The notes under the pieces were generated by a model. The model ran no database searches, was not told the DNA's origin, and saw nothing but the letters and a program-made list of their open reading frames with translations. DNA of 52,970 nt, taken from NCBI GenBank assembly GCA_034428375.1, contig DAOUHT010000116.1:1-52970 (forward strand), in the 5' to 3' direction. Shown here one piece after another: positions 1 to 52,970 of the stretch. This DNA is from Dehalococcoidia bacterium (GTDB lineage Bacteria; Chloroflexota; Dehalococcoidia; Lucifugimonadales; Australimonadaceae). Both the position numbers and the translations under genes were made by a program. Within the stretch, counting starts at the first letter, position 1. Every line of letters begins with the position of its first letter.

Positions 1-121
1 CGGGTACACTCGCACGCTTGCGCCGTCCGCTCCTTTACGCGGTTGACGTACACGTTGTATGCTGAAGCGCCGGAATCGCCGCAACGGCGTTCCGAACTTT
101 GATGGCGCAGGAAGGAACACA

Positions 122-700
122 ATAGCTAAGGAATACCGCGTCAACGAGCGCATCCGGGTGCCTCAGGTCCGGGTAGTCGATGAGCGAGGCGAGCAGTTCG
201 GCGTGATGGCGATAGCCGATGCTCTGGTCCTTGCGCGCGAACACGACCTCGACCTCGTAGAGGTGGCGCCCAACTCCGACCCGCCGGTCTGCCGGCTCCT
301 GGACTACGGAAAGTTCCGCTACCTGCAGTCCACGAAAGAACGCGAGATGCGCAAGTCCCACAAGAACGTGGGGCTGCGCGAGGTGCGCTTCCGCCCCCGC
401 ATCGGACGGCACGACATCGAGGCGAAGGAACGCCTGGTGTTGAAGTTGCTGGACGAAGGCAACAAGGTGAAGGTGTCGGTGATGCACCGGGGACGCGAGC
501 TTGACCACCGGGACCTGTCCGTGGGTCTGCTGAAGCAGGTGCACGAGGCGGTGAAGGAAGGTGCCAAGTTGGAACAGCCCCCCAAGCAGGAGGGGCGGTT
601 CATCAGCATCGTGCTCGCGCCTGGCCGGGCGGCGGCAGGCCGCTCCCAGGCGGCGGCAACGAAGGAGACCGACGAAGATGCCGAAGATGAAAACGCATAA
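122..700 (+). CDS. infC: Translation initiation factor IF-3 (non-canonical ATA start)
   Basis: IF3 motifs ([53 protein letters not shown]). SD AAGGA at 112-116 lies 5 nt before the in-frame ATA at 122. The ORF track start at 59 is probably too far upstream. Confidence 0.95.
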
Positions 701-881
701 GGGCGCGGCACGGCGCTTCCGCGTGAGCGGATCAGGCAAGCTGCTGCGCATGAAGCGCCATTCCAGCCACCTGCGCCGGAAGAAGCCGCGCTCCATAACC
801 CGCACCTACAGCGACACGGTTACCGCAAGCGCGAGCAGCCGCAAGAAAGTGATGAAGCTCGTTCCCGGGCTCAACAAGTAG
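678..881 (+). CDS. rpmI: 50S ribosomal protein L35
   Basis: [24 protein letters not shown] from ATG 678; overlaps the end of infC; canonical infC-rpmI-rplT order. Confidence 0.95.
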
Positions 882-893
882 GAGATCTGAACG

Positions 894-1256
894 ATGGCAC
901 GCGTGAAGCGCGGGGTTACCGCGCGCCGAAGACACAAGAAGGTGCTCCAGTTCACCAAGGGGCACAGGGGCACGAGGCACGCCCTCTACCGCCGAGCACA
1001 CGAGTCCATGCTGCACGCGCTTGCGTACGCATACGCCCACCGGCGTGAGCGCAAGGGCGACATGCGCAGGCTGTGGGTCGTGCGGATCGGAGCTGCGGCC
1101 CGCGAGCACGGCGTCTCCTACTCCCAGTTCATGCACGGGCTGAAACTGGCGAACGTGGAACTGGACCGCAAGGTGCTGGCCGACCTCGCCACAGCCGACC
1201 CCGACACGTTCGGCCAACTGGCGGAGCAGGCCAAGGCACAACTCGCCGCTGCCTGA
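894..1256 (+). CDS. rplT: 50S ribosomal protein L20
   Basis: [18 protein letters not shown]...[16 protein letters not shown]...[11 protein letters not shown]; SD GGAG upstream. Confidence 0.97.
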
Positions 1257-1284
1257 TATCCCCAGCTTCCTTTACTTACCATCC

Positions 1285-1323
1285 AAAAAGACAGCGGGCA
1301 GCGGCTTTTCTTGCCTGCCCCTG
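1285..1323 (-). terminator. Putative intrinsic terminator between the convergent rplT and collagen-like genes
   Basis: GGGCAG (1296-1301) pairs with CTGCCC (1315-1320), extended by CAG/CTG; the A-run at 1285-1289 gives a U-tract on the minus strand. Confidence 0.4.
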
Positions 1324-1442
1324 CAATTCAGCGGGCCGCATTTGCCGGCGAATCACCCCTCCTCAATAGGGGCATCCCCCCCGCGTTCTACGCCGAGGCG
1401 TTATGGCCATTACAAGGGCGCGGCGGGACTCCGCCGCCAACT

Positions 1443-2102
1443 CTAGCACCTCGGGGGTTGCGCGAGTGTGTGGTGCCCTGGCTCGAAGAAGGTGACCCAC
1501 TCGGAATCACCTGAGTAGAATGTGAACAGGTCTAGGTTGTGCGGGCCCGTGCAGCTCTTCCCCCTGGGGGTGCGGTTGTCTACGACACGAGCCGCTGTAG
1601 CATTCGCCGTGGTTGAGTTGACTCCGAACGCCACGAGCGTCTGTTGGATGAGTTCCCTGTGGGTTGATTCGCTATCACGCTGCACTTCGACCCACCAAAG
1701 GGCACTGTCGTGGCTGTAGACGATTCTGCCAATGGCGAGGTCAAGGGAGGTCCACCCTATGGAATCGTCTGCCTCGGGGGTGATCGACCAGTTGCCGCCG
1801 TCAAATAGGGTATCTAGTTTGTTGGATATCCGGTTGAGGTCGGAGAGGTCGTAAATCACGGGCTGCAGGCTTGGCGCTTCGCCTGGTGGCCCTTGCGGGC
1901 CTCGCTCGCCCTGTGGCCCTTGCGGGCCTTGCTCGCCCCGTGGCCCTTGCGGGCCTTGCTCGCCTTGCGCTCCAGAAGGCCCACGTTCCCCTGGGATTCC
2001 CTGTTCCCCTTGCGGCCCCACCGGGCCTTGCTCGCCTTGACAAGCAAGCGCGAGGGCGGCTAAGAGCACGAGCGATGCGGCTAGTCTTATGATGTTCAGC
2101 AT
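1443..2102 (-). CDS. Collagen-like (Gly-X-Y)18 lipoprotein with a C-terminal domain of unknown family
   Basis: Signal peptide with lipobox LALAC(21), then 18 uninterrupted G-X-Y triplets (GEQGPVGPQ...GPPGEA); SD GGAGG upstream on the minus strand. Confidence 0.8.
1887..1967. repeat. 3 x 27-bp tandem repeat within the collagen-coding segment
   Basis: Units TGGCCCTTGCGGGCCTYGCTCGCCYYG start at 1887, 1914 and 1941. Confidence 0.85.
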
Positions 2103-2247
2103 GGATACCTCCAGTAGTCCTTCCTGTTAATCCGATGCAATTCCGACGCAGGATGAGCACTATCCGTTACGGCCGTAAGCAATGGCACTAACGTCTCGCT
2201 GTACGGGCGTAGCCAATTGCAAGCCGCTACCGTGTGTGCTGGTTCTG

Positions 2248-2670
2248 CTATGCGCGGGTGATGCCCTGGGCTCCGGCGTGGTCAAGGAGGCGGCGCATCG
2301 CTTCGATGTTGAGGGATGGCGACCATGCAGACGTGAGCCACAGAGTGGAGACCTGTTCGTAGATATCCGACAGGGGCAACGAGTCCTGCGGAGCGGCGAG
2401 CAGGATGCGGACCACCGTCTCCAGCACGGGGTGCTGCGGTGAAAGATAGCCCTCCTGCCCCGCGCAGCCTCTGAAGAGCGTGTGCAACTCCTTGTAGCTG
2501 AGGTCGCTGGGGTTGCCCTTGGCCTTGGCCTTTGCTGCGTCGCAGAGCCGTGCTCCCAGCACGACGCCAACGGAGCGGCCCTGTCTCGTGATGAGATCAG
2601 GGTCGAAGGTGTAGCTGGGATTCGCGTCGTTCTCTTGGGAAGTGGTTTCAGCGGGGGACTTCGTCGTCAT
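2248..2670 (-). CDS. Hypothetical protein (140 aa), possible C-terminal winged-helix-like region
   Basis: SD GAGG; starts 11 nt after the moeA stop; composition is plausible for a protein; no family recognised with certainty. Confidence 0.65.
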   Translation of the reverse strand: MTTKSPAETTSQENDANPSYTFDPDLITRQGRSVGVVLGARLCDAAKAKAKGNPSDLSYKELHTLFRGCAGQEGYLSPQHPVLETVVRILLAAPQDSLPLSDIYEQVSTLWLTSAWSPSLNIEAMRRLLDHAGAQGITRA

Positions 2671-2681
2671 GCAGTTGCCTC

Positions 2682-4124
2682 TCAGTCGATGTGGTGTTCC
2701 GTGATGTCGAGCCGTTCCGTGAGGATGCCGGCGTGGTCCAGCCAGTCCAGCAGTTGGACGGGCGCGCGTTCGCCTGCGCGGCGTACGGGCATGTCTTCCG
2801 GGCAGATGGCGAGTCCCTGAGCGAGCCCCATCGACGTGAGCAGGTTGGAGCCCTGCCCGCCGGTGAGGCGCGCGTGCAACCCGTCTTCGCGGTGTTCGAG
2901 CGTCACGCGAGCGTACACGCGGCGCTCGTCAGTATTCAAGAGGTCGTCGTCCATCGTGGCTCGCACCGTCGGCAGGGGTTCCGGTTCGCGCCCCATCATC
3001 TTCGCGAGCGCTGGCCTGCCCAGTTCCACGAGCGCCACGAGCGCACTGACTGGATTGCCCGGCAGGCCTAGGTGCGGCACTTCGCGTCCGTCCGGCGCCT
3101 GCAAGAGCCCGAACGCGATGGGACGGGCAGGGCGCATCCGCACCGACCAGAAGTCGATGCTCCCCAGCTCCGCGAGCGTCTCCTTTACCATGTCGAACGC
3201 ACCTGCGCTCACGCCTGCGCTCGTGATGAGCAGGTCGGCCTCGAGCCCCTGCCGGATCTTCGCGCGCAGGTCGTCCATGTTGTCGCGGGCGATGCCGAGC
3301 AGCACGGGCTCGGCGCCCCAGCGCCGCAGCGCCGTCGCCGTCCCGTAGCTGTTGCTGTCGAACAAGCGCCCAGGCTCGAGCGCTTCGCCGGGCGTTTGCA
3401 CCTCGTCTCCGGTTGCGAGCACCGCGACGCGCGGCCTGCGCACGACAGCGGCGTCCGCGAAGCCGAATGAGGCGAGCAGGCCGATGGCGGGCGGGTCGAG
3501 CACGCGTCCCCTCTCCAGTATCAGTGCGCCTTTCGAGGCGTCCTCACCTGCGGGGCGCATGTGGTCGCCGACGTGCGCGGCATGCTGAATAGCGATGTAC
3601 TGCAGTGCGAGGCCGGTGGAGCGGCGGGCCACTTCATCGGTGAACTCGTAGGGGACGATGGCGTCCGCGCCATCGGGCGCCGGGGCGCCGGTCATGATGC
3701 GGACGGTCTCGCCCTCGCGAACGGTTGCTGAGGGAAGTTGCCCCGCCTGCACCTGCCCCACGATCTCCAGCGTTACCGGCGACGACTCGGACGCTCCGGC
3801 GACGTCCGCGGCGCGCACAGCGTAGCCGTCCATCGCCGAGTTCGTCAGGGCCGGGATGTCGAACGGTGAACGTACGTCCTCAGCGAGCGTGAGCCCGTCC
3901 GCGTCGAGGAGGGGCACGCGTTCGACCGGCAATTCATGTACGAGGCGCAGGACGCGCTCGAGCGCGTCCTCGACGCTGAGCATGTCAGCGGTGCGCGGGT
4001 GGGCGTGGGAGTGCTCAGCGTGCGCATGCCCGTGGTCGTGGGCATGCTCCGCGTGCGACTCATGGCCACTGTGTCCGTGGGCATGCTCGTGTTCGTGTCC
4101 GTGATGGTGGTCGTGCTCTGTCAT
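2682..4124 (-). CDS. moeA: Molybdopterin molybdotransferase MoeA (gephyrin-like) with a His-rich N-terminal extension
   Basis: SAMDGYAV, IMTGAP, ATGDEV, DSNS, ITSAGVSAGAFD, GLPGNPVSALV motifs. Confidence 0.93.
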   Translation of the reverse strand: MTEHDHHHGHEHEHAHGHSGHESHAEHAHDHGHAHAEHSHAHPRTADMLSVEDALERVLRLVHELPVERVPLLDADGLTLAEDVRSPFDIPALTNSAMDGYAVRAADVAGASESSPVTLEIVGQVQAGQLPSATVREGETVRIMTGAPAPDGADAIVPYEFTDEVARRSTGLALQYIAIQHAAHVGDHMRPAGEDASKGALILERGRVLDPPAIGLLASFGFADAAVVRRPRVAVLATGDEVQTPGEALEPGRLFDSNSYGTATALRRWGAEPVLLGIARDNMDDLRAKIRQGLEADLLITSAGVSAGAFDMVKETLAELGSIDFWSVRMRPARPIAFGLLQAPDGREVPHLGLPGNPVSALVALVELGRPALAKMMGREPEPLPTVRATMDDDLLNTDERRVYARVTLEHREDGLHARLTGGQGSNLLTSMGLAQGLAICPEDMPVRRAGERAPVQLLDWLDHAGILTERLDITEHHID

Positions 4125-4128
4125 TGCG

Positions 4129-6519
4129 TTATGCCCTGAGCGACGCGCCGGTCTCGCGCTCCATGCGCTTCACGATGGCGGCGACGGCGTCGTTGACTTC
4201 GGCTGTTTCGAGCGTCTTGCTCGGCGATTGGAACTCCACTGTGAACGCGAGCGACTTCTTGCCCTCCGGCAACGAATCGCCCTCGAACAGGTCGAACAGC
4301 GTCGCTCGGACAACGAGCGGGCCGCTCTCGATTATGTCCTGCGCCTGCCGCGCGGGGACGGAGGCGTCCAGCACGAGTGCAAGATCGCGTACAGCGCTGG
4401 GGTAACGGGAGAACGCCGCGAACGAGGAGCGCATCTCGGGGACGTGTGGAGTGAGGCGCTGCAGGTCCAGTTCAATGAACCCGGCCTGCGCGGCGGGGAT
4501 GTCATACTGCGCGACAGCCTGCGGGCACAACTCGCCCACGACGCCTGCCTGCTGGCCTTTCACCAGCACCGCGGCGGAGCGTCCCGGGTGCAGCAGCGGG
4601 TCGCTCGTGCGCTCGAAGGTGGCACTGAGCCCCAGTCGCGCCAGCGTTCCCTCCACGACGCCCTTCGCGTCGAAGAAACCGAGGGGTTCCGCATCCTGCT
4701 CCCAGAGCACGCTGCCGCGCGGGCCCGCGAGGACGGCGATGGCCGTCTCGCGCTCGTCCGGGAGGTCCCCGTCGCGCGGGATGAACACTCGCCCGACCTC
4801 GAACATGGCGGCGCTACCCTGCTGGCGCATCGCGCTCGCGGCGCCGCGCAGGAGCGCGGGGCGGAGCGAGGTGCGCAGGTACGCCTGCTCCTGGCTCATG
4901 GGGTTCGCGGTGCCGAGCGGGGCAGCGCCTTCCGGCAGAGCGGCGTCCTCTTCGCTGACGAGCGTGTGGAAGATCGTCTCCTGGAGCCCGAACGAGACGA
5001 GCGCGTCGCGCACTTCCTCGCGCAGCTCGCGCTCCGGCTGCCGGATGGCCTCCGGTACGCGCCCACCGAGCGGCTCGCCTTCGACGGCGTCATAGCCGAC
5101 CACTCTCGCGATCTCTTCGACGACGTCCTCTTCGATTCCTACGTCCGTTCGCCAGTAGGGCGGCACGACTGTCATCGCGCCGTCGGCGCCCGGCTCGACG
5201 GCGAAGCCGAGGGAGGCGAGCACTCCCGACACCTGTTCGGTGGGGAAGTCGACCCCCAGCACGCGGCGAAGGCTCTCGTGGGAGAAGGGGATGCGGGGCG
5301 GGTCGCTCCTGCCGGGGAAGACGTCGTACACGCCCTGCGCAGCCTCGCCTCCCGCCGTCTCCAGGATGAGCCGCGTCGCGCGTCGCACCCCCCGCTCGGC
5401 GAGTTCAGGGTTCAGCCCCTTCTCGAACCGCAGCGAGGCGTCCGTGCGCAGTTTGAGCGTGTTGGAGGTGCGGCGTGTGTTGATGGCGTTGAAGGTCGCG
5501 GACTCGAGCAGCACGTTCTGCGTGGCGTCCGTCATCTCGGAGTTCGCACCGCCCATGACGCCCGCGAGGCCTATCGAGCGCTCGGGGTCGGCGATCATCA
5601 GCATGGGCGGGCGGAGCTCGTGCTCCTGGCCGTCGAGGCTCGTGAAGCGCTCGCCGTCTCCGGCGGGACGGACGATGACCTTCGCGTCGCGCACCTGGTC
5701 GAGGTCGAACGCGTGCAGCGGCTGGCCGTACTCCAGCATCACGTAGTTCGTCACGTCCACGACGTTGTTGATGGAGCGGTGGCCTGCGTCCTGCAGGCTC
5801 TGACGGAGCCAGTCCGGCGACGGCCCGATGCGCACGCCGCGTACCAGCGTGCAGGTGTAACGCGAGCAGAGGGCAGGGTCGGCGATCTCGATGCCGACGC
5901 TGTCCGCTATCGCACCGCCGTTCTCGCCGTACTCCGAGGGAGGCTCGGTTACCTGCTCGCCGGTGATGGCCGCCGCCTCGTGCGCGATGCCGAGCACGGA
6001 GAGGCAGTCGCCGCGGTTCGGGGTGACCTCGACCTCCAGCGCGCCGGACGACGGCAGCACGTCAGTGAGGGGCGTGCCGATCGGGCTCTCGTCCGGCAGC
6101 ACGAGGATGCCCTCGTGTTCGTCACTCAGCCCGAGTTCGCGCTCGGAGCAGACCATGCCCGCGGACTCGACGCCGCGTATGACGGCTGCGGTCAGTTCCA
6201 TCGGCTCGCCCGTCTTGCCGCTCGTGAGCATCGCTCCCACTCGCGCGAACGCGATCTTCTGACCAGCCGCGACGTTCGGCGCGCCGCAGACGACGGTGGA
6301 CGTCTCGCCGCCGGTGTCCACGTCCGCCAGCCGCAGCCGGTCGGCGTTCGGGTGCGGGCGCACGTCGAGGACGTGGCCGACGACGACGTTCTCCCATCCG
6401 CCGCCGGAGCCGGGGTCGTACGTCGTCTCCAGTCCGGCCATAGTGAGGCGGTGGGCCAACTCCGCCGGAGGCATCCGCAACGGGACGTACTCGGCAAGCC
6501 AGGAAAGCGGAACTCTCAT
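4129..6519 (-). CDS. pheT: Phenylalanine-tRNA ligase beta subunit
   Basis: HPNADRL, VVCGAPNV, GVESAGMVCSERELG, VTPNRGDCLS, NNVVDVTNYVMLEYGQPLHAFD, RFEKG, PYWRTD and the C-terminal FDX-ACB domain (RDLALV, KKSLAF). Confidence 0.97.
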   Translation of the reverse strand: MRVPLSWLAEYVPLRMPPAELAHRLTMAGLETTYDPGSGGGWENVVVGHVLDVRPHPNADRLRLADVDTGGETSTVVCGAPNVAAGQKIAFARVGAMLTSGKTGEPMELTAAVIRGVESAGMVCSERELGLSDEHEGILVLPDESPIGTPLTDVLPSSGALEVEVTPNRGDCLSVLGIAHEAAAITGEQVTEPPSEYGENGGAIADSVGIEIADPALCSRYTCTLVRGVRIGPSPDWLRQSLQDAGHRSINNVVDVTNYVMLEYGQPLHAFDLDQVRDAKVIVRPAGDGERFTSLDGQEHELRPPMLMIADPERSIGLAGVMGGANSEMTDATQNVLLESATFNAINTRRTSNTLKLRTDASLRFEKGLNPELAERGVRRATRLILETAGGEAAQGVYDVFPGRSDPPRIPFSHESLRRVLGVDFPTEQVSGVLASLGFAVEPGADGAMTVVPPYWRTDVGIEEDVVEEIARVVGYDAVEGEPLGGRVPEAIRQPERELREEVRDALVSFGLQETIFHTLVSEEDAALPEGAAPLGTANPMSQEQAYLRTSLRPALLRGAASAMRQQGSAAMFEVGRVFIPRDGDLPDERETAIAVLAGPRGSVLWEQDAEPLGFFDAKGVVEGTLARLGLSATFERTSDPLLHPGRSAAVLVKGQQAGVVGELCPQAVAQYDIPAAQAGFIELDLQRLTPHVPEMRSSFAAFSRYPSAVRDLALVLDASVPARQAQDIIESGPLVVRATLFDLFEGDSLPEGKKSLAFTVEFQSPSKTLETAEVNDAVAAIVKRMERETGASLRA

Positions 6520-6556
6520 GGTGGAAGGGCAGGCTCCAAAAGTAGTGCGTCAGGTA

Positions 6557-6595
6557 AGTATAACGGCAGGGCGGGCAATCGGCAGGGGATATAAT
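6557..6595. promoter_or_regulatory. Putative divergent sigma70 -10 boxes
   Basis: TATAAT at 6590-6595 (+, towards the redoxin gene); TATACT at 6557-6562 (-, towards pheT) with CTGCCG 17 nt upstream. Confidence 0.4.
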
Positions 6596-6644
6596 GAAGA
6601 TGTGTCATGCGGAAGGCATGGGCACATGGGGAGGAGGGTGCCGC

Positions 6645-7946
6645 ATGACAGGTCGGCTTTGGATCGTCCGCATTTCCCTGGGCGTGTTGCTCTTGGTGCT
6701 GCTTGCCGTTGTCGTAACGGGATGCAGCGAGGAGGACGAGGCAACGCCCACCAGCGAGCCTGTCGCGTCGTCCGAGGCGACGACGACCGATGCTCCTGCC
6801 GAGCCGGCCGGTCCGCCGCCCACGCCCATGATGCCCGAATTCGAGGAGACGGGAAGTACGGGCGGCGAGCTGGGCGACATGGCCCCGGAGTTCACGGGCA
6901 TATCCCAGTGGCTCAACAGTGACGAGCTGACGATGGAGGGGCTGCGTGGGGACGTCGTCCTCATCGACTTCTGGACGTACACCTGCGTGAACTGCATCCG
7001 CACGATGCCCTTCCTGCGCGAGTGGAATGAGAAGTATGCGGACCGCGGCCTCACGATGATCGGCGTGCACACGCCCGAGTTTGACTTCGAGAAGATCACC
7101 GACAACGTCGTCGCGGCGAACGATGAGCTGGGAGTCGTCTGGCCTGTCGCGCAGGACAACGATTTCGGCACCTGGCGCTCCTACAACAACCGCTTCTGGC
7201 CCGCGAAGTACCTGATAGACGCGAACGGCGTTGTACGGTACACGCACTTCGGCGAGGGCGCGTACGACGAGACGGAGCATCACATCCGCGCGCTGTTGGA
7301 AGAGGCCGGCAACGACGTGTCGGATATCGAAGCCGATTCGGACGAGGGGCCGACGGTCGACCAGCGGGCGCGCGGCACTTCCCGCGAGAATAACGACTCC
7401 CAGACGCGCGAGATATACGGCGGCTGGCAGCGCAACGCATCGAACACCGGGCTGTACATCGCGCACCCGCAGTACTACGACGGGCAGGGCCTCACCCAGG
7501 CCTACCGCGACCCGGGCAACCACCTGAACCAGTTCATGTACCTGCACGGCTCGTGGCGCTCCGACCTGGAGGCGATAGCCCACGCGCGGGAGACCGAGGA
7601 CTACGAGGACTACATCGCGCTCCGCTTCTTCGCCCGTACCGTCAACATCGTCCTCGACCTCGAGGAGGGCGTAGAGCCGTTCGAAGTCGAGGTCACGATC
7701 GCCGACAGTCCGGCGGAGGGAGCCGACGCCCGCGCGCCGCTGGACTACCGCCCCCTTGCTGCGGACGAGGCGGGCGAGCACATCGTTATCGAGGGCGGGC
7801 GCAGCTACTTCGTGGTGGATGAGCCGGACCTGTACAACGTCGTATCCTTGCCCGAGTTCGGAGACGCTGAGCTGAAGTTCTCGTCGAACTCCCCGCACTT
7901 CGCGCTTTTCGCGCTCACGTTCGGCTCCTACGACGAGGTTTACTAG
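6645..7946 (+). CDS. Lipoprotein with a TlpA/DipZ-like thioredoxin domain (CxxC) and a DipZ-like C-terminal domain
   Basis: SD GAGGAGG before ATG 6645; lipobox VVTGC; VVLIDFWTYTCVNCIRT; GVHTPEFDFEK; YNNRFWPAKYLID; HFGEGAY; about 200 aa C-terminal beta-rich domain. Confidence 0.85.
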   Translation: MTGRLWIVRISLGVLLLVLLAVVVTGCSEEDEATPTSEPVASSEATTTDAPAEPAGPPPTPMMPEFEETGSTGGELGDMAPEFTGISQWLNSDELTMEGLRGDVVLIDFWTYTCVNCIRTMPFLREWNEKYADRGLTMIGVHTPEFDFEKITDNVVAANDELGVVWPVAQDNDFGTWRSYNNRFWPAKYLIDANGVVRYTHFGEGAYDETEHHIRALLEEAGNDVSDIEADSDEGPTVDQRARGTSRENNDSQTREIYGGWQRNASNTGLYIAHPQYYDGQGLTQAYRDPGNHLNQFMYLHGSWRSDLEAIAHARETEDYEDYIALRFFARTVNIVLDLEEGVEPFEVEVTIADSPAEGADARAPLDYRPLAADEAGEHIVIEGGRSYFVVDEPDLYNVVSLPEFGDAELKFSSNSPHFALFALTFGSYDEVY

Positions 7947-7953
7947 AGGAACG

Positions 7954-8607
7954 ATGCCGAACCCGCGCCTGCATTCCGCCGTCGTCGGGGCGCTCGTTAT
8001 CGCGTGCGCCACTGTGGCGTGCTCGTCCGAATCCACCCCTACCCCCACGCCGACTCCGACACGCGTTCCTCCTCCCACACCGGAACTGCCCGCGTTCGAG
8101 GTTTCGGGGAACAACGGCGGTCTGATCGGCGACGGCGCCTCCAAGTTCACCGGTATTACGCAGTGGCTCAACAGCGAGCCGCTGACGATGGAGGGGCTGC
8201 AGGGGAAGGTGGTGCTGATCGACTTCTGGACGTACACCTGAATCAACTGCATCCGTACCGTGCCGTACTTACAGGACTGGAACGAGAAATACGCCGGAGA
8301 CGGCTTCATGATCGTCGGCGTGCACGCGCCGGAGTACGAGTTCGAGAAGCGCACCGAGAACGTGATCGAGGCGGCGGCGGAGCTGGGCGTCGTCTGGCCC
8401 ATCGCGCAGGACAACGACTTCCGGACGTGGCGCTCCTACAACAACCGCTACTGGCCCGCGAAGTACCTGGTCGACGCGAACGGCGTCATCCGCTTCACCC
8501 ACTTCGGCGAGGGCAGATACGAGCAGACCGAGCACCACATCCGCGCGCTGATGGCGGAGGCGGGCTACGAGGTGCCGGACGTGACCATCGGCAGAGAGGA
8601 GTCCTAG
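7954..8607 (+). CDS. Thioredoxin-like lipoprotein with an in-frame TGA at the active site (UxxC); candidate selenoprotein
   Basis: ORFs 7954-8241 and 8260-8607 share a frame. The sequence reads DFWTYT-TGA-INCIRTVPYL against DFWTYT-TGC-VNCIRTMPFL in the upstream paralog. Lipobox TVAC plus a Pro/Thr linker. Confidence 0.8.
8247..8274 (+). promoter_or_regulatory. Candidate bacterial SECIS element
   Basis: Upper stem GTAC (8255-8258)/GTAC (8265-8268) closes the loop CGUGCC, with GU at +22/+23 from the U of UGA; lower stem CTG/CAG. Folded by eye. Confidence 0.5.
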
Positions 8608-8611
8608 GACG

Positions 8612-9547
8612 ATGCGCCGCCTGCGCTTCTCCATTGCCATCCTCGGCGCGTTCGTTGCTGCGCTGTTCGCTGCCGCCTGCTCGCCTGAACCCACGCCTAC
8701 CCCAACGCCGACTTGGACTCCTGTGCCTGAGGTGCAGGAGTGGGAGACCATCCTCGGCACGACGGTGCTCCGCACCGGAACGCAGCGGGTGGCGTTCCTG
8801 CTCGCCTCCGGCTCCGCGCTCGTGCGTGTGCCCGAGGCGACCGTGACCACGACGTTTCTGGACGGCAGCGCCGAGGGCGAGACGGCGACCGCGCAGTTTC
8901 ACGAGTGGCCGTTCGGCACGCGTGGCTCCTACGTAACGCAGCTGACATTCCCGGTGGTGGGCACGTGGCGGCTCGACATCGAGGGCGAGGGAGGCGAAGC
9001 GTCGCTGGAGATCCAGGTGGACGAGACGTCCATCGTGCGGGACATCGGGCAGATCGGCGTCTTCAGCAACACGAAGACGCTGGACAGCGCGGGCGGCGAC
9101 ATCAGCAGCATCACATCCCACTTCAGGCCCGACCCGGCCCTGTATGAGATAACTCTCGCGGAATCGCTGTTCAGCGGCAGGCCGACGGTAGTGGTATTCG
9201 CGTCACCCGCGTTCTGCACAACGGCGACATGCGGCCCGCAGGTGGAGACCGTCACCGAGTTGCGCGAGGCGTACCCGGACGCGGCTGACTACATCCACGT
9301 CGAGGTGTACGACAATCCGCACGAGATACAGGGCGACCTTACGAGGGGCGTCCTCTCGCCGGTGCTGGCCGAGTGGGGCATAGACCAGGTCGAGCACTAC
9401 CGGAACGAGTCTTGGACGTTCATCATCGGCGCTGACGCTCGCATCGCAGAGCGCTTCGAGGGCTACGCCACGTTCGAGGAACTGGAAGAGGCGCTGCAGG
9501 AAGTGGGGCTGGTACTTAGCAGCTACCACCATGTTGGGACCAGCTAG
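8612..9547 (+). CDS. Lipoprotein with an N-terminal beta domain and a C-terminal thioredoxin-like fold carrying CxxxxC
   Basis: Lipobox FAAAC, PTPTPTPT linker, VVVFASPAFCTTATCGPQV, YIHVEVY, ESWTFIIG. Confidence 0.75.
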   Translation: MRRLRFSIAILGAFVAALFAAACSPEPTPTPTPTWTPVPEVQEWETILGTTVLRTGTQRVAFLLASGSALVRVPEATVTTTFLDGSAEGETATAQFHEWPFGTRGSYVTQLTFPVVGTWRLDIEGEGGEASLEIQVDETSIVRDIGQIGVFSNTKTLDSAGGDISSITSHFRPDPALYEITLAESLFSGRPTVVVFASPAFCTTATCGPQVETVTELREAYPDAADYIHVEVYDNPHEIQGDLTRGVLSPVLAEWGIDQVEHYRNESWTFIIGADARIAERFEGYATFEELEEALQEVGLVLSSYHHVGTS

Positions 9548-9569
9548 TGAACAGAAAGGGTGACCCACG

Positions 9570-10007
9570 ATGAGCATCCGACTCGCCAATACAGATCAGG
9601 AGATTGCGGCATGCTTTGGCGTGATGCACCAGTTGCGTCCGCACCTCACCCCAGACACCTTTCTCTCTAGAGTTCGTTCCCAGCAGCAGGCTGGCTACGT
9701 GCTTGCGTACGTTGAGAGTGACGGGCGGCCCGTCGCGGTGGCTGGCTTCCGCATACTCGAGACGCTTGGGTCCGGGCGCTTCCTGAACGTTGATGACCTA
9801 GTTACGCTCGATACCGAACGCTCCAGAGGCCATGGCGCCACGCTTCTCAAGTGGTTGATCAGTCGGGCCGAGGCTGAATCGTGCGGGCGGCTTGAGCTTG
9901 ACTCGGCTATGCGCCGCAGGGACGCCCACAGGTTCTATGAGCGAGAGGGCATGGAGGCCAGCGCGTACCGCTTTGCGGTGACCCTGGGCAAACTGAACGC
10001 CACGTAG
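9570..10007 (+). CDS. GNAT family N-acetyltransferase
   Basis: Acetyl-CoA-binding motif VDDLVTLDTERSRGHGATLL; AHRFYEREG. Confidence 0.85.
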   Translation: MSIRLANTDQEIAACFGVMHQLRPHLTPDTFLSRVRSQQQAGYVLAYVESDGRPVAVAGFRILETLGSGRFLNVDDLVTLDTERSRGHGATLLKWLISRAEAESCGRLELDSAMRRRDAHRFYEREGMEASAYRFAVTLGKLNAT

Positions 10008-10099
10008 CTCTCGCGCTTGCGGCTGCCTCGGGCCAAGGTGATGGTTCCCGCGCAGACTCCCCGACGGATAGCAAACGCGAGAGCGTTCCAGTGAGGGCT

Positions 10100-10522
10100 T
10101 TAGGCGTTGAGGTTCTCGAAGGCCTTGGTGAACCGGCCTGCGTGCGAGCGTTCGGCGCGGGCGAGCGTCTCGAACCACTCCGCGAGTTCGTCGAAGCCCT
10201 CATCGCGCGCGACCCTGGCGAAGTGGGGGTACATCTCGCTGTAGTCGTAGGTCTCTCCGGCGATGGCGGACTTCAGGTTGGCCTCGGTGTTGCCGAGGGG
10301 CTCGCCAGTGGCGGGGTCGCCGGTCTCCTTCAGGAAGTCAAGATGCCCGAAGGCGTGGCCGGTCTCTGCCTCTGAGATGTCCCGGAAGAGCCCGCCGATC
10401 TCGGGGTAGCCTTCGATGTCGGCGCGGCGTGCGAAGTAGAGGTAGCGCCGGTTGGCCTCGGACTCGCGGGCGAACGCCGCCTTCAGGTTCGCCTCGCTCT
10501 TGGTGCCTTGCAATCCTGCCAT
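10100..10522 (-). CDS. Rubrerythrin/ferritin-like di-iron protein lacking the rubredoxin domain
   Basis: [44 protein letters not shown] di-iron E/ExxH motifs; no C-terminal CxxC...CxxC; SD GAGGAG. Confidence 0.9.
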
Positions 10523-10776
10523 TCGATATCTCCTCGGCGTTGGGGTGGGAGCCGCTGGAGGCGAGCGCCTTCAATCGCCATAGGACTGGGGCTGTCGACT
10601 ATAGGGGGGGCTCCGGCATGGGTCAACCCTGCATGCCTTAACGTGTCACCGCCGGTTTGCGGGCGTTCGGGCGTGGGGCATATCCTGTTCTGAAGGGCGT
10701 GGCCGAGGGTTGTGAGCGCTCCTGGCGCTCCGTGGATGGCCTGATTCCCCCACATCAAGGACAGAGGTGGATTGCC

Positions 10777-12021
10777 GTGAGCGTGTTGATGGAGCGTGAC
10801 CCCGAGATCGCAGAGGCCATCCGGAAGGAGTCTGACCGGCAACGCCGGAACGTCGTACTGATCGCAGCGGAGAACTACGCGAGCCGCGCGGTGCTGGAGG
10901 CGCAGGGCTCTCCCCTGACGAACAAGTACGCGGAAGGCTACCCCGGACGCCGCTACTACGGCTCCTGCGAGTTCGTGGACATCGCCGAGCAGCTGGCCAT
11001 CGACCGCGCGAAGGAGCTGTTCGGTGCGGAGCACGTGAACGTGCAGCCTCACGCCGGAGCAACCGCCAACATGGAGGCGTACGCCGCGCTCTGCGACATC
11101 GGCGACACCATCATGGGCCTGCAGCTGGACCAGGGCGGGCACCTCACGCACGGCAGTCCGGTCAACTTCTCAGCCAAGCTGTACAACTTCGTGGCCTACG
11201 GCCTCGACCCCGAGACGGAGCAGTTGGACTACGACGCCATCGCAGCGCAGGCGCGGGAAGTCAAACCGAAGGTTATCGTGGCGGGCTACACGGCGTACCC
11301 GCGGACGATAGATTTCGCGCGGTTCGCGGAGATAGCGGAAGAGGTGGGCGCCGTGCTCATGGTGGACATGGCGCACATAGCCGGGCTGGTGGCTGCGGGC
11401 GCACACCCGTCGCCACTGCCGCACGCGTCCGTCGTGACGAGCACGACGCACAAGTCGCTGCGGGGGCCGCGCGGCGCGTTCATCCTCAGCACAGAGGAGC
11501 ATCGCCGGAACATAGACCGTGCGGTGTTCCCGTACGCGCAGGGGGGGCCGCTCATGCATGCCATCGCCGCGAAGGCGGTCTGCTTCGGCGAGGCACTCCA
11601 GCCCGAGTTCGCGACGTATGGCCACCAGATCGTCGAGAACGCTCGCGCCATGGCCGCGGCGCTCGAGGGCGAGGGCCTGCGCATCGTCTCCGGCGGCACC
11701 GACAACCACCTGATGCTCGTGGACCTGAGGCCGCTCGGCTGGACGGGACAGGAGGCCGAGGAGGTGCTCGGCCGGGTTCGCATCACGGTGAACAAGAACG
11801 CCATCCCGAACGACCCGCAGCCGCCACGTGTCACGAGCGGCTTGCGGCTCGGCACGCCGGCCGTGACGGCGCGCGGGTTCGGCGTCGAGGAGTGCCAGAA
11901 GGTGGCGCAACTTCTCGTGCGGACACTGAACAGCAAGGGCGACGACGCGGCGCTCAGCGCCATTGCTGACGAGGTCGGCCAGTTGACGGCCGGCTTCCCT
12001 GTGCCGGGGCTCGACGACTAG
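10777..12021 (+). CDS. glyA: Serine hydroxymethyltransferase
   Basis: [59 protein letters not shown]; GTG start with SD GAGG. Confidence 0.97.
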
Positions 12022-12027
12022 GCGCGG

Positions 12028-12058
12028 TTGCCGTTCCCACAGGCGCGCGTGCTATAAT
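12028..12058 (+). promoter_or_regulatory. sigma70 promoter of rpsF-ssb-rpsR (extended -10)
   Basis: TGCTATAAT at 12050-12058 is a perfect TGn-TATAAT; TTGCCG at 12028-12033 lies 19 nt upstream. Confidence 0.65.
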
Positions 12059-12135
12059 CGCCAGACGTGCGCGGAACAACCGCGCCGTTTCGGCTGAGAT
12101 AACGGAAGACGTAAGCGGAACAGAGGGAGCGGGGA

Positions 12136-12426
12136 GTGCGTCAGTACGAGTTGATGCTGTTGGTTCATCCTGATGCCGACGAAGAGCGGCTTGGGGCGGT
12201 CGTCGAGCGCGTTCGTCGCGTGGCGTCCGACCACGGCGGCGGAGTCGTGAGCGAGGACAACTGGGGCAGGCGCAAACTGGCGTACAGGATAGGCCGGTTC
12301 ACCGAGGCCAACTACCACATGGCGAACATCGAGATGGAAGGCGCCGGAACGACCGTGCTGGAGAACTCTCTCAAGCTCACGGACGACGTTATCCGGCACC
12401 TCCTCATTCGCAAGGACGAGGAGTAG
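12136..12426 (+). CDS. rpsF: 30S ribosomal protein S6
   Basis: MRQYELMLLVHP, WGRRKLAYRI, VIRHLLIR. Confidence 0.95.
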   Translation: MRQYELMLLVHPDADEERLGAVVERVRRVASDHGGGVVSEDNWGRRKLAYRIGRFTEANYHMANIEMEGAGTTVLENSLKLTDDVIRHLLIRKDEE

Positions 12427-12437
12427 AGGGGGCGCGC

Positions 12438-12878
12438 GTGGTCGGCCTCAACAAGATCATGGTGATCGGGAACGTGGGAACGGACCCGGAGATGCGCTAT
12501 ACGCCCTCCGGCGCTCCGGTGACCTCTTTCCGCATCGCCGCGAGCCGCTCCTACAACACGCGCGAAGGCGAACGGCGCCAGGAGACAGAGTGGTTCACCG
12601 TCGTCGCGTGGAACGCCCTTGCGGAGCAGGTGAACCAGTACCTTTCCAAGGGACGCAGAGCCTACGTCGATGGCCGCCTCCGCAGCCATTCCTTCCAGGG
12701 CAACGACGGACAGATGCGGTTCCGGAACGAGATCATCGCGGACCGGGTGCTGTTTCTGGACAGGCCGGGCGCGGGCGACGAAGGCGGCGAATACGGCGGA
12801 GGTTCCTACGGGCAGAGCACGGGCGGCGGGTACGACACCGGCCCTGAGGTGCTCTCGCCGGACGACCTCCCGTTCTGA
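12438..12878 (+). CDS. ssb: Single-stranded DNA-binding protein
   Basis: LNKIMVIGNVGTDPEMRYTPSG, TEWFTVVAW, C-terminal DDLPF. Confidence 0.97.
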   Translation: MVGLNKIMVIGNVGTDPEMRYTPSGAPVTSFRIAASRSYNTREGERRQETEWFTVVAWNALAEQVNQYLSKGRRAYVDGRLRSHSFQGNDGQMRFRNEIIADRVLFLDRPGAGDEGGEYGGGSYGQSTGGGYDTGPEVLSPDDLPF

Positions 12879-12898
12879 GTACAGAGGAGAGCACGTAG

Positions 12899-13501
12899 AT
12901 GCAGAACATACGACGGCGGCGTCCCGGAGGGCGCCGGTACTTCCCCAGGCGGAAGGTCTGCTACTTCAGCGCTGAGAAGAAGACGCCGGACTACAAGGAC
13001 GTTCCCGTCCTGCGCCGGTTCATCTCCGAGTGGGGAAAGATCGACTCCAGCAGGCGCACAGGCACGCGGGCGCGCCACCAGCGCAAGCTCGCCGTCGCCA
13101 TCAAGCGCGCGCGCTTCCTCGCGCTGCTGCCGTACACCGGCGGACACAGCCTCATCGAACTGACGCGCCCCGACCGCGGCGGACGCCGGTTCGGCCAGCG
13201 CGAGGGCGGCTTCAGCCGCGGCCCGCGCCCCGACGCGGCTGCCGCTCCCGCTGAGGGAGCGACGGCAGAGACCAGTGCTCCCGTTGCTGAAGGCGCACCC
13301 GCTGCCGAGGCAGGGATTGCAGAGAGCGACGCCCCCGTGGCCGATGCGGCGCCTGTTGCCGAGGCCGAGGCTGCGGCTCCCGCTGAGGACACGGCTCCTG
13401 CTCCCGCTGAGGACACGGCTCCTGCGGAGGACACCTCTCCTGCAGAGGACGCTCCCGAACCCCCTGCGCCCGCCGCTGACGCGGCAGACTCCGAAGAGTA
13501 G
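12899..13501 (+). CDS. rpsR: 30S ribosomal protein S18 with a long Ala/Pro/Glu-rich tail
   Basis: [18 protein letters not shown]...[20 protein letters not shown], then more than 100 aa of low-complexity tail. Confidence 0.92.
13376..13423 (+). repeat. 2 x 24-bp perfect tandem repeat (APAEDTAP) with degenerate copies following
   Basis: GCTCCCGCTGAGGACACGGCTCCT at 13376 and 13400. Confidence 0.85.
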
Positions 13502-13512
13502 TACACGCCTGC

Positions 13513-14523
13513 ATGCGACAACGCCGACGCGCGGAACGCCAGCATTCGGGGCGCTCAGCGTCTCCGCAGGTCGCTGGCCGCCGCCTGAACGAACGCCAGC
13601 GCCAGCGCATACTCTACGTAGCCATCGCAGTTGTGCTCGTGGGGCTCGTCGCGATGCTCGCGGTGGGCTGGTACCTCAACTCGTACCGCGTTCCCCGCAA
13701 GGTCGTTGCCGAGATTGACGGCGTGCAGTACCAGTTACGGGAGGCGCTCCCTTACGCACTTCTGGACGCCGGTGTGACCGGCTCCTTCGTGCCGGACCAG
13801 GGTCTGAACAACCTGCTCGGCGACGGCATCATCGAGCGCAACATCGATGAGATAGGCGGCGACATCGAACCGGGCGCGGTGGATGCGGAGATCGTGAGGC
13901 AGTATGAACCGCTCCCGGAGGATGAAGAAGCCGAGCCTCCAACGAGCCTGAGCGAGGAAGGGCGCGAATTCTTCGCGCAATTCCTCGATTTCGTGCGGGT
14001 CAGCGAAGACGACTACCGCGCGTGGCTCACAGGCCAATTGCGCCGTCAGTCCGCACTCGAATACTTCTCTGCGGAAGCGCCCGAGACCACCGAGCAGATA
14101 CACGTCGAGTGGATCGTGACGCAGAGCGTCACGGTCGCGCGGCACGCGGTCGCGCGTCTCGAAGAGGGCGAGGAGTTCGCCGACGTTGCCAGAGAATTGA
14201 ACGAGGACTTCCTCTTCTCGGACGCGGAAGGCGTCGTCGGCTGGGTGCCGGAGGGGGTCCTGCAGGCCGACGTGAACGGCGTGCTGTTCGCGGAAGGCAT
14301 CGAACAGGACGAAGTGCAGGGACCGCACACAACGGCGTTCGGTACTATCGTATTCCGGGTAACCGACGGCCCGTCCGATGAGCCGCTGACCGGCGTCATG
14401 CGGGAGCTGTGGGCACAGAACGATTTCCAGGAATGGGTGGACGGCAAGAGCCTCGGACTGCAGTACTACTTCACTGCGGACGACGCTCGATGGCTGGTGG
14501 AGCAACTAGAGAGTCTCCAATGA
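13513..14523 (+). CDS. Membrane-anchored SurA/PrsA-like parvulin-domain foldase (degenerate)
   Basis: Single N-terminal TM helix; EQIHVEWIVT...RLEEGEEFADVARELNED...GVVGWVP...GPHTTAFG is parvulin-like. Confidence 0.7.
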   Translation: MRQRRRAERQHSGRSASPQVAGRRLNERQRQRILYVAIAVVLVGLVAMLAVGWYLNSYRVPRKVVAEIDGVQYQLREALPYALLDAGVTGSFVPDQGLNNLLGDGIIERNIDEIGGDIEPGAVDAEIVRQYEPLPEDEEAEPPTSLSEEGREFFAQFLDFVRVSEDDYRAWLTGQLRRQSALEYFSAEAPETTEQIHVEWIVTQSVTVARHAVARLEEGEEFADVARELNEDFLFSDAEGVVGWVPEGVLQADVNGVLFAEGIEQDEVQGPHTTAFGTIVFRVTDGPSDEPLTGVMRELWAQNDFQEWVDGKSLGLQYYFTADDARWLVEQLESLQ

Positions 14524-15830
14524 GCACGCATGAGGCAGTCGGCGTGGCACTCCTTGGCGCGGGCACCGTCGGGACCGGTGTGGCGCAGACGCTCTCCGGC
14601 AAGGCCGGCGAACTGACGCGCTACGCGGGGCGTCCGCTGCGGCTGTCCGGCGTACTGGTACGCGATACCGCTCGGAAGAGGCCCGGATTTCCGCCGGACG
14701 TACACCTCACCAACGACCCCACAACCCTGACCGGCGCCGCCGACGTGGACATCGTCGTCGAGGTGATGGGCGGAGAGCAGCCTGCGCTCGGTTGCATCGA
14801 AGCCGCGCTGCGCTCCGGGAAGCACGTCGTGACCGCCAACAAGCAGGTGATGGCGTTGCACGGGCCGGAACTGCTGGCGCTTGCCACGGAGCACGGTGTG
14901 ACGCTGGCGTTCGAGGCAAGCGTCGGCGGCGGCATCCCCATCATCGGCCCGCTGGTGCGCGACCTCGCCGGGAACCGCGTCACGGCGGTCAACGCCGTCA
15001 TCAACGGCACGACGAACTACATGCTCACCCGCATGGCGAAGCAGGGCGCGTCCTACGAGGACGCGCTTGCGGAGGCGCAGCGCAACGGCTACGCCGAACC
15101 TGACCCGTCCGACGACGTCGACGGTAGGGACGCCGCGTACAAGCTCGCCATCCTCAGTGCGCTGGCGTTCCGGTGCACCGTGCGCGAGCCGGACGTGTAC
15201 CGCGAAGGCATACGTGAGCTGGACGCGGCGGATTTCGAGTACGCGCGTGAACTGGGGTACGTTATCAAACTGCTGGCCGCGAGCCGGTTGCAGGGCGGAG
15301 CCGTGCAGGCGCGAGTGCACCCGGCTTTCCTGCATGAACAGCACCCACTGGCGAAAGTGGACGGCGTCTACAATGCGGTCGAACTCGAGGGAGACCTGGT
15401 CGGCTGGGCGATGTTCCAGGGCCCGGGCGCAGGCGCTGCGCCCACCACCTCTGCCATTATCGGGGACGTGCTCTCTATCGTGCGGGCTTCGATCTCCGGA
15501 GGCGCTATCCCATCGTACCCGGACGTGCGGGAGCGCCTGCCTATCCTGCCGGTGGCGGAGTTGGAGACGAAGTACTATCTTCGACTGCGGGCGTACGACA
15601 AGCCCGGAGTGATGGCGCAGATCACAGGCGTCCTCGGAGAGATGGGCGTCAGCCTCGCCTCCATCATCCAGAAAGAGGTGCCGGAGGACGCCGGGACGCC
15701 TGCTGAGGTCGTCATCATCACCCACAAGGCGCGGGAGTCGGCTGTGCAGGAAGCCGCGCGTAAACTGGAAGCGCTGTCGGTGGTCTATGGCCAACCGAAA
15801 CTCGTGCGCATCGAAGACGGCTCCGCGTAG
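14520..15830 (+). CDS. hom: Homoserine dehydrogenase with C-terminal ACT domain
   Basis: GAGTVGTG, VVTANK, EASVGGGIP, INGTTNYML, GYAEPDPSDDVDG, GPGAG, DKPGVMAQI; ATGA overlap with the upstream stop. Confidence 0.96.
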   Translation: MSTHEAVGVALLGAGTVGTGVAQTLSGKAGELTRYAGRPLRLSGVLVRDTARKRPGFPPDVHLTNDPTTLTGAADVDIVVEVMGGEQPALGCIEAALRSGKHVVTANKQVMALHGPELLALATEHGVTLAFEASVGGGIPIIGPLVRDLAGNRVTAVNAVINGTTNYMLTRMAKQGASYEDALAEAQRNGYAEPDPSDDVDGRDAAYKLAILSALAFRCTVREPDVYREGIRELDAADFEYARELGYVIKLLAASRLQGGAVQARVHPAFLHEQHPLAKVDGVYNAVELEGDLVGWAMFQGPGAGAAPTTSAIIGDVLSIVRASISGGAIPSYPDVRERLPILPVAELETKYYLRLRAYDKPGVMAQITGVLGEMGVSLASIIQKEVPEDAGTPAEVVIITHKARESAVQEAARKLEALSVVYGQPKLVRIEDGSA

Positions 15831-15851
15831 GTCCCGGAGCACGGAGGAAGC

Positions 15852-16907
15852 GTGAGTGAAGGAGTTCTGAAGCGCTATGCGAGCCGCCTGCCGCTGACGG
15901 CAGCGACTCCGGCGCTGACCATCGGCGAGGGAAGCACGCCGCTCGTACGGTCGCGCAGCCTGGAACGGGAGTTCGGGGTCGGCGCGCTCTACTTCAAGCT
16001 GGAAGGCTGCAATCCCACCGGGTCGTTCAAGGACCGGGGGATGGTCGTCGCCGTGGCGAAGGCGATGGAGGAAGGGATGACGCGCCTGCTGTGCGCGTCC
16101 ACCGGCAACACGAGCGCCTCGGCGTCTGCGTTCGGGGCAGCGTCGGGGCTGGAGACGGTCGTCCTCGTGCCGGAGGGCAGCGTTGCTCCGGGCAAGATGA
16201 GCCAGGCCGTCGCCTACGGTGCGCGTATCGTCACGATCCAGGGCAACTTCGATGACGCCCTCCGCATAGCGCGCGAACTGGCCGCGTACGAGGAGCGTTT
16301 CGCGCTGGTCAACTCCGTGAACCCCAACCGACTGGAAGGGCAGAAGACAGCGGCGTTCGAGATCGTCGACGACCTCGGCGACGCACCGGACTACCTGTTC
16401 ATCCCCGTTGGCAACGCGGGCAACATCACCGCCTACTGGCGGGGGTTCGTCGAGTACCACCAGGCAGGCATAGCGACCCGTCGCCCCCGGATGATGGGGA
16501 TGGAGGCCGCCGGAGCGGCTCCAATCGTTCAGGGCGCGCCCGTCCTCAAACCGGAGACGGTCGCCTCTGCGATACGTATCGGCAACCCCGCAAACTGGGC
16601 GGGAGCCGTCGCGGCGCGCGACGAGTCCGGCGGAACGGTAGACGCCGTCACCGATAGTGAGATACTCGAAGCGTACGGCCTGCTCCCGAGCATGGAGGGC
16701 ATCTTCTGCGAGCCCGCGTCCGCCGCAGGAGTCGCGGGGCTCATCAAGCAGGCGCGCGCGGGCGCGGACTTCTCGTCGGCGACGGTGGTATGCATCATCA
16801 CCGGCACGGGGCTGAAGGACACGCCGATGGCGGAGCAGTTGGTGACGCGTCCGCCGGAGACAGCACCGCCGGACGTGCGCGAGGTCGCACGGGTCATAGC
16901 GGGCTGA
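15852..16907 (+). CDS. thrC: Threonine synthase
   Basis: [10 protein letters not shown] (PLP Lys), [38 protein letters not shown]. Confidence 0.95.
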
Positions 16908-16917
16908 GGAGAAGACG

Positions 16918-17487
16918 TTGACGATAGACTCGGCCAGAGTGGAGCATGCCATTCGCGAACTACTGCTCGCCATAGGCGAGGACCCGGAACGCGAAGGCTT
17001 GCGCGACACTCCGGAGCGCGTCGCCCGGATGTACGAAGAGATATCGGGAGGCATCGATCAGGACGCGAGGCAAGTGCTCTCCGTGCAGTTCGACGAGTCG
17101 CACCAGGAGATGGTGCTGATGCGCGACATGCCGTTCTACTCGCTCTGCGAGCATCACCTCCTCCCCTTCTTCGGCACAGCGCACGTTGCCTACATCCCGC
17201 ACGGGAAGATCGTTGGCATCAGCAAGCTGGCGCGCGCCGTGGATATCTTCGCGAAGCGCCCGCAGGTGCAGGAGCGCCTCACGTCCCAGATAGCGGACGC
17301 CATCATGGAAACGGTTGAGCCGTCCGGCGCCGCTGTGGTCATGCGTGCGGAACACCTTTGCATGTCCATGCGCGGCGTCCGCAAGCCGGGCACGTCCATC
17401 GTCACGTCCGCGCTGCGCGGCGTCTTCGTATCGGACGAAGCGACCCGGGCGGAGGCGCTGAGCCTGCTGCAGGAGGGACTGCATTGA
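16918..17487 (+). CDS. folE: GTP cyclohydrolase I
   Basis: [46 protein letters not shown]. Confidence 0.97.
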
Positions 17488-18452
17488 CGTGCGCCGAGGC
17501 AACGAGGTCGTTCGCGCCCGTTCGTGCGGTCTGGCGTGAACTGCTGGAGCGTCTGCCGTGGAGCACCATCTTCATGACGCCGGAGTGGCAGGAGGCGTGG
17601 TGGGACGAGTTCGGTCACGACGACGAACTGCGCCTCGTTACCGTCGGCCCGCCCGATGCGCCGCTGGGACTCGCGCCGCTGCAGCTGAGCGGTGAACGCA
17701 TCACCTTCGTCGGAGGCACCGACCTCTTCGACTACCACGATTTCATCGCACCGGACCCCGCGTTCTATTTCGAACTCTTCGATTGCCTGGAGAGCGAGCC
17801 GTGGCGCACGATGGACCTGTCGTCCGTGCCGGAGTGGTCACCGACGTTCACCCTCCTCCCGCAGGCGGCCCGCGAGCGCGGCTACGCTATCGCTGTCGAG
17901 GAGGAAGACGTGGTGCCCGGCGTGACGCTGCCGGAATCATGGGACGCCTACCTCGCGGGCTTGCGGAAGAAGGACCGGCACGAACTGCGGCGCAAACTGC
18001 GCCGGCTGGAGTCCGCCGGCCCGGTGCGCGTGCGGCTCGCCGACGCTGAAACACTCGAACGTGACCTGTTGGTGTTCCAGGAGGTCATGGCGGAGAGCAG
18101 GGCGGAGAAGCGTGAGTTCCTCAGCCCTGTGCGCGAGGCGTTCTTCCAGCGTATGACGGACCGGATGTTCGAGGCAGGGCATCTGCGCCTCTTCCTGCTG
18201 GAGATAGGCGACGATCCTGCCGCCGCAGCCGTCCTTTCGTTCGACTACGCGGGCAGGCGGCTCCTCTACAACAGCGGCTACCGCCACGGTTACGACCACC
18301 TCGCCACGGGACTCATGCTCAAGGCGCTCTGCATCAAGGATGCGATAGAGAGCGGACTCACCTACTTCGACCTGCTCAGGGGCGCGGAGCACTACAAGTA
18401 CCATCTCGGTGGGGTGGACGCGCGCATCCATCGCATCGTCGTCACGCGCTGA
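17484..18452 (+). CDS. GNAT family protein (CelD/BcsL-like, Acetyltransf_6 type)
   Basis: [60 protein letters not shown]; TTG start overlaps the folE stop. Confidence 0.8.
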
Positions 18453-18471
18453 TAGCGCGGAGGTGAGCGGG

Positions 18472-19695
18472 TTGCGCGTCGCCTACGTGTCCGCTCATGG
18501 CTGCCCGCTTGCTGCCCCCGGCGCGGGTTCGGCGGGCGGGATGAGCGTCTTCCTGCGCAGCATGATGCAGGCACTCGCCCGCGCAGGCGTGCAGGTGGAC
18601 GTCTACGCCGCTTCCCACGGGCTATGCCCGCCCCCCTCCGAGTCGGAACCACCGCGTCTGACGCACGTCAGCACCGAAGGCGCGCCGGACTTCGCAGGCG
18701 ATCTGCTCTCCGCCGTCAGGGCATCCGGCGCGGACTACGACCTTGTCCATAGCCACTACTGGACATCGGCGGAGCCGGGCCTGCAGCTTGCGGAGGAGAT
18801 CGGCGTCCCGCACGTCTTCACCGGACACACCATCGCAGCCATCAAGGAGCGAGCGGGCGGCACGCCTGAGCCGGATGCCCGCAAGGTCGCAGAGGATGCA
18901 GCCGTTCGTCATTCCCACGCCGTCGTGACGTTCACGGAAGAAGAATCTGCGGCGCTCTCCGAACTGTTCGGGCTTGCGCCGGAACGTGCATACGCCGTGC
19001 CGATGGGCGTGGACCTGGGGCTGTTCAGACCGCGGTCCCGCCTTGAGGCGCGAGCGGCGCTTGGCATCGGTCGGGGCGAGCGAGTGCCGCTCTCCGTGGG
19101 GCGTATCGAGCCGTTCAAGGGCACGGACGTGCTGGTGCGGGCGGTCGCGCTCCTGCGTGAGCGCGCTCGAGTACTCATCGTCGGCGGCAGAGAGGACGAA
19201 CCGGGAGTCGCCTGGCTGCGGAACGAGGCGCGCATGAATGGCGTGAGCAATCTGTTCGACTGGCGCGCCGCCGTCCCGCAGAGTGACCTGCCCGCGTACT
19301 ACGTAGCAGCCGACGTGTGCGTGGTGCCGTCGCTGCACGAGCTGTTTGGACTCGTCGCGTTGGAGGCGATGGCCTGCGGCATACCGGTGGTGGCGTCTGA
19401 CGCAGGCGGTCTGCGCGAACTCGTGCGCCACGGGGAGACGGGGCTCCTTTGCAAGCCCGGCGACGCTGCCGCGCTCGCGGAAGCACTTGACGCCTTGCTG
19501 AGCGACGTCTCGCTTGCCCAGCGCATGGGTGCGGCTGGCGCGGTGCGGGCGCAGCACTTCGCGTGGGACGCGTCCGCTGTACGCCTCGCGGCGGTCTATG
19601 AGCAGGTGGCGTTGGTGGGTAAGGGCGCGGCTCAGGTCAACCGAAGCTCGTACCAGAACGAGCGCCAGTCCAGCACGAAGCCGAGGCTCTCGTAG
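18472..19695 (+). CDS. GT4 glycosyltransferase, MshA-like
   Basis: HGCPLAAPGAGSAGGMSVF, HSHYW, HTIAAIK, GRIEPFKG, VPSLHELFGLVALEAMACG; TTG 18472 is 8 nt after GGAGG. Confidence 0.85.
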   Translation: MRVAYVSAHGCPLAAPGAGSAGGMSVFLRSMMQALARAGVQVDVYAASHGLCPPPSESEPPRLTHVSTEGAPDFAGDLLSAVRASGADYDLVHSHYWTSAEPGLQLAEEIGVPHVFTGHTIAAIKERAGGTPEPDARKVAEDAAVRHSHAVVTFTEEESAALSELFGLAPERAYAVPMGVDLGLFRPRSRLEARAALGIGRGERVPLSVGRIEPFKGTDVLVRAVALLRERARVLIVGGREDEPGVAWLRNEARMNGVSNLFDWRAAVPQSDLPAYYVAADVCVVPSLHELFGLVALEAMACGIPVVASDAGGLRELVRHGETGLLCKPGDAAALAEALDALLSDVSLAQRMGAAGAVRAQHFAWDASAVRLAAVYEQVALVGKGAAQVNRSSYQNERQSSTKPRLS

Positions 19696-20531
19696 ACGCG
19701 GATGGCGGGCGGGTTCTCGCTGTCGACCGTGATCTCCAGGCTGAGGGAACCGAGTTCCAACAGTGCGTCCATCCCCGCGCTGGTCACCGCACGACCCAGC
19801 CCCTTCCCCTGCCGACCGGGCAGGACGCCCACCATGCCGACGATGCCCGGCCCATCCTCGGCCTCGCGGTGACACCAGCAGTAACCGACGAGGGTGTCAC
19901 CCTCCTCCAACAATACGACGGGGTCCGGGCGCAGGTCCGGCAGCTCGAAGATGCGATACGCGACCTCCTCAGGTGTGTTGGGCGCGTAACCCCAACTGCC
20001 GGTGAACGCGGTGTTCTGCACGTTCGTGACTGCCGGGGCGTCGGCGGGTTCGGCGTGGCGGAGTGTCATGCCGTCCGGTACGGGGACGTTCGTCCCTTCC
20101 GTTCCTTCGCGCCGCAGGTGGAGGTGCGTGCGGATGTGCGCCCAACCCCGTTCCGCGAACGCTTTCCGGCGCCCCTCGTCGGACTCCGGCACGTCCACCT
20201 GCAGCACGTCCAGCCCTGCTGCGCGTCCGCGCTCGTACACCTCCCGCAGCAGCGCGTCACCCGCGCCGCCGCCCCGGTGCTGGTTGCTGCCGTTCATCTC
20301 CACTACACCCCGCGCGATGGCGGGCTCGCGAATGAGGCAGGCGAAGCCCCCGGGTGTGCCGTCGTCGTTGAACGCAAGCATGCAGTCGCGCCCGCCGTCG
20401 ATGTTGGGCTGTGCCAGCCAGCGTGCTAGTGCTGCCGCTTCCACGGGAGACGGCGGGTGCCCGACCCGGAGGGCGGCGAGCGTCTCCAGATCGTCGGGAG
20501 TGTAGGAGCGTATGGTCGGGGGATTCGGCAT
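19632..20531 (-). CDS. Tandem-GNAT acetyltransferase, MshD-like
   Basis: Two GNAT domains; QNTAFTGSW, LVGYCWC, VGVLPGRQGKGLGR, LTVD-like EITVDSENPPAIRVYESLGF. Confidence 0.75.
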   Translation of the reverse strand: MPNPPTIRSYTPDDLETLAALRVGHPPSPVEAAALARWLAQPNIDGGRDCMLAFNDDGTPGGFACLIREPAIARGVVEMNGSNQHRGGGAGDALLREVYERGRAAGLDVLQVDVPESDEGRRKAFAERGWAHIRTHLHLRREGTEGTNVPVPDGMTLRHAEPADAPAVTNVQNTAFTGSWGYAPNTPEEVAYRIFELPDLRPDPVVLLEEGDTLVGYCWCHREAEDGPGIVGMVGVLPGRQGKGLGRAVTSAGMDALLELGSLSLEITVDSENPPAIRVYESLGFVLDWRSFWYELRLT

Positions 20532-20588
20532 GAGCGCGGCGGAACGCGTATCATCTTACCAGACCCCCAATCGATTCCACGGAGACGC

Positions 20589-21308
20589 ATGGAGACGATC
20601 GACACTCCTGAACGAGCCGTGCTCGTGATACCGCACCCCGACGACGGCGAGTCCGGCCCTGGAGGCAGCGTTGCGAAATGGTCGCGCGACGGCAGCCGCA
20701 TCCTCTACGTCATTTGCACGAACGGCGACAAAGGCACGTCCGACCCTGAGATGACGAGTGAGCGCCTCGCAGCGATACGCGAGGAAGAGCAACTCAAGGC
20801 GGCTTCGGCAGCAGGCGCGGAGGACGTGGTCTTCCTCCGCTACGGCGACGGCGAACTGGAGGACACGCGCGAGTTCCGTGGACGGCTCGTGGAGCAGATC
20901 CGTCGGTGGAAGCCCGACGTGGTGCTGGCGACGGATCCGGTGCGGAATGAAGGGCATGGCCACCGTGACCACCGCATCTCAGGCCGGGTGGCAATGGACG
21001 CCTGCTTCCCCTACGCGCGCGACCGTCTGCACTACCCGGAGCACCTCGTGTGGGGCTTGGAGCCGCACAAGGTCGGCTCTGTCCTCCTCTGGGGCTCAGA
21101 GAGACCGGACGTGGTCGTGGACATCGCGGACTCCATCGAGACCAAGATGCAGGCGCTTGCCGCCCACGAGAGCCAGCTCTCCTCGGACATGGCCCGCATC
21201 GAGGGGTTCGTGAAGCGCCGGGCCGAGGCCGCCGCCGAACGTGCTGCGGAGCACGGCTACGACCTCACCTACGCGGAACTGTTCCGGCGCATCAACTTCC
21301 GTCGCTAG
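20589..21308 (+). CDS. PIG-L family Zn deacetylase/amidase (MshB/Mca/BshB superfamily)
   Basis: PHPDDGES, TNGDKG, REEEQLKAA, YGDGEL, HRDHR; SD GGAG before ATG 20589. Confidence 0.88.
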   Translation: METIDTPERAVLVIPHPDDGESGPGGSVAKWSRDGSRILYVICTNGDKGTSDPEMTSERLAAIREEEQLKAASAAGAEDVVFLRYGDGELEDTREFRGRLVEQIRRWKPDVVLATDPVRNEGHGHRDHRISGRVAMDACFPYARDRLHYPEHLVWGLEPHKVGSVLLWGSERPDVVVDIADSIETKMQALAAHESQLSSDMARIEGFVKRRAEAAAERAAEHGYDLTYAELFRRINFRR

Positions 21309-21342
21309 AAGTACCTGCGTATCTGGTACATTTTGTGCCAGT

Positions 21343-21732
21343 ATGGACTGGCGCAGCACCTATCGCATCGCCCTCAGCCTCATCGCGCTCCTCACCTTCG
21401 CAGGCGCCGCTTGGTTCGTTGTCGCGCCGGAGCCCAGTCCCGGTGTCGAGGTTACACGGCCCACACCCGCGGCTAACGTCCCTGCGTTGCCGGACACGTC
21501 CGATGCTGACGCATCCCCGACCAGAGAGGCGCCGCTCTCGGTGAACCTCAATACTGCCTCGCTGGAGGAGTTGGTGGAGCTTCCCGGCATCGGTGAGACG
21601 CTTGCAGGGCGCATCGTCGCGTACCGCAAGGAGAACGGTCCCTTCATCCGCATCGACCAGATCATGGCGGTCTCCGGCATCGGCCCCGGCACCTATGAGA
21701 AGCTGCGCGGTTACGTCCGTGTGCGTGAATAA
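21343..21732 (+). CDS. ComEA-like membrane-anchored helix-hairpin-helix DNA-binding protein
   Basis: N-terminal TM helix; VNLNTASLEELVELPGIGETLAGRIVAYR...VSGIGP. Confidence 0.88.
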   Translation: MDWRSTYRIALSLIALLTFAGAAWFVVAPEPSPGVEVTRPTPAANVPALPDTSDADASPTREAPLSVNLNTASLEELVELPGIGETLAGRIVAYRKENGPFIRIDQIMAVSGIGPGTYEKLRGYVRVRE

Positions 21733-21749
21733 GCCGCGCGCTTGTCTCG

Positions 21750-21778
21750 TTGACCCTGTGTGAACCCGCCCGTATGCT
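21750..21778 (+). promoter_or_regulatory. sigma70 promoter of the downstream membrane-protein gene
   Basis: TTGACC (21750-21755), 17 nt, TATGCT (21773-21778). Confidence 0.6.
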
Positions 21779-21787
21779 AGCTCCTCA

Positions 21788-22531
21788 ATGGTGGATTTCT
21801 CCGCAAACGCTGCCCCCCAGGTACCGCTCATGCAGGGCGAGACCATTGAGGTCGTATTCGATGCCCAGGGTGGACTCGTCGCCGAGCCGGCCCCGCGCAC
21901 TGACGCGCTCGTCGTTACGAATGAACGCGTGGTACGTGACGGTGTCGCCGACGGCGCCCGCGTCGTGAGCATGTTCCCGCTCCGCGAACTCGCCGCCATG
22001 GAAGTCGCCGACAACGGACGCTCGTTCGAGAAGCTGGGCCAGGGCATCGTGCTGGTCGCTGCCGGCCTGATCCTTGGAGGCCTGAGCTGGTTCATCCTTG
22101 AGATACAGGTGCTCTCGGTCATCCTGGGCGGGCTGCCCATCCTTGCAGGCATCTACACGCTGACCGGCTGGGCGTTCCCGGACAACGCGGGGTCCCTGCA
22201 ACTGTACGCACCGGGCCATGCCATCGCCCTGCCTCTGCAGTCAGCGGCCGCGCGCGAGTCCGTCTACACTGCGATGCAGCGCATCTACGAACTGCGGTGG
22301 GGCAGCCAGCCTGAGCCGCGGACCGAGGCGCCCACGCAGATGTTCGCACCGCCTCCTGAGCCTGAAGCGGCGACGGCTACTGCCGAACCTGAAACCGAAG
22401 CGGAAGCAGGTGAGCCGGAAGAGATGGAGGACGCGATCGGCAGGCTCGTCGACGAGGCGGACGCGAGCGTAGGGTCCCCACCCCCCGAAGAGCCTCGTTC
22501 GAGCTTCTGGGACATCTTCCGCCGCAAGTAG
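21788..22531 (+). CDS. Hypothetical membrane protein (two TM helices, possible bacterial PH-like domain, acidic tail)
   Basis: Hydrophobic hairpin at about aa 83-130; LVVTNERVV motif; strong promoter directly upstream. Confidence 0.65.
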   Translation: MVDFSANAAPQVPLMQGETIEVVFDAQGGLVAEPAPRTDALVVTNERVVRDGVADGARVVSMFPLRELAAMEVADNGRSFEKLGQGIVLVAAGLILGGLSWFILEIQVLSVILGGLPILAGIYTLTGWAFPDNAGSLQLYAPGHAIALPLQSAAARESVYTAMQRIYELRWGSQPEPRTEAPTQMFAPPPEPEAATATAEPETEAEAGEPEEMEDAIGRLVDEADASVGSPPPEEPRSSFWDIFRRK

Positions 22532-22543
22532 CGCGGCAGGTCC

Positions 22544-23557
22544 TCACTGCTCCCGTTCTACGGTCATCCAGGCCAGCGGCCCCGGCCCCACTTGCATTTC
22601 CCCGTCTCTCCCCAGCGATAGCCGACCACCCCTGGCCACGACGTGAGCGGCCTGTGCGAGCTTCTGGTGTCCGAGCGTCGCACCGTCACCGTGCAGCGAG
22701 CGCCATGCGCGCTCCAGCACGCGTGGCAACAGCGCGGGCGGCAGCGCCCGCAATGCGCTCTTCGGCCATGACACCGACGCCCCGGAACGCTCCTCGACCT
22801 CGCTCACAGCGCCGGCGGCAAGCTGGTCGAGCAGCGCGTCGTCATCTGCGGCGCGTTCAGCGAAACCTGCTAACGCTGCGCGGACGTGCGGGTTGAGCTC
22901 TGTGAGTTCGCGCAGCACGCGCAGCCGGACGCGATTGCGGGCATAGCGGAGCGAGCGGTTCGTCGCGTCGTGTGCAGGCCGGATGCCTGCCTCCGCGCAG
23001 ACGGACTCTGTGTCGGCGCGGGTAACGTGCAGCAGCGGGCGCAGCAGCGTCAGCGTCTGACCGTCCACGCTGCGCTCGGAGCATTCGCGTATCGCGCCTG
23101 CGCCACGCAGTCCGCTTCCCCGCGTCAGGCGCAGTAGCACCGTTTCGGCCTGGTCGTCCTGCGTGTGAGCGGTGAGGATGGCCACCGCGTCGTGTTCGGC
23201 GCCAGCTCCGGCGAGGAAACGGTAGCGGGCGTCGCGCGCTCCGGCCTCATTCGACGGCGACTGTGCCGCGCCCGACGTGAACGGCATACCGAGCGACTCG
23301 GCAGCCCGCCGAACAGATGCGCGCTCGCGGCGGTCCGCGGTGGGACGCAGCCCGTGAGAGAAGTGCGCGGCGACCATGCGACGCCGTGTCCGTGTGCCGA
23401 TCTCGGCGCACGCGAGCAGCATCGCCATCGAGTCTGCACCGCCTGACACCGCGAGGAGCAGCGCTCCGTCGCCCAGACGCTCGCGATGGCGGGCGAGCGC
23501 GCGGCGCATCGCCATCGCCACCCGCCGCGTTGCGTTCCGTGAGCCGGAGGCCGTCAT
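22544..23557 (-). CDS. tilS: tRNA(Ile)-lysidine synthetase (short form)
   Basis: AVSGGADS PP-loop, EAGARDARY, TAHTQDDQAETVLLRLTRGSG, RPLL, DATN, RNRVR. Confidence 0.92.
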   Translation of the reverse strand: MTASGSRNATRRVAMAMRRALARHRERLGDGALLLAVSGGADSMAMLLACAEIGTRTRRRMVAAHFSHGLRPTADRRERASVRRAAESLGMPFTSGAAQSPSNEAGARDARYRFLAGAGAEHDAVAILTAHTQDDQAETVLLRLTRGSGLRGAGAIRECSERSVDGQTLTLLRPLLHVTRADTESVCAEAGIRPAHDATNRSLRYARNRVRLRVLRELTELNPHVRAALAGFAERAADDDALLDQLAAGAVSEVEERSGASVSWPKSALRALPPALLPRVLERAWRSLHGDGATLGHQKLAQAAHVVARGGRLSLGRDGEMQVGPGPLAWMTVEREQ

Positions 23558-24834
23558 TCCTCTTCCGGGTCGGGGTCACGCGTGACGCGCACGCGTCCGA
23601 TGCGGACGCCCCGCATCTCCAGCACCGCGAAGTGCAGGTTCGCGAATCCAACCTCCGCCCCCACCTCCGGTATGCTGCCCATCTGCTCCAGCAGGAAGCC
23701 CGCGACGGTCTCGTACTCGCCGCTGGGCAGGTTCAGCGATAGTTGCTCATTGGCGTCCGCGATGGAGAGCCCGCCGTCCAGGTAGGCGGTGCCGTCTTCC
23801 AGCACCTCTATCTGCGGCACGTTGCCTTCTGCATCTTCGCCTTCCTCGACCTTGCCCACGATTGACTCGACGAGTCGCTTGAACGTGACGAGCCCCGCCA
23901 CGCCGCCGTACTCATCGGCCACCATCACGATGGGGTCGCCGTTGGAGCGCATCTCGTCGAACAGGTCGTCCAGGCTCTTGGTCTCAGGAACGAAGCGGGG
24001 AGAGCGCGACTCCAAGGGGGCAGGGGAATCCGCCTCGGCTCCACCTGCCAGGGCGCGCATCACATCCTTGACGCTGACCGTGCCTACGACGTCGTCGAGC
24101 TGGTCACTCACCACGGGGAAGCGGGTGTGGTAGTTGTTGCTGTAGAGGTCCTGGAAATCGCGGATGGTCGCGCCGACCTTCAGCGCGATGATCTCCGGAC
24201 GTGGAGTCATCAGCTCGCTGACGCGTCGATCGCCGAAGTCCAGCACGCGGCGGATGATGTCAGCGTCGCCCTGTTCCACAGTGCCCGACTCGCTGCCGAC
24301 CTCCACCATCGCCTTAATCTCCTCCTCAGTGATGAGGTGGGAGAGCGACCCGCCGCCGAAGAGCTTGGCAATCGTCATGCTGATCGTCTGCAGGATTATC
24401 GAGACGGGCTTGAGCACCCATCCGATGCCCTGGATGACGGGCGCAACGATGATGGAAGTGCGCTCCGCGTGTCTTGCGGCCACCGTCTTGGGGATGGTTT
24501 CGCCGAATACCAGCAGCACGATGGTCACGGCAGCGGTGGCAGTTGCGACAGCGAGGTTCTCGTCAACGATGAGCAGCAGCATGATGCTTGTGGCGATGGC
24601 CGCTGCGCCGGTGTTCACGAGGTTGTTGCCGAGCAGGATGGGCGGCAGCAGGCGCTCCGGGTGCTCGATCATGCGTTCGACGCGGGCGGCTCCTGCCGTT
24701 TTGTCGGTGACCAGGCGGCGCAGGCGTACTCGCTGCACGGAGAGCAGCGCCGCCTCCGAACCTGAGAAGAATGCCGAAAACAAAAGAAACACCGCCAGCA
24801 GCATCAGGCTGGCGGCGCTAACGTCGCTCCACAT
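23554..24834 (-). CDS. CNNM/CorB-type hemolysin-family protein (DUF21 + 2 CBS + CorC_HlyC)
   Basis: SAFFSGSEAALLS, ILLGNNLVN, FGETIPKT, MTPR, HTRFPV, DEYGGVAGLVT, YETVAGF. Confidence 0.92.
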   Translation of the reverse strand: MWSDVSAASLMLLAVFLLFSAFFSGSEAALLSVQRVRLRRLVTDKTAGAARVERMIEHPERLLPPILLGNNLVNTGAAAIATSIMLLLIVDENLAVATATAAVTIVLLVFGETIPKTVAARHAERTSIIVAPVIQGIGWVLKPVSIILQTISMTIAKLFGGGSLSHLITEEEIKAMVEVGSESGTVEQGDADIIRRVLDFGDRRVSELMTPRPEIIALKVGATIRDFQDLYSNNYHTRFPVVSDQLDDVVGTVSVKDVMRALAGGAEADSPAPLESRSPRFVPETKSLDDLFDEMRSNGDPIVMVADEYGGVAGLVTFKRLVESIVGKVEEGEDAEGNVPQIEVLEDGTAYLDGGLSIADANEQLSLNLPSGEYETVAGFLLEQMGSIPEVGAEVGFANLHFAVLEMRGVRIGRVRVTRDPDPEEE

Positions 24835-24937
24835 CGTGGGTAACCTCTCTCCGTCGCGGGATTGTTGTTCCGCCACGGTACGTATCTGTCATGGCGAGGA
24901 TGGTAGCATAAGGCGAGGCGCGCAGCCTGCTGCTGAC

Positions 24938-25957
24938 ATGCTCATCCTTGGTATCGAAAGCTCCTGCGACGAAACCGCCGCCGCCGTGGTGGAGGACGGT
25001 CGCCGCGTGCTGTCCGATACCGTCTCGTCGCAGGTTGCGCTCCACGCGCGCTATGGTGGCATCGTGCCGGAGGTGGCGTCGCGCCAGCACCTGCTGCAGA
25101 TAATTCCGGTCATAGAGGGGGCGCTGAGCGCGGCCGAAGTGAGCCTCGATGACGTCGGTGCCGTCGCCGTCACGTACGGGCCCGGCCTCGCGGGCGCGCT
25201 GATGGTGGGGGTCAACGCAGCGAAGGCGCTCGCTTTCGCCCGCGGCCTCCCGCTCGTGGGCGTCCATCACCTGGAGGGACACACCTACGCCGCGTGGCTT
25301 GAGTACGACGACCCCGCCACGGACCCGGGCTTCCCGCTTATCGTGCTCATCGCGTCCGGCGCGCACACCGACCTCATCCTCATGCGCGGCCACGGCGACT
25401 ACGAACTGCTGGGCCGCACCCGCGATGACGCCTCGGGCGAGGCGTTCGACAAGGCAGCGCGGCTCCTGGGACTCGGCTTCCCCGGCGGCCCTGTGGTGCA
25501 GCGTACCGCTGAGGGCGTGACACCGAGCTTCCAACTGCCCCGCGCGTGGCTCAGAGGCACACTGGACTTCAGCTTCTCCGGCCTGAAGACGGCGCTGCTG
25601 CACAAGGCGCAGGAACTGGGCGTCTACCCCGCGCCGGCAGAAGGCCCCGACCAGGAGTTTGTCGCGGAACTCGCGGCGGCGTTCCAGGAGTCGGTGGTGG
25701 ACGTCATCTCCGCGAAGGCTGCAGAGGCCGTACGCCTCCATGGCGCGAAGGGGTTGGTGCTCGGTGGTGGCGTCTCCGCGAACGGCCCTCTGCGGCAGGC
25801 ATGCCGGGACCGGGTGGACGTGCCCGTGCTCATCCCCGCTCCGCGCCTCTGCACGGACAACGGCTCCATGATCGCCGCAGCGGGCTACTACCGACACATC
25901 AGAGGGACATCGCACGGACTCGACCTCGACGTCGCGCCGAGCCTTGCCCTGGCATGA
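24938..25957 (+). CDS. tsaD: tRNA N6-adenosine threonylcarbamoyltransferase
   Basis: LGIESSCDETAAAV, GGIVPEVASRQH, GPGL, HHLEGH, DDASGEAFDK, FSFSGLKT, CTDNGSMIA. Confidence 0.97.
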   Translation: MLILGIESSCDETAAAVVEDGRRVLSDTVSSQVALHARYGGIVPEVASRQHLLQIIPVIEGALSAAEVSLDDVGAVAVTYGPGLAGALMVGVNAAKALAFARGLPLVGVHHLEGHTYAAWLEYDDPATDPGFPLIVLIASGAHTDLILMRGHGDYELLGRTRDDASGEAFDKAARLLGLGFPGGPVVQRTAEGVTPSFQLPRAWLRGTLDFSFSGLKTALLHKAQELGVYPAPAEGPDQEFVAELAAAFQESVVDVISAKAAEAVRLHGAKGLVLGGGVSANGPLRQACRDRVDVPVLIPAPRLCTDNGSMIAAAGYYRHIRGTSHGLDLDVAPSLALA

Positions 25958-25969
25958 GGGACTGAACGC

Positions 25970-26605
25970 ATGTACGTCGGACGCATCGTCGCAGCGGGCA
26001 GAACGCGGAGCGGCTACAACGCCGTGGCCTATCGCGTCTCCAGCCGCTCCTTCCCGAACCGCATGGCCGTGGACCGCGAAGGCACGATGATCATCGTGCC
26101 GCGCCCCGGATTTGAGAGTGACCTCCAGCAGAGCCCATACATCTCCTACAATGCGCTCCGCCTGGCGGGCGACTGGGCCATCGCCACCAACGGTTCCCAC
26201 ACCGACCCCATCACCGAGAAGGTGAACGCGGGCCTTCCCATGCGCGACGCCATGGCGCTGACGCTGCTTGCAATGGACTATGAGCACGACGCCTACGACA
26301 CGCCGCGCATCGCCGCGGCGGTTCCCCTGCGCGGCGACACCGGCTGGATGGCCGTCGTCCGGCGCGACGGGCTGGTCGTGCGGGAAGTACCGCTGGAAGC
26401 CGGCGTCGCCCGTTACGTCGCGACCTACGAAACGAACGACGTTCGAGACGACCAGTCGAGCGAGTTCGACGCGTCCACGGCAGCGGAAGCCGCGCTGTTC
26501 ACGGTGACAGGCGGCGCATTCGCGGAGTTCAAGAAGCCGGTGACGAGCGTCGCGGCGCTGGCGAACGACGCGGGCTTCGCCCTGGGCGTCCACGTGGTGG
26601 AGTAG
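25970..26605 (+). CDS. purO: Archaeal-type IMP cyclohydrolase (PurO family)
   Basis: MYVGRI, YRVSSRSFPNR, PYISYN, TNGSHTD, MDYEHDAYDTPRIAA match the PurO signature blocks as I recall them. Confidence 0.85.
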   Translation: MYVGRIVAAGRTRSGYNAVAYRVSSRSFPNRMAVDREGTMIIVPRPGFESDLQQSPYISYNALRLAGDWAIATNGSHTDPITEKVNAGLPMRDAMALTLLAMDYEHDAYDTPRIAAAVPLRGDTGWMAVVRRDGLVVREVPLEAGVARYVATYETNDVRDDQSSEFDASTAAEAALFTVTGGAFAEFKKPVTSVAALANDAGFALGVHVVE

Positions 26606-26612
26606 AGAGGCC

Positions 26613-27611
26613 CTACAGCAGTCTGCGCAGGCGGGAGTTCGGCGGGAGCGGCTCCGTCTCCTGCGGGATCTCACGGTCGCTGATGGTGCGGATGTTGGGC
26701 AGGAACGTCACCGGCGCGGCGGATGCGATGTAGCTCACGTCGTGGAACACGTCCACCGGCGCCCCCCCGTCCAGCAGTTGCCTGATCCGCTCCGGCGTAA
26801 GGCGTCCACTCAGGACGATGCCGACCTTCCTCGCGCTCACGCTGTCCAGCTTCTCCCTCACGCGCTGCACGTCCTCCGCGGTGACCGGCTTCCCGCCCGC
26901 AGTGCGCGCCAGACGAACGCTGTCCAAGCTCGGACCCGAGGCTCGCGCAACCTCCTCCACCTGCGTGACCAGGTCTTTCCTCGGGTCCACGTATGCGATG
27001 CGCTGCACGTCCGGCGCAACCGCCTTGTCGAAGGCAATCATCGCCTGGACGGCGTTGCCCATCAGCTGCACGAGCGCGCCGGAGACCGTGGCCACGGGCG
27101 CCGTGCCCGCGAGCTGCGCCCCCAGCACGGTCGATCCGGAGACGCAGCCTCCAACAACGGCGGCATAGTCCATCACTGCCGCGACGGAAGGATGCACGTT
27201 GTGCGCTCCGAGGGATACGACCGGTACGCCGTTCGCGGTTTTCACAAGGTCCCGTGCGGCGGTCGCCCAGCCGGTCTGATGCGCGAGGACCCCGCAGATG
27301 GCGGTCTCGTACAGACCGAAGGACGAGTAGGGGGCCTTGATCTCCAGGCAGACCTCATTCTGCGAGACGTGCGAGCCTTCCTCCACCGCCCACAACTCCC
27401 GATTGCCCTCGGAGGTCACCTTGCCGATGAGTGCCTTCACTTCCTGCGAGCCGCTGAGCACAGCCTCTCTGCTGGCGGAGAACTGCATGGAGACAGTGGG
27501 GTTCAGCCCCTCGTTGCGGAGGATGCGCTGCGTCCGGTGCAGGTAAACGTCGGCGGTATCGCCGGTGATCACCGACGGACGTACTTCGAATGTGGGGTTA
27601 CGCAACTGCAT
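26613..27611 (-). CDS. Nicotinate phosphoribosyltransferase-fold protein with degenerate catalytic motifs
   Basis: TADVYL, EEG, YSSFGLYETAICG, GWATAA, MDYAAVVGG follow the type II PRTase/NAPRTase layout, but the catalytic motifs are altered. Confidence 0.75.
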   Translation of the reverse strand: MQLRNPTFEVRPSVITGDTADVYLHRTQRILRNEGLNPTVSMQFSASREAVLSGSQEVKALIGKVTSEGNRELWAVEEGSHVSQNEVCLEIKAPYSSFGLYETAICGVLAHQTGWATAARDLVKTANGVPVVSLGAHNVHPSVAAVMDYAAVVGGCVSGSTVLGAQLAGTAPVATVSGALVQLMGNAVQAMIAFDKAVAPDVQRIAYVDPRKDLVTQVEEVARASGPSLDSVRLARTAGGKPVTAEDVQRVREKLDSVSARKVGIVLSGRLTPERIRQLLDGGAPVDVFHDVSYIASAAPVTFLPNIRTISDREIPQETEPLPPNSRLRRLL

Positions 27612-27706
27612 GATGCAGGCCCATGCGGGAAAGCCGTGTGCATGCTATGCCCCGCGGAACGGCGCTACAATACGCTGAACTGCCCCGATTCGCGCCGGTG
27701 TGCGCG

Positions 27707-28432
27707 TCACGGCGCCGTCACGTCCGGTAGTCCGCCAAACCGGAGCCGGGCGAGGCCCCGCAGATCGTCCAGCGCCGTCTTCACGACCTTAACCCGCGTG
27801 TCCGGGTCTTCCTCCCACGCTACGGGGAGCTCCTTCCACCGGAACCCTCGCTTCTCCGCGATGACCAGCAGCTCCGTGTCGAAGAACCATCCGTTGTCCT
27901 GGATGTGCGGAAGCAGCGCGTCTGCCGCGGCGCGGCTCATCGCCTTGAAGCCACACTGCGCGTCGCGGAAGTGCGTGCCCATGCTCAGCCGGATGATGCG
28001 GTTGTACGTTTGAGAGATGAACTCTCGTTTGAACGACCGCTCGGTCTGGGACTCGCGGGAGAGCCGCGAGCCCCAGGCGAGGTGGCAACCCTCCTCCACT
28101 ATCGCGGCAACAAGCGGAGGGAACGCGTCCAGCCCCGTCGAGAGGTCCACGTCCATGTAGGAGACCACGTCCGCCCTGCTCTCGCGCCACGCACGCTTCA
28201 ACGCCCTGCCCCGTCCGCGCTCGTCCAAGTGGATGACGCCCACCTCGTCCGGCTTCGACTCCGCGAAACCGGTTGCAACCGCCAGTGTCGCGTCCGTCGA
28301 ACCGTTGTCGGCGACGACGATGCGCCAATCGTGCGGGAGGTTGTCGCGCAGGAAGGCGCCCAGCATCTCGATGCAGCGCCCGAGCGAGTGCTCCTCGTTC
28401 AGCACGGGTATGACGACGTCAACAGTTGCCAT
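27707..28432 (-). CDS. GT2 polyprenol-phosphate glycosyltransferase (DPG/DPM synthase-like)
   Basis: VIPVLNEE, ADNGSTD, GRGRAL, YMDVDLST, DAQCGFKA, WFFDTELL. Confidence 0.9.
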   Translation of the reverse strand: MATVDVVIPVLNEEHSLGRCIEMLGAFLRDNLPHDWRIVVADNGSTDATLAVATGFAESKPDEVGVIHLDERGRGRALKRAWRESRADVVSYMDVDLSTGLDAFPPLVAAIVEEGCHLAWGSRLSRESQTERSFKREFISQTYNRIIRLSMGTHFRDAQCGFKAMSRAAADALLPHIQDNGWFFDTELLVIAEKRGFRWKELPVAWEEDPDTRVKVVKTALDDLRGLARLRFGGLPDVTAP

Positions 28433-28435
28433 CGG

Positions 28436-29521
28436 CTATCGCTGCTCCTCGAGGGCTGCGGCCACGGCGAACGGATCCGAGGCCAGGACGGGCTCAGCGA
28501 ACAGTTCCATGCTGCCGATGTCGCTCGACCTCACACCGAGCGGGCCCCGGTCAACGATGCGGAGCACGCAGGGGAAGCCCTGCCAGTCCTCGACGGTTGC
28601 GCGCAGCGGCGGCAACAGTCCCCCCACGTTGAACGACTGCACGCCCAACGCGTCGCGGAACACCGCGAGCGTCCCGTAGAGTGCGTCGGCAGCGTCCTCG
28701 CCGAACGCAGGCGCGAGGATAATCGTCTCCTTCTCCTTCGTGGGCGTCAGGGTGACCAGGAGGCGAGCACTTCCCCGCGTCCATCCAAGGCCGAGCGCAG
28801 CGTGCGTCGCCGCGAGGTCGTCGAAGTAGTCCGCGCCGTGCTCCTCGCGATACGCCGCGGCGGAGCGGCGGAGGGTCTCGATGCGGGCGTAGTGGCGACC
28901 ACGCGCGAGCTGCACCTGTGCGTGTCCGTGCACGATGGAGCCTCCGGCGCGCCAGAGACAATTCCAGAGGAAGAAAGGGTACACGGCCTCGGGGTCAGCC
29001 TCGTGAGCTGCGGCGAACCACTGGTTCGCCAGTTCCACGGAGGCGCGCACGGACGTGCGGTCGAACCGCAGCGGGTCTGCCTCGGAGAAGATGAGCAGGC
29101 TGTGGTGCGCGTCGTACTTCGCCACGTTCGCCGCGGTCAGCGCAGTATCGCTACGGAGGCGTCCGAACAGGTCCTCAGGCGTGTTCTCCTCTGGACGCGC
29201 CCAGGGATCGTTCTCCAGTTCGTCGTCGATATCCGTCGGCGTGCCGCCCCGCACCGGACGACGCGCGCGCAGCTCGTTGAAGATGGCCGACTCCCCGGTG
29301 ACGAGGTTCGAGACTCGCACGATGCGCTGCGACTCAACCGCCGCCACGCTCCCGAACATGCGCTCGACCCAAGGGGCCATCGTCGGCGGGACGCGCAGAT
29401 TCCCCTCGCTTTCGGTCACGTCGTAGATGCGGCGGAAGCGCTCGGCGTCACCCGGCGCGAGCCGTTGCACCTGTTCGCGCAGGCTCAGGATCGAGGGTTG
29501 CGACGGTGGAGCAGTGGTCAA
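28436..29521 (-). CDS. HIT/GalT-like nucleotidyltransferase-fold protein of unknown function
   Basis: WNCLWRAGGSIVHGHAQV contains the HxHxQ GalT-type motif; FNELRARRP; AKYDAHH; ATGA overlap with purF. Confidence 0.6.
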   Translation of the reverse strand: MTTAPPSQPSILSLREQVQRLAPGDAERFRRIYDVTESEGNLRVPPTMAPWVERMFGSVAAVESQRIVRVSNLVTGESAIFNELRARRPVRGGTPTDIDDELENDPWARPEENTPEDLFGRLRSDTALTAANVAKYDAHHSLLIFSEADPLRFDRTSVRASVELANQWFAAAHEADPEAVYPFFLWNCLWRAGGSIVHGHAQVQLARGRHYARIETLRRSAAAYREEHGADYFDDLAATHAALGLGWTRGSARLLVTLTPTKEKETIILAPAFGEDAADALYGTLAVFRDALGVQSFNVGGLLPPLRATVEDWQGFPCVLRIVDRGPLGVRSSDIGSMELFAEPVLASDPFAVAAALEEQR

Positions 29522-31002
29522 AGCGTCGTGTCTACGATGTTCGCGGCGGGGAGTGTGCGTTCGAGCGACAGCTTGTCGAGTTGCAGTTGCACGGGGATGG
29601 GGTACCTGCCGGTGAAGCAGGCGTCGCAGAACCCCTTACCGGACGAGTCGCCGCTGACGGCCTCGTGCAACTGATCGACGCTCAAGTACCCGAGCGAGTC
29701 CGCGCCGATCTCCTTGCAGATCTCGGGGATGGACCTGCCGGATGCGATGAACTCGGCCTTCGTGGCCATGTCGACGCCGAAGAAGCACGGGTCGATAATG
29801 GGCGGCGCGCAGACGCGCACGTGCACTTCCCGAGCGCCCGCCTTGCGCAGCAGCGCGACGATGCGCGGCGTGGTCGTGCCGCGGACGATGCTGTCGTCCA
29901 CGACCACCACGCGTTTGCCGCTGAGCACTTCCGGCAGGGGGTTGAATTTGTTACGCACGCCCAACTCACGGAACCACTGGTCAGGCTCGATGAACGTCCG
30001 GCCCATGTAGCGGTTCTTGATGAGTCCGTAACTGAATGGGAGGCCGGACTCCTGGGCATAGCCAATGGCAGCGGAATTGGCCGACTCCGGCACCGGGATA
30101 ACGATGTCCGCGTCTGCCGGATGCACGCGCGCGAGCAACTCTCCCATGCGTGTCCGAGAAGTGTGGGTCAGGCGCCCGTCCAGAATCGAGTCCGGGCGGG
30201 CGAAGTAGATGTGCTCGAATATGCAGTGCGCCCTGCGAGTGCCCGGCACCTGCGACGGGATGCTCTTCAGGCCGCTGCGGTTGATGACGACGGTCTCTCC
30301 CGGCTCGACCTCCCGTACGAACTGTGCGCCGACGTGGTCCAGCGCGCAACTCTCCGAGGCGATGATCCAGCCGCTGTTCCCGATGCGCCCGATGCAGAGC
30401 GGGCGTACACCGAGCGGGTCGCGGATGCCGAGCAGCGTGTCGGACGTGCAGACCACGAGCGAGTACGCGCCCTTGACCGAGCGCATGATGTGAGCCGTCT
30501 TCTCCTCCCACGAGTCGCCGGGCGCCCATGCCAGCAGGTGCGTGATGACCTCCGAGTCCGTGCCGGTGGTGCAGGTGACGCCCCAGTCGTCCAGCAATCG
30601 CTGGCGTATCTCGGCCGCGTTGATGGCGTTGCCGTTGTGCGCGAGCGCCAGTTCGACGCGCGGGCCCTTGGAGACGATGGGCTGCGCGTTCAGCGGGCTG
30701 CTGGAGCCAGTTGTGGAGTACCGCGTGTGCCCGATGGCAATGTGGCCGGGCAGACGCTCCAAGTCCTCCTGGCGGAAGACGTTGGAGACGAGTCCCTGGT
30801 TCGTGAAATTGCGGATCGCCCGCCCATCCGCGGCGGCGATGCCGGCGCTTTCCTGTCCCCGGTGCTGGAGGGCGAACAGGCCGTAGAAGGCTACCTGCGC
30901 AGCTTCATCGCCGATCGATCCTGGGAGGTATGCGCCGATGACCCCGCACGCTTCGCGGGGAGCGTCGGACTCAACGACAGGCAAGCTACGGCCTATTGCC
31001 AA
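29518..31002 (-). CDS. purF: Amidophosphoribosyltransferase
   Basis: Propeptide then REACGV, LQHRGQES, GHTRYST, HNG, DPLGVRPL, FEHIYFARPDS, VDDSIVRGTT, Fe-S Cys in CDACF. Confidence 0.97.
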   Translation of the reverse strand: MAIGRSLPVVESDAPREACGVIGAYLPGSIGDEAAQVAFYGLFALQHRGQESAGIAAADGRAIRNFTNQGLVSNVFRQEDLERLPGHIAIGHTRYSTTGSSSPLNAQPIVSKGPRVELALAHNGNAINAAEIRQRLLDDWGVTCTTGTDSEVITHLLAWAPGDSWEEKTAHIMRSVKGAYSLVVCTSDTLLGIRDPLGVRPLCIGRIGNSGWIIASESCALDHVGAQFVREVEPGETVVINRSGLKSIPSQVPGTRRAHCIFEHIYFARPDSILDGRLTHTSRTRMGELLARVHPADADIVIPVPESANSAAIGYAQESGLPFSYGLIKNRYMGRTFIEPDQWFRELGVRNKFNPLPEVLSGKRVVVVDDSIVRGTTTPRIVALLRKAGAREVHVRVCAPPIIDPCFFGVDMATKAEFIASGRSIPEICKEIGADSLGYLSVDQLHEAVSGDSSGKGFCDACFTGRYPIPVQLQLDKLSLERTLPAANIVDTTL

Positions 31003-31038
31003 GAGAGCCTCGCTCCGGGGGTCAGGACTGGTAACAGG

Positions 31039-31067
31039 ATGTTAACCGTTGATGGTCAAACAGGCAA
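31039..31067 (-). promoter_or_regulatory. sigma70 promoter of purF
   Basis: Minus strand TTGCCT (31067-31062), 17 nt, TAACAT (31044-31039). Confidence 0.55.
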
Positions 31068-31097
31068 ACCGGCGAAACGTAAGTTTTGGACGGATAT

Positions 31098-32327
31098 CTA
31101 CCGTCCTGCCGCGACAGTCCCCAGCCCCGCCAGCACCTCAGCGGTCGGGCGGACGGCGCACCACTCCGCGAGGGAAGAGAGGTCGGGCGAGTCGGGCGGG
31201 TACGTTGCGTCGGCGATGACGGTGATGTCGTAGCCGAGCGCGACGCCGTCGAGCGCGGTCGCCCACACGCACCCTGTCACGGCGCCGCCGGTCATCAGCA
31301 GGCGCTGCGCGTTCAGGTTTCGCAGGATGCGGTGCAGCGGGGTGTAGCCGAAACCGCTGCCACCCTTCTTCTCAACCACGTAGTCGTCCCGTTCCGGGGT
31401 CAACTCATCCACCATCTCCGCGCCCCATGTGCCATAGGCGCAGTGCGTCACTCCCGGCGGGAGCGTGCGCGCGCGCCGGTGCGTCCTGCTGTGGACGTCG
31501 TCCGAGTTGTCCTGACGTCGCACCACTCGAACGTAGATGACGGGCCAGCCCCGCTCGCGCACTGCCGCGCTTAGCTTCTGCGTGTTCTCTACGATGTTCA
31601 GCCGCTTCTCCTCCGGCATCGGGTCGCCCAGGCCGTAGAGGACGTGCGGGCGCTCCGCGTTCATGAAGTCGTTCTGCATGTCCACGAGCACCATCGCGTA
31701 GTCCGGGCCGGACCGCGCGGGCTCCGGCTCGGCAGAGGCAGCAACGAACACGTCCTCCAGCGAGACGACCTCCGCCTGCTTGCGCGGCGCGTGCAGTTCG
31801 GCGGCACTCGGTGGGTAAAGCGCGTCCTGGACTACGAACTGCTCGTAGCCCAGTCGTCCGCCCGTCCGCGCGGTCTCGGCGATCGAGTCCGTCACGCCGC
31901 CACCAACGACGATGCACTGGGTGATACCGAGATTCGTGAGCAGGCGGTCCAGGTGTGTGTTGTCGTAGGCGCTGTGCCCCTTCTTGATCACGGCGTAGTC
32001 GTCCGGTGCGGCATCCATGCCGTCCGCGAGCTCCGCGCCCCACGAGCCCTCGATGAAGAACGGGCCGACCTCGGCTTGGCGGCGCTGCAGCCAGAGCGGC
32101 GCGTAGGTGGTATCGGCGAAGTCAGGTCGCAGGCCCGTCTTCACCCATACGATAGGTCGTCCGGCGCCGCGCATGAAGTCGACGAGCCTTCCCCACACGT
32201 CCAGTAGGCGGGATACCTCGGCGGCGGGGGGCGCCTGCCCAGCGCGTCCCAGCGCGCCGTCCGGGTGGAGCGCGTCCCGTTGAACGTCGACCAGCAACAG
32301 CGCAGCGTGGTCCAGAACGAGTTGCAT
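31098..32327 (-). CDS. Double-domain isochorismatase/cysteine hydrolase
   Basis: Two repeats of (V)D(V/M)Q...WGAE...KK...LxRxLxN...GGxVTx(S/C); ATG 32327 is 8 nt after AGGAGG. Confidence 0.88.
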   Translation of the reverse strand: MQLVLDHAALLLVDVQRDALHPDGALGRAGQAPPAAEVSRLLDVWGRLVDFMRGAGRPIVWVKTGLRPDFADTTYAPLWLQRRQAEVGPFFIEGSWGAELADGMDAAPDDYAVIKKGHSAYDNTHLDRLLTNLGITQCIVVGGGVTDSIAETARTGGRLGYEQFVVQDALYPPSAAELHAPRKQAEVVSLEDVFVAASAEPEPARSGPDYAMVLVDMQNDFMNAERPHVLYGLGDPMPEEKRLNIVENTQKLSAAVRERGWPVIYVRVVRRQDNSDDVHSRTHRRARTLPPGVTHCAYGTWGAEMVDELTPERDDYVVEKKGGSGFGYTPLHRILRNLNAQRLLMTGGAVTGCVWATALDGVALGYDITVIADATYPPDSPDLSSLAEWCAVRPTAEVLAGLGTVAAGR

Positions 32328-32363
32328 CTCCCGCACCTCCTCGCGCCTCAGGATAAGGGGGCC

Positions 32364-32392
32364 ATCATAGGCGCGCTATCGCCGGCACTCAA
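32364..32392 (-). promoter_or_regulatory. sigma70 promoter of the isochorismatase gene
   Basis: Minus strand TTGAGT (32392-32387), 17 nt, TATGAT (32369-32364). Confidence 0.55.
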
Positions 32393-32478
32393 GCGCGAGG
32401 CACCTCAATGCCGCCACAACTTGCAGGCCCCCCATGGCGGGCATATAGTCAGCGCCGTAACACCAAGGGAGGCTTCTC

Positions 32479-33252
32479 ATGCATAGAGTAACTATCATGA
32501 AGTTGACCGTCGCGGACGAGAATGCCGAGCGGTTCGAAGAAGCCTGCCGCGAGCAGACGGCGCGAGTGAAGGAGAACGAGCCGGGAACAGCCCTGTGCAC
32601 CTTCATCCGCAGGAACAAGCAGGCCTCGACCATCCTGCCGATGCCGCCAAACGGACACACCGACTACATCCACCTGCAGGCATACACCAGCCAGGAGGCT
32701 GACGACCACCACCGTGAGCTCGAGCAAGAGTGGTGGGGGCCGGCGTTCCGCAGCCTGCTGGCCGCGCCGTTCACCGGCGAACGCTACATGACGCCGGACA
32801 TCACCGCCGGCATCACCCGCGACTTCGACTGGGGCCCGCATCAGAGGAGCTTCGTCTTCCATCGCTTCCAGATCAAGGAAGGCCAGGACGAAGAGTTCGA
32901 GGAACAGGCGTCGCACCAACTCGGCGTTGTGACGAAGGGTGAACCCGGCACCAAGCTCTACACCTTCTGCAAGCGCCCGGCGGAGGGTTCCGCATTCCTG
33001 CCTGGCTCCAACCCGGAGAGGACCGAGTACCTGCACATGAGCATCTATGAGGATGAGGACGCCTGGCAGCAACACCGGCGCCTCGAACATCGCGACGACG
33101 GCAAGTGGTGCTGGGGCCCGACCTACCGCCAGTACATCGCGGTGCCCTTGGTCAACGAGCAGTTCCGGAGTGAGCAGATCGTGTGCGGTCTGAGCCGGGA
33201 CGCACAGTGGGGAACCGTGTACGGAGACGTGGACATCGCCCCGTTCGGTTAG
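32479..33252 (+). CDS. Internally duplicated ABM-like (dimeric alpha+beta barrel) protein
   Basis: Two roughly 120-aa repeats: FEE..EQ..V..EPGT..TF..R...Y.H..Y..E.A..HR.LE...WGP..R...P...E...G..RD..WG; SD GGAGG. Confidence 0.7.
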   Translation: MHRVTIMKLTVADENAERFEEACREQTARVKENEPGTALCTFIRRNKQASTILPMPPNGHTDYIHLQAYTSQEADDHHRELEQEWWGPAFRSLLAAPFTGERYMTPDITAGITRDFDWGPHQRSFVFHRFQIKEGQDEEFEEQASHQLGVVTKGEPGTKLYTFCKRPAEGSAFLPGSNPERTEYLHMSIYEDEDAWQQHRRLEHRDDGKWCWGPTYRQYIAVPLVNEQFRSEQIVCGLSRDAQWGTVYGDVDIAPFG

Positions 33253-33441
33253 GCCAACCGGCAGCATGGCGCATCAGAAGGGTTGGTTGCGCCGGAGCGT
33301 TGGTGGAGTCGAGTCGGTTCGTTGCCTGCGATGGGATATGAGTAGACCTCTCGCCAGCTCAGGGGTGCTGAGCAGACAGTGCGGGGCTAGTCTTACGGCA
33401 GCCGGCACGAGCCGTATTCGCACAGGACAAGGGAGTCGCCT

Positions 33442-34218
33442 ATGCCAGCCATAAGGGTGCTCATCCAGGCCAATCATGCAGACCCTGACGGCGTCATCCC
33501 CTCATTGAACGAGCACGCCAAGCGGGCGCGCGAGGAGCCGGGCTGTCTGGAGTTCGAGTTCTTCCGGAGTGGCGACATCGCGGAGAACATGTTGCAACTC
33601 GAGTTGTGGGAGGGTATCGCTGCGTTCGATGCCTACTGGCAGAGGCACCCGGAGTCCGCATTCATGCTCGCGCCAGCGAACCAGCTGCAGTCACCGTACC
33701 ACTACGGTTCACCCGAGCGCCCGCGGCGACACGGGGACAGCGGCGTTGAGTTCTACCGCCACGCCTACTCGCGCGTTAGCGACGGCGTGTGGCTGCCCAC
33801 GGACGAAAGCCAACTGCCCCAGACCATCCGCTGGCCGTCCTATACCGGTGTGCGCATCATCAACCAGAGTACGGAGGACCCTGCAACAGCGGGTGACCGC
33901 ACGCGCTATATCAACGACACCCGCGCTGAGCCGGGCTGCATCCAGTTCGAGCAGTTCAGGAGCGTGGAGTTCCCTGTCCACACGGCCAACCTCGAGCTGT
34001 GGACGACGCCGCGCATCTACGACTATCACTACCTGAACCGCATCATCCAGCAGCAGACAGGCACGATCACCCGACCGCCGCAGGTGGGCTCCCGGCCGGA
34101 GCGCGTTTACGGTACGAACGGATTCGAGTTCTACCAACACTCGTACTACGGCCTGGTCGACGGTGTATGGCAACCCGAGAATGAGCAGGAGCGCATGGTA
34201 ACCGTCCGCTGGTCATAG
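33442..34218 (+). CDS. Internally duplicated putative quinol-monooxygenase (ABM)-like protein
   Basis: Two repeats: R.EPGC..FE.FRS...LELW, followed by R.G..G.EFY.H.Y....DGVW.P......T.RW; SD AAGGGAG. Confidence 0.72.
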   Translation: MPAIRVLIQANHADPDGVIPSLNEHAKRAREEPGCLEFEFFRSGDIAENMLQLELWEGIAAFDAYWQRHPESAFMLAPANQLQSPYHYGSPERPRRHGDSGVEFYRHAYSRVSDGVWLPTDESQLPQTIRWPSYTGVRIINQSTEDPATAGDRTRYINDTRAEPGCIQFEQFRSVEFPVHTANLELWTTPRIYDYHYLNRIIQQQTGTITRPPQVGSRPERVYGTNGFEFYQHSYYGLVDGVWQPENEQERMVTVRWS

Positions 34219-34287
34219 ACCCACAAGCGAGAGACAAGACCGAGGTGCTGGCAGGCACGATCGAGGCGCCGCCGACAGGAGGAACCG

Positions 34288-35436
34288 ATGTACAACGGAA
34301 CGAGAGTGCTTGATGTCCACAGCCACGTGCGGCCCCACCGCGCGGCATACCTGTTCTTCAACGACCTGGTGCACTCGCGACTGCCCCTGGAGAGCCCCAT
34401 CGGGCCGGGCAGGCACTCCGGCATCCCCGGAATGCGGGACGAGGACTTCCAGTCCATGGCCTCGAGCCACGCCGCCTACCTAGACGAGCGGAACATCGAT
34501 ACGCAAATCCTCACCTCCCACCCACTGCGCGTCTTTGGCTGGCTGGAGCCTTTCCTCTTCAGGAGCTGGGTCAGCTATATCAACGATATGATCTTCAAGA
34601 TAGCCCAGGCCGAGCCTTCCCGCTTCGTAGGCGCCTGCTACGTGCCGCAGGACCCCTCAGCGGCTGACACTGCCGGTTGCACGGAAGAACTCGAACGCTG
34701 CGTCAAGGAGTACGGCTTCGTAGCGGTTTCGGTCTCGCCCGACATCTCCGGGAAGCACGACTCGCCGCCGATGAGCGACCCCTACTGGTACCCGCTGTAC
34801 GAGAAGTGCCAGGAGCTCGACACGCCTATCATCGTGCACGGCACGGATGGGCTCGACCCCCGCTACCGCGCACTGCCCAGGCAGTACTACCAAATGACAT
34901 TCGTGACAGAGCAGTACCTTGCCCTGTGCGCACTGCGGCAGAACGACCAGTTTGAACGCTTCCCCGGCCTGAAGGTCATCGTGTGCCACTGCGGCGGCGC
35001 GCTCGACCGCCACATCGGCGACTACCCCTGGCTGTGCCGTGACCGCGACATGTCCGCAAACCTGTTCTACGACACTTGCTCGTACGACCTGGACTTCCTC
35101 GCCACCGCCATCAAGCAGCGCGGAATCTCGCAGTTCTGCTTTGGCGTAGAGGCGCCCGGCGGCGGCGTGAACATCAGGCCGGGAACAGACAGAACCGCCG
35201 ACGACATGGTGCCGATGATCACCGAGGACCCGATCCTGGGTTTCCTGACCGAGCAGGACAAGATGGACATCCTGCACAACAACCCCGCCAAGGTCTGTCC
35301 GAGCCTTGCCGATCCGGTCGCCACGAACGCCAGGGCCACGGTGCAGGCCTTCGCGCCGGATGGAGCCGTCACGGCGCCGACACGCGGCCCAGGCCAGTCG
35401 ATAAATCCCAACCCGTGGGGGTTTGGCGAACGATAA
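34288..35436 (+). CDS. Amidohydrolase_2 family metalloenzyme, LigJ (4-oxalomesaconate hydratase)-like
   Basis: DVHSH, PPMSDPYWYPLYEKCQELDTPIIVH, RFPGLKVIVCHCGGAL, FYDTC, FGVE (Glu, as in LigJ, rather than the Asp of ACMSD-type decarboxylases). Confidence 0.8.
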   Translation: MYNGTRVLDVHSHVRPHRAAYLFFNDLVHSRLPLESPIGPGRHSGIPGMRDEDFQSMASSHAAYLDERNIDTQILTSHPLRVFGWLEPFLFRSWVSYINDMIFKIAQAEPSRFVGACYVPQDPSAADTAGCTEELERCVKEYGFVAVSVSPDISGKHDSPPMSDPYWYPLYEKCQELDTPIIVHGTDGLDPRYRALPRQYYQMTFVTEQYLALCALRQNDQFERFPGLKVIVCHCGGALDRHIGDYPWLCRDRDMSANLFYDTCSYDLDFLATAIKQRGISQFCFGVEAPGGGVNIRPGTDRTADDMVPMITEDPILGFLTEQDKMDILHNNPAKVCPSLADPVATNARATVQAFAPDGAVTAPTRGPGQSINPNPWGFGER

Positions 35437-35476
35437 GCGCGCACCCGTTCAGGGTTGTACCGCTCGGTTCGGCAGG

Positions 35477-37057
35477 CTATTCCCGTTTCGGGGCGCTGGG
35501 GACGGACGCCGTGGGGTAGACGTCAGACACGAGCCCGGGCACACGGACCGCGGGTTGTACTTGGTACGGGTCGTCCGGAACGGGGATGGGTAGCTCGCCG
35601 TCGATGTCTAGCGCCCGGTTGACCGTGTCGAACAAGAGCTGCTTGTTGTACGTAAGGTAGCTGGTCGCGGACAGGCGGATTGGATCGCCGGCGTGGAATG
35701 TGACGTACTGCAGCAGTCGCTGTGCGAAGCCCTCTCCTGTTGCGTCCCAAGCGAGTTTGACCAGGCGGATGCGCTCCTCGGCGGAGACCCCTCCCCGCGC
35801 CTGCAGGTACCGGTCCAGATAGGGTCGGACTTCGTCGCTATTCAAATCGGCCTCAGAAGGCACGGAGAAGAACCCACCAGCGACGAGGACCTGGATGATT
35901 TCGATCATGCGGCGGAACTGCTGGGCCGCTTGTACGGTGGCACCACGACCGCCGCTGTTGCCAGGGACCCACACCCCGTCAGCCCGCGGACTTGCCATTG
36001 CAACGGACCCGTAGGCGAGCGCCTTCGCCGTCTCGAGGTAGCCGATCATCTCTCCGAGTTTCTCCTGCACATGCAGGAATGCGTCGATGCCCGAGGTCTC
36101 AGCCAGCTTCATGGCGAGTCCAACGTAGAACTCGAACAGGGCCACGGTGCGCATCCACCCTTGAATCCCTGTGAACGGCCCTCCTCCGCGACCCATGCTG
36201 TTCACGATGTCCCCTGCCCCAGGCCTGCCGTCAATGAGGACACGGTCCCAAGGGATGAGCACGTCGTCGAATACTGCCAGGCAGTCCATCTCTTCGAAGC
36301 GATTGCTCAGCGGATGATCGACGGTTGAGCGAAGGGGACGCGACAACGGCTCGCGGCAGAAATACTTGAGCCCCGGAGTGTCGTTGTCGACGATGAAGAG
36401 CAAGGCGTACATGTCGTCGCCCGGAGCGATACCCCCGAACGGGTTCACCAGGTTCGCCTCGGTAAGCGGGGCCATCGTGCCAACCATCTTCGCGCCGCGC
36501 ACGATGATCCCCTCATCGGTCTCTGCGACCTTGCCGAGGTGGAGGAATGGGTCCGCCTGTTGGCCGGAAGAGCGCGACCGGTCGATCTGAGGGCTAACCA
36601 ACACGTGCGTGAGGAACAGGTCAGACTCGCGCATATGCTCGTAGTAGGCCTGCATGTTCTGCTCGTAGCGGGCGTCGACCCTCCCATAGACCTGCTTGTT
36701 CAACGCCATGCCGGTGATGTATGCAGCAAGGAAGTCCGGGCCGCGCCGCAGCACGCCGAAGCTGGCGTCGGCGCGCAGCTTGAATGCGCGTTGCATCTTC
36801 GCCAGGTCCTCCTGCGAGCGGGGAATCATGAAAGCGGTGGACACCGGTTCGCCAGTCAGGGGAGACGAGTACGTGAGGACATCCCGGTACGCCGGGTCGT
36901 GCTGCATGTCGTACAACCGGGCAACAGCCTGAATGGGGCCCTGGAACGGCGGCTCTGCGGTCACATCCTCAATGCGGCGGCCGTCCAAGTAGACGCACAT
37001 GTTCCGGCTCTTCGTCTGGAGAGCCTGGATGTATTCCTGACCTGTCCTTACTGACAT
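35477..37057 (-). CDS. Two-component flavin monooxygenase, oxygenase subunit (HpaB/4-hydroxyphenylacetate 3-hydroxylase family)
   Basis: RTGQEYI, VYLDGRRIEDVT, RRGPDF, PQIDRS, GIIVRGAK, HPLSNRFEEMD, FDDVLIPWDRV, LAWD; SD GGAGG before ATG 37057. Confidence 0.92.
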   Translation of the reverse strand: MSVRTGQEYIQALQTKSRNMCVYLDGRRIEDVTAEPPFQGPIQAVARLYDMQHDPAYRDVLTYSSPLTGEPVSTAFMIPRSQEDLAKMQRAFKLRADASFGVLRRGPDFLAAYITGMALNKQVYGRVDARYEQNMQAYYEHMRESDLFLTHVLVSPQIDRSRSSGQQADPFLHLGKVAETDEGIIVRGAKMVGTMAPLTEANLVNPFGGIAPGDDMYALLFIVDNDTPGLKYFCREPLSRPLRSTVDHPLSNRFEEMDCLAVFDDVLIPWDRVLIDGRPGAGDIVNSMGRGGGPFTGIQGWMRTVALFEFYVGLAMKLAETSGIDAFLHVQEKLGEMIGYLETAKALAYGSVAMASPRADGVWVPGNSGGRGATVQAAQQFRRMIEIIQVLVAGGFFSVPSEADLNSDEVRPYLDRYLQARGGVSAEERIRLVKLAWDATGEGFAQRLLQYVTFHAGDPIRLSATSYLTYNKQLLFDTVNRALDIDGELPIPVPDDPYQVQPAVRVPGLVSDVYPTASVPSAPKRE

Positions 37058-37151
37058 ACTTTCGCCTCCGTGCTGAAGACGCCGGTTGCCGTAAATCCAA
37101 CAGTACTCTTCCGCGCCAACGCCGCATTTCGTAGCGAATGCTGAGGCAGCG

Positions 37152-37180
37152 TTGCGGAATGTCATGGCGCAGCCTATCAT
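37152..37180 (+). promoter_or_regulatory. sigma70 promoter of the hydrolase pair
   Basis: TTGCGG (37152-37157), 17 nt, TATCAT (37175-37180); imperfect dyads at about 37110-37159. Confidence 0.5.
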
Positions 37181-37224
37181 GGGTGCTCCTTCCCGTGCCA
37201 ACCCAACAACTAAGGAGTACAGGC

Positions 37225-38160
37225 ATGACCACCGCCAAGTCTGCGATCACGTTGAACCGCCACCCGGCCCAACCCTGGGAGAAGACGTGGGACTCCATCT
37301 ACACCGAACTGCTCGGCACGCAGATCCGCCTCGTGCATGGCAAGAAATACGTCACACGGACGATCGAGACCGGCACCGGTGAGCCGCTCATCCTGATCCA
37401 CGGCACCGGCGGCAGTGCGGAGTCCTGGTTCCGTAACATCCGGAACCTGGCGCACAACCACGGCTTCCACGTCTACGCCATCGACGCCATGTACCACGGC
37501 TTCTCGAGCAAGGAACCCGTGACCGACGACCGCATCGGCACGCAGGTCGAGCACCTGTTGGACTTCATGGACGCGGAGGGGATCGAGAGAGCGCACATCG
37601 AGGGCGAGTCCATGGGCGCCTTCATCACCTTCCGCCTGGCCATGGACCATCCCGAACGGTGCCTGAAGGTCGTCCTTAACACGGGCTCCCGCGTCAACTT
37701 CAAGCGCACATTCGGTCCCGGCGGCCAGCCGCTGGAAGCGCTGCCGGTGTTAACCCAGGAGTTGCTCGCCAATCCAACGCCGGAAACCGTTCGGCACCGG
37801 ATGCAATGGCTGATGGCAGCGCCCGAGCGCGTAGACGAGGAGTTGGTGGCACTGCGGTTGCAGTTCTTCAGCATGCCGGAACTCCAGGAGGCGCAACGCC
37901 AGACGGGCCCTGGCTCGGCGAGCGCGGCGCGCACCGCCCCGCTCTACGAGGAGGAAGACTGCGCCCGGTTCAGTGTGCCCAGCCTGGTGTTCTGGACCGA
38001 GTACAACCCGAACACCGGCCCGGACGTTGGCGAGTACTTCGCCAGTCTCATCCCCGGAGCCAAGTATTACTGCATGATGGACGCAGCCCACTGGCCACAG
38101 TACGAACACCCCGAAGAGCACGACCAGGTGATCGCCGACTTCCTGAAGGGGAAGCTCTGA
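37225..38160 (+). CDS. Alpha/beta hydrolase, meta-cleavage product (MhpC/BphD-like) C-C hydrolase type
   Basis: LIHGTGG, GESMG nucleophile elbow, RMQWLMA, AAHWPQYEHP; SD AAGGAG. Confidence 0.85.
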   Translation: MTTAKSAITLNRHPAQPWEKTWDSIYTELLGTQIRLVHGKKYVTRTIETGTGEPLILIHGTGGSAESWFRNIRNLAHNHGFHVYAIDAMYHGFSSKEPVTDDRIGTQVEHLLDFMDAEGIERAHIEGESMGAFITFRLAMDHPERCLKVVLNTGSRVNFKRTFGPGGQPLEALPVLTQELLANPTPETVRHRMQWLMAAPERVDEELVALRLQFFSMPELQEAQRQTGPGSASAARTAPLYEEEDCARFSVPSLVFWTEYNPNTGPDVGEYFASLIPGAKYYCMMDAAHWPQYEHPEEHDQVIADFLKGKL

Positions 38161-38213
38161 ATCCAGGGCGGTGACCGGTACCACTGGCGCGGTCGCGGAG
38201 TCGGAGAGGCTGC

Positions 38214-39074
38214 ATGACGATCTGGACAGACCTCATGGGCGCACAGGTCCGGTACACCGGAAGGCGCTACCGAACAAGGGTCATCGAAGCGGGTAGCGGG
38301 CCTCCCCTAGTCCTGGCGCATGGCGGCGGCGGCCACGCCGAACACTACAGCCGCAATGTGAACCGGCTCGCGGGGCACTTCCATGTCTATGCGTACGACA
38401 TGCTCTGGCACGGGTTCTCTCCCGCCCCTGATGTGGACGAGGACGCGATGCTCCGGTTCGACGAACAACTCGTCGACCTGATGGACACGGAGAACATCGA
38501 ACGAGCGATCGTGGGAGGAGCCTCGTCCGGAGCGTTCGCACCCTTGCGCTTGGCGATCAACAACCCGGAAAGAGTGCAAGGCCTCGTACTCGTCGTTCCG
38601 GGGCACATCCGATATCCGACGCGGGAAGCGACCGAGAGAGCCCAATACACAACGCTGCATACGCAGACCCATGACGCACTGGCGGACGTGACCGAAGCGA
38701 AGATCAGGACGCGCCTCGAATGGCTGATGGCCGATCCCGGCGCCGTCACCGATGAGCTCGTCGCCGTGCGCACGTCGATCTACAGCAGTGAGCATGGCAA
38801 CGCGGCCACGCGGGCCTACTACGCGCTTACCGAGAGCGAAGCCGGCCACAGGTTCGACGTCACCGAGGACGAACTCCGGGGCCTGACCGTGCCGACGCTC
38901 GTGATCTGGGCGCGCGGAGGCAACGGCGTCTCGCCACAGCGGGCGGAGTGGCTTGCGGAAGTCATCCCAAACGCAACGTACCGCCTGATCGAGCCCGCTG
39001 GGCACTGGCCCCAGTGGGAGAAGCCCAAGGTGCACGATGAAGCGATCATCGAGTTCGCCCAGTCGATCCGTTGA
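38214..39074 (+). CDS. Alpha/beta hydrolase, second MhpC/BphD-like paralog
   Basis: LAHGGGGH, GASSG, RLEWLMADP, GHWPQWEKP. Confidence 0.85.
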   Translation: MTIWTDLMGAQVRYTGRRYRTRVIEAGSGPPLVLAHGGGGHAEHYSRNVNRLAGHFHVYAYDMLWHGFSPAPDVDEDAMLRFDEQLVDLMDTENIERAIVGGASSGAFAPLRLAINNPERVQGLVLVVPGHIRYPTREATERAQYTTLHTQTHDALADVTEAKIRTRLEWLMADPGAVTDELVAVRTSIYSSEHGNAATRAYYALTESEAGHRFDVTEDELRGLTVPTLVIWARGGNGVSPQRAEWLAEVIPNATYRLIEPAGHWPQWEKPKVHDEAIIEFAQSIR

Positions 39075-39139
39075 TTGCGACGAATATACCGGAGTAACTG
39101 TAGTTGCCATATCATAATTCGTGAAAGAAACGCAGCCAC

Positions 39140-39168
39140 TTGACAGAACCCCAGCATCCGACTATAGA
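39140..39168 (+). promoter_or_regulatory. Putative promoter of the ABC operon
   Basis: Perfect TTGACA (39140-39145), 17 nt, weak -10 TATAGA; flanked by the inverted repeat CGCAGCC/GGCTGCG. Confidence 0.45.
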
Positions 39169-39301
39169 TGCGGCTGCGAAGGTGACGCCGCGAGGTGCAT
39201 CGGCGCGCAGGTCAACGAGTCCCTTTAGCAGTACTGGAGTGGGGTAGCAGGTCGGGAGGCAGCCGGAACCGTCCGACTGTCTGCATGAAAGGGGGGAACC
39301 T

Positions 39302-39502
39302 GTGGCAGCGCGAGCGATCCGTTCACGGCTCGGCAAGGCGGGTCGAATTCGGACCCAAGCTGGCGTGGGTCCGATGATGTCGGGGCTCGGCGAGCACTTC
39401 AGATACGTCGTGTCCGACGCTGTCAGCAGCCATGGCATTAACGGTCCTGTCGGCCCGGTGCCCTCCATCATGGATAACCCTCTGACTCCGGTTGAAAGCT
39501 AA
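39302..39502 (+). CDS. Possible 66-aa small ORF translationally coupled to the ABC ATPase
   Basis: GTG start 5 nt after a G-rich SD-like run; its TAA overlaps the ATPase ATG (TAATG); no family recognised. Confidence 0.3.
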   Translation: MAARAIRSRLGKAGRIRTQAGVGPMMSGLGEHFRYVVSDAVSSHGINGPVGPVPSIMDNPLTPVES

Positions 39503-40743
39503 TGGCGGCCGACGATCAAGGGAACGATGCGTTGGCACGGCGCACAACCGTTGAGAGCGCTCCCGCAGTACAGCTCGAGCACCTGATAAAGACGTACCCG
39601 GGAAACCCTGTTCCCGCTGTCAACGATGTCAGCCTGGACATCCTTGAGGGGCAGGTGTTCACGCTGCTGGGCCCCAGCGGCTGCGGAAAGACCACCACGC
39701 TCCGGATGATCGCAGGTCTCGAGGCGGTCGACCAAGGCAAACTGCTCTTCAAGGACCGGGTCATCGTCGACACGTCGCGGGGCTACTCCATGCCCCCGCA
39801 CAGCCGCGACGTGGGAATGGTTTTCCAGTCCTATGCCATCTGGCCCCACATGACTGTTGAAGACAACGTCGGCTTCCCGCTGAAGGTCAGACGCGAGAAG
39901 AAGGCTGAGATCCGAGAACGCGTGGCCAGAGCGCTGGAACTGGTGGGACTCGCCGGCCTCGAGAAGAGGCCGGCCCCGATGCTCAGCGGAGGACAGCAGC
40001 AACGAGTCGCTCTCGCCCGAGCCCTCATCTACGAGCCCAACGTACTCCTGCTGGACGAACCGTTCAGCAACCTCGACGCAAAGCTTCGGGAGCAGATGCG
40101 GCTGGAAGTCAAGCTGCTGCAGAGAAAGACCGGGGTCACCATCGTTTTCGTCACCCACGATCAGGTCGAGGCACTCAGCCTCTCCGACCGGATCGCCGTG
40201 ATGGACCTGGGCATGGTGCAGCAGATCGGTACCCCGCACGAACTGTACCAGAACCCGGCGAACGCCTTCGTTCGTGATTTCCTTGGTAAGACGGTCCTCC
40301 TCACCGGTACGGTGAAGATATCCAACCCCTCGGGTCAGGTTGCGGTGGAGATAGACGGGGCGCCGGGATCCGCAGTGTTCGGAAGGAGTTCCACTGCCGA
40401 AGAGTTGGGAGTCGGGCAGGCGGTCAACGTGGCGATGCGGCCCGAGGACGTGAAGCTGGCTGCCAACGATGGGCGCCAGGAACCATCGACCGGGCTGCCG
40501 GGAGTCATCGAAACCCAGCAGTTCGTCGGGGAGAGGACCGAATACCGAGTCAGGCTGAGCAACCAGCCTCCCCTGCTCGCATATAGCGACTGGAGACAGG
40601 CTTTCCATGAAGGCGAGGGTGTATGGGTCAAGATCGAGCCTGACGCCGTGACGGTATGGCCTGGCTGGGCCACGGCGACCCGTATAGAGGAAGGGTTGGA
40701 TGAACCCCTGCTGGCATCTGCCGAGGCGACAGCACGCGTGTAG
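39502..40743 (+). CDS. ABC transporter ATP-binding subunit (PotA/FbpC type, TOBE domain)
   Basis: GPSGCGKTT, LSGGQQQRVALARAL, LLDEPFSNLD, VTHDQ. Confidence 0.95.
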   Translation: MAADDQGNDALARRTTVESAPAVQLEHLIKTYPGNPVPAVNDVSLDILEGQVFTLLGPSGCGKTTTLRMIAGLEAVDQGKLLFKDRVIVDTSRGYSMPPHSRDVGMVFQSYAIWPHMTVEDNVGFPLKVRREKKAEIRERVARALELVGLAGLEKRPAPMLSGGQQQRVALARALIYEPNVLLLDEPFSNLDAKLREQMRLEVKLLQRKTGVTIVFVTHDQVEALSLSDRIAVMDLGMVQQIGTPHELYQNPANAFVRDFLGKTVLLTGTVKISNPSGQVAVEIDGAPGSAVFGRSSTAEELGVGQAVNVAMRPEDVKLAANDGRQEPSTGLPGVIETQQFVGERTEYRVRLSNQPPLLAYSDWRQAFHEGEGVWVKIEPDAVTVWPGWATATRIEEGLDEPLLASAEATARV

Positions 40744-40821
40744 AGCCGGAGCCACTTGCTACGCAGGGCAAATGGATTCGAAGGCTGGAGAATGGAAGAA
40801 GAAGAGCTTGGGAGGACAACG

Positions 40822-41997
40822 ATGAAGAGGCTGATTTCGGTTCTACTTGCAGGCGTGATTAGCATTTTGGCGCTGGGTGCTTGCGGCGCCGACCCCACAG
40901 CAACGCCGATACCCACGGCGACACCGGTCCCGATGGAGCCCTGGGAGATCGAATGGAACGAGGTCGTTGCAGCCGCGCAGGATGAAGGAACAGTGAGTGT
41001 ATGGGTGGGCGGCGGCGGCCAGGCAGCAGTCGACCACCTCAAGGGCGCGTTCGAGGCGGCGTACCCGGGGATCACTGTAGACCTCTTCCAAGCCGCACGT
41101 AGCTCGGAGCGGGACTCCCGGTATCTCGAGGAGTGGCGAGCCGGCATCACCAACGTTGACCTGTTCAACGGCGGGTCCTCCGGCGGCGACGGCCGCTTGA
41201 AGCCTGCCGGGGCACTCCAACCGGCAAAGCCTTTCTGGATACTCCCCGACTCGTTCGACCCGGCCAAGTGGGAGAACGGGTTGTTGTTCGTTGACATTGA
41301 GAAGCAGTACATGCTGATGGGCGGTGCTTCAGCAGCGCCTGCACTCGCGATCGCCGACGGTGTGGACCCCAACAGCCTGCAGACGTGGTCAGACCTTCTG
41401 AAACCCGAATTCCGAGGGCAGATCGTCATGAACGACCCACGCACGTCGGGCAATGGCGCCGCGCGAGCGGGCTTCTGGTTCTGCGCGCCCGACCCCCGGT
41501 GCTTTGAGCCGGTGATGCGTGATTTCATGGAGCAGCTCTTCAGGGAATCTGGCATAGTCCTCTCTGACGACGACCGAGCCAACCTCGACTCGATCATCAA
41601 CGGAGAGAAACTGATCCTGATCAGCCCCGCGGCGGATGAGCTTCAACTGACCGACGAGATTGGTGCAACACCTACCCTCATCCAAAAGCTGACGCTCCCG
41701 GACGGCAGCGACCTCGACCAGATCTCCGATAGCGCAGGCATCCTTTTCGTGCCGAACCATGATCTCCCGCATCCGAATGCCGCGACGGTGTACATCAACT
41801 GGTTCTACTCGCAGGAGGGCCAGCAGGCGATGATCGACGCCCGCAACCAGCCCTCCATGAGGACCGATGTGGATAACTCCAACCTGCCCGAGTACGTCAT
41901 ACCCTTCGCACCGGCATACAGCGTCAACCAGACGATCCGTATGCTGAACATAGAAGGCGGGACCCGGGAGAAAGTCGACGAGTGGCTGCCGCAGTAA
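40822..41997 (+). CDS. ABC transporter substrate-binding lipoprotein (Fe3+/thiamine/polyamine-like cluster)
   Basis: SD GGAGG; lipobox LGAC; Pro/Thr linker; AAAQDEGTV, DLLKPEFRGQIVMNDP, PHPNAATVYINWFYSQEGQ. Confidence 0.88.
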   Translation: MKRLISVLLAGVISILALGACGADPTATPIPTATPVPMEPWEIEWNEVVAAAQDEGTVSVWVGGGGQAAVDHLKGAFEAAYPGITVDLFQAARSSERDSRYLEEWRAGITNVDLFNGGSSGGDGRLKPAGALQPAKPFWILPDSFDPAKWENGLLFVDIEKQYMLMGGASAAPALAIADGVDPNSLQTWSDLLKPEFRGQIVMNDPRTSGNGAARAGFWFCAPDPRCFEPVMRDFMEQLFRESGIVLSDDDRANLDSIINGEKLILISPAADELQLTDEIGATPTLIQKLTLPDGSDLDQISDSAGILFVPNHDLPHPNAATVYINWFYSQEGQQAMIDARNQPSMRTDVDNSNLPEYVIPFAPAYSVNQTIRMLNIEGGTREKVDEWLPQ

Positions 41998-42008
41998 GGA
42001 GAGCAGCG

Positions 42009-42045
42009 CCAGGGCAGGCCGTCGTCGGACGACGGCCTGCCCTGG
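42009..42045. repeat. Perfect 17-bp inverted repeat after the binding-protein gene
   Basis: CCAGGGCAGGCCGTCGT-CGG-ACGACGGCCTGCCCTGG with no U-tract; a second 8-bp hairpin lies at 42070-42090. Confidence 0.85.
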
Positions 42046-42110
42046 CCGGGATCGTGTGGTTCCAGGCTTCACCTACCCCCTAGGTAGGTGTTCCTGGGTA
42101 TTGAGGGTCA

Positions 42111-43835
42111 ATGGCTATCAACGCTGGAACGCTTCGACGGCTGGACTGGACGGACGCACGCAAGCGTCCCAGTCCGCTTTGGCTTGTGCTTATCGGTTCA
42201 GCCATACTCGTGCTTGGTCCGATGAGCCTGCTGATATACATCAGCTTCGACGTGTCCGGCCCCCAAGAAGCCTACAGGTTCGGCTTCGCTCACTACCGTT
42301 CGGCGCTTGGCGATCCGGACGTCGGCCCTGCGTTGTGGAACACGTTCAGGATCGTCGGGACGCGCATGTCCATCGGTTTCGTCGTCGGAGTGCTGCTCGC
42401 ATGGCTGGTCACGCGCACGAACATCCCTCACGCCAACTGGCTGGACTTCGGGATGTGGATTTCTTTCTTCATGCCAAGCCTGGCTGTGATTCAGGGGTGG
42501 ACGTTCTTGTTCGGAGGCAACGCCGGCCTCGCTAACCAGTGGCTCGTAGGGCTGCCGTTCGTCGACGAGAGCCCTTTCGACGTCTACTCATTCTGGGGGG
42601 TAATCTGGGTACACCTGATGGCGCAGGTGCTCTCGACGCACTTCGTGCTGTTCACCCTCGCGTTCCGGAACATGGACGGCCAGTTGGAAGAAGCAGCCCG
42701 GGTGTCGGGAGCGACCGTGCCCGAGATGGCGCGGCGTGTGACCCTTCCCCTGTTCCGGCCCATCCTGGCTATGGTTGCGGTGCTCGCAATCATCCGCGGC
42801 ATGCAATCTTTCGAGATCGAGCGGATCCTGGGCGTACCTGCCGGGATCGACGTCTACGCCACGCTGCTGGTGACCATGATCAGCGACGAAGTGCCGCGCA
42901 TTGAGGAAGGTGTCGTCTTATCTGTCGTCATCCTGACGATCCTGATCCCGTTGATATTCGTGCAGCGTGTCTACGTCGGGAAGCGGCAATACACGACAGT
43001 CTCAAGCAGGATGAAGCCGACAACCACGAATCTCGGCCCATGGCGTTGGCCGGCTTTCAGCTTTGTCGCGGTGACTATAGCCCTCCTGACAATCGTTCCG
43101 TTTATCTCTTTGGTCGCCGGAAGCCTGATGACCCGCTGGGGCTTCTTCCATATAGAACAGGTCTGGACACTGAAGCATTGGGCTGCTGTTTTCTCCAACG
43201 ATCAATTCGTCAATGCATTCTTCACGACGATACGGCTGGGTGTGATCGCCGGGTTCGTGAGCATGGTGGTGCTCTTCGTCATAGCGTATGTGTTAGTCCG
43301 CACGAAGTTCCGCGGCAACCCCACGCTGGACTTCATAGCCTGGCTTCCGTGGGCATTGCCGGGCGTGTTGCTCAGCCTGGGGATACTGATGATCGTGCTG
43401 AGGATACCGCTGCTGCATTTCCTCCACGGCACTTCGTTCGTTCTGATCATGGCCCTACTGCTGTTCCGCTTCCCAATCGGCGTGCACCTGTTGCGTACCG
43501 GCATGATGCAGGTGAGCAAGGAACTGGAGGAGGCGGGACAGATAGCTGGCGCTCGGTGGTGGTACGTCCAGTTGAAGATCGTGCGACCGATCCTGATGCC
43601 GATGCTGTTGGGTGTAGGGCTGATATCGTTCATCGCGACACTTAACGAGGTCAGCGGCGTGATCCTGCTTGCATCGACACAGACGAAGACCCTGTCGCTG
43701 CTGACGTTGGACTACCTCATCGGAGCGGGTGGTTCGAAAGAGGCGGCGTCGGTAATCACGGTAGTGATTGTGTTGCTTGCGTTCCTGGCAGTAGTGGTGG
43801 GGCGTCGATTCGGGCTCAAACTGAACGCCCAATAG
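42111..43835 (+). CDS. ABC transporter permease (fused double domain, FbpB type)
   Basis: Two EAA loops: LEEAARVSGA and LEEAGQIAGA; multiple TM helices. Confidence 0.93.
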   Translation: MAINAGTLRRLDWTDARKRPSPLWLVLIGSAILVLGPMSLLIYISFDVSGPQEAYRFGFAHYRSALGDPDVGPALWNTFRIVGTRMSIGFVVGVLLAWLVTRTNIPHANWLDFGMWISFFMPSLAVIQGWTFLFGGNAGLANQWLVGLPFVDESPFDVYSFWGVIWVHLMAQVLSTHFVLFTLAFRNMDGQLEEAARVSGATVPEMARRVTLPLFRPILAMVAVLAIIRGMQSFEIERILGVPAGIDVYATLLVTMISDEVPRIEEGVVLSVVILTILIPLIFVQRVYVGKRQYTTVSSRMKPTTTNLGPWRWPAFSFVAVTIALLTIVPFISLVAGSLMTRWGFFHIEQVWTLKHWAAVFSNDQFVNAFFTTIRLGVIAGFVSMVVLFVIAYVLVRTKFRGNPTLDFIAWLPWALPGVLLSLGILMIVLRIPLLHFLHGTSFVLIMALLLFRFPIGVHLLRTGMMQVSKELEEAGQIAGARWWYVQLKIVRPILMPMLLGVGLISFIATLNEVSGVILLASTQTKTLSLLTLDYLIGAGGSKEAASVITVVIVLLAFLAVVVGRRFGLKLNAQ

Positions 43836-43959
43836 TGCCGACACACGCCGCCACACCCGGCACGTGAGCACAGCGAGTACCCTTTGAATAGGAGCGAGCA
43901 ACCCAGCGGGCGTGTCGCAGTATCGAGCGCCTTGAAGCAAGCGTCTCTGGAGGTGGGTT

Positions 43960-44928
43960 ATGCCGATCGGACTGGGTCTGGCGTCTAGCCACAATGGCTT
44001 CGTGATCACGAAGACGGCCGAGGGCTGGCAGAATTACTACCAGGTCCTCATCCGCAACACACCGCAGCCCGCATCGGCTGCGCTGGAAACGGCGCCGGTC
44101 CTCGATGACTACATCCACCGTGTCGACTCGGCCTTCGCGGAACTCCGCGAGCAGATCCGCCAGTACGACCCGGAGCTGATCATCGTGATCGGGGGAGACC
44201 AGAGCGAGACGTTCGACCGGACCAACGTGCCCAACCTGATGATGTTCCTCGGCGATGAGATGTGGGGGCACAGCACCCGGATGGGCCAGGAACTGAGCGA
44301 GGAGACAGAGGTCCACCTCAAGGTGGACGTGGCTACGTCGCAGAGGCTGCTTGAACAACTCGTGACCCGGGAGGGGTTCGACATCGCGTTCAGCACTCTG
44401 CAGTACCCACTGGGGAATGCTGTCCGCACGGGACGCAACATGTCGCACGCGTTCTCCCGGCCGGTCCCATTCCTCATCCAGCGCGCCGACCTGCCGATGG
44501 TGTTGATCTTCCAGAACACGTACGACCCGCCGTCACTATCGGCGACCCGTTGCTATGAACTCGGGCAAGCCCTGGCCCGGCTGCTGAAGGACGATCCCCG
44601 GCGCATCGCCATATTCGGCTCCGGCGGCCTCTCCCATGATCCCGGTGGGCCCCGCTCCGGATGGGTCGATGAGCCGCTGGACCGCTGGGTGCTCAAACAG
44701 TTCGCGTCGGGCAACGGCGCGGCAACCAGAGACCTGTACCGGTTCGACTCGCTCACGATGCGCAGCGGCACGGGTGAGATCCGCGCCTGGATAACCGTGG
44801 CGGGCGCCATGGAAAGCGTCGGGGCGCACGCTGAGGTGGTCGAGTACATCCCGGCGAACCATGCCGTGACCGGTCTCGGGTTCGCGTATTGGAAACGTGC
44901 GCCTATACCGGTTGGCGTCGGGGGTTGA
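43960..44928 (+). CDS. Class III extradiol ring-cleavage dioxygenase (LigB superfamily, DesZ-like)
   Basis: GLASSH, GGDQSE, SHAF, RCYELG, GSGGLSH, SGTGEIRAW, TGLGFAYW. Confidence 0.85.
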   Translation: MPIGLGLASSHNGFVITKTAEGWQNYYQVLIRNTPQPASAALETAPVLDDYIHRVDSAFAELREQIRQYDPELIIVIGGDQSETFDRTNVPNLMMFLGDEMWGHSTRMGQELSEETEVHLKVDVATSQRLLEQLVTREGFDIAFSTLQYPLGNAVRTGRNMSHAFSRPVPFLIQRADLPMVLIFQNTYDPPSLSATRCYELGQALARLLKDDPRRIAIFGSGGLSHDPGGPRSGWVDEPLDRWVLKQFASGNGAATRDLYRFDSLTMRSGTGEIRAWITVAGAMESVGAHAEVVEYIPANHAVTGLGFAYWKRAPIPVGVGG

Positions 44929-44932
44929 AGCC

Positions 44933-45667
44933 GTGAACGACAACAAGGTTGCCATAGTCACCGGAGGCGGGTACGGCATCGGCCGGGGAATCTCACTGGC
45001 GCTGGCGAATTCCGGCTGGACACCTGTCGTCTATGAGCTGAACGAAGAGCGGGCCCAGCGGACCCGGGAACTGGTGATGGAAACGGGCGGCCGCTGCGAG
45101 GTACTCCAGGGCGATGTCACCGACTGGGAACGCGTCCAGGAATGTGTTGCGTACGTGATGGATGAGTTCGGTCGGATCGACGGCCTCGTCAACAATGCAG
45201 GGGCCCGGTACGCAGGCTCGGTGCTAGACGTCACCGAGGAACAGTGGGACTTCACTGTGAACATCGTGCTGAAGGGGCCGTTCCTTATGTGCAAGGCTGT
45301 GATCCCCCACATGATCGGCGCCGGGGGAGGATCGATCGTCAATATCTCGTCAGGCGACTCTTACGGGAGGAAGGGAATGATTGCATACGCCGCCGCGAAG
45401 GGCGGGATCAACACCCTCACCTTGTGCCTGGCAGCGGACCACCTGGAGCACCACATCAGGGTCAACGCGGTGCTCCCGGGCTTCACCGTCACGGGCATGA
45501 CCGAACACTACCCGCCCGAGCGCCTGGCAGCGTCGGGAGCGCGCTTGGTGGCGGCCCGGCCCGGGCAGCCCGAGGACGTGGCCAACATGGTGGAGTTCCT
45601 CATGTCAGACAAGGCTGAAACCATCACGGGAGCGATCTTCGGGGGTCTCCCGTTGGCGAACCGTTAG
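44933..45667 (+). CDS. Short-chain dehydrogenase/reductase
   Basis: TGGGYGIG, NNAG, NISS, YAAAK, RVNAVLPG; the likely start is GTG 44933. Confidence 0.93.
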   Translation: MNDNKVAIVTGGGYGIGRGISLALANSGWTPVVYELNEERAQRTRELVMETGGRCEVLQGDVTDWERVQECVAYVMDEFGRIDGLVNNAGARYAGSVLDVTEEQWDFTVNIVLKGPFLMCKAVIPHMIGAGGGSIVNISSGDSYGRKGMIAYAAAKGGINTLTLCLAADHLEHHIRVNAVLPGFTVTGMTEHYPPERLAASGARLVAARPGQPEDVANMVEFLMSDKAETITGAIFGGLPLANR

Positions 45668-45761
45668 GCTGAGTCCCTGCACAGACCGTCTCGCTGCCTA
45701 CGAGGGCAGATGGAACCGCCCAGCTAGCGGTGACCTGTTTGGTGCTACGCAAGCCCCATAG

Positions 45762-47234
45762 ATGAGCGATTGGGCAAGATACATGCGCGCGAGGCTCAAA
45801 TTCACGCCACGGAGCAGAGCGCTCATCCTGCTGATGATGTTTCAGTCCGCGATGCACCTCGGCACGACGGCCGGGTTGAACGTGGCGCTGCCCCAGATGG
45901 TCGAGGACTTTAGTGCGGACGTGGGGATCGTGGTTTGGGTGCAAGTGGCATACGGGGTCGGCCTCATGGGAATGGCCTTGCCCCTGGGCCTGTTGATCTC
46001 TCACTTCGAGCCTCGGCGCGTCATTGTATTCAGCCAGGTGTTCGAACTGGTGGTCTGCCTGGCGATAGCGCTGATGCCGAACGTCTATGGCGTGATCGTG
46101 CTGCGGGTGCTCCAAGCCTCGGTCCGCTCCCTGCCGTGGCTGAGCCTCCAGATGCTCAGCATCGGCCAGTTTCCGCCGGAGCAACGAGGCCGCATCCTCG
46201 CCGTGACCACCTTCGCCGTGGGCGCATCGATGCTGGTGTCGCCGCCGTTGGTCGGTCTCGTCACCGATCGTTGGGACTGGCGCTGGGTGTTTGTCGGAAC
46301 GGGCCTGGTGATGGGGCTGATCGGTGTGCTCGCTGCTTCATGGCTCAAACCGTCGGGAGTGGAGCGCCCTCCGATACGAGAACGGCTGGCAGGTTTCGAC
46401 CTATTGGGCAGTCTCTTGCTGATGGCCGGAGCGGTCGGCCTTATCGTTGCCCTCCAGCTAATGATCCGCGTGTCGTTGGGCCTTGGCCTAGGTATCGCAG
46501 CGCTGGCGCTGGTGACGCTAGCCGGCTCCATGCGCGTAGAGATGCGTCACCCTGACCCGGTGATCCCCCTCCGGCTCTTTCGCATCCCGGGTGTTTTCCT
46601 GGGCGCCAGCCAGGCGGTTATGATGGGTTGGGTAACCGGCGCGTTCTTGTTGATCCTCCCGTTCCTCTTCATCAACGGGTACGGATGGTCGGCGGCTTAC
46701 GCCGGGAGCATCCTCTTCTTCGTCAGCGCCGCGAGGCCGCCAGGCAGCTTTGCGTCCGGGTGGCTGTCGGACCGGCTGGGGAGCGCCGCGATCGTCATCC
46801 CTGCCGCGGCGTGCATCGTCGCGGCCCAACTGTTCATCGCAACGCTTGGGCTCGCGCCCTTGCTCGTGTTTATCATCGTCGGCGTGCTGATCGTCGGTTT
46901 CGCGCAGGCGATAGGTCAGACGGCCAACCTGAGACAGATGTACGCGTCCGTGCCGCAGGAGACGCTCCGGCTCGCTCCCGGGTTGAACGTCGTCTTGATG
47001 TCCCTGGGCAACACCACCGCCCAGGCGGTCGTTGCATCCACCATCGCCGCAGCGACAATCAGCGTGGGTGGTGGAGGCAGCCCGGATCTCGTGAGCGCCG
47101 CGTCGCAGGCCATAGTCATGACAACGGCCGTGTACGGATTCGGGATGGTGGCGAGCCAATTGTGGCCGAGGTTCGCCATGAGGCGAGGCCCAATGGCCGA
47201 AGAGGTAAGTGAGAAGCCAGGCCGCTCCGATTGA
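45762..47234 (+). CDS. MFS transporter (DHA2/EmrB-like)
   Basis: LNVALPQM, WRWVF, FDLLG, PVIPLRLF, GWLSDRLG; about 14 hydrophobic segments. Confidence 0.88.
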   Translation: MSDWARYMRARLKFTPRSRALILLMMFQSAMHLGTTAGLNVALPQMVEDFSADVGIVVWVQVAYGVGLMGMALPLGLLISHFEPRRVIVFSQVFELVVCLAIALMPNVYGVIVLRVLQASVRSLPWLSLQMLSIGQFPPEQRGRILAVTTFAVGASMLVSPPLVGLVTDRWDWRWVFVGTGLVMGLIGVLAASWLKPSGVERPPIRERLAGFDLLGSLLLMAGAVGLIVALQLMIRVSLGLGLGIAALALVTLAGSMRVEMRHPDPVIPLRLFRIPGVFLGASQAVMMGWVTGAFLLILPFLFINGYGWSAAYAGSILFFVSAARPPGSFASGWLSDRLGSAAIVIPAAACIVAAQLFIATLGLAPLLVFIIVGVLIVGFAQAIGQTANLRQMYASVPQETLRLAPGLNVVLMSLGNTTAQAVVASTIAAATISVGGGGSPDLVSAASQAIVMTTAVYGFGMVASQLWPRFAMRRGPMAEEVSEKPGRSD

Positions 47235-47292
47235 GCGAGCCTGTGTTGAGCAGTATGATGCGGACAGCAACAGAGCAGGTTGGGAGGGCATC

Positions 47293-48252
47293 ATGGCACG
47301 TCTAACGGCAGGTATGGCATCTTCCCACGCATTTGCGCTGCGAGACCCGCAGGACTGGGACGAAGGTCGGACGATGAACAGGAAGGGTTACGAACGCAAG
47401 TACGGCACTCTCCCACCCGAACATCCGAAGACCGCCGCTGAGACAGACTCGGACGTGCAACTGCGCTATACCGACATCTCCAGCGCTCTGGACACCTTGG
47501 GGGCAGAGATTGCCCGCCAGTCCCCCGACGTTCTGATCGTCGTAGGCGACGACCAGAACGAACTGTTCTTCGATCAGTCCCCCCAGCTTGCTATCTACAA
47601 GGGAGGGCCTTTCGTCGTGCCACCTCGTGACGAACAGACGGAGGAGATCACCTACAAGGGAGCGCCGGAGCTGGCCAGCGCCATACTCAACGAAGCGGTT
47701 GAGTCTGGCATTGACCTCGCGTTCGTCAACAAGTTCCCACGCGACCTGCTGGTCTCACATGCGTTCGGCCCCGTGCTGTTCAGGATCGCTACGCCGTCGG
47801 TTCAGGTGATCCCGATATTCGTGAACGCCGTGAACCACCCCGGACCTTCGCCGAGCCGGTGTATCAAGTTGGGCGAGGCGGTTCGGCGCGCTGTTGACAA
47901 CTTCCCCGGCGACCAGCGCGTAGTGATCTGCGGCAGTGGCGGGCTCTCGCACTTCACTGCGGGATACCCTTACAGCGCAGGGGACTTCCAGTACAACGCG
48001 ATCGACATCGACTTCGACCTCAGGAACGTTGAGCTCATGCGGGAAGGCCGCACCGAGGAGTTCGAGCAGTTGACCATCCGGGACCTGCTCGATACCGGGA
48101 ATATCGAGTTCCGGTCCTGGCTGGTGATGCTTGGCGCCATAGGGCCGGTGAAGCCCGACTTCATCGTGTACCAGCCCTTCCACCGCGGTCTTATGGGCAT
48201 GGGGGTGGGCTTGTGGCGCATGGAGCAGCGCGAGGCGGCGTTAGCCGAGTAA
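47293..48252 (+). CDS. Second class III extradiol dioxygenase (LigB superfamily, DesZ-like)
   Basis: GMASSHA, GDDQNE, SHAFG, RCIKLG, GSGGLSHF, GNIEFRSW, GMGVGLW; SD GGAGG. Confidence 0.85.
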   Translation: MARLTAGMASSHAFALRDPQDWDEGRTMNRKGYERKYGTLPPEHPKTAAETDSDVQLRYTDISSALDTLGAEIARQSPDVLIVVGDDQNELFFDQSPQLAIYKGGPFVVPPRDEQTEEITYKGAPELASAILNEAVESGIDLAFVNKFPRDLLVSHAFGPVLFRIATPSVQVIPIFVNAVNHPGPSPSRCIKLGEAVRRAVDNFPGDQRVVICGSGGLSHFTAGYPYSAGDFQYNAIDIDFDLRNVELMREGRTEEFEQLTIRDLLDTGNIEFRSWLVMLGAIGPVKPDFIVYQPFHRGLMGMGVGLWRMEQREAALAE

Positions 48253-48323
48253 CGATACTCACGACTCAGGATAGGGCCTGCTACACCAATAGCACCGGAC
48301 ATCGACGTCGAACAAGCCCTAGA

Positions 48324-48380
48324 TGCGTTATGATGGTCACAGTTGGCTGCATTCACGACGATGTCTAACTATGTTTAGAC
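48324..48380 (+). promoter_or_regulatory. -10 box and palindromic operator upstream of Rieske alpha 1
   Basis: TATGAT at 48329-48334; GTCTAA-N6-TTAGAC at 48363-48380. Confidence 0.45.
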
Positions 48381-48393
48381 GCGGGGAGGCCCA

Positions 48394-49713
48394 ATGACTA
48401 CATTTCTCCCAGACGCGCAAGACCTGGTGGATTTGGATCAGGGTCTCGTCAGCCGAAGGATCTTCTCCGACCCGGAGATCTACCAGTTGGAGCTGGAGCA
48501 GATCTTCGCCCGCTGCTGGCTCTACCTCGGCCACGAGTCTCAACTGCCTGACCCCGGCGATTACATCAACGTCTTCATGGGCGAGGAGCCCGTGCTCGTC
48601 GTCCGCAACCGCCAGGGCAAGATCAATGCCTTCATCAACAGTTGCCGCCACCGCGGCAACCGTGTCTGCCGGGCGGACGCTGGTAACACGGCCTCCTTCC
48701 TGTGCACGTATCACGGCTGGACGTACGACCTGGACGGGAAGCTGATCGGTGTACCCGGGCACCAGGAGCTGTACCACGGCGAGCTTAACCGTGCGTCGTG
48801 GGGGTTGGCGCAGGTTGCGCAGGTTGCCAGCTACGGAGGGTTGATCTTTGGCACGTTTGACCCGGACGCGCCGTCGCTGGACGAGTACCTTGGCGACATG
48901 CGATGGGGCCTCGATCTACTGGTGGGCCAGGGCGACATGGTGGCCGTGCCCGGCGTTATCCGTTGGCAGATGAACGTCAATTGGAAGTTCGCAGCCGACA
49001 ACGCAATCGGCGACAACTATCACGGCATCACCCACATATCCTCGCAGATCGCCGGACACTCCAGCGCGGAGGGGACCCGCAAAGGAGCCGGTGTGCACAA
49101 GGCAGGCGAACGGACCGGCTTCTCCGTAGTTACGGAGTACGGCCACGGCTTCAATGCCGACTACATCAACGAAAACACCTTTAGCTGGGACTCCCCTGGC
49201 GCCTACTGGCGTAAGAACCCGGAGATCCAGAAATTCATGGGCCCTCTCAGGAATCGGGTCAACCGGACGAACCAGAACGTGTTCCCGAACCTGTTTGTCA
49301 ACTCAGGCTCACGGGAGTTGATGCTCCGCAATCCGCTGGGGCCTACGAAGATGGAGATATGGAAGACCATGTTGATTGACCGCAATGGGCCCGTGGACTC
49401 ACGCCGCCTGATGATGCGAGGAGCAAATCGGCACTTCGGTCCTGCTGGCATGTTTGAGCAGGACGATGGCGAGAACTGGGACCAGAGCACCTACGGGACG
49501 CGCGGTTTCGTCTCCCGGCAGTACGACCTCAACTACAGCATGGCCATCGGTCACGGCGATCTGATCGTCGATGAGCTAGGCCCCCCACGCATTGAGTCCC
49601 TCTCGAATGAACACTGCCAGCTGTGGCATTACCGGTGCTGGGCCGAGTACATGGCTGCGCCCAGTTGGAAAGATCTGATGGCCAACCACTCCAAGCCGGT
49701 TGGCGTCCTGTAG
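48394..49713 (+). CDS. Rieske aromatic ring-hydroxylating oxygenase alpha subunit 1 (BphA1/HcaE-like)
   Basis: CRHRG...CTYHGW Rieske ligands; NWKFAADN...DNYHGITH; FEQDDGENW. Confidence 0.95.
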   Translation: MTTFLPDAQDLVDLDQGLVSRRIFSDPEIYQLELEQIFARCWLYLGHESQLPDPGDYINVFMGEEPVLVVRNRQGKINAFINSCRHRGNRVCRADAGNTASFLCTYHGWTYDLDGKLIGVPGHQELYHGELNRASWGLAQVAQVASYGGLIFGTFDPDAPSLDEYLGDMRWGLDLLVGQGDMVAVPGVIRWQMNVNWKFAADNAIGDNYHGITHISSQIAGHSSAEGTRKGAGVHKAGERTGFSVVTEYGHGFNADYINENTFSWDSPGAYWRKNPEIQKFMGPLRNRVNRTNQNVFPNLFVNSGSRELMLRNPLGPTKMEIWKTMLIDRNGPVDSRRLMMRGANRHFGPAGMFEQDDGENWDQSTYGTRGFVSRQYDLNYSMAIGHGDLIVDELGPPRIESLSNEHCQLWHYRCWAEYMAAPSWKDLMANHSKPVGVL

Positions 49714-49730
49714 ACGGGAAGGAGACCGGT

Positions 49731-51056
49731 ATGACTACGTTAGAAGATGGCCGAACGATAGCGAAGCTCGTCGACCATGAGCAAGGACTCGTCAGCCGCA
49801 GGATCTTCTCCGACCCGGACGTCTATCAGTTGGAGTTGGAGCAGATCTTCGCCCGCTGCTGGCTCTACCTCGGCCACGAGTCCCAACTCCCCAACCCCGG
49901 CGACTACATCAACGTCTTCATGGGCGAGGAGCCCGTGCTCGTCGTCCGCAACCGCCAGGGCAAGCTCAACGCCTTCATCAACAGCTGCCGCCACCGCGGC
50001 AACCGCGTCTGCAGGGCGGACGCGGGGAACACCGCCTCCTTCCTGTGCACGTACCACGGCTGGACGTACGACCTGGACGGGAAGCTGATCGGTGTGCCAG
50101 GACACCAGGAGCTTTACCACGGCGAGTTGAACCGTGGACAGTGGGGCCTGCCCCAGGTTGCGCAGGTGGCTAGCTACAAGGGGCTTATCTTCGGGACGTT
50201 CGACCCGGACGCACCGTCGCTGGACGAGTACCTCGGTGGGATGCGGTGGTGGCTGGATGTCCTCCTGGAGCAGGGCGACATGGTGGCGGTGCCCGGCGTT
50301 GTCCGCTGGCAGATGAACGTCAACTGGAAGTTCGCGGCAGACAACTCCTACGACAACTACCACGGCATGACCCACATCTCCTCGATAATCGCCGGCCACA
50401 AGGGTGCCGCAGGGACGACGGGGCGCGAACGCTTGGCGGTCTCCGGCGACCAGACCAAGGGCATCAGCGTCGTCACGGAGTACGGCCACGGCTTCAACGC
50501 ACCCTACATCGTTGACGAAACCTTCGACTGGGACGTCCCGACTAACTACTGGCGAAAGGACCCAGAGGTGCAGAGGCGCCTGGGGCCCGAGCGCATCCGA
50601 CTGGCCCGCGGCAACGGGAGCGTATTCCCCAACCTGTTCGTCAACCCGGGCTCTCGTGAGTTGATGATCCGGCAACCGCTCGGTCCGGGCAGGATGGAGA
50701 TATGGAAGACCACGCTCGTGGACAGGAACGCTCCTCCGGACGCGAGGAAGATGTTCCGCTACGGTTCCAACCGCCACTTCGGGCCCGCTGGCATGTTCGA
50801 GCAGGACGACGGCGAGAACTGGGACCTGAGCACGTACGGATCGCGCTCGCCCGTAGCTAGGAGGAACGAACTCAACTACTCGATGGGGCTTGGCCACGGC
50901 CATATCGTGGAGGACGAGTCGGGGCCCCCTCGCATCGAGAACGTTCGGAACGAGCATGGCCAACTGTGGCACTACCGTTGCTGGGCGGAGTACATGGCTG
51001 CACCGGACTGGAGATACCTCCGCGAGCACCATTCAACACCCAAAGGCACGCTGTAG
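49731..51056 (+). CDS. Rieske aromatic ring-hydroxylating oxygenase alpha subunit 2
   Basis: Same motifs (DNYHGMTH; FEQDDGENW); SD AAGGAG before ATG 49731. Confidence 0.95.
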   Translation: MTTLEDGRTIAKLVDHEQGLVSRRIFSDPDVYQLELEQIFARCWLYLGHESQLPNPGDYINVFMGEEPVLVVRNRQGKLNAFINSCRHRGNRVCRADAGNTASFLCTYHGWTYDLDGKLIGVPGHQELYHGELNRGQWGLPQVAQVASYKGLIFGTFDPDAPSLDEYLGGMRWWLDVLLEQGDMVAVPGVVRWQMNVNWKFAADNSYDNYHGMTHISSIIAGHKGAAGTTGRERLAVSGDQTKGISVVTEYGHGFNAPYIVDETFDWDVPTNYWRKDPEVQRRLGPERIRLARGNGSVFPNLFVNPGSRELMIRQPLGPGRMEIWKTTLVDRNAPPDARKMFRYGSNRHFGPAGMFEQDDGENWDLSTYGSRSPVARRNELNYSMGLGHGHIVEDESGPPRIENVRNEHGQLWHYRCWAEYMAAPDWRYLREHHSTPKGTL

Positions 51057-51187
51057 CCTGCAATAGAGCCTCGTGGCACGCGAGTTCGTCCGGGGGCTTC
51101 CAAACTGTCAGGGTCCGGCCATGCCATGGTCGGAGGAACTTCGTTCGGTCCGCAGAACCAGCAGTCCCAGCCGAAGGTGGACTCCGA

Positions 51188-52414
51188 ATGCAGCGAAGTG
51201 AGGACCGCATACTGACCACCCATGTCGGGAGCCTGATCCGCACGCCCGAGATAATCCAGGCCATGGAAGCGTTAGACCAGGGCAGGCCATACGACACGAA
51301 GACATATCACGACGACCTGCGCCAGGGAGTAGCAGACGTGGTGCGGAGGCAGGCGGAGGCGGGGATCGACGTCGTGAGCGACGGCGAGTACGGCAAGCGC
51401 GGATGGAGCCAGTACGTCATTGAACGTTTCACCGGGCTGGAGCCGGAACAACGCGAAGAGTCACGTACGTTCATGGACCGCGGCCCACGGGAGGGTCGGT
51501 TCGTGGACTTCTGGAGCCGCTATCGCAAGCTTGAAACGGTGGTCTGGCTGCCGGAGCCTGCCTTCGGCAACGCCGTCAAGGCAGGCAAGCTCGGTTCAGG
51601 CCTCACGCAGACGGCCTGGGTGTGCACGGGCCCAGTGACGTATCGCGGTCACGATGCGGTCGCGAGAGATATCCAGAACTTCAAGGCGGCGCTGGGGACA
51701 GTGGAGGTCGTGGAGGCGTTCATGCCCGTCGTGGCGCCATGCAGCGCCGAGGTTACGCGCGAGAACCGTTACTACGACTCCGAGGAGGACTACCTCTCCG
51801 CTGTCGCTGCAGCCCTCAGCGAAGAGTACCACACGATCGTTGACGCGGGCCTGCTGCTCCAGGTAGACGACGCGCACTTGCCGATGCGGTTCAGTGCGAT
51901 GGCTGCCCAGGGGCGGTCCGACGAATGGGAGCGTTGGGCCGCGCTACGGGTCGACGCGCTCAACGCGGCGCTGGAGGGCATACCCCCAGACCTGGTCCGC
52001 TACCACATCTGCTGGGGCAGCCAAAATGCACCGCACCTGGATGACGCTCCCCTCCGAGCTGTCATGGACCAGGTGTTGCGGGTCAATGCGGATGCCTTCG
52101 TCATCGAATCGGCGAACCCGCGCCACGAGCACGAGTGGGCGGTCTGGAAGGACGTGCAACTCCCCCGGGGCAAGACGTTGGTCGCGGGAGTTGTGAGCCA
52201 TGCAACCAACATCGTCGAGCATCCGGAACTCATCGCTTTGAGGATCAAGAACTTCGCTCACGCACTCGGCAGGGAGAACGTCATGGCGGGGACCGACTGC
52301 GGCTTCTCGCAGAACTGGAACCTCATCAGGGTGCACCCCTCCGTGCAGTGGGCCAAGCTGGAGTCGCTGGCTCAGGGGGCGGAGCTTGCGTCCAAAGAAC
52401 TGTGGGGCAGATAG
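51188..52414 (+). CDS. Cobalamin-independent methionine synthase II-like (MetE C-terminal domain only) Zn-thiol alkyltransferase
   Basis: ILTTHVGSL, DVVSDGE, LLQVDD, HICWG (HxC), ANPRH, GTDCGF Zn ligands; single barrel with no MetE N-terminal half. Confidence 0.85.
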   Translation: MQRSEDRILTTHVGSLIRTPEIIQAMEALDQGRPYDTKTYHDDLRQGVADVVRRQAEAGIDVVSDGEYGKRGWSQYVIERFTGLEPEQREESRTFMDRGPREGRFVDFWSRYRKLETVVWLPEPAFGNAVKAGKLGSGLTQTAWVCTGPVTYRGHDAVARDIQNFKAALGTVEVVEAFMPVVAPCSAEVTRENRYYDSEEDYLSAVAAALSEEYHTIVDAGLLLQVDDAHLPMRFSAMAAQGRSDEWERWAALRVDALNAALEGIPPDLVRYHICWGSQNAPHLDDAPLRAVMDQVLRVNADAFVIESANPRHEHEWAVWKDVQLPRGKTLVAGVVSHATNIVEHPELIALRIKNFAHALGRENVMAGTDCGFSQNWNLIRVHPSVQWAKLESLAQGAELASKELWGR

Positions 52415-52447
52415 TGGGTTAGCACCATCCCGACGTGGCCCGCCGTT

Positions 52448-52470
52448 TGCGCTATGATGGGCTTGGTTGG
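52448..52470 (+). promoter_or_regulatory. -10 region upstream of Rieske alpha 3, resembling that of alpha 1
   Basis: TGCGCTATGATGG-N5-GTTGG against TGCGTTATGATGG-N5-GTTGG at 48324. Confidence 0.4.
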
Positions 52471-52598
52471 TCTGGAAGGTAGCGGAGGTCCGATAGCGAC
52501 ATTATTCCAAGCCGCGTGACACACGGCCACGCCTGATCAGCCGTATCGAGGTACGAGAGCGGGACGGTCCTCTGAAGCACCTAAGCGGAGGGGCAGCG

Positions 52599-52970
52599 AT
52601 GACAACGACTGACCTGGACCAGACGGGAGAATCCGCCGTACTGGTGAATGTGGAGCAAGGACTCGTCAGCAGGAAGATCTTCTCCGACCCTGACGTCTAC
52701 CTGCTGGAGTTGGAGCAGATCTTCGCCCGCTGCTGGCTCTACCTCGGCCACGAGTCCCAACTCCCCAACCCCGGCGACTATATCAACGTGTTCATGGGCG
52801 AGGAGCCTGTGCTCGTCGTCCGCAACCGCCAGGGCAAGCTCAACGCCTTCATCAACAGCTGCCGCCACCGCGGCAATCGCGTCTGCAGGGCGGACGCCGG
52901 CAACACAGCCTCTTTCCTGTGCACGTACCACGGCTGGACGTACGACATTGACGGGAAGCTGATCGGCGTG
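52599..52970 (+). CDS. Rieske oxygenase alpha subunit 3 (partial; runs off the window; absent from the ORF track)
   Basis: SD GGAGG; MTTTDLDQ...EQGLVSRKIFSDPDVY...CRHRGNRVC...CTYHGWTYDIDGKLIGV open to the end of the window. Confidence 0.93.
   Translation, partial: MTTTDLDQTGESAVLVNVEQGLVSRKIFSDPDVYLLELEQIFARCWLYLGHESQLPNPGDYINVFMGEEPVLVVRNRQGKLNAFINSCRHRGNRVCRADAGNTASFLCTYHGWTYDIDGKLIGV

Follow-up and report, generated by a model that had tools for sequence, protein, structure and literature searches.

A probable lipid-anchored selenoprotein with a thioredoxin fold, encoded next to its cysteine paralogue in a Dehalococcoidia genome

In a stretch of 52,970 nucleotides from a Dehalococcoidia bacterium (contig DAOUHT010000116.1; "the window" below means this whole stretch), one frame of 218 codons at 7954-8607 is interrupted by a sole internal stop, a TGA at codon 96 (8239-8241), which raises the question of whether this codon ends a protein or encodes Sec. 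An earlier note on this DNA had stated that two short ORFs share a frame here, in agreement with the ORF list (7954-8241 and 8260-8607), and that the only stop falls on the first Cys of a CxxC motif; indeed, the TGA sits within FWTYT-U-INC, and its wider surroundings read VVLIDFWTYT-*-INCIRTVPYLQDWNEKY. The note had also described an adjacent paralogue (par1) with TGC at this position and with homology continuing on both sides, and this too was found: the first Cys of the par1 CxxC is a TGC at 6984-6986, in the motif region VVLIDFWTYTCVNCIRTMPFLREWNEKY (read as VVLIDFWTYT-C-VNCIRTMPFLREWNEKY), and the two proteins are 68% identical over 186 aa, with GVHxPE, YNNRxWPAKYL and HFGEG in common. We consider it probable, at roughly 85%, that 7954-8607 is the gene of a 217-aa selenoprotein, with UGA 96 read as Sec, and that the product is an exported, lipid-tethered thioredoxin resembling the DipZ C-terminal domain, TlpA and ResA, with a U96-x-x-C99 redox pair. 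The features of the locus are collected in Table 1.

Table 1. Features of the candidate selenoprotein gene and of its two neighbours in the window.
Feature	Position	Strand	Remarks
Cys paralogue (par1)	6594..7946	+	Lipoprotein; DipZ-C-like thioredoxin domain and C-terminal Thioredoxin_10
Shine-Dalgarno-like GAGGA	just upstream of 7954	+	Gene start 7 nt after the par1 stop
Full selenoprotein gene (probable)	7954..8607	+	217 aa, U96; single frame; same architecture in seven syntenic orthologues
Signal peptide with lipobox (predicted)	7954..8022	+	PROSITE PS51257-type pattern match
Pro/Thr-rich flexible linker SSESTPTPTPTPTRVPPPTPEL	8023..8088	+	From translation; low pLDDT (51-70) in residues 1-50
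In-frame TGA, putative Sec 96	8239..8241	+	Attacking residue at the N-terminal end of U-I-N-C; helix 97-113 follows it in the model
Resolving Cys99, TGC	8248..8250	+	UxxC motif; invariant column C99
Candidate apical SECIS hairpin	8255..8268	+	GUAC 8255-8258, loop CGUGCC 8259-8264, GUAC 8265-8268
Pro168 of RYWPAKYL, presumed cis-proline	8455..8457	+	At least 90% conserved; aligned with DipZ RYWPAEYL
Gene stop codon	TAG 8605-8607	+	Terminates the 7954-8607 gene
311-aa lipoprotein gene	8612..9547	+	4 nt after the Sec gene; synteny conserved; lipobox FAAAC

Across the 53-kb window, a six-frame scan revealed one in-frame TGA flanked on both sides by strong coding signal; GC3 is 0.92 before the TGA and 0.92-0.94 after it. 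Since TGA is the ordinary stop of 15 of the 43 window genes, the genetic code is standard. We then searched one genome per species (596 Gb) with a degenerate DNA pattern for F-W-T-Y-T-TGA-x-N-C. This gave 75 matches, against about one expected by chance according to our own calculation, and in 72 of them the gene is a homologue whose frame stays open and homologous before and after the TGA; the three others, from gut Bacillota/Mollicutes, were short and unrelated and were discarded. The genomes with the Sec form are mostly Dehalococcoidia/Chloroflexota/SAR202 (69/72), the exceptions being a Cellvibrionaceae, a Rubrobacter and an unidentified bacterium. They include diverged Sec subfamilies, with motifs such as U-INCIRTVPY, U-YNC(E/K)NTWPAL, U-INCLRTLPYL, U-INCKRTLPYV and U-INCVRTLPAV, among others. 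The subfamily of the window gene has seven members (L013, L016, L035, L042, L053, L068 and L071), all of which keep the TGA. Their locus is collinear in every case (pheT, the Cys paralogue, the Sec gene, the 311-aa gene, rubrerythrin and SHMT), at 77-95% nucleotide identity, and all seven share the signal peptide, the Pro/Thr linker and the C-terminal ...VPDVTIGR(E/Q)ES. The earlier note had asked of orthologues whether the TGA aligns with Cys or is unique to this genome: the same TGA recurs in 72 genomes, seven of them syntenic, and U96 aligns with the invariant first Cys of 49 homologues (column C96 of a 50-sequence alignment).

This recurrence bears directly on whether the TGA could have arisen through faulty sequencing or assembly. 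A single assembly is the source of the window, and exact protein fragments of it were found nowhere else on record, an exact-sequence look-up having returned no record for its 311-aa, 95-aa or 115-aa products. The same TGA codon is nevertheless present in independent assemblies of seven orthologous loci, and in 72 genomes in total, and we regard an error as practically dismissed. The full-length Sec form itself is absent from the protein collection.

A second possibility is a pseudogene or null allele, in which the protein would end at residue 95 through a nonsense mutation from TGC to TGA, with no translation of what follows. Such a mutation would take a single base change, a near-identical strain carries TGC at this codon, the local SECIS is thermodynamically weak, and no Sec machinery was seen within the window. 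Against this, the TGA is kept in seven syntenic species, the GC3 of 0.92-0.94 persists downstream of it, and the sequence that follows shows neither frameshifts nor extra stops. In pairwise Nei-Gojobori comparisons of the window with the seven orthologues, dN/dS is 0.13-0.27 over the 45 codons before the TGA and 0.15-0.36 over the 121 codons after it; the latter values indicate that the downstream half is maintained as protein, which makes a pseudogene very unlikely.

The allele of the near-identical strain also counts against a pseudogene. In the surroundings of the locus, three contigs from metagenomes (L001-L003) match the window with 96-98% identity, yet have Cys here. Within their gene, the 5' half, in which both the CxxC codon and the SECIS region lie, resembles their own Cys paralogue (88-95% identity) more than the Sec gene of the window (only 72-88%), while the 3' end is 95-100% identical to the latter; a new signal peptide comes from an inserted stretch of about 400 nt. 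As the TGA persists in seven other species, Sec is ancestral at the locus, and, judging from these identities, the Cys allele of L001-L003 is a derived mosaic that arose via recombination with par1 and not the ancestral state. The locus thereby illustrates neatly how Sec and Cys can be exchanged between tandem paralogues in nature. In the family as a whole, at least 8 Sec/Cys changes are required by a neighbour-joining tree built on 198 domains, Sec and Cys forms together, and the Cys form of the motif was found in many phyla among the matches listed (at least 120). One may speculate that the Cys/Sec tandem acts as a recombination switch, in which gene conversion from the Cys paralogue erases the UGA and the SECIS, as in L001-L003, so that sponge-associated SAR202 could toggle a surface reductase by selenium supply, together with a lineage SelB recognising a minimal non-canonical SECIS (4-bp stem, CGUGCC loop); we hold this combined proposal to be rather unlikely.

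The predicted protein has the layout of an exported lipoprotein. Its N-terminus, MPNPRLHSAVVGALVIACATVAC-SSES, fits a PROSITE-type lipobox, as do those of par1 and of the 311-aa protein. The lipobox A-T-V-A-C is located at 8011-8022, with a second possible one (VIAC) at 7996-8007; the lipidated residue is probably Cys23, which of the two is the one that all 8 orthologues retain. By pattern match, the N-terminal Arg, the hydrophobic core and the PS51257-type lipobox are conserved in the same 8 orthologues. Searched with U replaced by C, the protein matches the Pfam families AhpC-TSA, Redoxin and Thioredoxin_8 above their cut-offs, and no selenoprotein-specific model of NCBIfam matches it. Assignment to the ResA, DsbE (CcmG) or TlpA equivalogs was rejected on score (60.3 bits versus a cut-off of 170 for the ResA subfamily, 29.6 versus 123 for DsbE, and 27.2 versus 230 for TlpA). 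The AlphaFold model, built from a 50-sequence alignment, has a pLDDT of 86.9, and shows a strand at residues 86-92 followed by a helix at 97-113, so that U96 would cap the N-terminus of helix α1, where thioredoxins have their nucleophilic Cys. Foldseek matched the model to DipZ (2HYX; rmsd 1.1 Å over 155 columns), NHLRC2, SOQ1, ResA and pneumococcal Etrx2. The alignment shows little or no variation at C96, N98, C99 and the WP168 region.

The fold also weighs on the reading in which the TGA is an intended stop, the locus giving two products, a lipopeptide of 95 aa and a 115-aa fragment initiated internally. An ORF beginning with GTG does exist at 8260-8607. However, the model indicates one thioredoxin fold divided between the strand at 86-92 and helix α1 at 97-113, of which neither half would be foldable alone; moreover, the C-terminal half has no signal peptide, and no Shine-Dalgarno sequence is evident before 8260. 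We judge intended termination to be highly improbable.

Reading the codon as Sec is supported by the TGA in 72 genomes, by purifying selection on both halves of the gene and by the standard code, and likewise by Sec-synthesis genes in related genomes, by the position of U at the helix N-cap and by the lipobox. The central proposal of the earlier note, that Sec replaces the attacking Cys in an exported lipoprotein thioredoxin, is thus upheld by the conservation of the TGA, the selection, the fold and the lipobox.

The signal that would direct Sec insertion is less clear-cut. In the E. coli fdhF SECIS, G23 and U24 lie in the loop. The earlier note had placed a GU at +22/+23 in the loop of a hairpin just downstream of the TGA; counted from the U of UGA, G22 and U23 are indeed in the loop (8260-8261). 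The window gene resembles fdhF-type elements in having a hairpin directly 3' of the UGA whose apical loop contains a G and a U at a distance of about 20 nt, but has only 4 invariant base pairs, an energy of about -4 kcal/mol, no identified bulged U and no covariation. The 15 nt CGTACCGTGCCGTAC are identical in 8/8 orthologues, and 11 consecutive degenerate codons (-2 to +12) are invariant at the nucleotide level; no other stretch of the gene is invariant for so long, and the background invariance is 52%. By our estimate, a run of this kind has a probability of about 0.04 over the whole gene and of about 0.005 in the +1 to +9 region specified beforehand. In L016, L035 and L042 the hairpin is longer, with 10-11 bp and -12 to -14 kcal/mol; when forced, it reaches only -4.4 kcal/mol in the window and -2.8 in L053, and the lower stem pairs poorly in both the window and the relatives nearest to it.

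Folding energies were of little help. RNAfold of 8239-8300, the segment that the earlier note had singled out, gave -7.9 kcal/mol (z = +1.4), which is thermodynamically unremarkable. Over nt +7 to +54, the MFE z-score is -0.15 for the window and above 0 for the closest orthologues, and the means of 61 Sec and 89 Cys sequences (-0.33 versus -0.26) did not differ (Mann-Whitney p = 0.32), for which reason we dropped folding stability as evidence of a SECIS. In the eight-sequence alignment of the window's subfamily, the 11-bp hairpin model is 75% paired, with no compensatory pairs. Rfam gave neither an RNA family nor a match to a SECIS model, whether at the gathering threshold in the whole window or at E <= 10 in 8150-8400. 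Of the SECIS proposed in the earlier note, then, the existence of the hairpin stands and its sequence is invariant; its energy in the window is marginal and covariation is zero. The note had further remarked on a TTA codon, rare in this DNA, as a trace of structural constraint. TTA is rare (0.9% of Leu codons in the 43 window genes), but it is common only to the window and L013, and since the other orthologues have TTG, CTG or GTG, it is no evidence of such a constraint. A different and much stronger hairpin, with its loop at +32, was found in the subfamily U-YNC..TWPALRAW, where it is 92% paired versus 20-50% with slid partners, and where there is one CG-to-UA compensatory pair. Overall, a SECIS in the window gene is plausible from its sequence but unconvincing if judged by structure alone. 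According to BSepDB, about 13% of bacterial selenoprotein genes have no canonical SECIS (PMC13326102).

We looked for the Sec machinery in the window and in related genomes. No selA, selB, selD or tRNA-Sec lies within the 53-kb window; E. coli SelA, SelB and SelD as tblastn queries gave no match in the window and 78 loci, and ARAGORN predicted no tRNA-Sec in the window, in 60 Sec-gene loci or in 80 selA loci. As a closer query for SelA, we used a Chloroflexota SelA, 47% identical to that of E. coli over 453 aa. The best 80 of 407 SelA relatives all belong to Dehalococcoidia/Chloroflexota, and in those 80 Dehalococcoidia loci selB and selD are not beside selA. SelA homologues in genomes with Sec forms are 59-100% identical to the query; within the best 80 of 407, SelA was found on replicon OZ219949.1 together with a Sec form (L067/L357), and in the MAGs RHO2_bin_36 (L073/L360) and RHO1_bin_4 (L025/L362), both of which have Sec forms. 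Slaby et al. 2017 (Table S4; PMC5649159) list COG1921 (SelA), COG3276 (SelB) and COG0709 (SelD) in the SAR202 bins bin16 (MPMJ) and bin127 (MPNN). One close orthologue of the window gene (L068) is on the bin16 contig MPMJ01000019, and another Sec-pattern locus (L052) comes from bin127. In BSepDB, two Dehalococcoidia MAGs rank among the top ten by selenoprotein genes, with 46 and 49 (PMC13326102).

These observations must be set against the possibility that the UGA is recoded, but not as Sec: by near-cognate insertion of Trp or Cys, or by a tRNA delivering Cys via SelB. Conservation by itself shows only that the codon is translated, and Cys is tolerated at the site in the paralogues. Nevertheless, a UGA at the redox-active Cys of a UxxC motif is the classic signature of Sec, and SelA, which is specific to Sec synthesis, occurs in genomes with Sec forms. 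SelA, SelB and SelD are reported for bin16, TGA otherwise acts as a stop, and Dehalococcoidia MAGs with 46-49 selenoprotein genes are on record (PMC13326102). We therefore assign to this kind of recoding a very small probability, and retain Sec as the reading of the codon.

Of the solved structures, that of the DipZ C-terminal domain from M. tuberculosis (2HYX, 5CYY) comes closest, with 48% identity (E = 6e-48). The two share the F-W-x-Y-x-C-x-N-C active site, the RYWPA(E/K)YL cis-Pro region and the FGEG motif, and differ at the active site itself, which is Y-S-C-I-N-C in DipZ and Y-T-U-I-N-C in the Sec protein. DipZ has Cys, and its thioredoxin-like part is flanked by a CcdA-like membrane domain on the N-terminal side and a carbohydrate-binding-like domain (Pfam Thioredoxin_10) on the C-terminal side, whereas the Sec protein ends 15 residues past its thioredoxin domain, without Thioredoxin_10. 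Classification as DipZ proper (Rv2874-type) was therefore discarded: the protein has neither the CcdA-like nor the Thioredoxin_10 domain, the latter being present only in the paralogue at 6594-7946. We found no literature linking DipZ-like proteins to Sec. A second likeness is to the extracytoplasmic TlpA-like reductases that are membrane-anchored or lipoproteins, namely the Gram-positive surface proteins S. pneumoniae Etrx1/Etrx2 and B. subtilis ResA/StoA/YkuV, which appear among the structural matches (2yp6/4hqz, 1st9, 2b5x) at only 20-32% identity and are all Cys proteins. Proteins of the Etrx/ResA type draw on a CcdA-type transporter for the electrons with which they reduce extracytoplasmic targets. 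Genes for their partners (CcdA, MsrAB, cytochrome c maturation) often lie next to theirs, but none of these adjoins the Sec gene.

Selenoproteins with a UxxC motif have themselves been described before. Thiol-disulfide isomerase-like, Prx-like and Trx-like UxxC selenoproteins were reported from the Sargasso Sea by Zhang, Fomenko & Gladyshev in 2005 (PMC1088965) and again in the GOS survey of 2008 (PMC2398784), and a 2026 review lists a cd02966 (TlpA-like) UxxC family (Table 1 in PMC13188914). The window gene shares with these a bacterial thioredoxin fold, Sec in place of the first Cys of CxxC and abundant Cys homologues, the published families being mostly marine; membership in the cd02966 family, of which MGB1650493.1 is a published example, is possible from its motif and TlpA-like fold. 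In contrast to the published UxxC families, the present clade has the FWTYT-U-x-N-C signature, is DipZ-C-like, and is concentrated in Dehalococcoidia/SAR202. We would place the gene among the known UxxC thioredoxin-fold selenoproteins, as a mis-annotated member or clade. Its novelty is low, as the literature already contains both UxxC selenoproteins of the thiol-disulfide isomerase-like kind and Dehalococcoidia rich in selenoproteins.

The following mechanism can be envisaged. UGA 96 would be decoded as Sec by Sec-tRNA(Sec) and SelB, the latter presumably recruited by RNA 3' of the UGA (about 8250-8275), with the hairpin at 8255-8268 as the invariant core. The product would be exported via the Sec translocon and lipidated at the lipobox Cys, so that the Pro/Thr linker would tether the domain at the outer face of the cytoplasmic membrane. 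There, U96 may attack substrate disulfides (or sulfenates), forming a selenylsulfide that C99 would resolve, and may then be re-reduced by a donor of the CcdA/DsbD type. By analogy with the reductases above, the most likely role would be that of an extracytoplasmic reductase that repairs target proteins, or keeps them reduced, in an oxic habitat; Sec would provide an attacking residue that is more nucleophilic and resistant to over-oxidation.

Gene callers split or truncate this gene, and the clade has no selenoprotein model in NCBIfam. As a consequence, at least 72 species-level genomes, almost all from Dehalococcoidia/SAR202, carry a mis-annotated surface redox protein. With correct annotation, the selenoproteome of this lineage, which is abundant in the sea and associated with sponges, would gain a putative Sec oxidoreductase that is lipid-anchored outside the cytoplasm. 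The general picture is unchanged, as both UxxC thioredoxin-fold selenoproteins and selenoprotein-rich Dehalococcoidia were known before.

The Sec gene is the middle member of an operon-like array of three lipoprotein genes on one strand, with spacings of 7 and 4 nt, between the Cys paralogue and a third Cys-containing lipoprotein. The upstream member, par1, matches Redoxin (1.8e-11), AhpC-TSA and Thioredoxin_10 (1e-10) in Pfam, and its lipobox is VVTGC by the PROSITE-type pattern; its true start is likely near 6645 (MTGRLW...). The downstream member, the 311-aa protein, has no match in Pfam or NCBIfam; it contains a C-x4-C motif (FCTTATC) and a weakly thioredoxin-like C-terminus, with 3ia1 matched at E = 0.42 only. 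Pfam searches found no CcdA/DsbD domain and no sel gene among the approximately 45 genes of the window. In four other Sec subfamilies the neighbours are unrelated (DHDPS, methylase, luciferase-like, peptidase S9 and Ldh_2) and include no common partner; a redox partner gene is adjacent neither here nor in those four. A rubrerythrin gene is found 1.5 kb downstream.

The locus of the Sec gene (window 7954-8607) is occupied by a mosaic Cys allele in a strain 96-98% identical to the window (L001:5410-6510, also L002 and L003). The allele, seen in these three independent metagenome assemblies, combines a 5' half resembling that of par1, the upstream Cys paralogue, with a 3' end resembling that of the Sec gene itself, and carries an insertion of ~400 nt that cuts short the ancestral-position signal sequence and encodes a replacement for it.

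In the Sec subfamily with the motif U-YNC(E/K)NTWPALRAW (loci within L005-L078, from our search with the TGA pattern), we found a strong 11-bp hairpin downstream of the TGA (nt +20 to +46), encoded by the near-palindromic peptide W-P-A-L-R-A-W. The hairpin is 92% paired, with one compensatory pair (CG to UA). It looks as though the RNA element has shaped the protein sequence at this site. Our pattern search also returned three contigs of gut Bacillota/Mollicutes (L010, L027 and L041), which all share the short stretch YASFWTYT*TNCY around the TGA and have further stops a little way off on either side; they are unrelated to the thioredoxin family. They probably represent one conserved sequence, read in another frame or belonging to a non-coding stretch.

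Downstream of the Sec gene, and in conserved synteny with it, is a gene for a predicted lipoprotein of 311 aa. We found no matching family for this protein in Pfam or NCBIfam; it contains the motif FCTTATC (C-x4-C), and its C-terminus is only faintly thioredoxin-like (3ia1, E = 0.42). It may constitute a third redox partner in the lipoprotein gene array.

Among the best 80 of 407 SelA relatives (Dehalococcoidia/Chloroflexota loci L321-L400), we did not find selB, selD or tRNA-Sec within 5 kb of selA, whereas in E. coli selA and selB form the selAB operon.

Elsewhere in the window there is an aromatic-compound catabolism gene cluster (32479-52970) of a type typical for SAR202. In the ORF containing the TsaD domain, the domain covers only part of the frame, and the first ~240 codons overlap a CNNM/CorC gene on the opposite strand; tsaD therefore probably begins well downstream of the annotated ORF start. 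Finally, the ORF with collagen repeats failed the GC3 coding filter; it may therefore be an artefact of the high GC content, or else encode a genuine protein of Gly-X-Y repeats.

Features of the window outside the Sec gene and its Cys paralogue
Feature	Window position	Strand	Remarks
ORF, 219 aa	1443-2102	-	Pfam Collagen triple-helix repeat, E = 8e-11
Predicted lipoprotein, 311 aa	8612-9547	+	starts 4 nt past the Sec gene
CNNM/CorC gene	23554-24876	-	
ORF with TsaD domain, 597 aa	24164-25957	+	TsaD = residues 282-571 only
Three Rieske ring-hydroxylating oxygenase alpha subunits	within 32479-52970		aromatic catabolism cluster
Two LigB-type extradiol dioxygenases	within 32479-52970		aromatic catabolism cluster
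HpaB-like monooxygenase and two ABM monooxygenases	within 32479-52970		aromatic catabolism cluster
Amidohydrolase and two alpha/beta hydrolases	within 32479-52970		aromatic catabolism cluster
ABC transporter and MFS transporter	within 32479-52970		aromatic catabolism cluster
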